DNA from: an uncultured virus (IMG/VR IMGVR_UViG_3300033155_000850)
Taxonomy: Duplodnaviria; Heunggongvirae; Uroviricota; Caudoviricetes
Length of the DNA: 20,000 nt
Virus record (IMG/VR): IMGVR_UViG_3300033155_000850
Direction: 5' to 3' (one strand)
In this document: in pieces, positions 1 to 20,000 of the stretch
Layout of the letters: each line of letters starts with the position of its first letter
How positions within the stretch are numbered: the stretch's first letter is position 1
Notes under the pieces: model-generated
The model's input: the letters and a program-made list of their open reading frames with translations, nothing else
What the model was told of the DNA's origin: nothing
Databases searched by the model: none
Made by a program: the position numbers and the translations under genes

Positions 1-49
1 AGACTTAAGCTATAGGTGAAGACACCGGCATTTATTAAAGAAATCAAAC

Positions 50-520
50 TAGGCGATTGCTTCTGCCCAGAATCACTAGAATGATAGACTAGTAGTATCC
101 AAACAAGTACAGGGCAATGTGCATATGTGGAGAGACGCTAGCCATTCAGGAGTCGCATAGCGTCATCTGTTTGAAGACCTAGCGGCCCAGGTCTAGAGGG
201 GCCGCCCCTATTTTCGGGGACGTTGATAATACTTGTCAACGCCCTACTGAAAGGGTATGGTTAGCCCGAGCGCAGAAGTAACTGGCCACCATGTCGCCGG
301 ATGGATTATGGTCTTATACGGTGGAGGGGTTGTATTGCACCTGTCTTACCTGTCGTAAGAAGCAATGCCGAGGAGTGTTGGCTACTCAGCTCTTTTACTC
401 AATGATGTAGCTGCGAAATGTGCGCTGTGGCGTATACATATATAGATCGATACTGTGATATTTTTTATTCTTTTACAGATCGGTCGACGACCCTACTAGC
501 CACAGATAGTAGGAGTCGTT
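50..520 (+). ncRNA. Candidate large structured ncRNA (may extend 5' beyond the window)
   Basis: No ORF >=60 aa. Consecutive stems: TGCCC 64-68/GGGCA 112-116; GACGCTA 134-140/TAGCGTC 158-164; H-type pseudoknot AGACCT 175-180/AGGTCT 189-194 with GCGGCCC 182-188/GGGCCGC 199-205; CGTTGATAA/TTGTCAACG 221-241; terminal hairpin 487-519 whose loop GCCACAG pairs with CTGTGGC 425-431. Confidence 0.6.
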
Positions 521-533
521 TAAAGGGGTAAGT

Positions 534-752
534 ATGTCTGATGTTATTTGGAATAAAGAACCTCCAACACAATCTGGATGGTATTGGTATAAGTCTGCAC
601 ACGGGCGAATATCAATGGTTTATCTTAGACACGGAGATTTTATTACTTCTTTAGTTCAATGTACTATAAAAAATCCGGAGGGTGTATTAGCTACAGATTT
701 TAAAGGTACTTGGTCACTTGAAATTATTCCTCCTACTGAACCGGGCTATTAA
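534..752 (+). CDS. Phage hypothetical protein (W-x4-P-T-x-x-GWYW motif)
   Basis: 72 aa ORF with AAGGGG SD; abuts next gene. Confidence 0.75.
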   Translation: MSDVIWNKEPPTQSGWYWYKSAHGRISMVYLRHGDFITSLVQCTIKNPEGVLATDFKGTWSLEIIPPTEPGY

Positions 753-905
753 ATGAAAAAAGCAATGTATGTAATATCAATACATAATAAGGGTGGAGCG
801 TATAAAAACGTTCTTTTTGAAGGCACACGAATTGAAGCTAGAGTTAGAGCTAAAGAAATTCGTGATAACAATGGCTCTAGAATTCACTTTGTGAGATATT
901 TATGA
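753..905 (+). CDS. Small basic hypothetical protein, 50 aa (MKKAMYVISIHNKGG...)
   Basis: Manually translated; fills the gap exactly, ATGA overlap with 902. Confidence 0.65.
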   Translation: MKKAMYVISIHNKGGAYKNVLFEGTRIEARVRAKEIRDNNGSRIHFVRYL

Positions 906-1276
906 GGTCACCTAAACAAATCGTAAGCGAAATTCTAGATAAAGGTTTAGCAGATAGTACTTGGCGAGAACAATATCCACAAGCTTATGAAAATTTATTG
1001 ACTTATAGAGAAGATTTAATTAGGTCTTTTGAATCTATTAAACCTACAGAATATCATTTTTTTACATCTAGCCAAGCTAATTGGGAGACCAGTCCTAGTC
1101 TATATACGTGTTTACGTAATCAACGAAGAGCGGATAAAAGGTTGAAGAACTTCATAATCAAGGGTTGTAACGTATTTAAAGTACCTTTACCTAATGATAA
1201 AGAACATCCATATGACATAGACAATTTTACCCCTCAAGTGGAGGGTACAGAGTGGCTTCATTATGAGAAGTATTAG
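902..1276 (+). CDS. Phage hypothetical protein
   Basis: 124 aa ORF, overlap-coupled on both sides. Confidence 0.75.
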   Translation: MRSPKQIVSEILDKGLADSTWREQYPQAYENLLTYREDLIRSFESIKPTEYHFFTSSQANWETSPSLYTCLRNQRRADKRLKNFIIKGCNVFKVPLPNDKEHPYDIDNFTPQVEGTEWLHYEKY

Positions 1277-1661
1277 TCTCATAGCATCTATTGCCCTATG
1301 TACAGGTTGTGCTCATACAGATCAATGGACTGATAAAGATACTAAACACTTTGCTACATACGTAGCGGCCGCATCGTTAGATACATTCAGCACAAACCGT
1401 TTAATAAACGATTTTTACTATACAGAGGAACGTAATCCTGTAATAGTAAGGACCTTTGGACAACGACCCTCTAAAAAAGAATTGATAGTTGGAACTATAG
1501 TAATCTCCATTACAAATTTCTTTATTGCTAGAGCTATTCCAGAAAAATATCGTCGCAAATATCTTTCTATATGGACCTTCGGGCATACGACTCTATCTAT
1601 GTATAATTTTAATTTGTACAACAAATGCGCAGGAATATATGACTGTGGTTCTATTGACTAA
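1263..1661 (+). CDS. Putative lipoprotein / membrane protein
   Basis: Signal peptide ending in lipobox-like LCTG-C; further hydrophobic helix LIVGTIVISITNFFIA. Confidence 0.65.
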   Translation: MRSISLIASIALCTGCAHTDQWTDKDTKHFATYVAAASLDTFSTNRLINDFYYTEERNPVIVRTFGQRPSKKELIVGTIVISITNFFIARAIPEKYRRKYLSIWTFGHTTLSMYNFNLYNKCAGIYDCGSID

Positions 1662-1818
1662 TGAACTGTGTTTATGTGGTGATCCAGATTGTCATAAATG
1701 TTTTCCTAAATATAGTGGTGAAGATGATTATTGTTTTGATGAAGATCAATTACGACAACAGGAAGTAGATGATGAAATGATAGAACGTCATCGTCGTAAA
1801 GGTGTTGATAATCATTGA
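1639..1818 (+). CDS. Small Cys-rich acidic protein (CLCGDPDCHKC)
   Basis: 3' part of ORF 1525-1818; ATG 1639 with AGGA SD; start uncertain. Confidence 0.55.
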   Translation: MTVVLLTNELCLCGDPDCHKCFPKYSGEDDYCFDEDQLRQQEVDDEMIERHRRKGVDNH

Positions 1819-1844
1819 TCCTACAAAATTCCGTTAAGGACCCA

Positions 1845-1874
1845 GTATACTTTGCTGTTTATTTGTAGTACTAT
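1845..1874 (+). promoter_or_regulatory. Early-type promoter GTATAC-N18-TACTAT
   Basis: Member of the repeated promoter family; shares upstream GGACCCAGTATAC with the copy at 5750. Confidence 0.75.
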
Positions 1875-1904
1875 TTACTTGACGATTAAATTGGAGGTTA
1901 AGAA

Positions 1905-2042
1905 ATTGAAAAGATAATCGTTGCAGTACTAGCTCCAATAATGATTGGGCTAGCGGCCTATCTAGCGTATACGATCGGCCTACTCATGGTGGCATTTATG
2001 ATGATATATGCCATATTGTATGAAGGAAATAGAGGTAATTGA
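1905..2042 (+). CDS. Small membrane protein, 45 aa, apparent ATT start
   Basis: GGAGGT SD 6 nt before ATT; product (M)EKIIVAVLAPIMIGLAAYLAYTIGLLMVAFMMIYAILYEGNRGN; stop abuts ATG 2044. Confidence 0.55.
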   Translation: MEKIIVAVLAPIMIGLAAYLAYTIGLLMVAFMMIYAILYEGNRGN

Positions 2043-2043
2043 A

Positions 2044-2562
2044 ATGACTGAAGAAACAGCGGTTGAAGCCGCACCAGTACCTTCGGGTCCTGCAGATGGT
2101 ATCGCTCGAGGTCGCATGCACGCAGCATTAGTTTTTGCGATTAAGTTTAACTCAGGCGAAGCCAAAGACGGTGATCTTGCACGTAAGTATGCAACGACAC
2201 CAGGTAAAATCAACGACATCCGTAAAGATCGTAACTTCAAGTACGTAATTGCTACTATGGCATTTACGGCCGGTGAAGTTCAGGAAGCTAAAGATCGTTT
2301 TGCAGCTTCCGTCAATGCGGAAAACAGCACGGTTGCTGAAGATCAGCGTCCTGTAGTTATCGAGGATGGTAATACCGCTCTTGATGGCGTACCTAAGACT
2401 GAGGGCGACAGTCAGTTGTCTAATGCTCGTAAGGCTGATCGCAAGCCTCGCGGCAAGTCAGGTGATGAAGCTGAATCTGAAGCAGGTGGCGAAGCCACAG
2501 CAGAAGCTGCTGAGGTAGATGCAGCCAGTGATGACGACCTCGACGGTCTATTGGACGAGTAA
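2044..2562 (+). CDS. HTH-type DNA-binding protein with acidic low-complexity tail
   Basis: ATG 2044 with GAGGT SD. Segment DGDLARKYATTPGKINDIRKDRNFKYV resembles the HTH of the genes at 16562 and 17875; ends DDDLDGLLDE. Confidence 0.7.
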   Translation: MTEETAVEAAPVPSGPADGIARGRMHAALVFAIKFNSGEAKDGDLARKYATTPGKINDIRKDRNFKYVIATMAFTAGEVQEAKDRFAASVNAENSTVAEDQRPVVIEDGNTALDGVPKTEGDSQLSNARKADRKPRGKSGDEAESEAGGEATAEAAEVDAASDDDLDGLLDE

Positions 2563-2612
2563 TCGTTCAGCCGCTGGTACACCGGTTAAAGTGTACTAGC
2601 ATTCACCATGCA

Positions 2613-2636
2613 ACGGGGGCTTCGGCCCCCGTATTT
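2613..2636 (+). terminator. Intrinsic terminator or processing hairpin
   Basis: ACGGGGGC-TTCG-GCCCCCGT followed by a weak ATTT tail. Confidence 0.6.
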
Positions 2637-2640
2637 AACT

Positions 2641-2727
2641 GAAGTATTTTGATGGTAATCGGTTAGAGCCGCTGTACAGCATTAAAAAGTCGGGAGACGC
2701 TACTCCGATTACCTTCAAAAATACTTT
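2641..2727 (+). ncRNA. Candidate small structured RNA (long stem capped by a junction)
   Basis: GAAGTATTTTGATGGTAATCGG 2641-2662 pairs with CCGATTACCTTCAAAAATACTTT 2705-2727; inner hairpins GCTG-TA-CAGC and GTC-GGGA-GAC. Confidence 0.55.
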
Positions 2728-2729
2728 AA

Positions 2730-2851
2730 CGCGGGATGGCGGAATTGGTAGACGCGCCCAAAGATCTGGGTATAGTGTATAATCCGCGGATTATATGGTT
2801 TTTCTAGATAAAACAGCTATTTTGCAGGTTCAAGTCCTGCTCCCGCTACCA
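2730..2851 (+). tRNA. Non-canonical tRNA-Leu-like RNA (no assignable anticodon, 53-nt variable region)
   Basis: Acceptor GCGGGA/TCCCGC; D-arm TGGCGGAATTGGTAGACGC; T-arm GCAGG-TTCAAGT-CCTGC; discriminator A plus encoded CCA; anticodon arm reduced to CCCA-AAGATC-TGGG. Confidence 0.85.
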
Positions 2852-2864
2852 AATCGGGTGATGT

Positions 2865-3095
2865 ATGTGGACTAAAAAATCTTACGCTACTGCAGAAGAT
2901 AATCATAAGGCTGGTCGTTGGACAATTAGTAATGGCCATGTGGATTTTGATATACACCTAACAATAGACGGCTCTCATGGTACAGGCTACATAGTATCAC
3001 CAGCAGAAGCCGATGCTTATGCAGATCATATCTTACGTAAGCTAAACGAACAGGACTCAATCGAGTTTCGCCCAATACTGCCCCAGGACCTATAG
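2865..3095 (+). CDS. Phage hypothetical protein
   Basis: 76 aa ORF, GGTGA SD. Confidence 0.7.
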   Translation: MWTKKSYATAEDNHKAGRWTISNGHVDFDIHLTIDGSHGTGYIVSPAEADAYADHILRKLNEQDSIEFRPILPQDL

Positions 3096-3096
3096 T

Positions 3097-3315
3097 ATGA
3101 AGATACACCCTAAAGTATATCTTTGTATGGCTTTAATATCTCTTACAGCTGTATTTGTATTGTCTATAGTAATGTTCGACCTTATAGAAAAAGGTCGCTA
3201 TGATGCACTGTTTCTATATCCTATCATTATATGGCTTAACTGGTACCAGTATACGGATAAAATACATTTGTATAGACTTTCAAAAAATACTAAATCTCTT
3301 TACAAAGATGAATGA
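3097..3315 (+). CDS. Hypothetical membrane protein
   Basis: 72 aa with two hydrophobic segments. Confidence 0.7.
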   Translation: MKIHPKVYLCMALISLTAVFVLSIVMFDLIEKGRYDALFLYPIIIWLNWYQYTDKIHLYRLSKNTKSLYKDE

Positions 3316-3329
3316 ATCCAATAATAATG

Positions 3330-3530
3330 GGTATAGACCAGGTGATTGGTCTCTTCCTAAAATGGTGGACTGAAGGACCTCCTGTGAGAAGTGGAATAGC
3401 AACTCATGAGGAGCAAGTGATTTTTTACGATAGTAAATTCGTAAGAAAGATTTTAGGTCACGAAGGCGGTATAACCACTCTTCCTCAACCGCGTATGGAG
3501 GTGAACAGTCGGATTTAACGTCACCGACGA
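3330..3530 (+). ncRNA. Candidate multi-hairpin structured RNA (overlaps weak ORF 3312-3518)
   Basis: Five back-to-back hairpins with complementary loops; see findings. Confidence 0.5.
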
Positions 3531-3561
3531 AACATGATTAAAATCCTCGGTTGAGGATTCT

Positions 3562-3591
3562 GTGTACATTGCTGATCATTTACAGTAGAAT
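3562..3591 (+). promoter_or_regulatory. Early-type promoter GTGTAC-N18-TAGAAT, preceded by stem-loop AATCCTC-GGTT-GAGGATT
   Basis: Family match; ATG 3598 lies at the predicted +1. Confidence 0.8.
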
Positions 3592-3597
3592 ATAACT

Positions 3598-4035
3598 ATG
3601 ATAGAAATCGGTTTCACAGGAACTAGGCAGGGTATGACTATACCTCAACATGCCGCCCTAGTAAAAATCATGTTATCTTATCGTAAGATGACAGAAGCTT
3701 CATTTATGTGGCATCATGGTTTATGTATAGGCTCTGACGAACAATGCCATAATTTAGCTACGATCTTTGATTTTTACATATTCGGTCATCCACCTATTAA
3801 CGAAGACCTTGTAGCCGAACTTACTGGATTTCGTGGTTTAGCTCCAGCTAAAGGTTATATAGCTCGTAATCATACAATAGTGGACAGTACAGAGATACTT
3901 ATTGCTACTCCGCATGAACTTAAAGAACAAGTACGTAGCGGCACGTGGGCTACTATTAGATACGCTAAAAAACGCGGTAAACGTGTAACTATAATTAATC
4001 CTTACGGAAATACTTATGTGTATTCAGATCTATGA
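3598..4035 (+). CDS. SLOG superfamily (DprA/Smf/YspA-like) nucleotide-binding protein
   Basis: Motifs IGFTGTR, HHGLCIGSD, RNHTIVD, SGTWATIRYAKKRGKRV. Confidence 0.8.
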   Translation: MIEIGFTGTRQGMTIPQHAALVKIMLSYRKMTEASFMWHHGLCIGSDEQCHNLATIFDFYIFGHPPINEDLVAELTGFRGLAPAKGYIARNHTIVDSTEILIATPHELKEQVRSGTWATIRYAKKRGKRVTIINPYGNTYVYSDL

Positions 4036-4187
4036 GTGAAGATATATTTGGCATCGGTGAACTTAGCTGGAATAATAGCAGACAAAGATGGTGTGGACTT
4101 GTAAACTTTTTTGGATCTCTATGTATAGCGGAATTTAGAGTAACGACCGATAAAGTTGAATCTCCAGTTTTATCGAAAATATCATGA
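4032..4187 (+). CDS. Small hypothetical protein, 51 aa
   Basis: Manually translated; ATGA overlaps at both ends. Confidence 0.6.
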   Translation: MSEDIFGIGELSWNNSRQRWCGLVNFFGSLCIAEFRVTTDKVESPVLSKIS

Positions 4188-4342
4188 AACCAAAAGATAC
4201 AGGTTTAGTACATGCTATTAAAGAATTTTCAAAAGAAGCTTCAGGTATACTGTTTTGGACCGGATTTATGGCTGGCATACTATTAGGCCTTTTGGTCAGT
4301 GCAGCTGTACTCATATATTTTAATGCGAGGATGTATGTTTAA
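4184..4342 (+). CDS. Small membrane protein, 52 aa
   Basis: Manually translated; TM segment ILFWTGFMAGILLGLLVSAAVLIYF. Confidence 0.6.
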   Translation: MKPKDTGLVHAIKEFSKEASGILFWTGFMAGILLGLLVSAAVLIYFNARMYV

Positions 4343-4556
4343 ATTTACACAAACAGATGAAATGACAGAAATCATTCAAAAAATGTATTCTGATGGCGGC
4401 CTTGTTAATTTAGAAATAGAAAAAGTTAAGGGTAACCATATAAAACTCTATTGTACCTACAAAGGTATACGATTACTAGAAATGGGACCTATACCACTTA
4501 AACGTGTTGGTGACATTATCAACGTAAATGATATGAAAATTCGATTAGAAAAATAG
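4335..4556 (+). CDS. Phage hypothetical protein
   Basis: Within ORF 4299-4556; ATG 4335 with GAGG SD. Confidence 0.7.
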   Translation: MFKFTQTDEMTEIIQKMYSDGGLVNLEIEKVKGNHIKLYCTYKGIRLLEMGPIPLKRVGDIINVNDMKIRLEK

Positions 4557-4714
4557 TGAAAATTCGAATTGAAGATCACGCTGATACAGAAGCCATGGAG
4601 TGTCCTAATTGCTCTGAAATAGCTTTACAAGCAATGACTACAAAAACGGATAATAACGGTAAAGATTTCACTGTATACGAATGCAATGAATGCCATATGG
4701 AGCAAAATTATTAA
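4556..4714 (+). CDS. Small zinc-ribbon protein, 52 aa
   Basis: GTG start; CPNC...CNEC; 1-nt overlaps with both neighbours. Confidence 0.65.
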   Translation: MKIRIEDHADTEAMECPNCSEIALQAMTTKTDNNGKDFTVYECNECHMEQNY

Positions 4715-5190
4715 TGGCTAAATTCGTCATAGTGTGTATGAACGATTCACACGGTAAAATCCCGCTCCAACCAGATATATCGTTAGGTAATAAGATATGG
4801 GGTATGACCGGAATTACTATGATACAATATGCACGAGTCTTTAATCGTAAAAACTTATTTGGTATAAACGAATCTAGAAGTAAAGATAACGCTAAATTAA
4901 ATGCTTATAGAATACTTAAAAACGTAAATTCTATAGACACAGACACATTTATTATATGTCTAGGTAAAGAAGTAGCCACAGCATTTGGTCTATATACAGC
5001 TATGCCTTTAAAGTTCAAAAAAATTCAAACAAAAACGTGGGCAGCATATCTCCCTTATGAGTCTGAGTTTAATAGACGTTCTAGTTTAAGCGAGAGGAGA
5101 CTTGCAGCCACTGAATTTATGCAGAGTGTAGGTGCAGCCGCAATCGGAGAGATTAGTGAAGATGATTTACATCACCATTTCGCTCAGTAG
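4714..5190 (+). CDS. Uracil-DNA glycosylase-like fold protein, catalytic motif degenerate
   Basis: IICLGKEVATAF and AAYLPYESEFNR resemble UDG family 4/5 'IxxLGxxA' and 'xxHPS' motifs; TAATG overlap start. Confidence 0.5.
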   Translation: MAKFVIVCMNDSHGKIPLQPDISLGNKIWGMTGITMIQYARVFNRKNLFGINESRSKDNAKLNAYRILKNVNSIDTDTFIICLGKEVATAFGLYTAMPLKFKKIQTKTWAAYLPYESEFNRRSSLSERRLAATEFMQSVGAAAIGEISEDDLHHHFAQ

Positions 5191-5197
5191 CTCTCTA

Positions 5198-5227
5198 CTT
5201 TACTCTGATATAAACGTTCAGTACTAT
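5198..5227 (+). promoter_or_regulatory. Divergent early-type promoter CTTTAC-N18-TACTAT
   Basis: Same spacing as the family; intergenic. Confidence 0.5.
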
Positions 5228-5258
5228 GTATAACTAGCAGAGAATTGTAGAGAGCCTA

Positions 5259-5720
5259 ATGAATAGATATAGTAGTTGGTTTGATGTAGGACCTTTAGGC
5301 TGTGGACGAACTACAGCTATAGCTAAAGCATGTAAAAGTATCAACGCTACTATGTTATGTGCAACATCTAACCATGCTAAAGAGGTTGCTAATGAACATG
5401 GTATTAAAACCGCGTCTATACAGAATGTCGACCATGGTTATAGAGGTCCATTCTTAGCAGATCATTATGCTATACAGTCTATAACTCATGATTATGAGGC
5501 TATGATAGCAGAACGAAACATAGAAATCAGTGCATTAAAACTCCGTATAAATAGACAAAGTTCATTGATAGATAGATATAGAGAACAACGAGATACTTAC
5601 AAAAAAACATATTTAAAATCACTTGAAATTAAGGATGAATACGATAAACTGAAGAAGCAAGTTTGCTGTTCATGTTGCGGTTCAATTTTAGAAACCGGTG
5701 AATGTGCTAGGTGTGAATGA
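5259..5720 (+). CDS. P-loop-like domain + coiled coil + C-terminal Zn finger
   Basis: GPLGCGRTT Walker-A-like; FLADH Walker-B-like; heptad region; CSCCG...CARC. Confidence 0.6.
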   Translation: MNRYSSWFDVGPLGCGRTTAIAKACKSINATMLCATSNHAKEVANEHGIKTASIQNVDHGYRGPFLADHYAIQSITHDYEAMIAERNIEISALKLRINRQSSLIDRYREQRDTYKKTYLKSLEIKDEYDKLKKQVCCSCCGSILETGECARCE

Positions 5721-5749
5721 TATATGTCAACAATCAAAGTTAGGACCCA

Positions 5750-5779
5750 GTATACATTGCTGTTATTCTACGGTAGAAT
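5750..5779 (+). promoter_or_regulatory. Early-type promoter GTATAC-N18-TAGAAT
   Basis: Family match; ATG 5786 at predicted +1. Confidence 0.8.
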
Positions 5780-5785
5780 ATAACT

Positions 5786-6001
5786 ATGGATATATTTGCT
5801 ATAAGATCTACTTCAGATGAGGCTAAACATAAATTACGCGTCGATGATAGTGAATTCACGATCGTAGAATGGCAGGCTATGATAGGTCGTCTATATGCTA
5901 AGGCTGCTCGTTTTAGAAAGAAGACTAATAAACACGAGGCTTGGAAAAAAGCTGATGGTGTACGAGCTAAAGTAAACGCTGCTTTAAAGGAAATATCATG
6001 A
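5786..6001 (+). CDS. Small basic hypothetical protein (leaderless)
   Basis: 71 aa; no SD; ATGA overlap with next gene. Confidence 0.7.
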   Translation: MDIFAIRSTSDEAKHKLRVDDSEFTIVEWQAMIGRLYAKAARFRKKTNKHEAWKKADGVRAKVNAALKEIS

Positions 6002-6219
6002 GCGCAGGAAAACTAATAGATAAAGAAACTAGAAAAGAGCTTAAAATAGGAGATAAAGTTTTTAATAAAGAGGGAAAAGAATATACTGTATACGGATGGC
6101 GTAAACCTCATAAAGTAGGTAGTACAGGTAAAGTATTCGTTAAAGCCGAAAACTCTATATTCGAGTCTCGATTCTTTCCAAGCGTATTTAATTTAGAGAT
6201 CATTGATTATGAAGACTAA
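5998..6219 (+). CDS. Phage hypothetical protein (SH3-like beta barrel pattern)
   Basis: LKIGDKV...PHKVGSTGKVFV...FFPSVFNL; AAGGA SD. Confidence 0.75.
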   Translation: MSAGKLIDKETRKELKIGDKVFNKEGKEYTVYGWRKPHKVGSTGKVFVKAENSIFESRFFPSVFNLEIIDYED

Positions 6220-6358
6220 GAATTTTCCTGCACGTAAACTACTTCGTCAAATGAACGCTAATCGTGATAGAAATGAACCGTACACTGATAAAGAAATCGA
6301 TAAATTAAATTCCGCACGAAATATTCGCACGAAAAAGTATCGCGGATCAAATAGATAA
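6209..6358 (+). CDS. Small basic protein, 49 aa (MKTKNFPARKLLRQ...RNIRTKKYRG)
   Basis: Manually translated; fills the gap. Confidence 0.6.
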   Translation: MKTKNFPARKLLRQMNANRDRNEPYTDKEIDKLNSARNIRTKKYRGSNR

Positions 6359-6388
6359 AGGACCTTTTGGACCTTTGGAGGTTTAGAC

Positions 6389-6583
6389 ATGGCATTACCG
6401 CAGTTAGGCACGTCGGTCAATATTGTTAAGGTTACTAGTAAGGGTCGTAAAATAATGTCGGTCCACCCTAACAAAGTTTCAGGTAAATTAGAAGGGTATT
6501 TAGATACTCTTAGATCTAAGTTTGAAATAGGCGAATGTAAGAGAAATAACATAGAGATCATACCTAAAGAGATTATTGATTGA
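6389..6583 (+). CDS. Phage hypothetical protein
   Basis: 64 aa, GGAGGT SD. Confidence 0.75.
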   Translation: MALPQLGTSVNIVKVTSKGRKIMSVHPNKVSGKLEGYLDTLRSKFEIGECKRNNIEIIPKEIID

Positions 6584-6590
6584 GAATTCT

Positions 6591-6620
6591 GTATACATTG
6601 CTGTTATTCTGGTATACAAT
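6591..6620 (+). promoter_or_regulatory. Early-type promoter GTATAC-N18-TACAAT
   Basis: Family match. Confidence 0.8.
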
Positions 6621-6666
6621 ATAGGTATGATTGGAGATTGTCTTCGGTCATTATGGGAGAACCGCC

Positions 6667-6837
6667 ATGAAATACGGAGTTGTATTGAAAGGAAAAATGA
6701 AACTTAAGACTAATGATTTACAAGAGGCTAGACGTAAATTAGAGGAATTAGGCGATACTGCCTTTATTTATTATGGAAAATCCGCCATTAAAAAGTATGA
6801 AACCACACACGTGCCCACTGTAGGAGAATCCGAATGA
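6667..6837 (+). CDS. Small hypothetical protein, 56 aa
   Basis: ATG 6667 with GGGAG SD inside ORF 6631-6837. Confidence 0.65.
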   Translation: MKYGVVLKGKMKLKTNDLQEARRKLEELGDTAFIYYGKSAIKKYETTHVPTVGESE

Positions 6838-7328
6838 CATACGGTGCATCGGATACATTAACTCTTATGATTGATCTCGGTAAACAACGGGCGTCAAAGA
6901 ATAAAGATATATTTGAAAACGGAGGTGAGCCGGAAGATTACTTGGATGATCAAGACTTTGCCATCCACGATCCTTGGAGATCATCTTGCGGACGTTTTGA
7001 AGTTGACCCATTTAAAGAATATGGTAAATCGTTCGTTGAATGGTTAATGAGACCGTTCTATACAGATAAAGAAAACATTACACGTCGTCTTAATGAGAAC
7101 AAACGTTCTCAAATACAGGTATTACGTCCTGTCGATGAATCAACTCATGTAATGACCATGAAAGACTGGTTAGAATCACTCGATCAGGGTGCATTTACTC
7201 CGGATGATGGATTCGGTCATTTCGCAAAAGAAGTTAATGGGATAATGAGCGAAGATACTAAAACCGATGTATGGAACGGTCCTTGTAGAGACGATTCATT
7301 CACTCACGTAGCATGGTATAATAAGTAA
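6834..7328 (+). CDS. Phage hypothetical protein, probably two fused modules
   Basis: 164 aa; AGGAG SD; C-terminal GAFTPDDGFG...THVAWYNK. Confidence 0.75.
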   Translation: MTYGASDTLTLMIDLGKQRASKNKDIFENGGEPEDYLDDQDFAIHDPWRSSCGRFEVDPFKEYGKSFVEWLMRPFYTDKENITRRLNENKRSQIQVLRPVDESTHVMTMKDWLESLDQGAFTPDDGFGHFAKEVNGIMSEDTKTDVWNGPCRDDSFTHVAWYNK

Positions 7329-7339
7329 AGGATACCGCC

Positions 7340-7966
7340 ATGGAATCAACCAAACTTACGTATAAAGATAGCGCTTCTTTTGTAAAGACTCTTATTGATA
7401 ATGATATTAGTTCTCTTAGTGATTATTATAAGTTGGAGTATCTAAGAATTGTAGGTAATTACACAGATGAATTAGGTGATAAGATTATAGCTAATAATCC
7501 CGATGCATTTAAAGAGCCTATTATCGGCGAAGATCGATCTGAATTTAGTGATGATGATTTAGACCTTAGTATTATGAGTGTCTTAGATAAGATATTCCCA
7601 GGTGCTAAAATAGTCCCTATAGATGAAGGTATTACAGCCATAATGCCGTCTATGAAACCAAGAAATTATGACGGTCCTATGAACCAACTGGATTTTGGTA
7701 GGTCAGGGAAATGTTTAACAGACGATGAAGCTTATATATGGTTACGTAATCGTAACTATCCCCATGAATATGATCACATCCATGTATATGAGTATGATCT
7801 TTGTCTTCTTTTACCGGATATAGAAAATTTAGAAGGACCTATAGACGATTCAGTCTTCTGGATCAAGTCGGATGGTGTTCGTGAAGAGGGTACTTTACAA
7901 AATGTATTAAGTAAAATGTTCGATGCTTATACCAATCATTATAACGAGGAAAAGCGTCGTGGATGA
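7340..7966 (+). CDS. Acidic phage hypothetical protein
   Basis: 208 aa; AAGGA SD. Confidence 0.8.
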   Translation: MESTKLTYKDSASFVKTLIDNDISSLSDYYKLEYLRIVGNYTDELGDKIIANNPDAFKEPIIGEDRSEFSDDDLDLSIMSVLDKIFPGAKIVPIDEGITAIMPSMKPRNYDGPMNQLDFGRSGKCLTDDEAYIWLRNRNYPHEYDHIHVYEYDLCLLLPDIENLEGPIDDSVFWIKSDGVREEGTLQNVLSKMFDAYTNHYNEEKRRG

Positions 7967-8066
7967 TTTACCTTTATTATTTATGGCTACGAATATTGTA
8001 TCAGCGGTATTTGTTATAGTTTTTATATCAGTGATACTTGTTAACCTTTTTAAAAGAAAACTATGA
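7959..8066 (+). CDS. Small membrane peptide, 35 aa
   Basis: GTG start with GAGGA SD; single TM then KRKL; ATGA overlap. Confidence 0.55.
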   Translation: MDDLPLLFMATNIVSAVFVIVFISVILVNLFKRKL

Positions 8067-8275
8067 AAATCAACATAACAATAGGCTTTCATCGTACCTT
8101 CAAAGGTAAAGACGGTACACCTGTAAAAATCATATTTACTGGGAGTACTAAACAGCATTATAAAGAGTTATTCGACCGCTACCAGTGGTTTCGTGTAACT
8201 CTTGGTATTCCATCTAATTTGAGTCGCCCTAAGATTTTGAATTGGGTTTTAATTCCAAGGCGAAAAATGCTATGA
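8063..8275 (+). CDS. Phage hypothetical protein
   Basis: 70 aa, overlap-coupled. Confidence 0.65.
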   Translation: MKINITIGFHRTFKGKDGTPVKIIFTGSTKQHYKELFDRYQWFRVTLGIPSNLSRPKILNWVLIPRRKML

Positions 8276-8496
8276 GTAGAGAATACGAATATGCAGAGTC
8301 TATAGAGAAAAAATTTATAGGCCATCTAAAATCATTGGGGTTTAATATACACAAACCGCCTTTTAAAATGAGTGTTAAACGTAAACTCTCTATACTAAAT
8401 TATCTTAGGACTATAAGTACTGCTTCAGACCTTCTACAGAATGCTGTAAATGATATTCCTATAGATACAAAGGATAGTTATGAGAACGGTACATAA
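8272..8496 (+). CDS. Phage hypothetical protein
   Basis: ATGA overlap start inside ORF 8242-8496. Confidence 0.65.
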   Translation: MSREYEYAESIEKKFIGHLKSLGFNIHKPPFKMSVKRKLSILNYLRTISTASDLLQNAVNDIPIDTKDSYENGT

Positions 8497-8755
8497 ACTA
8501 AAAATAGATTTTCAGGTAACGGACTATAAATTACCCAGGGACGCTACTGTAATCCAGTTTTGTAAAGACGGTATGAGTGATCTTTGTATATGGTATGTCT
8601 TTAATAGAAAATATCATCATATGGATGATTACGTTCACAGAAAATTTAGAATCTTCGGCACTAATCACGATATTCCAGATGGATATACGTTCGTCGGCAC
8701 AGCGATATGTGGTGAACTTGTGTGGCACTTATTTGAGGATGAAAGTAATGGCTGA
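8480..8755 (+). CDS. Conserved phage protein (DUF7352-like, recalled from memory)
   Basis: Pattern RKFRIFGTNHDIP...FVGTA...LVWHLFE; AAGGA SD. Confidence 0.7.
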   Translation: MRTVHKLKIDFQVTDYKLPRDATVIQFCKDGMSDLCIWYVFNRKYHHMDDYVHRKFRIFGTNHDIPDGYTFVGTAICGELVWHLFEDESNG

Positions 8756-9038
8756 AGTTGTGGCTCAGAAGTTTTGGGTTAAAATATCTAGTAAAGAGAT
8801 CGAAGCTATAGTTCGTGCTATAGTTCCAGATGAAATGTGTGACTTCGATTTAATCGAGGTCCAAACAACTATAAAAGATCATAAGGTAGATACTGTAACC
8901 TTAGGACTTAGTTATAATACACCTGTTAAAACTAAAAACATCACCGCATTTGGTGCTTGTCCAGAATGTGGAAGTCCAGATCCTAATGAAATACACTCTG
9001 GAGATTGCTCATATGGAAAGCCTGTTGATGATGAGTGA
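8748..9038 (+). CDS. Hypothetical protein with C-terminal CPEC...H...C metal finger
   Basis: ATG 8748 with GAGG SD inside ORF 8577-9038. Confidence 0.7.
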   Translation: MAEVVAQKFWVKISSKEIEAIVRAIVPDEMCDFDLIEVQTTIKDHKVDTVTLGLSYNTPVKTKNITAFGACPECGSPDPNEIHSGDCSYGKPVDDE

Positions 9039-9219
9039 TAAATTAAAGGAACAAATCGATAATATGACTCGTGAAGAAATGGCTCGTAAATGGCGGTTCG
9101 CACCGTCTGGTGATCCAATGCTTCAAAGTGAAACTGGAACTTATTTTCAAAAACGATTTAATTCACTCGGAGGATTTTCTCCGGCTATCAGTAAAAAGAT
9201 AGGTTGGGATGAATCATGA
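9031..9219 (+). CDS. Conserved-looking small phage protein
   Basis: IDNMTREEMARKWRFAPSGDP...ISKKIGW; start 9028 or 9031. Confidence 0.7.
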   Translation: MSDKLKEQIDNMTREEMARKWRFAPSGDPMLQSETGTYFQKRFNSLGGFSPAISKKIGWDES

Positions 9220-9578
9220 TTTACTCTACACCTATGGCAAACAAGATTCGGCCTAAAGTCATTAAAGATGCTATTAAGAGGTTCGATGATGACGGAAGGA
9301 CTGGACCTCATTCTACACAAGGTGCAATCTTGTGTCACATTCTTAACCACTGCCTCAAGAATGGAATCAGCTTTCAACTAAGCTATCTTGCAGGCGGAGG
9401 TTATGATTTGAAGAGAATGGACCTTTGCCATACATGTCACAAAATCATGGATACCGGTTTACTACAAGATACTAATTGTGGGGGCGACTGTACGGCCTGT
9501 ATGGCTGAAGCGGGTGATCCCGACTGTATTATTACAATGCAATCTGTATTGCTTCAAAAAAAGCTTACTGATTTATAG
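9216..9578 (+). CDS. Hypothetical protein with Cys-rich C-terminus
   Basis: CHTC...CGGDCTACMAEAGDPDC. Confidence 0.7.
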   Translation: MIYSTPMANKIRPKVIKDAIKRFDDDGRTGPHSTQGAILCHILNHCLKNGISFQLSYLAGGGYDLKRMDLCHTCHKIMDTGLLQDTNCGGDCTACMAEAGDPDCIITMQSVLLQKKLTDL

Positions 9579-9584
9579 AGGGTA

Positions 9585-9836
9585 GTGATAGTGAGTGAAA
9601 TACAGTACATAGAAAACGGAGTTAGTAATAGAAAATGGAATAGCTTAGAGGCTTGTATAGGCGACCTTTTAGAACCTTATGCCGAACCTAATACTGGTGA
9701 TCTGGAGTATATGAGAGAGCAGATCTCCCACATTAAAGGGTGTCTAGCTAGATTTATAGCTGATCAAAATCCAAGTATGGATACTCTAACTAGAGTATTC
9801 TATGCGGATATAAATATTGTAGAAACGGACGATTAA
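9585..9836 (+). CDS. Phage hypothetical protein
   Basis: 83 aa, GTG start with GAGG SD. Confidence 0.65.
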   Translation: MIVSEIQYIENGVSNRKWNSLEACIGDLLEPYAEPNTGDLEYMREQISHIKGCLARFIADQNPSMDTLTRVFYADINIVETDD

Positions 9837-9848
9837 AGAGGAAATATA

Positions 9849-10199
9849 ATGAGATCACAAATAGGTATAGCAGATTCAATAATGGATGTGTTAGTTAAAA
9901 TGGCAGAAGGTAATCCAGGTGCCGTTACAGTAATGACTCAAATTTTAAAGACTAGACAAGAAGACGGTCCGGCCATTATCTCCGCTTTAAATGACATGAA
10001 TATTCGTGGATCGCAGATATGGGTCGGTTTTAAAGATCACTGCAATTCGAACATAGATAGATTTATCAAAGCCATTAATGAGCGCGACCCAACCATGGTT
10101 AATACGATAAATGAAGAATGCTATAACCTTAAGATGGTGGAACAAGGTTATAAGGGTTATGATGAACTTGCTACAACACACGGACCGTCAATGTATTAG
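9849..10199 (+). CDS. Conserved phage hypothetical protein (EGNPGA motif)
   Basis: MAEGNPGA...IRGSQIWVGFKDHC; GAGG SD. Confidence 0.8.
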   Translation: MRSQIGIADSIMDVLVKMAEGNPGAVTVMTQILKTRQEDGPAIISALNDMNIRGSQIWVGFKDHCNSNIDRFIKAINERDPTMVNTINEECYNLKMVEQGYKGYDELATTHGPSMY

Positions 10200-10383
10200 G
10201 ACCTTTGGACTTATGTCCGTAGGACCTTTAGGCTTATCACCACCGGACTCATGGCGGAGTCGGCACGAAAGTAAAGAGTGAATAGAATGAGAAATATACA
10301 TAAAAAGGGATAACCATGACGAGGTGTATAAACCCATGACATCATGACGCCCGTTCACCTATAAGCTCAAGTGCCGTAGTTTG

Positions 10384-10413
10384 GAGGCCGCTTTAATTAG
10401 CGGCCTCTTTTTT
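10384..10413 (+). terminator. Intrinsic terminator
   Basis: GAGGCCGCT-TTAATT-AGCGGCCTC-TTTTTT. Confidence 0.85.
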
Positions 10414-10436
10414 CAGGATACACCGTTGATGAGAGA

Positions 10437-10464
10437 GACCAACCCGGTTCAGCAGTGCTTGCGA
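10437..10464 (+). repeat. 28-bp direct repeat, copy 1 (GACCAACCCGGTTCAGCAGTGCTTGCGA)
   Basis: Identical to 11062-11089. Confidence 0.9.
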
Positions 10465-10486
10465 CAGTGTCTTATATAAAGATTCA

Positions 10487-10516
10487 GTATACATTGTTGA
10501 TTATCTATGGTATAAT
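10487..10516 (+). promoter_or_regulatory. Early-type promoter GTATAC-N18-TATAAT with extended -10 TG
   Basis: Family match. Confidence 0.85.
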
Positions 10517-10568
10517 GGACTAATGGCCAGAAATAATTCTACGCCATCAATCAAAAAGGACACACGCT

Positions 10569-10787
10569 ATGAGGTCAGCAGGACAAATTGATATTAACAT
10601 CAATATCCAACTGGAAGTGGACGTTAATAATGATGACATTATTAGTGTTCTCGCCGCAGATGGCCAAGTGTTATTTGAGGCTGATGTAATGAGTGACATT
10701 GAATCAGGATTAGAACGTCTTGTCAATAAAGCTCTTGAAGGTTGCCCTGAGGGTAGCTTGGCACCAAATAAGATAGTAATTGTATGA
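10569..10787 (+). CDS. Small acidic hypothetical protein
   Basis: 72 aa, AAGGA SD. Confidence 0.7.
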   Translation: MRSAGQIDININIQLEVDVNNDDIISVLAADGQVLFEADVMSDIESGLERLVNKALEGCPEGSLAPNKIVIV

Positions 10788-11017
10788 TGGCATCACGGCC
10801 CGGGGCACTAAGCTCTGGGCCTTTTGAGGAGATTTACGTGGCTGCAAGAATCTTTGATAAAAGCTTGGACCTTACGATGTTGATCCAAGTTAATGAGTGG
10901 TCCGAAACAGTAGAGTTTTGGCGTAAGAAGGTTGAGGACCTTGAGGCTGCTGGCAAGGAGACTAAAACATTGAAAACAAAACTCAATCAAGGAATAAAGA
11001 AAGCTCTAAAAGAATAG
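10784..11017 (+). CDS. Phage hypothetical protein
   Basis: 77 aa, ATGA overlap. Confidence 0.7.
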   Translation: MMASRPGALSSGPFEEIYVAARIFDKSLDLTMLIQVNEWSETVEFWRKKVEDLEAAGKETKTLKTKLNQGIKKALKE

Positions 11018-11020
11018 AGC

Positions 11021-11054
11021 GCAACGGCCTGGGACGTTTGTTTCAGGCCGTTGT
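11021..11054 (+). terminator. Hairpin / probable terminator
   Basis: GCAACGGCCTGGGAC-GTTT-GTTTCAGGCCGTTGT directly after the stop; no U-tract. Confidence 0.55.
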
Positions 11055-11061
11055 GGTATGT

Positions 11062-11089
11062 GACCAACCCGGTTCAGCAGTGCTTGCGA
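11062..11089 (+). repeat. 28-bp direct repeat, copy 2
   Basis: Identical to 10437-10464. Confidence 0.9.
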
Positions 11090-11112
11090 TGCCAACCTTA
11101 GTTGAAGAACAT

Positions 11113-11142
11113 GTATACATTGCTGTTAATCTATGGTACAAT
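11113..11142 (+). promoter_or_regulatory. Early-type promoter GTATAC-N18-TACAAT with extended -10 TG
   Basis: Family match. Confidence 0.85.
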
Positions 11143-11175
11143 TAACTATGGACAGACTTTAAATTAGGGTTCCAG

Positions 11176-11346
11176 ATGATTCATGAAATAAATACCCTTA
11201 TTAGTACAGCAGCTCGTATACGTCGGACTCTATCTGTTATAGATGATAGGCTCGCGGACGCTACGGCTGCTTTTGAAAACGGTCACGTAGAAACAGCCCG
11301 TGACTTAATTAACCTAGCCAAGACCGATTTGGCTAATTTGGAGTAA
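11176..11346 (+). CDS. Small helical hypothetical protein, 56 aa
   Basis: Manually translated (MIHEINTLISTAARIRR...); AGGG SD; first gene after promoter. Confidence 0.6.
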   Translation: MIHEINTLISTAARIRRTLSVIDDRLADATAAFENGHVETARDLINLAKTDLANLE

Positions 11347-11350
11347 CGCC

Positions 11351-11638
11351 ATGAGTAAGGAAACACTAGCACTTATGCTAGAGGCGGATCGTAGAGAGTG
11401 TACGTGGGCAGACGTAGTTCACAAAGATGATCCCGATCCGTTCTTCGGTATTGATGTCTCTAACATTGTAAACGCGGTAACCGAAGGTATGCGTTTTGAT
11501 GAGCAAACTATTGGAGAGATTGATCCTACGCAACAAGGTCACTATTTACGCGGACCTAATGCGTTTGACGATCATGATATGAAGATGCTTGAATGGGGTG
11601 ATTACTACCCAATAACTCACACATCGTTTGATTGTTAG
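11351..11638 (+). CDS. Acidic phage hypothetical protein
   Basis: 95 aa, GGAG SD. Confidence 0.75.
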   Translation: MSKETLALMLEADRRECTWADVVHKDDPDPFFGIDVSNIVNAVTEGMRFDEQTIGEIDPTQQGHYLRGPNAFDDHDMKMLEWGDYYPITHTSFDC

Positions 11639-11650
11639 GAGATTGCATAA

Positions 11651-12124
11651 ATGAAACTCTTAGACACAAAAGTTGATTGGTATGAAGAATATGCCAACGA
11701 GCCCGAATTGGTTTTAATAGTGGACAAAATGTCACTACCTAACGAATTCGAATATGAGAAAATAAACGGTGAAGACACCACCCTTTACTTCGCTGAACAT
11801 GAAAATGGTTTGGTTGATTTCTTTTCTCATTCATTTAATAACCAAAGAGGTTACGGTGGAAGAACGTTTGACCTGAAGATGAAAGACGGAACGATTCAAA
11901 GTATAAAAGGTCCATGGTCATCAAGACCCGGCGTCATGAATAACTTCTTTCCACACTGTATTGAGTGTAAGGTTATAGAACGTGACGGGGACTATGAAGA
12001 TTTAAGACACTCCGCTTTTATCACTGTGAAACTAGCTCATGAGGCGGCTAAAATGGCCGGCGTTAAGCTTGTAGCTGGAGAACGTCACGGTAATACAGTG
12101 TATGTTATCGAGGAGGTCGCATGA
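11651..12124 (+). CDS. Conserved-looking phage hypothetical protein
   Basis: 157 aa; GYGGRTF...IKGPWSSRPG; AGGAG SD. Confidence 0.8.
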   Translation: MKLLDTKVDWYEEYANEPELVLIVDKMSLPNEFEYEKINGEDTTLYFAEHENGLVDFFSHSFNNQRGYGGRTFDLKMKDGTIQSIKGPWSSRPGVMNNFFPHCIECKVIERDGDYEDLRHSAFITVKLAHEAAKMAGVKLVAGERHGNTVYVIEEVA

Positions 12125-12357
12125 GCACACCAACGATTATTCGCCATGCTCAAACTGAGGGCATGGCAGCCGTGGTCATAACGACTAATTTAGGTTTTGG
12201 CCCCTTTGAGGCTTACTTCCAGACTTATAGAGTAGGTCTTTCTAATGACAGCACAGCACTCGAATCTAGTATGGTTTGGTCCACTGAGGATGGTGCTATC
12301 AAACATTTCGAGAAGTGGAGAGCTGCCGAAATAGGTGACTTCCCTGGTAATCTATGA
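12121..12357 (+). CDS. Phage hypothetical protein
   Basis: 78 aa, GGAGGT SD, ATGA overlap. Confidence 0.75.
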   Translation: MSTPTIIRHAQTEGMAAVVITTNLGFGPFEAYFQTYRVGLSNDSTALESSMVWSTEDGAIKHFEKWRAAEIGDFPGNL

Positions 12358-12599
12358 TCCAAACACACTCAATCATCGAAGGTCCACACGTATTATTCGT
12401 AGGTGCTAATGGCCGACGAACTTGTGGTATTACGGTTCGCTCATTAGAACCGCGAGAATACTGTGAACTACGTGGAATATTACGAGAATGGAATCTCAAT
12501 GATTACCTTATAGGAAACTACGATTTATCGTTCCTCGGTCTGTCAGCCCAAGAAGTCAATGATTTAAGGTCCGAAATACGAAGGTTATGTAAACTATGA
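12354..12599 (+). CDS. Phage hypothetical protein
   Basis: 81 aa, ATGA overlaps. Confidence 0.7.
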   Translation: MIQTHSIIEGPHVLFVGANGRRTCGITVRSLEPREYCELRGILREWNLNDYLIGNYDLSFLGLSAQEVNDLRSEIRRLCKL

Positions 12600-12838
12600 T
12601 CTCATTCAAAACAGTACCTCTTAACTTAGAGATACGAAAGGTTCACTATAAACGTGGATCTATAATTCACTTCGATGAAATCTTTCGAAATGGGTCTGAT
12701 AAACCGCCAGAGTATCGTCTCTGGCCCAAACACTATTGTGCGGTTCATAAGCCTAAATGCTTTGAATGGTTTACCCAAAAGCAGATTGACGCTATGCAAC
12801 CTCACTGGATTACTCAGCAAGAGGAATTACTGCTATGA
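12596..12838 (+). CDS. Phage hypothetical protein
   Basis: 80 aa, ATGA overlaps. Confidence 0.7.
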   Translation: MISFKTVPLNLEIRKVHYKRGSIIHFDEIFRNGSDKPPEYRLWPKHYCAVHKPKCFEWFTQKQIDAMQPHWITQQEELLL

Positions 12839-13056
12839 AACAAATATATTTGGTCACTAATGATGACGGCACTCAACAAGAGGTAGACTCATTAGACAAC
12901 CTTTTTGACAAGTTAAAAGCCATAGTTATAGGCACCGTACGTATGGATATTGAAGCTACTATCCGTATTCATGACAAAGCTAGTGGTATCGTTGCTGAAT
13001 ATAAAGTCAATGATGCAGGAGAAGAGAACGAAGAAGGCGACCCTAAATTTGATTAA
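12835..13056 (+). CDS. Acidic hypothetical protein
   Basis: 73 aa, GAGG SD. Confidence 0.75.
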   Translation: MKQIYLVTNDDGTQQEVDSLDNLFDKLKAIVIGTVRMDIEATIRIHDKASGIVAEYKVNDAGEENEEGDPKFD

Positions 13057-13072
13057 ACTGAGGATTATCGTT

Positions 13073-13249
13073 ATGAATAAACCTTGCTACTGTATTGGCA
13101 TAATGAAACAATCTAATTGCCCTAGACATGGACCTAGTGTTGAGGCCGCTATAGCTAGTCGTGCACCTACTCCAGGCTATAATAAGCTCGGCACGGCGGC
13201 ACGCGCTGCGGCTCAAAGTAGAGCTAAGGCTTTCTATCCGTTCGATTAA
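13073..13249 (+). CDS. Small protein with CxC...CPxHG motif, 58 aa
   Basis: ATG 13073 with GAGG SD inside ORF 12950-13249. Confidence 0.65.
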   Translation: MNKPCYCIGIMKQSNCPRHGPSVEAAIASRAPTPGYNKLGTAARAAAQSRAKAFYPFD

Positions 13250-13259
13250 GGAATTATCT

Positions 13260-13586
13260 ATGTCTGATACTCTTAATGGAATGCGTCACTGCGACGAATT
13301 CATCGATGACTATGAAGCACCTAACTGCCTACGTTGGTTCTTACTCATCAATCGATTGCCCGCCATCGAGAAAATGCTGGCCGCTGAAATGGGCGTCAAT
13401 CCAAAGCTCTTTGCAGATGTAATCAAGCCGAACAATCAAGGCCGCACACAAAGAGTGCGTGTTGTAATGGCTTCAAGATTCGGCGATGTAGGAATATCCA
13501 TTAACCTACATCGTGAACACGGTTATTCTAAAAGAGTCGCCGTCGAAGAACTCACTAACTTCAGAAATACATTGGAACATGATTAG
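13260..13586 (+). CDS. Conserved-looking phage hypothetical protein
   Basis: ATG 13260 with AAGGA SD; RVRVVMASRFGDVGI motif. Confidence 0.75.
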   Translation: MSDTLNGMRHCDEFIDDYEAPNCLRWFLLINRLPAIEKMLAAEMGVNPKLFADVIKPNNQGRTQRVRVVMASRFGDVGISINLHREHGYSKRVAVEELTNFRNTLEHD

Positions 13587-13597
13587 GAGTATGTGCC

Positions 13598-13813
13598 ATG
13601 AACTACATGATCATTCAAAATACAGAGAATCCTGACACAGTTAGAGAACCGTTTCCTATTGTTCAAATGTTCACTAACGACAATCTCATGGACCTCGCTA
13701 AGTTCGTCCAATATATGGTCGATAATCATGGTGATCTTGACAATGATCCGGGTTGTAGAGCGGCTCATACATTTTTACACTTATTGGGTCAATGGGAAGA
13801 TAGAACACAATGA
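13598..13813 (+). CDS. Phage hypothetical protein
   Basis: 71 aa, AGGAG SD. Confidence 0.75.
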   Translation: MNYMIIQNTENPDTVREPFPIVQMFTNDNLMDLAKFVQYMVDNHGDLDNDPGCRAAHTFLHLLGQWEDRTQ

Positions 13814-14283
13814 AGCTAATTCATTATAGTCGTGTGCCTATTGCTAAGTTACGTTCACGAAGACAAAAAGGTCCATATTCTCGCCATGATAAACCAAAAG
13901 GTCTTTGGGTGTCAGTAGAGGATTCAAATCATAGCTGGCATGACTGGTGTATAAGTCAAGATTTCTCAATAGGTGCATTGCAGTTTCCTCATTATGTACA
14001 ACTGGTTCCCAATGCAAATATCTTACTGTTAGATACTGATGATAAGATTTTAGAATTCTCTGAAGAATATCTTGTTGATCCGCCTTTTAAAACGAGTGTA
14101 TCTCTTAACTGGTTTATTGACTGGAAACGATTATCTAGAGAATATCATGGTATCATTATAGCTCCCTATAGTTGGGGTTTAAGATTGGACCAACGTGTTA
14201 GCTGGTATTATGGTTGGGATTGTGCTAGTGGTGTAATTTGGAATAAAAGAGCGATTGCTAAACTGGAAGGAGCATTCGAATGA
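13810..14283 (+). CDS. Putative ADP-ribosyltransferase-like fold protein
   Basis: LIHYS...KPKGLWVS...IDWKRLSREYHGIII...WDCASGVIWN follows the ART-like strand order; family call from motif memory. Confidence 0.5.
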   Translation: MKLIHYSRVPIAKLRSRRQKGPYSRHDKPKGLWVSVEDSNHSWHDWCISQDFSIGALQFPHYVQLVPNANILLLDTDDKILEFSEEYLVDPPFKTSVSLNWFIDWKRLSREYHGIIIAPYSWGLRLDQRVSWYYGWDCASGVIWNKRAIAKLEGAFE

Positions 14284-14669
14284 ACGCACGAGAAGCAGCG
14301 AAACTTAAGGTCGGTGACTTTGTCATAGCGCCCAAGGTAGGTATATTCGATCCAAAGGCTATAGAACTCATTATAACCAAAGAGATCGATCCGAAAGCGA
14401 AAGGCAGTTTACCGCTTGTTAACTTTGAAGAAAACTCTCCAGATCTATACACTTACCTCTTACTGACTAAGGTTATAGTCATAAAACGACACAATTACCT
14501 TAAAAAGTCCGAAGACGTGTTCTTAACGAAAGACCTTATTTCAGAGATAGCCTCTGACAATGGACGACTAAACTATACTCTAGTGTTGAAGTTCCTAATC
14601 ACTGGCGCGACTGTCCACACAGAGTTCTTTAGATACACTCTCAAACATACAGGGTCTATGCGACCCTAG
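14280..14669 (+). CDS. Phage hypothetical protein
   Basis: 129 aa, GGAG SD, ATGA overlap. Confidence 0.75.
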   Translation: MNAREAAKLKVGDFVIAPKVGIFDPKAIELIITKEIDPKAKGSLPLVNFEENSPDLYTYLLLTKVIVIKRHNYLKKSEDVFLTKDLISEIASDNGRLNYTLVLKFLITGATVHTEFFRYTLKHTGSMRP

Positions 14670-14688
14670 TTACAGAGGAAAACTGATT

Positions 14689-14904
14689 ATGATAAATCTA
14701 GAAGAAGAACATGCTAAAGTAGTCCTTGGTCTCAAAAATATAAAGAGATCTATGGACGAGATGCGTGACGAAGGTCTCGGTGGTGACGATTTTGAAGGTC
14801 TATACCTTATGACCAAACTAGTTCCCGCTATAAGTAAAATCTTCGAATCAGACACCTCGCCTATGACTATAGTAGCTTTACAACATAAAGGCATTCAATC
14901 ATGA
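14689..14904 (+). CDS. Phage hypothetical protein
   Basis: 71 aa, GAGG SD. Confidence 0.7.
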   Translation: MINLEEEHAKVVLGLKNIKRSMDEMRDEGLGGDDFEGLYLMTKLVPAISKIFESDTSPMTIVALQHKGIQS

Positions 14905-15482
14905 AATTCTATGCAACGTTCGGTTCCAGTCATATCCATAATGTACGAGGAGCCACCTTTGGCTTTACTAGGCCTATGTGTATTGAGGCTCCAGATTACG
15001 ACTATGCTCGCAGAATGGTCTTCGCTGCTGTCGGCACTGCGTTCTGTACTATCTATACTGAGGAAGAATTTGACACGAAATACTACTCTCACTTCCCAGT
15101 TCTCCAACCAGATTTCAACTGTATGTCCATGCCAGATGGTAGGTGTGTTTCTACCGAACCTTGCATGCACGGCGACTTTATAATGATAGACCAAAAGATC
15201 CGGTCAGATCCATGGTCCACGCCAACAGATTCGATCCTTAAATTCAAGATCACTAAAGTGGTTCTAGTATACGAGAATGGTCTGTTCGCCGGTATGGACC
15301 AAGGATCAGGTGGGTATCCATTCCCTACCGACTCTATCTTTCAAGCACATATGTGGTCCGGAAAGGCGATCGACGAAATGGATCGCTACGTTAAAATGTT
15401 TTCGGAGCTGTCTCCTCGCATCATAGTTATCGATGTGAATACGATACCTTACTCACTTACGACTCACATTATAGACGATTAA
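14901..15482 (+). CDS. Phage hypothetical protein, probably multi-module
   Basis: 193 aa; last gene of the + strand block. Confidence 0.75.
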   Translation: MKFYATFGSSHIHNVRGATFGFTRPMCIEAPDYDYARRMVFAAVGTAFCTIYTEEEFDTKYYSHFPVLQPDFNCMSMPDGRCVSTEPCMHGDFIMIDQKIRSDPWSTPTDSILKFKITKVVLVYENGLFAGMDQGSGGYPFPTDSIFQAHMWSGKAIDEMDRYVKMFSELSPRIIVIDVNTIPYSLTTHIIDD

Positions 15483-15487
15483 TTATT

Positions 15488-15630
15488 GGGGGCCGACATC
15501 CCGTCATTTAAAGTCGGTAGTGCTTATACGGAGGATACGTCATGATGAAGTAGATTAAAGACCTACAAATAAGTGCTAAGCTCGGATATGAGTGTTCTGC
15601 CTTGGTTAAATGGTTGCTCTCTCAACCAGC
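15488..15630 (+). ncRNA. Candidate structured 3' RNA element
   Basis: Stems GCCGAC/GTCGGT (15492-15518), TAGTGCTTAT/ATAAGTGCTA (15518-15578), GCTC/GAGT, TGGTTG/CAACCA; no ORF. Confidence 0.4.
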
Positions 15631-15634
15631 CTAT

Positions 15635-15664
15635 TAGGCGAGTCGTTTAGGCTCGCCTATTTTT
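15635..15664 (+). terminator. Intrinsic terminator
   Basis: TAGGCGAGTC-GTTTA-GGCTCGCCTA-TTTTT. Confidence 0.85.
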
Positions 15665-15696
15665 ATGCGGCCAGCCTTCAGGTGGAGCGACTGCGC

Positions 15697-16172
15697 AATC
15701 TATAATCTTCTTAATCTATTATCCCCGTTGTAGATTCTGTAGATTATAGATCCTCGTTTCAATGAAATCTTTTCATAATAGAATCTACTTAGGGTGGTGG
15801 TCGATGTACTCACTGAAGTAGATTCACATACTACGGCCCAGCGGCCCTATGAGCTTAACGGATCACAGTATTAATCTCAGGTCTTCTCCGTTATAGATTA
15901 TAGATTGTTGTAGCAAAGCATGTAGATCCATAAGTTGTTGTTATATATAAGAATCTATTCTATCTATGAAATCTATATATATAAATGGAGGATATATTGA
16001 ATGATATATCTATGATTCCCCCAATGTAGATCGTGGTAGATTCGTAGATTTCATTGGTTGAAGATTTGGAGAGTTTCGGCATGACGGCGCTCAACAGCGC
16101 CCGAGGGGGCGAGTATCTTTATACCGGCGGGCCGACCAAAAGAACTCAACCGTAATAGATTTTGTAGATTCA
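15697..16172. repeat. Iteron-like TAGAT(T/C)/AATCTA cluster with IHF-like site (origin-like module A)
   Basis: About 20 copies in clustered direct and inverted groups; AT-rich core; TAAGTTGTTGTTA 15931-15943 has one mismatch to the IHF consensus. Confidence 0.7.
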
Positions 16173-16521
16173 CGTACGAGGTGCCGCCGTGCCGACCTTC
16201 GCCGAGTCAAGACCTTCGGCCCCTCGGTCCGCCGACTGTTCGTGGGGGTAAAAGTTTCCTCCCGTCGGAGGGGAGGAGCGTAGGACCTTCGGGCTCTCAC
16301 CCCAGAGGGCGAGGATAAGGTTGGAAAACGTGGACCTTCGGACATCGGCACCCCGACCTCGAGGTTTAAGCTAAGATAATAAGAACCGTCGTGCCGCGGG
16401 GGCGTAGGACCTTTTGGCCGGACCTTCGGCCGCTGGGGAAGGCAGCACTTCGGCCTGAGTTATACGTGGACGCAAATAAGAAGCATCCACGCAGGGGCGG
16501 CCCTCAGGACCTGCCCGCTTT

Positions 16522-16554
16522 AAAAAATGGGGGCCAGCCTAACGGCCAGCCCCC
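16522..16554 (-). terminator. Intrinsic terminator
   Basis: Minus strand GGGGGCTGGCC-GTTA-GGCTGGCCCCC-ATTTTTT. Confidence 0.8.
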
Positions 16555-16561
16555 GTCCTAA

Positions 16562-16828
16562 TCAACCCGCCTTAAAGTCTTTCTTGACGTGGTTGAAAGT
16601 ATAGCCACCGCGAGCGGAGTAGATCTGCCCGTAGGACAGCCCCAGTTCCTGGGCGGCTTGTTTGTGGCTCATTGCCACAAGATCACCGAACTTAACGCGA
16701 AAGGCGTCATCATCGGTCATGGACCTCTCACTCTTCGGCCCGCGGTCACGTACCTTGATGGCATCAACGCGGGTTTCCAGAGCCGTAACGCGCTCTTCCA
16801 AACTCAACTTCTTTTCGGGATTACCCAT
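16562..16828 (-). CDS. Coiled-coil + HTH DNA-binding protein (paralog 1), 88 aa
   Basis: AGGAGA SD before ATG 16828; HKQAAQELGLSYGQIYSARGGYTFNHV; own promoter and terminator. Confidence 0.85.
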   Translation of the reverse strand: MGNPEKKLSLEERVTALETRVDAIKVRDRGPKSERSMTDDDAFRVKFGDLVAMSHKQAAQELGLSYGQIYSARGGYTFNHVKKDFKAG

Positions 16829-16874
16829 GGTGGATCTCCTATATTGGCTAGAAAGTATTTTCCGGCCATAGTTA

Positions 16875-16904
16875 ATAGTACCATAGAGTAGCAACAATGT
16901 ATAC
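16875..16904 (-). promoter_or_regulatory. Early-type promoter GTATAC-N18-TACTAT
   Basis: Close match to the 11113 promoter, including upstream GAACATGTATACATTG. Confidence 0.85.
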
Positions 16905-17199
16905 ATGTTCCTTATACTCAGTTGTTATAAGAGAATCGTAGGACCTTCGGGCCGTCACGCCCCTCAGAGGGGGGACTATGGGGGGTAGGACCTTCGGGCC
17001 GCTCCTCCTCCTCGAGGGGGGACTATGGGGGGTAGGACCTTTCGGACCTTCGGCCTGCCGCGTGATGGTCCCCACAGGGACGGCTGAACCGGGCTGCTTT
17101 TTAGTAATGATGGACCTTCGGGCTGGTAGGACCTTCGGGCCGAAGGACCTTTTTAGGACCTTCGGGCCTCCCCCCGGGGCGCCCCCAATCATATCCGAC

Positions 17200-17244
17200 T
17201 TGACATAACGCAGATTCTAAATGATAATGACAATCATTATCATT
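17200..17244 (+). promoter_or_regulatory. Sigma70 promoter TTGACA-N17-GATAAT overlapped by a Fur box
   Basis: TTGACA 17200-17205; GATAAT 17223-17228; GATAATGACAATCATTATC 17223-17241 matches the Fur consensus at 18/19. Confidence 0.75.
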
Positions 17245-17381
17245 AACTTTTCGTCGGGCAAGGTTGCCATAAAAATCATCACGTCGGCACGCCAGATCAT
17301 TTCTAGCGCATTAAAATTTGCGATCGTGTAGGCCGTACGGGCCCAGAAAAGCTAAAATGGGGGACGACCCAGATTTCAGGC

Positions 17382-17410
17382 AAAAAAAGGGGCGACCCGG
17401 AGGCCGCCCT
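17382..17410 (-). terminator. Intrinsic terminator
   Basis: Minus strand AGGGCGGCC-TCCG-GGTCGCCCC-TTTTTTT; same hairpin repeated at 17704-17725. Confidence 0.85.
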
Positions 17411-17414
17411 ACTC

Positions 17415-17687
17415 TCATCTTCCCGACCAAGCTTCGATTGTGAATCGATTATCGAGATACTCACAAATTAGCTTCATCGGTTTTGACATCTTTGGATTTC
17501 CACGAACGATTTCCATAGGTTGTTTACCCATACAGAAACCCCAACCCAAACAATCATACCAGCCATAAAACCAGCTGTCTTCACTTGGTTCGACACCGAA
17601 ATGCTCTCTAATGTCATCATCGACATCAGAGAATAAGACGTCTGTGTCAGGCGCATTTTTGGACACTAACTTGAAATAGTTAGGCAT
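17415..17687 (-). CDS. Phage hypothetical protein, 90 aa (MPNYFKL...)
   Basis: AGGAG SD before ATG 17687. Confidence 0.8.
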   Translation of the reverse strand: MPNYFKLVSKNAPDTDVLFSDVDDDIREHFGVEPSEDSWFYGWYDCLGWGFCMGKQPMEIVRGNPKMSKPMKLICEYLDNRFTIEAWSGR

Positions 17688-17731
17688 TCTCTTACTCCTA
17701 AGTGGGGCGACCCGGAGGCCGCCCCGTGTGG

Positions 17732-17809
17732 TCATTCCAAACTAGTAATGATTGCTAGAAATGGAATGCAGATTATCAACAATGCTAAGCTGTAAAGAAT
17801 TCCAAACAT
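17732..17809 (-). CDS. Hydrophobic micropeptide, 25 aa (MFGILYSLALLIICIPFLAIITSLE)
   Basis: Manually translated; GGAAAGG SD; bracketed by hairpins 17843-17860 and 17704-17725. Confidence 0.55.
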   Translation of the reverse strand: MFGILYSLALLIICIPFLAIITSLE

Positions 17810-17842
17810 ATAACCTTTCCTTTTGCTTTGGCGTTAAAGTGC

Positions 17843-17860
17843 CGGGGCCTTTCGGCCCCG
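17843..17860 (-). terminator. Hairpin after HTH paralog 2
   Basis: CGGGGCC-GAAA-GGCCCCG, weak U tail. Confidence 0.55.
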
Positions 17861-17874
17861 ACCTTTCAACCTCC

Positions 17875-18186
17875 TTACGCTTTAACGTGGTTGAATGTGT
17901 AGCCCCCTCGAGCGCTGTAGATTTGTCCGTAGGACAAACCTAACACCTTCGCCGCTTCCTTGTGGCTTTTATCCTTCAGGTCTCCGAATTTGCACCTTTG
18001 TGCATCTTCATCGGTCATCGACCTTTCAGATTTTGGACCACGATCCCGAACCTTGATCGAATTGACCTTCGAGATTATCTCGTTGACCTTTCCAATCAGT
18101 TGGGCCGTGGTGGCCTTTTCACCCAATGTCTCAATTTTGACCTTTACATTGGTTCCTTCAGAAACTACCTTGTCAGTATTTGACAT
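17875..18186 (-). CDS. Coiled-coil + HTH DNA-binding protein (paralog 2)
   Basis: Shares IKVRDRGPKSERSMTD and LGLSYGQIYSARGGYTFNHVK with paralog 1; GGTGA SD before ATG 18186 (alternative start 18198). Confidence 0.85.
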   Translation of the reverse strand: MSNTDKVVSEGTNVKVKIETLGEKATTAQLIGKVNEIISKVNSIKVRDRGPKSERSMTDEDAQRCKFGDLKDKSHKEAAKVLGLSYGQIYSARGGYTFNHVKA

Positions 18187-18359
18187 AACATTCACCATAT
18201 AAGAACCTTATGGACCTCTTGATCCCGACAGGTTCACAAAATCGGGGAGGTAAATCTGGGGCCTCTTGGGCTTGCTCTTCGGCCTTCGGGCCGGTGCGGT
18301 TGAGCCAGTTTCTGCGCGCTGGCGGGCGGCTATTTATTTGTTTATTTGATCGTAGGTCC

Positions 18360-18388
18360 ATAATACCGTGTTGACCGGCAATGTACAC
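18360..18388 (-). promoter_or_regulatory. Promoter GTGTAC-N17-TATTAT (class 2)
   Basis: Shares CAACACGGTATTAT with the cassette promoters. Confidence 0.85.
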
Positions 18389-18646
18389 TTTTTATGCGCG
18401 ACTAAGTTGTTGATATGTAACGAGAAAGCAAACTAATTGAAATTAATTTAAAAGCCGTTATAAAACAACGGCTTACACGGAAAATAAACTTAAAGCTATA
18501 GTTGTACGCATTGTGCGACAAATCAGCTCACGACTATCCAGATCGTCCAGACTACATTATACGTATAGCCTTTATGCTACTATCAATGTACGATTTAGCG
18601 CTGACTGAGACGATCTGGGACGATGCTTTATATGGTCATTTTTGAA

Positions 18647-18664
18647 TAGTTTCGAGTGAAACTA
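18647..18664. promoter_or_regulatory. Palindromic operator-like site TAGTTTC-N4-GAAACTA
   Basis: Related copies at 19241-19258 and 19541-19558. Confidence 0.65.
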
Positions 18665-18701
18665 ATCTCAGCGCCCGGAAAAAAGTATGCCAACTTTGAG
18701 T

Positions 18702-18724
18702 GTAAATGACAATCATTATCATTA
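18702..18724. promoter_or_regulatory. Fur box
   Basis: GTAAATGACAATCATTATC matches at 16/19; 20-mer AATGACAATCATTATCATTA identical to 17226-17245. Confidence 0.65.
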
Positions 18725-18984
18725 GCCCAGAATGCAGCCAAGTGGCCTCTAAAAAGCAAACGAGAGACGTCCAGATCGTCCAGATCGCGTCGATACAGGG
18801 GGGCTCCGTGTTAGGCGTACGGCGGGAGAATCAACGGCTTACGTCGCTTTCGGTCCAGATCGTCCGTATCGTTGAGTCTATATGGCCTATATGCTACTAT
18901 CTAAAAGATATAAAGTGCTGATAGAGACGATCTGGACGCACGTTTAAGTGATTGATTTCTAACGAGTTTTAGTTGAAAATAAAC

Positions 18985-19013
18985 GTGTACATTCTAGCTC
19001 AACACGGTATTAT
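18985..19013 (+). promoter_or_regulatory. Cassette 1 promoter GTGTAC-N17-TATTAT with A-rich UP element
   Basis: Near-identical to 19285 and 19584. Confidence 0.85.
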
Positions 19014-19040
19014 AGAACTGTAATCAATGAGGAGACGAAA

Positions 19041-19199
19041 ATGGAAACTACAATAGCAGATCTTGAATTGTTTGTATTAGGTTTTCTGACATTTAACTTC
19101 GTAGTCATAATCATCTTCAGTATGATTCTAGACTCACGTATCACAAAGTTAGAGTCGAAGATGAGAAACAAGTACGTCGATAGATCTCGACTGATATAG
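19041..19199 (+). CDS. Small membrane protein, 52 aa (METTIADLELFVLGFLTFNFVVIIIFSMIL...)
   Basis: Manually translated; GAGGAG SD; between promoter and terminator. Confidence 0.75.
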   Translation: METTIADLELFVLGFLTFNFVVIIIFSMILDSRITKLESKMRNKYVDRSRLI

Positions 19200-19206
19200 G
19201 AGATCT

Positions 19207-19233
19207 GAGCGCTCTTCGGAGCGCTCTCTTTTT
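19207..19233 (+). terminator. Intrinsic terminator
   Basis: GAGCGCTC-TTCG-GAGCGCTC-TCTTTTT. Confidence 0.85.
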
Positions 19234-19284
19234 CCGAGAATAGTTTCACTCGTAACTAATCTTAGAGATTAATTGAAAATAAAC

Positions 19285-19313
19285 GTGTACATTTCCGGCC
19301 AACACGGTATTAT
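19285..19313 (+). promoter_or_regulatory. Cassette 2 promoter
   Basis: Exactly 300 bp after the cassette 1 promoter. Confidence 0.85.
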
Positions 19314-19340
19314 AGAACTGTAATCAACGAGGAGACGAAA

Positions 19341-19490
19341 ATGCAATACGCAATTGAAATAAACGAAAATGCCACGGTCAACCTAATTGATCAAAGCGGC
19401 AATATTCTTTTAGAGGCCGCGACGACCGACGAAGTCGATTCGTATATCGACGAAATCATCTCGATGTTGAAAAATCTTAAATACGATTAA
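19341..19490 (+). CDS. Small acidic protein, 49 aa (MQYAIEINENATVNLIDQSG...)
   Basis: Manually translated; GAGGAG SD. Confidence 0.75.
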   Translation: MQYAIEINENATVNLIDQSGNILLEAATTDEVDSYIDEIISMLKNLKYD

Positions 19491-19497
19491 GATTTAC

Positions 19498-19533
19498 GAA
19501 GGTGATAATGATTATCATTATCGCCTTCTTTTT
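19498..19533 (+). terminator. Intrinsic terminator whose stem contains a perfect Fur box
   Basis: GAAGGTGATAATGAT-T-ATCATTATCGCCTTC-TTTTT; 19504-19522 is the exact reverse complement of GATAATGATAATCATTATC. Confidence 0.8.
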
Positions 19534-19583
19534 CCGAGAATAGTTTCATTCGTAACTAATCTAGGAAATAATGTAAAATAAAC

Positions 19584-19612
19584 GTGTACATTTCTGATCA
19601 ATACGGTATTAT
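19584..19612 (+). promoter_or_regulatory. Cassette 3 promoter
   Basis: 299 bp after the cassette 2 promoter. Confidence 0.85.
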
Positions 19613-19636
19613 GGATCTATCAACAAGGAGAACGAA

Positions 19637-19843
19637 ATGACATCACGTAGAATCAGGAAGCAACAAACGACAATCAAAATTACGAATGACTTGATCGAAC
19701 GGACTAAGTCGGTTGTCATATATAAAGACGAACACGGTCGGTGGACGGTTCGTTGTTTCGATAAACGAGGTCGATATATCGGTGGTCGAAATAACACCAA
19801 TCATCATGACGCGGTCAATTCGGCTAGGTTGTATATGTCGTGA
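19637..19843 (+). CDS. Small basic hypothetical protein
   Basis: 68 aa, AAGGAG SD. Confidence 0.75.
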   Translation: MTSRRIRKQQTTIKITNDLIERTKSVVIYKDEHGRWTVRCFDKRGRYIGGRNNTNHHDAVNSARLYMS

Positions 19844-19849
19844 TATGTC

Positions 19850-19880
19850 AAGTCGGCCACCTCAGAGGTGGCCGACTTCT
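19850..19880 (+). terminator. Hairpin / probable terminator
   Basis: AAGTCGGCCACCTC-A-GAGGTGGCCGACTT. Confidence 0.65.
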
Positions 19881-19886
19881 GCCTCT

Positions 19887-20000
19887 CGACCAGCGCCTCC
19901 CGACCAGCGCCTCCCGACCAGCGCCTCCCGACCAGCGCCTCCCGACCAGCGCCTCCCGACCAGCGCCTCCCGACCAGCGCCTCCCGACCAGCGCCTCCCG
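19887..20000. repeat. Perfect 14-bp tandem repeat (CGACCAGCGCCTCC)n, at least 8 copies
   Basis: 8 exact units plus 2 nt, running off the window. Confidence 0.95.

Follow-up and report, generated by a model that had tools for sequence, protein, structure and literature searches.

Introduction

Leader hairpins that are processed by RNase III are known from phage early mRNAs, as in the T7 early region and the lambda N leader. The put RNA of phage HK022 is a double hairpin of ∼65 nt in an early phage transcript and acts in cis, according to the excerpted text of PMC8632103. GOLLD and ROOL are large, phage-associated RNAs that often lie near tRNAs and in prophages, and ROOL, with an average length of 581 nt, forms multistem junctions and pseudoknots (PMC5737381, excerpted text).

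The DNA examined here, referred to as the window, is a stretch of 20,000 nucleotides from an uncultured virus (IMG/VR record IMGVR_UViG_3300033155_000850). A first-pass annotation had read its left edge as the 3' part of a large, pseudoknotted and possibly undescribed non-coding RNA. As with GOLLD and ROOL, so far as the excerpt describes them, this left end is an ORF-free stretch of several hundred nt in a phage with a tRNA-like element nearby. Unlike these RNAs, it is matched by no Rfam 15 model, and most of positions 1-533 fold like shuffled sequence. The main result of this study is that a single large pseudoknotted RNA has weak support, and what the analysis covered leans against it.

Two abutting hairpins, 76 nt in all, that precede a + strand gene run resemble HK022 put as the excerpt portrays it. 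Unlike HK022, the phage is a distant, non-lambdoid siphophage, and the likeness is one of hairpin layout. The two 13-bp stems could also stack into a nearly continuous helix before the ribosome-binding site, an arrangement that may be analogous to the T7 and lambda N leaders.

The phage and its accessory region

The source is an uncultured siphophage, and the window covers an accessory region of small genes. An IMG/VR fragment (G001) is 100% identical to positions 13342-20000 and, beyond the window, encodes the large terminase, portal, scaffold, major head protein, tape measure and a J-like fibre. The closest cultured portal, that of Xanthomonas phage Xp15, has 41.5% identity, and the phage is distant and non-lambdoid. 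Nearly all proteins of the window are orphans. Pfam returned one match for 41 proteins, to a coiled-coil family and below threshold (18.6 bits against a cutoff of 31.6 bits), and PHROGs gave 6 weak or unnamed families for 20 proteins. The GC content of the phage is 0.399.

All sizeable ORFs from 534 to ∼15500 are on the + strand, and the first strong terminator-like site on that strand is at 10383. The gene run is punctuated by a phage-specific promoter family with seven copies, which were located with an HMM.

1834, 3551, 5739, 6580, 10476 and 11102, + strand; 16861-16910, - strand: copies of the promoter family (HMM)

The layout of the family is GTATACATTGCTG..., 17 nt, TG-n-TAnAAT. In two copies, the ATGs of real genes (3598 and 5786) lie 7 nt past the -10 box, which suggests leaderless mRNAs. 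When the promoter consensus was scanned in IMG/VR, the phage's own fragment was the sole match.

Coding status and composition of the left end

The left end of the window was examined for open reading frames, codon usage and base composition.

1-533, + strand: ORF-free stretch up to the left edge of the window (no ORF >45 aa, negative codon scores)
100-430, no strand assigned: GC island (GC 0.517)
522-752, + strand: ribosome-binding site AAAGGGG (522-528) and first gene, ATG 534, 72 aa (sequence, ORFs)

The claim of about 500 nt without an ORF at the left edge was borne out: the longest ORF in 1-533 is at most 45 aa on either strand, and none is open at the left edge. Codon models were trained on the long genes of this phage and of a relative. 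Codon log-odds across 1-533 were negative (-0.13 to -0.73) in all 120-nt windows and frames on both strands, compared with +0.29 to +0.36 for in-frame coding sequence and +0.15 to +0.42 for the neighbouring genes under the phage's own model. Because the log-odds are negative throughout and no ORF exceeds 45 aa, the stretch is truly non-coding. The first credible gene begins at 534, and its 72-aa product is an orphan whose only database match is itself.

Short ORFs do exist in the stretch, and some mRNAs of this phage appear leaderless, so one of them, such as 291-410 (39 aa, cysteine-rich), might be a real small gene. This is most improbable, given the negative codon scores, the lack of a Shine-Dalgarno sequence before ATG 291, the lack of a homologue of 291-410 and the absence of this ORF from the protein collection.

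The surrounding genome had been described as otherwise overlap-packed, which does not hold throughout: a second ORF-free stretch lies at 2563-2864 and folds more strongly (z -6.15). The GC island stands out from its flanks, where GC is 0.384 (1-99), 0.387 (441-533) and 0.346 (genes 534-1818). GC is 0.506 in 263-440.

Folding against shuffled controls

On the + strand, 50-533 folds at -166 kcal/mol (z -3.13), and 0/100 shuffles were as good. On the - strand z was -1.90, with 3/100 shuffles as good. The better-than-shuffled energy of the whole stretch therefore stands, but the signal is restricted to parts of it. When the last hairpins were left out, 1-440 gave z -1.61 (4/100 shuffles), and 100-432 gave z -1.34 (9/100 shuffles). 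Nine sub-windows were then folded with 200 shuffles each. Four of the nine had no excess folding, namely 50-135 (z +0.22), 130-200 (z -0.87), 255-345 (z +0.37) and 340-432 (z +0.79). Over half of 1-533 folds like shuffled sequence.

The excess folding is confined to two hairpin islands, 170-262 and 440-522. The picture of a stretch tiled by roughly ten stems does not hold for excess structure, with four of nine sub-windows at z -0.87 to +0.79. A coarser sliding scan (200-nt windows, 25 shuffles) was consistent with this result and showed 2200-2800 to be at least as structured. Both islands are also significant on the - strand, less strongly than on the + strand (island 1, z -2.89; island 2, z -4.08).

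Island 1 and the candidate pseudoknot

Island 1 (170-262) gave z values of -3.0 to -3.6. Within it, 170-245 gave z -3.64 (0/200 shuffles) and 219-262 gave z -2.51 (4/200 shuffles).

175-205, + strand: candidate compact H-type pseudoknot (sequence, script, fold of 170-245)
221-241, + strand: 9-bp hairpin with a 3-nt loop, an inverted repeat of the GUUGAUAAU / AUUGUCAAC type (folds)
242-255, + strand: small CCCU/AGGG hairpin with a 6-nt loop (fold of 219-262)

In the minimum-energy fold, 182-205 is a 7-bp, all-G/C hairpin, and the pseudoknot would arise from pairing of its 10-nt loop with 175-180. Stem S1 pairs 175-180 with 189-194 (6 bp), stem S2 pairs 182-188 with 199-205 (7 G-C-rich bp), and loops L1 and L3 have 1 nt and 4 nt. 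The H-type pseudoknot that had been proposed at 175-205 is thus present, and a script agrees, but whether it goes beyond chance is another matter: a comparable pseudoknot (at least 5+7 Watson-Crick bp within 45 nt) occurred in 49/1000 dinucleotide shuffles of 50-533. The element is mildly unusual against shuffles in a test that was post hoc.

Island 2 and the proposed long-range pairing

Island 2 holds the twin hairpin, by far the strongest folding signal of 1-533.

425-431, + strand: CTGTGGC, exact complement of the loop bases 499-505 (GCCACAG) (sequence)
445-485, + strand: hairpin A of the twin (fold of 440-522)
486-520, + strand: hairpin B of the twin (folds of 440-522 and 480-522)

The stem of hairpin A (13 bp) includes one bulge and two G-U pairs and is capped by a U-rich loop of 14 nt. 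Hairpin B directly abuts it and has 13 bp, one bulge and an 8-nt loop, GCCACAGA. The 440-522 segment folds at -32.3 kcal/mol (z -6.85, 0/200 shuffles), and the minimum-energy structure makes up 0.61 of the ensemble. Hairpin B on its own (480-522) gave z -4.06 (1/200 shuffles). It ends at 520, and about 3 nt separate it from the ribosome-binding site of the first gene. Of all parts of the stretch, the twin hairpin is the best candidate for a functional element.

The 8-nt loop of hairpin B contains 499-505, which had been proposed to pair over a long range with 425-431. The exact complement is there, but such pairs are at chance level. Ten perfect 7-mer inverted pairs were observed, compared with 6.8 +/- 3.3 in shuffles, and 197/1000 shuffles reached 10.

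Comparison with known RNA families

The whole window was searched with Rfam 15 (4227 models), which gave no match at the gathering score. The models presumably include GOLLD, ROOL, tmRNA, RNase P and the group I/II introns. With E values up to 10, only two snoRNA chance matches were found in 1-800, and none of any kind in 90-440. The earlier failure to match the RNA by eye to tmRNA, RNase P or group I/II intron cores now has a search behind it. ARAGORN at default settings called no tRNA or tmRNA gene. With 85% thresholds and introns allowed it made 16 calls, one of them at 303-465; these calls were taken as noise because 11/16 carry introns of 261-2287 nt.

These results bear on the proposal of a large, stand-alone and previously undescribed structured ncRNA that extends beyond the left edge and of which 1-533 would be the 3' part. 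Such an RNA would be consistent with a stretch that is ORF-free and has no coding signal, with a GC-rich island among AT-rich sequence, a common trait of structured RNAs, and with the better z value of 50-533 on the + strand (-3.13 vs -1.90). A compact pseudoknot that is sterically plausible is present, and the tRNA-like element is located 2.2 kb downstream. Against this, no Rfam model matches up to an E value of 10, and neither 1-440 (z -1.61) nor 100-432 (z -1.34) folds strongly, with four of nine sub-windows showing no excess. The helices that would close the structure or act over a long range are 7- to 9-mers, no more frequent than expected by chance. Finally, no homologues were found, and the relative examined in full, contig C86, lacks the block. 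We consider a single large ncRNA distinctly unlikely.

There is likewise a rather small chance that the GC island and the hairpin islands form the 3' end of a new large phage ncRNA class, with a real pseudoknot at 175-205, or, more modestly, that the twin hairpin is a put-like RNA that modifies the polymerase in a lineage remote from the lambdoids. Were the whole island a single RNA, an uncultured phage would have supplied a further class of large ncRNA.

Promoters, terminators and repeats

The HMM of the promoter family had no match in 1-533. Promoter-like sites are no commoner than in shuffles (7 vs 8.5), and a promoter suspected by eye at 432-463 was rejected, as neither the family HMM nor the consensus scan picked it up. 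No terminator-like site was found in 1-3000. In particular, 1-533 contains no G+C-rich hairpin directly followed by a U tract, as an intrinsic terminator would. A terminator at 182-215 was rejected for its inadequate U tract, the 182-205 hairpin being followed by CCCUAUUUUC, and the hairpin at 486-520 is followed merely by UUUAAA, which is not a U tract.

The search of 1-700 for repeat families yielded short two-copy chance matches only, with no operator-like motif or iteron. On this search, 1-533 was rejected as a transposon with terminal inverted repeats and as a replication origin; clustered iterons, usually AT-rich, would mark an origin, and none were found in 1-700. The hairpin at 242-255 and GCUCUUUUAC near 389-398 were taken by us to resemble lambda boxB and boxA, respectively. 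The idea was dropped, as the two elements are 135 nt apart and the 7-mer match is near chance.

Since both islands are significant on the - strand (z -2.89 and z -4.08), it is conceivable that the inverted repeats work at the DNA level: a phage protein might use them, for instance as operators or recombination sites where two modules meet. Promoter-like hexamers that point both ways inside the 221-241 palindrome would fit such a role. The + strand is consistently better, however, and the stems use G-U pairs, which are mismatches in DNA symmetry. The repeat search of 1-700 is also unfavorable, whereas a clear iteron cluster exists at 15697-16170, and the promoter-like sites do not exceed the shuffled number. 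A role as DNA sites is therefore quite improbable.

Homologues and relatives

No homologue of 1-533 was found in GenBank phages, plasmids, IMG/VR, C86 or 401 genomes. The searches were blastn of 1-3000 against GenBank phages, blastn of 40-533 against plasmids, a scan of IMG/VR with three exact patterns from 1-533, and a comparison of 1-1300 with the 401 genomes, which belong to the class of the MAG that contains C86 (G006); each gave nothing. In IMG/VR, relatives identified by the portal are short contigs that end short of the 1-533 region. A 62-kb JGI contig (L018) is also a relative of the phage, and its first 15.8 kb were examined.

The most useful relative was the contig G006:C86 (49,340 nt, GC 0.498), whose portal is 79% identical. 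C86 is binned in a MAG titled Acidimicrobiia, either a possible hint of the host lineage or an artefact of binning. Its positions 1230-1895 align with 1816-2475 of the window at 70%. The alignment begins at 1816, at a promoter-family copy in both genomes, and the family has 4 copies in C86. Upstream of the shared promoter C86 has different genes and then the contig end; blastn, nhmmer and tblastx of window 1-1815 across C86 found nothing similar, and C86's own spacer (130-290) has no such structure (z +0.94). Since C86 aligns only from 1816 and has other genes upstream, 1-1815 behaves as a variable cassette joined at the shared promoter. The cassette exists elsewhere, to judge from its 124-aa protein (902-1276), which has four relatives with 63-72% identity on short contigs. 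None of these relatives was in IMG/VR, the species genomes or the GenBank phages.

The greater GC content of the relatives (0.498 in C86 vs 0.399 here) raises the alternative that the GC island is an old relic from a GC-richer relative, either a mosaic junction or a long-decayed gene, with hairpins that are incidental or left over. The GC-rich patches at 1816-2475 and 16586-16759 do contain stretches that align with C86, and half of the GC island has no excess structure. A relic is nevertheless unlikely. There is no codon signal in any frame under the codon model of either phage, and tblastx against the relatives gave nothing below E 0.89. The stop-free frame 265-402 had only 3 weak matches, to internally repetitive proteins, among 1.84 billion, and the frame 282-407 had no match. 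The relic would also leave the twin hairpin (z -6.85) unaccounted for. In its plainer form, with 1-533 as a decayed gene, the idea was rejected, as codon scores are negative and protein and tblastx searches lent it no support.

A proposed leader or spacer with cis-acting hairpins

We tentatively favor the reading that 1-533 is an untranslated leader or spacer of a rightward (+ strand) transcript that carries cis-acting hairpins, and hold it with considerable doubt. On this view, a variable cassette of genes (534-1818) in the accessory region follows directly on the stretch. We infer that 1-533 is transcribed, that the direction is rightward and that the hairpins have a function. Read-through from the left is plausible because the genes are on the + strand to ∼15500, no terminator lies in 1-3000 and no family promoter lies in 1-533.

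The leader reading is favored by the twin hairpin, which is better on the + strand (z -6.85 vs -4.08) and uses G-U pairs. It is also favored by the tRNA-like element at 2730-2851, which likewise directly precedes a gene start (ATG 2865). Stable RNA structures placed immediately before genes suggest that a long polycistronic transcript is punctuated by sites for processing or stabilisation. Several observations go against the leader reading. The 263-440 part of the GC island folds no better than shuffles and is left unexplained, and a promoter search for the 534-1818 block identified none. Both hairpin islands are significant on the - strand too, the C86 spacer 130-290 is unstructured (z +0.94), and no homologue was found.

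Under the leader reading, island 2 would act in cis on the mRNA. It might be a processing or stabilising site, for example an RNase III-type double helix or a protective 5' structure. Alternatively, it might act on the transcribing polymerase, as a double hairpin of the put type. In both cases it would determine how the genes behind it are expressed. The layout given for put in the excerpted text of PMC8632103, two adjacent stem-loops of ∼65 nt in total, is found here in 445-485 and 486-520. A put site would be expected in the nascent early transcript, shortly after an early promoter and ahead of terminators that the polymerase reads through. Here, the scans of 1-533 identified no promoter, and the + strand has its first strong terminator at 10383. 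Should the twin hairpin govern processing, stability or polymerase behaviour, this lineage, which has no cultured member, would possess a compact regulatory RNA. If it is put-like, RNA-only antitermination would extend beyond HK022-type phages.

Other features of the window

The tRNA-like element (2730-2851, + strand) is missed by default tools, and 13 nt separate its end from ATG 2865. Its D arm is of the Leu type, its T arm and acceptor match phage tRNA-Met genes without a difference over 29 nt, and its 3' end is ACCA. An insert of ∼50 nt with a perfect palindrome sits in the variable region, and the anticodon arm is unusually formed and short. ARAGORN calls the element only at 85% thresholds with an intron, and the Rfam tRNA model gives it 13.4 bits (E 6.2). 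The T-arm pattern was found at 21 loci, all of them ordinary tRNAs (mostly tRNA-Met) in unrelated phages and otherwise dissimilar.

The ORF-free 2563-2729 (+ strand) follows an acidic 184-aa gene, and 2555-2870 as a whole gave z -6.15. It contains a GGGGGC-UUCG-GCCCCC hairpin with a weak U tail near 2611-2630 and a long hairpin at ∼2643-2727 closed by a 21-nt inverted repeat.

Further repeats lie toward the right end. The AT-rich 15697-16170 holds 14/27 of the window's TAGATT motifs, on both strands, and looks like an iteron-type replication origin from its motif content. The GC-rich 16210-17165 (0.55-0.585) holds 11/17 of the window's GGACCTTCGG-like sites, with 0.55 expected by chance, some of them in 47-nt units. 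The sites flank a leftward gene (∼16562-16829) for a small helix-turn-helix-like protein, which is driven by the inverted promoter-family copy and has a paralogue at 17875-18198. The site array may be a partition or regulatory array.

At 19858-20000, a 14-nt repeat of the CCGACCAGCGCCTC type occurs in at least 7 tandem copies and is cut by the right edge. By alignment offset, L018 starts near the equivalent of this repeat, which suggests an assembly break there. Finally, three 78-nt repeats spaced 300 nt apart, plus one inverted copy, occupy 18969-19645 and 18346-18392. Each contains a promoter-like box (TGTACA-17-TATTAT) along with a ribosome-binding site and an ATG, and the set resembles a small family of short gene cassettes in tandem.

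Follow-up and report, generated by a model that had tools for sequence, protein, structure and literature searches.

A tRNA-Leu-like element without an anticodon arm in a phage genome, and a class of phage tRNA-Leu-like RNAs

The tRNA genes of phages are commonly attributed to codon usage or to the replacement of tRNAs that host defences have destroyed. The locus described here raises the question of what a phage gene can be that keeps the body of a tRNA-Leu and has no canonical anticodon arm. It lies in 20,000 nucleotides of DNA from an uncultured member of the Caudoviricetes (IMG/VR record IMGVR_UViG_3300033155_000850); this whole stretch is referred to below as the window. Read directly from the sequence, a Leu-type acceptor, D arm, T arm, A73, and CCA are all present at 2730-2851 on the plus strand, and the anatomy given in a preliminary description (these parts, a short stub, and a 53-nt insert) was borne out feature by feature:

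2730..2736, plus strand: 5′ strand of the acceptor stem, CGCGGGA (direct reading; the alignment to covariance model R1 flags pair 1:72 as non-standard)
2737..2755, plus strand: U8 and G9 (2737-2738) followed by the Leu-type D arm (identity to E. coli tRNA-Leu)
2739..2755, plus strand: D arm, GCG, 11-nt loop GAATTGGTAGA, CGC (invariant in alignment A1, in part fixed by the search pattern)
2757..2770, plus strand: stub hairpin CCCA-AAGATC-TGGG, 14 nt (direct reading; seen in suboptimal folds)
2764..2809, plus strand: alternative pairing of ATCTGGG (2764-2770) with TCTAGAT (2803-2809) (minimum-energy fold of the middle alone and of the core-constrained element)
2771..2823, plus strand: 53-nt insert replacing the variable arm, its last base, T2823, being U48
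2772..2776 with 2816..2820, plus strand: stem closing the insert, ATAGT paired with GCTAT (direct reading)
2778..2795, plus strand: perfect 18-nt palindrome hairpin TATAATCCGCGGATTATA (inverted-repeat scan, I6)
2798..2814, plus strand: second hairpin GTTTT-TCTAGAT-AAAAC, 5-bp stem and 7-nt loop UCUAGAU
2824..2840, plus strand: T arm, GCAGG / TTCAAGT / CCTGC (reading, alignment, covariation, and R1 match)
2841..2851, plus strand: 3′ strand of the acceptor stem, TCCCGCT, discriminator A2848, and encoded CCA (2849-2851)

The acceptor strands (2730-2736 and 2841-2847) form six of seven pairs, with C2730 opposite T2847 as a C1xU72 mismatch. Where a tRNA has its 17-nt anticodon arm, the element has the stub, a 4-bp stem with a 6-nt loop, AAGAUC, that holds no anticodon. 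The middle, which holds stub and insert, is 68 nt long and ends in T2823; in 120 phage tRNA-Leu genes of the ordinary kind, this stretch, measured up to the GG of the T stem, is 33 to 38 nt. Set beside class II tRNA-Leu (RF00005), the element is alike in its U8, D arm, T arm, A73, CCA, and U48, and its Leu-type D and T arms carry the elbow nucleotides. Its acceptor has six of the seven canonical pairs and differs in the C1xU72 mismatch, and position 26 is not directly followed by a 5-bp anticodon stem closing a 7-nt loop that contains U33 and a Leu anticodon. The failure of tRNA finders, which had been anticipated, was confirmed: ARAGORN called 0 tRNA and 0 tmRNA genes in the window, and Rfam gave no match there at gathering level, tRNA and tmRNA included, the tRNA model (RF00005) reaching only a partial match of 13.4 bits against a gathering score of 29. 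That the element is non-decoding, as first proposed, is supported by this replacement of the anticodon region; the element is unable to decode normally.

The likeness to tRNA-Leu goes well beyond what chance would give. Positions 6-28 of the element (23 of 23 bases) are 100% identical to annotated tRNA-Leu genes and were matched in 5426 of 5426 E. coli genomes. Metagenomic tRNA-Leu(CAA) genes have the same GCGGGA, TG, and D arm; among these, L073, L079, L081, and L082 share the 3′ end TCCCGCTACCA with the window, and L080 has TCCCGCTA without the CCA. The 3′ 29 nt (2824-2852) are 100% identical to tRNA genes of other viral contigs with a CAT anticodon (assigned by eye, without ARAGORN), and a pattern of the T arm plus acceptor found 19 viral loci, all with CAT by eye and none enlarged.

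We then come to whether such a design occurs elsewhere. Scanning viral contigs with the pattern GGAATTGGTAGACGC-N55-85-GGTTCAAGTCC gave 38 viral loci representing 26 distinct sequences, with Leu-type D and T arms around a 50- to 75-nt non-anticodon middle, the identity of D arm and T loop across the class being in part forced by the pattern (52 to 75 nt in the 26 viral members). The class comprises loci L028-L065, L077, L078, and L083 and is represented by covariance model R1. Across 31 aligned sequences, 99.1% of the cells are paired, versus 35 to 38% in slid controls. Both sides have changed at every one of the 7 acceptor pairs and at 3 of the 5 pairs of the T stem, values that none of 500 shuffles reached; pair 1:72 is paired in 29 of the 31, and 30 have A as discriminator. 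The middle closes with the base that corresponds to U48, the partner of A15; the search pattern does not cover this base, and yet 26 of 27 sequences (the window and 25 of the 26 members) have T there. These covarying stems show selection on the tRNA-like frame of the class, though not on the window's own copy.

The class is also set apart from ordinary tRNA genes. ARAGORN made no call over the element in 23 of 23 family loci (23 of the 26 distinct sequences, three near-duplicates being left out), and in Rfam searches of 24 family loci, at E up to 0.5-1, no family besides tRNA matched any element. Loci of ordinary length with the same motifs (gap of 33 to 38 nt) were called tRNA-Leu with Leu anticodons by ARAGORN in 120 of 120 cases, and no gap of 39 to 54 nt occurred among the matches listed (at least 120 loci). 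A scan of one genome from each of 185,579 species gave 9 loci, compared with 38 in viral contigs; only 3 of the 9 are real members by eye, and all are on short contigs of Bacteroidota assemblies. The class is thus restricted to phages. A full-text literature search found no published description of it; PMC10690425 mentions "tRNA-like" candidates just in general terms, and the D-arm string is absent from those of its supplementary files that were searched. This class of phage tRNA-Leu-like RNAs is uncatalogued and widespread.

Within the class, frame and middle appear to move separately. The commonest acceptor type is AGTCAGG, and in 50 of 57 pairs of members with the same acceptor, the identity of the middle, or cargo, is below 0.6. 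Conversely, L044 and L049 have cargoes that are 97% alike and acceptors that agree at only 2 of 7 positions; for L029 and L060, the figures are 92% and 4 of 7. One 187-kb phage record has at least six such genes, with a single acceptor type and six different middles. Acceptors and middles therefore appear to have been exchanged between genes of the class. Around four family members, the neighbouring genes included no recurring conserved gene. Among the roles initially suggested for the element, a scaffold displaying extra helices fits best, because unrelated middles are found on one scaffold and scaffold and middle are exchanged.

How well does the window element fit this class? R1, built from 30 members with the window excluded, matched it at 2730-2848 (model positions 1-109) with 72.7 bits (E about 9e-20), compared with 9.1 bits for the next-best match in the 20-kb window and 41.7 bits for a true T4 tRNA-Leu, although R1 is dominated by the tRNA-Leu core, so that a recently disabled tRNA-Leu would score well too. 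The element has the D arm, T arm, paired acceptor, and A73 in tRNA order with free ends, and a middle of about 50 nt or more that lacks a canonical anticodon arm and ends in U48, in a phage. Frame, replacement of the decoding half, and phage context are thus those of the class, whereas the window's acceptor is xGCGGGA and not AGTCAGG, its pair 1:72 is mismatched, its CCA is encoded (a trait that L049 alone has among the 26 other viral members), and the element is single copy and not in an array.

The middle itself stands alone. The preliminary description had called for homologues of the extra arms, and none were found: identity of the window's cargo to any member is at most 0.58, with a background median of 0.52, and searches of viral contigs, metagenome contigs, and phage genomes gave no relative. 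An exact 33-nt pattern spanning the D arm and stub occurred in 0 viral contigs, neither the region nor the window as a whole had a blastn match among 50,697 phage records, and none of the 11 metagenomic loci with the 5′ pattern has the window's middle. A cargo acting as antisense was ruled out within the window, where no complementarity extends beyond 11 nt, and a cargo corresponding to a known RNA was ruled out in that no non-tRNA Rfam family matched an element in the 24 family loci searched (E up to 0.5-1).

The folding of the middle is less settled than first thought. The hairpins originally described do exist, but the statement that they fold cleanly has to be softened. With the tRNA core fixed, that three-hairpin fold has -37.1 to -37.6 kcal/mol, and a competing fold is slightly lower at -38.3 kcal/mol, so that the two are about equally stable; the alternative pairing in the latter encloses the palindrome hairpin and competes with the stub and the second hairpin, leaving the palindrome as the sole hairpin common to both. 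Compared with shuffles, the middle alone has a z of -1.9, and 6 of 200 shuffles were equally stable. A general H-type pseudoknot was considered and rejected; it looked convincing in L029, L034b, and L037, but z for the window is about 0 (crude score versus shuffles, 10 of 31 sequences), and it is not general.

The second hairpin may hold a trace of history. Its loop, UCUAGAU, agrees with the anticodon loop of ordinary phage tRNA-Leu(UAG), UUUAGGU, in 5 of its 7 bases, the exceptions being C where U33 is expected and A where G37 is expected, and the hairpin may be what is left of an anticodon arm. The family as a whole has 27 hairpins with 7-nt loops, and a Leu triplet is found in 10 of them (two of the 10 being near-duplicates), versus 4.2 ± 2.0 in shuffles, of which 3 of 300 reach 10.

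The explanation we favour, with modest confidence, is that the element is a non-decoding scaffold RNA derived from tRNA-Leu, processed like a tRNA, possibly leucylated, and bearing a lineage-specific module. On this best reading of the sequence, a folded module of 68 nt would have replaced the decoding half of a class II tRNA-Leu. We imagine that the gene would be transcribed within a plus-strand early or accessory operon and that the tRNA-like frame would direct excision by host enzymes (with RNase P acting on the 5′ side and either trimming or the CCA enzyme on the 3′ side) and would lend the RNA stability. Since the frame has every known bacterial LeuRS recognition element, the RNA may be leucylated, and since it has no anticodon arm and reads no codon, any specific activity should lie in the displayed module or in the occupation of a tRNA-binding factor.

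Charging by LeuRS is plausible, given that A73, U8, A14, A15, G18, G19, and U48 are every one retained and given the results reported in the accessible part of PMC2377443. There, E. coli tRNA-Leu identity is assigned to A73 and the tertiary pairs U8-A14, A15-U48, G18-U55, and a G19 pair (G19-U56 as printed), and Aquifex tRNA-Leu deprived of its whole anticodon stem-loop lost only 2.5-fold in affinity.

The main rival is that the element is a decaying tRNA-Leu pseudogene, once an ordinary gene of phage or host, with 3 nt lost from the anticodon arm and about 40 nt inserted in the variable arm, giving a functionless RNA not yet purged. We consider this unlikely, but it has real attractions. The insert had no homologue in any search and hence is a singleton, the stub loop has 6 nt, and no other tRNA gene occurs in the 46.7 kb known of this phage, so that there is no sign of investment in tRNA biology. 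The lack of any relative of the middle, the C1xU72 mismatch, and a middle that folds ambiguously and is barely more stable than shuffles all count against our best reading too, and a loop resembling that of tRNA-Leu(UAG) with two changes, including the loss of U33, is what decay would be expected to leave. Our reading is also weakened by an acceptor, xGCGGGA, that is not of the type most frequent in the class. Nevertheless, the frame is undamaged (D-arm region 23 of 23, perfect T arm, acceptor 6 of 7, A73, CCA, and U48 kept), at least 26 distinct phage sequences share the design and have stems that covary, intermediate lengths are absent among the matches listed (at least 120 loci of normal length), and the element is tightly placed between a structured hairpin and the next open reading frame (ORF) of a compact phage genome. 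The preliminary description had also argued against decay, from the order in the insert. That particular argument is not supported, the insert having no homologue, an ambiguous fold, and a weak z. Because there are many phage look-alikes with covarying acceptor and T stems, the element looks more like part of a class under selection than like an isolated wreck.

Another possibility, which we regard as rather improbable, concerns the class as a whole and would assign it to counter-defence. These RNAs might be tRNA-Leu-shaped decoys or inhibitors whose fast-changing and exchangeable middle is aimed at host nucleases of the class II variable arm or anticodon region, or sponges for enzymes that modify tRNA 3′ ends. 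Such a decoy would be harmless to translation because it is unable to decode. According to the part of PMC13096335 that is accessible, Septu and retron-Eco7 cut the variable loop of class II tRNA-Tyr, and a phage tRNA is suggested there as a "decoy or supplement." If this were true, an arms race would have left its mark in the varied middles and the swapped frames.

The surroundings of the element bear on other explanations. The window overlaps a second virus record, G001, at 100% identity, G001 beginning at window position 13342; it is the same virus, and G001 encodes terminase, portal, major head, and tape-measure proteins. The following lie next to the element:

2613..2632, plus strand: GC-rich hairpin ACGGGGGC-TTCG-GCCCCCGT (inverted repeat I7), after the ORF at 2008-2562
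2640..2728, plus strand: long, nearly perfect hairpin, 89 nt (z -5.24, a stability that none of 200 shuffles reached; I1 and I4 of the inverted-repeat scan)
2865..3095, plus strand: following ORF, which encodes 76 aa without a family match and begins 14 nt past the CCA

All the neighbouring ORFs share their strand with the element. The long hairpin ends 1 nt before the element, has no tRNA features, and is possibly an RNase III-type processing site. The T tract of the GC-rich hairpin is too weak for the terminator scan, which found 0 terminators, and the promoter scan gave 1 promoter-like site (2749-2776) versus 1.2 expected by chance. Pfam searches of 23 window ORFs (every coding-strand ORF of 100 aa or more and 4 shorter ones) gave only one weak coiled-coil match, and the neighbouring proteins of 184 aa and 145 aa had no relatives in viral contigs and no syntenic relatives.

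This arrangement would suit a cis-acting tRNA punctuation, in which the element and the hairpin at 2640-2728 let host RNases cut an early transcript between the ORFs at 2008-2562 and 2865-3095, the released RNA having no role. The shared strand, the 14-nt spacing to the next start codon, the very stable hairpin abutting the 5′ end, and the lack of an upstream promoter-like or a terminator-like site beyond chance are all in keeping with it. We nonetheless find it doubtful. RNase P needs little beyond the acceptor/T minihelix and the elbow, so that the conserved A73 and U48, the full D arm, and arrays of six genes go unexplained, and the large, diverse, and exchanged middles are left without a reason.

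Very unlikely, in our judgement, is a feature acting at the DNA level, either a phage attachment site in which the 3′ end of a host tRNA is copied or a promoter or operator in the palindrome. The identity of the 3′ 29 nt to CAT-anticodon tRNA genes in other viral contigs could suggest the former, and TATAAT on both strands of the palindrome with the promoter-like site at 2749-2776 the latter. However, an attachment site needs no full 5′ half pairing with a 3′ half, promoter-like sites are at the chance level, and the palindrome is present once in the window; no ORF there exceeds 208 aa, so the window has no integrase. Least probable of all is a working, unusual tRNA-Leu that uses the hairpin at 2798-2814 (UAG) as its anticodon arm or has part of its middle removed: for all its canonical stem, 7-nt loop, and Leu triplet, and for all the family-wide excess of such triplets, this hairpin has C at position 33 and lies beyond the stub, where a variable arm would be, so that neither its place nor its order suits decoding, while removal of a single segment cannot lengthen the 6-nt stub loop, and ARAGORN and Rfam reject the element. 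In bacteria, tRNA splicing is not known except by way of group I introns of more than 200 nt.

Several known RNAs invite comparison. YrlA (RF02553), from the accessible part of PMC4201824 (Chen et al. 2014), likewise mimics a tRNA, having D and T arms but no anticodon. In Caulobacter phage CcrColossus, a YrlA-type module that precedes the TROVE gene has the identical D arm TGGCGGAATTGGTAGACGC; the module upstream of the TROVE counterpart in a Brevundimonas phage differs from it by one base. YrlA, however, has a circularly permuted order, running from T arm through a closed acceptor to D arm, and no free acceptor end, its own ends forming the Ro60-binding helix, whereas the window element is in tRNA order, with free ends and CCA. 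No YrlA match was found in the window, even at E up to 10. A link to Ro60 was ruled out, since a TROVE gene was absent from 5 of 5 family virus records and from the 23 window ORFs searched with Pfam.

The "species 1" and "species 2" RNAs of T4 (rnaC and rnaD) are also small, stable phage RNAs, of 119 to 139 nt, annotated beside tRNA genes. Like the class, rnaC has a T arm and an acceptor-like 3′ end, but both T4 RNAs lack the Leu-type D arm; R1 matched rnaC weakly (19.3 bits) and did not match rnaD. As for tmRNA, it too combines a tRNA-like acceptor/T domain with a large, structured non-anticodon part and is charged without an anticodon. The window element differs from it in having C:G at pair 3:70 and not the G:U of alanine identity, a full D arm, and a length of 122 nt as opposed to about 350; neither ARAGORN nor Rfam called a tmRNA, and no tag reading frame was noticed.

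These findings suggest that the locus should be annotated as a gene for a tRNA-Leu-like non-coding RNA, neither a tRNA nor empty spacer. More generally, standard tRNA finders miss this class, which is therefore absent from phage annotations. Its members keep what tRNA recognition, processing, and probably charging require, yet abandon decoding. If expressed, they would be nature's equivalent of the "tRNA scaffold" engineered for foreign RNA production in bacteria, and their variable modules would be a pool of as yet undescribed RNA activities. If charged with leucine, they would represent a new non-ribosomal aminoacyl carrier or a sponge for LeuRS.

The element at 2730 to 2851 reads as a class II tRNA whose abnormality is confined to the middle, the part between the D arm and the T arm.

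Features of the element and of the sequence directly upstream
2613-2632: GC hairpin, upstream of the 89-nt hairpin
2640-2728: nearly perfect 89-nt hairpin, outer stem of about 22 bp, stopping 1 nt before the element
2730-2736, plus strand: acceptor 5′ strand CGCGGGA, pairing with TCCCGCT at 2841-2847
2739-2755, plus strand: D arm GCG-GAATTGGTAGA-CGC, preceded by U8 and G9
2757-2770, plus strand: 14-nt stub CCCA-AAGATC-TGGG
2771-2823, plus strand: 53-nt stretch between stub and T arm
2778-2795, plus strand: perfect 18-nt palindrome
2798-2814, plus strand: second hairpin, GTTTT-TCTAGAT-AAAAC
2824-2840, plus strand: T arm GCAGG-TTCAAGT-CCTGC
3′ end of the element, plus strand: discriminator A2848, then CCA

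The acceptor has six Watson-Crick pairs, with C2730 opposite T2847 (a C1×U72 mismatch). After G2756, 67 more bases lead to the T arm, made up of the stub and the 53-nt stretch, within which an ATAGT/GCTAT stem encloses the palindrome and the second hairpin. Over positions 6 to 28 the element agrees at every base (100%) with annotated tRNA-Leu genes, which gave matches in 5426/5426 E. coli genomes searched. ARAGORN found zero tRNAs and zero tmRNAs in the whole window, Rfam gave no match there at gathering level, and the Rfam tRNA model matched the element partially, at 13.4 bits. Given this anatomy and the lack of an ARAGORN or gathering-level call, the preliminary description of the sequence features was correct; it had anticipated an undetermined or pseudo result from ARAGORN, and indeed no tRNA was called.

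The frame (acceptor, D arm, T arm, and A73) recurs in other phages. In a scan of viral contigs, we looked for the D-arm and T-loop motifs of the window at a spacing of 55 to 85 nt, a gap that is far shorter in ordinary tRNA-Leu, and obtained 38 loci, or 26 distinct sequences; in 26/26 the 7-nt 5′ strand pairs with a 3′ strand beyond the T arm, and the pairing filter removed none. In an alignment of 31 sequences (the 26, a second copy met by chance in locus L034, three metagenomic relatives, and the window), 99.1% of cells pair, and two-sided changes are seen at 7/7 acceptor pairs and 3/5 T-stem pairs. These values were attained by 0 of 500 shuffles, and sliding the partner by 1 to 3 columns left just 35 to 38% pairing. 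Of the 31, 30 have A as the discriminator. The final base of the middle, a position outside the search pattern, is T in 26/27 (the 26 members and the window) and corresponds to U48, which partners A15. The class shows selection on its frame and has lost its decoding half. Given 23 family loci (three near-duplicates of the 26 were left out), ARAGORN called nothing over the element in 23/23. The Rfam tRNA model scored at gathering level over the main element in 17/24 scanned family loci, each time interrupted by a large anticodon-region insertion. A covariance model trained on 30 members, window excluded, matched window positions 2730 to 2848 over its full length (72.7 bits, E about 9e-20), with a next-best match in the window of 9.1 bits; a genuine T4 tRNA-Leu scored 41.7 bits. 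No description of the class was found in a literature search. The window element is a further member, though a somewhat atypical one, of this uncatalogued class of tRNA mimics.

The class belongs to phages. In a set of 185,579 species with one genome apiece, the enlarged-gap pattern occurred at only 9 loci, of which 3 were true members by eye, all on short contigs (a Lutibacter MAG, a Paraprevotella assembly, and a Bacteroides MAG). The remaining six were ordinary tRNA-Leu followed by a match that arose by chance downstream, 5′ fragments present as duplicates, or cases with an unpaired acceptor.

Middles are unrelated between members, with cargo identity below 0.6 in 50 of the 57 pairs whose acceptor 5′ strands are identical, and a median of 0.52 over all pairs. 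Homologues were found for the window's frame, among 26 distinct viral sequences, but not for its insert, the best cargo identity of its middle to any member being 0.58. Two pairs of loci share most of the middle: L044 and L049 have 97% of it in common but only 2/7 acceptor positions, and L029 and L060 have 92% of it and 4/7 acceptor positions in common. A 3-kb stretch of one 187-kb virus record holds at least six class genes, every acceptor being AGTCAGG or AGTCAAG, with six middles that differ; a D-loop insertion is present in one gene. We imagine that the identical D and T arms may act as handles by which the middle is exchanged through recombination. No recurrent protein family accompanied members in the four neighborhoods considered, and no middle in the 24 loci given to Rfam matched a family other than tRNA.

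The same 187-kb record holds an odd cluster of tRNA-like genes (L070, 6300 to 10650, minus strand), which includes an enlarged Leu-type look-alike of 199 nt, ARAGORN "tRNA-???" calls with 2-base and 4-base anticodons, and a CTA (amber-reading) tRNA. Beside class members elsewhere, ARAGORN calls tRNAs with two-base "anticodons" in 6-nt loops (L028 317-386, L030 205-275, L034 640-716, and L040 570-642), scoring 40 to 53 bits with the Rfam tRNA model; they form a second type of tRNA in the same phages that apparently does not decode.

A control scan with the same motifs and a 25- to 54-nt gap returned at least 120 loci. Among the matches listed, 120/120 are ARAGORN tRNA-Leu (UAG 102, UAA 12, CAA 3, CAG 2, AAG 1) with gaps of 33 to 38 nt; in this listing no gap lies between that range and the enlarged one, so that two separate length groups are seen. 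The window's acceptor is unlike the commonest in the class (AGTCAGG). When metagenomes were scanned with its 5′ 25 nt, 11 loci were recovered and classified by eye; six are tRNA-Leu(CAA) genes of the ordinary kind; G1-U72 is present in five, and four of those five terminate in the window's exact TCCCGCTACCA. On this comparison the window's frame is descended from a tRNA-Leu(CAA)-like lineage. Three metagenomic relatives are anticodon-less: L077 (33-nt middle, C1-G72), L078 (33-nt middle, U1-A72), and L083 (119-nt middle, A1-U72). Pair 1:72 is variable among relatives, and the window's C1×U72 is a single change from several. Two of the 11 loci, L075 and L076, are tRNA-Leu genes that share the window's 5′ half and have intron-like anticodon-loop insertions of >60 and >140 nt; after L075 the 5′ half occurs once more. 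On a viral contig, a CAT-anticodon tRNA (L010) has the window's acceptor including C1×U72, its whole T arm, and its 3′ end, with no similarity beyond the tRNA.

As for function, the frame probably holds what bacterial RNase P, 3′-end enzymes, and LeuRS recognize, so the window RNA would be processed, stable, and possibly leucylated, while incapable of reading codons. One paper attributes E. coli tRNA-Leu identity to A73 and the tertiary pairs U8-A14, A15-U48, G18-U55, and a G19 pair, there printed as G19-U56; the same paper reports that removing the entire anticodon stem-loop lowers the affinity of Aquifex tRNA-Leu only 2.5-fold and that the anticodon arm is of importance for editing (PMC2377443). 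Larkin et al. in 2002 reportedly came to similar conclusions about tRNA-Leu in E. coli. From initiator tRNA, a C1×U72 mismatch would weaken EF-Tu binding; by analogy, the mismatch fits a non-ribosomal life, as a single observation. We lean modestly toward a functional non-decoding scaffold RNA for the window element.

The main rival is decay of a tRNA-Leu copy. An unconstrained minimum-energy fold of the 122 nt breaks up the D arm, a loss frequent for tRNAs in such folds; further folds held the tRNA core fixed. The three-hairpin arrangement first proposed then lies at -37.1 to -37.6 kcal/mol, and an alternative, in which ATCTGGG (2764-2770) and TCTAGAT (2803-2809) pair around the palindrome hairpin, lies at -38.3 kcal/mol and is also the minimum-energy structure of the middle folded alone. 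Relative to shuffled sequence, the middle gains modestly (z -1.9; 6/200 shuffles equally good). Since the two arrangements share only the palindrome hairpin, the claim that the insert folds cleanly was too strong, and its order is a weak case against decay; the insert alone does not oppose it. The second-hairpin loop, UCUAGAU, agrees at 5/7 positions with UUUAGGU, the anticodon loop usual in phage tRNA-Leu(UAG), with C replacing U33. Leu triplets occur in 10/27 family hairpins with 7-nt loops, against 4.2 ± 2.0 in shuffles (3/300 attain 10), two of the 10 being near-duplicates; we read such loops as relics of ancestry, not functional anticodons. The relic-like loop, the ambiguous fold, the 1:72 mismatch, and a window copy without relatives all favor decay, which we nevertheless consider rather unlikely. 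The mimic interpretation thus finds support in its non-decoding and scaffold parts, a decoy or Leu-donor role would be conjecture, and its argument from the insert's order is weak.

From position 13342 onward the window is 100% identical to an overlapping virus record (G001). The rest of that record encodes terminase, portal, scaffold, major head, adaptor, tail terminator, minor tail, and tape-measure proteins, and the phage is therefore tailed; CheckV puts the 33-kb record at 59% complete. In the known 46.7 kb, neither a canonical tRNA nor a second copy of the element was found. The element shares the coding strand of a series of small ORFs that lack family matches (Pfam gave one weak coiled-coil match among the window ORFs scanned and nothing else), and the next start codon is 14 nt downstream of its CCA. 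The hairpin at 2640 to 2728 is exceptionally stable (z -5.24; 0/200 shuffles as stable), has no Rfam match, and could serve as a processing site of RNase III type or be a small RNA in its own right. As no promoter-like or terminator-like site stood above chance, the element's RNA is probably cut from a longer transcript. That the element is purely a cis-acting processing signal is improbable, and a DNA-level site is less probable again. Tandem repeats lie elsewhere in the window, at 16938-17041 and 17112-17151 (a 47-nt unit × 2.2 and a 17-nt unit × 2.4, in a GC-rich stretch) and at 19881-20000 (14-nt unit GCCTCCCGACCAGC × 8.6), the last continuing past the window end, where G001 has related repeats.

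Compared with known RNAs, the element acts as a mimic of tRNA, yet fails on the anticodon arm and so is not a tRNA; a working odd tRNA is the least likely reading of all. A tmRNA was rejected, with no such call from ARAGORN or Rfam, as was YrlA, since phage YrlA-type modules are permuted with a closed acceptor. Two such modules, both unannotated, lie in CcrColossus (L067 1491-1604), directly upstream of a TROVE/Ro60-like gene, and in Brevundimonas phage Kabachok (L066 1509-1620), upstream of a "hypothetical protein" ORF in the TROVE position; the TROVE annotation exists in CcrColossus only, not in Kabachok. The CcrColossus D arm equals the window's, and Kabachok's is one base off; additional sub-threshold YrlA matches lie upstream. 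TROVE is absent in 5/5 family records. The nearest precedent in kind is T4 rnaC and rnaD, stable phage RNAs beside tRNA genes, although rnaC has only the T arm in common with the class and matches its model weakly (19.3 bits). The window copy is a singleton whose insert has no relatives; the class to which it belongs is both surprising and testable.

Follow-up and report, generated by a model that had tools for sequence, protein, structure and literature searches.

A sequence that looks like a Fur-repressed promoter in the DNA of an uncultured phage is probably one of several Fur look-alike docking sites that cluster in the chromosome-end region of its phage family, and not the start of a small RNA (sRNA). 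This reading comes from comparing the window, i.e. the whole analyzed stretch of 20,000 nucleotides, with the sequences of its relatives. Four features were seen directly: the boxes themselves, the 6-bp stagger of their sites, the restriction of boxes to the terminal region throughout the family, and a second motif that keeps a fixed distance from the box. In the best explanation that we found, to which we give an about even chance, the phage is lytic and Xp15/Effie-like, and the flagged site is one of three predicted host-Fur sites in its terminal repeat that would work as DNA, gating or shielding the chromosome ends, rather than as an RNA promoter. The features of the window are as follows.

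15937..20000, continuing to about 20508 in the extended record, no strand: inferred long direct terminal repeat of about 4.6 kb, by homology to Effie
16562..16828, minus strand: HTH-like family marker gene, copy 1 (HTH look-alikes at 0.80, leads only)
17195..17208, plus strand: dispersed 14-bp repeat element with TTGACA, source of the apparent -35 (34 copies, 10 loci)
17200..17228, plus strand: sigma-70 promoter-like match TTGACA-17-GATAAT, best in the window (11/12)
17216..17248, no strand: Fur box 1, three 21-bp sites with a 6-bp stagger (16.4, 28.4 and 21.5 bits)
17324..17344, no strand: second conserved motif, 21 nt (identity 0.87 among 7 module copies)
17382..17409, minus strand: intrinsic terminator of the minus-strand operon (hairpin 17389-17409, minus-strand U-tract)
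17415..17687, minus strand: 90-aa ORF between two identical hairpins, with a homologous stretch in locus L070
17875..18198, minus strand: HTH-like family marker gene, copy 2, paralogue of copy 1
18360..18387, minus strand: phage-type promoter TGTACA-16-TATTAT, no Fur box overlap
18701..18727, no strand: Fur box 2, two staggered sites, no promoter overlap (consensus match 18702-18726)
18986-19013, 19286-19313 and 19585-19612, plus strand: three phage-type promoters TGTACA-16-TATTAT, no Fur box overlap
19497..19529, no strand: Fur box 3, perfect 19-mer at 19504-19522, stem of a plus-strand terminator
19844..19856, minus strand: TTGACA-bearing element, copy 2, without a -10 behind it

The window phage and its inferred terminal repeat

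The ORFs at 16562-16828 and 17875-18198, which are paralogues, matched Xanthomonas phage Xp15 and Acinetobacter phages Effie, HHU4 and MD-2021a (6 records), and by these protein matches the window phage is Xp15/Effie-like. Bacterial genome contigs yielded no match to the marker protein. A second record of the window phage, 99.97% identical over 6659 bp, extends the window, and the extended record encodes terminase large subunit, portal, scaffold and major capsid genes. One further ORF had no PHROG match, so its label as terS-like rests on its position ahead of terL; used as a query in viral contigs, it retrieved the window phage only.

The terminal repeat was deduced from the Effie record, which carries an exact 3598-bp repeat at both ends with the HTH-like marker gene inside. 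The left boundary of the Effie repeat aligns with window positions 15930-15940, where a motif is found that recurs in 9 further loci. Its right boundary falls within a conserved end motif, which is present at position 7188 of locus L024 and in a total of 23 representative loci, the window phage among them. By this homology, the repeat of the window phage would run from about 15937 to about 20508. This placement comes from a single record, and the period of its repeat, exactly 50,000 bp, is so round that it may be artefactual. Contig ends coincided with the inferred genome termini in 4 of 181 cases against a background of 2.1%, which lends the placement no support. The inferred repeat is mostly non-coding and carries early-type promoters and small genes. 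The flagged Fur box lies 1.3 kb from its left end and 3.3 kb from its right end, i.e. not at the tip. By analogy with T5, we assume that in this family the left repeat enters the cell first.

Several other features were noticed in the window. The four TGTACA-16-TATTAT promoters are near-identical, three of them stand at a 300-bp spacing, and an inverted CGTGT...ACACG repeat may be their operator. Dispersed GGACCTTCGG and TAGATT repeats occupy 16190-17170 and 15690-16170, and a 14-bp tandem repeat of at least 8 copies fills 19880-20000. By eye, a homologue of Effie gene 20 was recognized at 2008-2562; in Effie this gene lies inside the terminal repeat, here it is 14 kb away. Two tRNA-like halves with an insertion between them were likewise seen by eye at 2730-2850, and ARAGORN called no tRNA there or elsewhere in the window.

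Fur boxes across the family

At no more than 3 mismatches, the 19-bp Fur consensus matched the window 7 times, compared with 0.01 matches expected, and the matches form clusters at 17223, 18702 and 19504. The first-pass annotation had described the first of these; boxes 2 and 3, as well as the second copy of the TTGACA element, are additional to it. Boxes 1 and 2 share an exact 20-mer.

The surroundings of the marker gene were then surveyed in relatives. An alignment of 16 marker proteins led to 41 viral and 74 metagenome loci, and 117 loci, with the window phage's own records excluded, were dereplicated to 92 clusters. Within 3 kb of the marker gene, 73 Fur boxes were found in 343,666 bp, compared with a single box in 219,644 bp lying more than 5 kb away, the near regions being largely non-coding and the far regions coding; 20 local shuffles yielded 0-1 boxes. 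A motif-free search of the non-coding DNA near the marker gene returned pieces of the Fur box as the most enriched 10-mers. GAGCGC-containing k-mers were among the most enriched 7- and 8-mers of the same DNA in many related loci.

The boxes keep to one side of the inferred chromosome end. In the 23 loci with the end motif, all 47 Fur boxes lie on its inner side, 29 of them within 500 bp. Arrays of 6-8 boxes are present in L091, L037 and L104, the maximum per locus being 8, and there is one box each in several loci. The first box of the array lies about 30-55 nt inside the inferred end in L091, L133, L037, L053 and L042. Allowing up to 4 mismatches, one Fur box was found in Effie, with 4 mismatches, and none in Xp15. 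Since boxes are present in 27 of the 92 clusters (19 of the 54 with at least 3 kb of sequence) and in 13 of the 23 loci with the end motif, and are lacking in Xp15, they are not essential family-wide. TTAACA repeat runs, some with an 11-bp period, were also noted between the Fur array and the first promoter in L091, L037 and L104; to our mind, they recall the direct repeats bound by response regulators, with a resemblance to ArcA sites.

Eleven motifs in all were scanned against shuffles. Motifs for CRP, FNR, LexA, NrdR, Zur and ArgR did not exceed shuffles, DnaA boxes were marginally raised in relatives (47, compared with 36.6 in shuffles with a maximum of 44) and numbered 0 in the window as consensus boxes, and IHF sites were modestly raised (52, compared with 24.4 in shuffles and 32.9 when scaled from far regions). 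Also enriched were IscR type-1 sites, scanned with the 25-bp consensus given in an excerpt of PMC3899308: 24 sites in 10 related loci, one of them perfect (25/25), compared with 1 far from the marker gene and 0.1 in shuffles. No IscR type-1 site was found in the window. IscR sites are present in 3 of the 23 end-motif loci, together with Fur boxes in one of these, and 8 loci lack both.

The arrangement of these and other repeats was also recorded. In L050, L042, L096, L092, L040, L003 and L007, up to 7 IscR type-1-like sites stand in tandem inside the end motif. Such sites lie beside Fur boxes or are interleaved with them, and a 54-bp unit of L006 and L042 consists of one of each. A palindrome TAGTTTC-N4-GAAACTA is found at 18647, 19241 and 19541 of the window and in 17 copies in 7 related loci, none of them far from the marker gene, and tandem repeats with DnaA-box-like 9-mers lie just outside the end motif of L012 (5700-5900).

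These numbers bear on the idea that the replicating genome is a sponge that titrates Fur, and also IscR, thereby derepressing host iron uptake and Fe-S assembly, in the manner of a natural FURTA. The boxes are many (six per window-phage chromosome, up to 8 per related locus), their dose is doubled by the terminal repeats, both enriched motifs belong to iron-dependent repressors, and multicopy Fur boxes derepress a reporter according to an excerpt of PMC3145626. However, a sponge needs neither a fixed place, yet 47 of 47 boxes are inside the end motif, nor a second motif at a fixed spacing, and in several loci it would consist of one box; we therefore regard it as unlikely.

The promoter-like match and the supposed RNA

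In the first-pass annotation, the flagged site was read as a canonical promoter covered by a Fur box that drives an iron-starvation sRNA or an antisense switch. The promoter sequence itself is real: TTGACA-17-GATAAT is the best of the 71 sigma-70 matches in the 20-kb window (55.5 in shuffles). The Fur box does lie over its -10 and +1, with 18 of 19 consensus positions matched at 17223-17241 (1 mismatch) and a second register at 17229, and the -10 is the first hexamer of that box. The apparent -35 belongs to the 14-bp TTGACA element, whose 34 copies at 10 loci comprise 2 in the window phage and 32 in 9 relatives, a count from which duplicates, the near-duplicate L071, named phages and the pattern hits L025-L031 were omitted. 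A -10 matching at least 5 of 6 positions at a distance of 16-18 nt follows one of the 32 copies in relatives, and one matching at least 4 of 6 follows three. A Fur box lies 6-44 nt downstream of 13 of these copies and upstream of 4, and is absent nearby in 15. As the -35 spacing is not conserved among relatives, the promoter-like match is probably a by-product of two adjacent elements. Not all copies are independent, because L069 and L074, in which the element is arranged in tandem 35-bp units, are close kin; within these units it alternates with the GGACCTTCGG repeat. One copy in L074 has TTGACA-16-GATAAT. Family-wide, 14 of the 73 Fur boxes overlap a promoter-like site, compared with 9.7 (sd 2.8) with shuffled flanks, and 22 of 200 shuffles reach 14, so that the overlap does not exceed chance. 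The flagged sequence might be able to fire in a reporter, and it might be an accidental Fur-repressed antisense promoter in the window phage alone.

The description of the DNA behind the site also held. The plus strand between 17235 and 17410 contains no credible ORF, only short ones (36 aa from inside the box and 41 aa from a TTG), and the GC hairpin was located at 17389-17409 with its U-tract on the minus strand. An identical hairpin follows at 17704-17724; one contig of DNA run X2 joins 17409 to 17729. Three DNA runs from a single study yielded nothing longer than short pieces of relatives, which gave no evidence that 17245-17340 is conserved.

The sRNA reading was not supported by comparison. 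In addition to the variable -35 spacing, its body is diverged without covariation, it has no plus-strand terminator, and at gathering score it matches no Rfam family. The flagged region gave 0 Rfam matches at gathering score; four sub-threshold matches were rejected, e.g. MicX on the minus strand (25.7 bits, compared with 75). The fold of the plus-strand RNA body was no better than that of shuffles (z = -0.41 and -0.62), and in the window and five relatives the hairpins inspected have no U-tract on their plus side. The minus strand of 17200-17420 folded with z = -3.66 when the terminator and the palindromic box were included; with both removed, z was -1.70 (10 of 200 shuffles) and one of five consensus pairs had a two-sided change, leaving no reason to posit a minus-strand RNA.

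More was learned from the module formed by the Fur box and the second motif, of which 7 copies were found in 4 phage records: one in the window phage, one in L070, three in L076 and two in L077, the last two loci carrying it in tandem. L058 has one weaker match without a Fur box, and a scan of viral contigs for the two-motif module returned the window phage only. In all 7 aligned copies, 101-102 bp separate the start of the Fur box from the second motif. Among these copies, the box and the second motif had mean identities of 0.86 and 0.87, compared with 0.36 for the stretch between them, 0.29 upstream and 0.39 behind the second motif, and none of 8 consensus pairs covaried on the plus strand. 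A pair of protein sites explains better than an RNA why two conserved islands stand at a fixed distance with diverged DNA between them.

We consider it very improbable that a Fur-repressed promoter makes an iron-starvation sRNA here, or a transcript antisense to the minus-strand operon. Such a promoter would account for the best sigma-70 match in 20 kb with a box over its -10 and +1, the L074 copy offers a similar geometry, and the conserved motif at 17324-17344 could be a pairing seed; an unstructured RNA with a conserved seed is conceivable. Against it stand the single good -10 among 32 element copies, the varying distance and side of the box, the low upstream identity, the absence of fold, covariation and plus-side U-tract, and the tandem modules. 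The site shares with RyhB and PrrF a Fur box over a sigma-70-like -10 with no ORF behind it; unlike them, it comes without an Rfam match, a terminator on the transcribed strand, or a conserved promoter geometry or structure. It is very likely that no selected sRNA starts here.

The terminators of the region raise another role, in which bound Fur is a roadblock that backs them up and insulates the chromosome end or origin from strong early transcription. Such a function is suggested by box 3, which is itself a terminator stem, as is one box of L074, by the boxes that follow the marker-gene terminator in L003, L006, L012 and Effie, and by the 8 of 73 boxes near a strict terminator, compared with 5.1% of random positions. 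However, the other 65 of 73 boxes lie away from called terminators and the arrays of 6-8 boxes adjoin the end motif, so that an insulator, too, has little probability in our view.

The binder and parallels with known systems

The claim of a Fur-type operator stood on sequence grounds, i.e. the 18/19 consensus match, the 6-bp stagger and the enrichment in relatives. A matrix grown from the top enriched 10-mer, with the window phage left out, converged on a 21-bp palindrome, and 114 of 115 overlapping sites were 6 bp apart, which is one of the two commonest spacings of overlapping Fur sites in the portion of Chen et al. 2007 available (PMC2189734). In 40 kb of E. coli DNA, all four matches above 8 bits fell in fepB-entC or fepD-entS intergenic DNA, and the fepA-fes operator was missed. 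A Fur or Rrf2 gene is absent from 5 of 5 phage records, 3 of which are at least 90% complete. Taken together, host Fur is the likely binder of the boxes. That they are instead sites of a phage protein (HTH-like, terminase or replication protein) with an incidental likeness to Fur would suit the other clade-specific repeats and the two HTH-like proteins encoded in the region, yet it is hardly probable, as the putative recognition stretch of the marker protein is invariant in 16 of 16 aligned proteins although the boxes come and go (27 of 92), independent IscR-type sites co-occur, one of them perfect, and the matrix picks E. coli Fur operators.

With E. coli Fur operators (PMC2189734, in the part available), the boxes share the 19-bp consensus, palindromy, the 6-bp stagger and hexamer-extended arrays; unlike them, they are mostly off promoters, belong to a lytic phage and are confined to the terminal region. 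Host-regulator operators in phage DNA are also described in an excerpt of PMC9437464 for CtrA, LexA and, in phi29, Spo0A; those sites are promoter-associated, whereas the Fur boxes of this family largely are not. Our literature search, thin on subscription journals, found no paper that describes Fur boxes in the terminal repeats of phages.

Two model phages have comparable sites. A Fur site at nohA, which was bound in a gel shift according to the same excerpt of Chen et al. 2007 (PMC2189734), belongs to prophage Qin, where a packaging gene follows it. An identical Fur box is found in lambda, 32-56 nt from the right genome end. The final 80 nt of lambda recur without change in front of the Qin cos, and we take cosQ and cosN to be the labels of this lambda/Qin end. 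The lambda box thus lies just inside the right end, as do the first array boxes of L091, L133, L037, L053 and L042; lambda, however, has cohesive ends and one site, whereas a long direct repeat is predicted for the Xp15/Effie-like family, with 0-8 sites. In T5 (L143), Fur-type boxes were found at 9652-9719, inside the annotated iss (22-23 bits), and a Fur-type cluster at 227-253 (23.6 bits) inside dmp near the left tip. The T5 injection stop region may resemble the inferred repeat in its repeat-rich non-coding DNA, its setting in a long terminal repeat that makes up about 8% of the genome, and its motifs for host proteins; it differs in its ordered DnaA boxes (0 in the window) and in an A1/A2-dependent two-step injection, none being known for the Xp15/Effie-like family. 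The Davison preprint (10.1101/866236), in the text available, proposes DnaA for the T5 stop and calls the host protein unsolved; that text contains the word iron 0 times, and of its five word-start matches to "fur", those displayed read "furthermore".

Returning to the docking-site reading, we propose that iron-loaded Fur dimers would load onto the boxes and, together with other proteins on the neighboring repeats, such as IscR in some relatives, form a coat over the terminal repeat. By analogy with the host proteins suggested at the T5 injection-stop region, the coat may then act on the chromosome ends, pausing or gating the entry of the remaining genome or shielding the linear ends. The terminal repeat would thus be a landing strip for host proteins, Fur first, that act at entry or packaging. 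Fur and IscR type-1 sites are both occupied in iron-replete cells (excerpts of PMC3145626 and PMC3899308), which keeps an iron gate open as a reading. It is quite unlikely, though conceivable, that the Xp15/Effie-like family, T5 and lambda, unrelated to one another, converged on end-coating by Fe-Fur and [2Fe-2S]-IscR, with genome entry or processing gated by host iron.

If this were true, the phage would sense host quality in cis through its DNA, with no need of a phage gene or a promoter. Binding of Fur and IscR to the ends of lytic phages, off promoters, would be a use of host regulators outside the operator model. The pause in T5 injection, so far unexplained, would also gain a candidate host factor, and the Fur site beside lambda cos, which has no known phage role, a possible one. 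With Effie as a cultured member of the family, and with lambda, the reading is open to tests with fur mutants.
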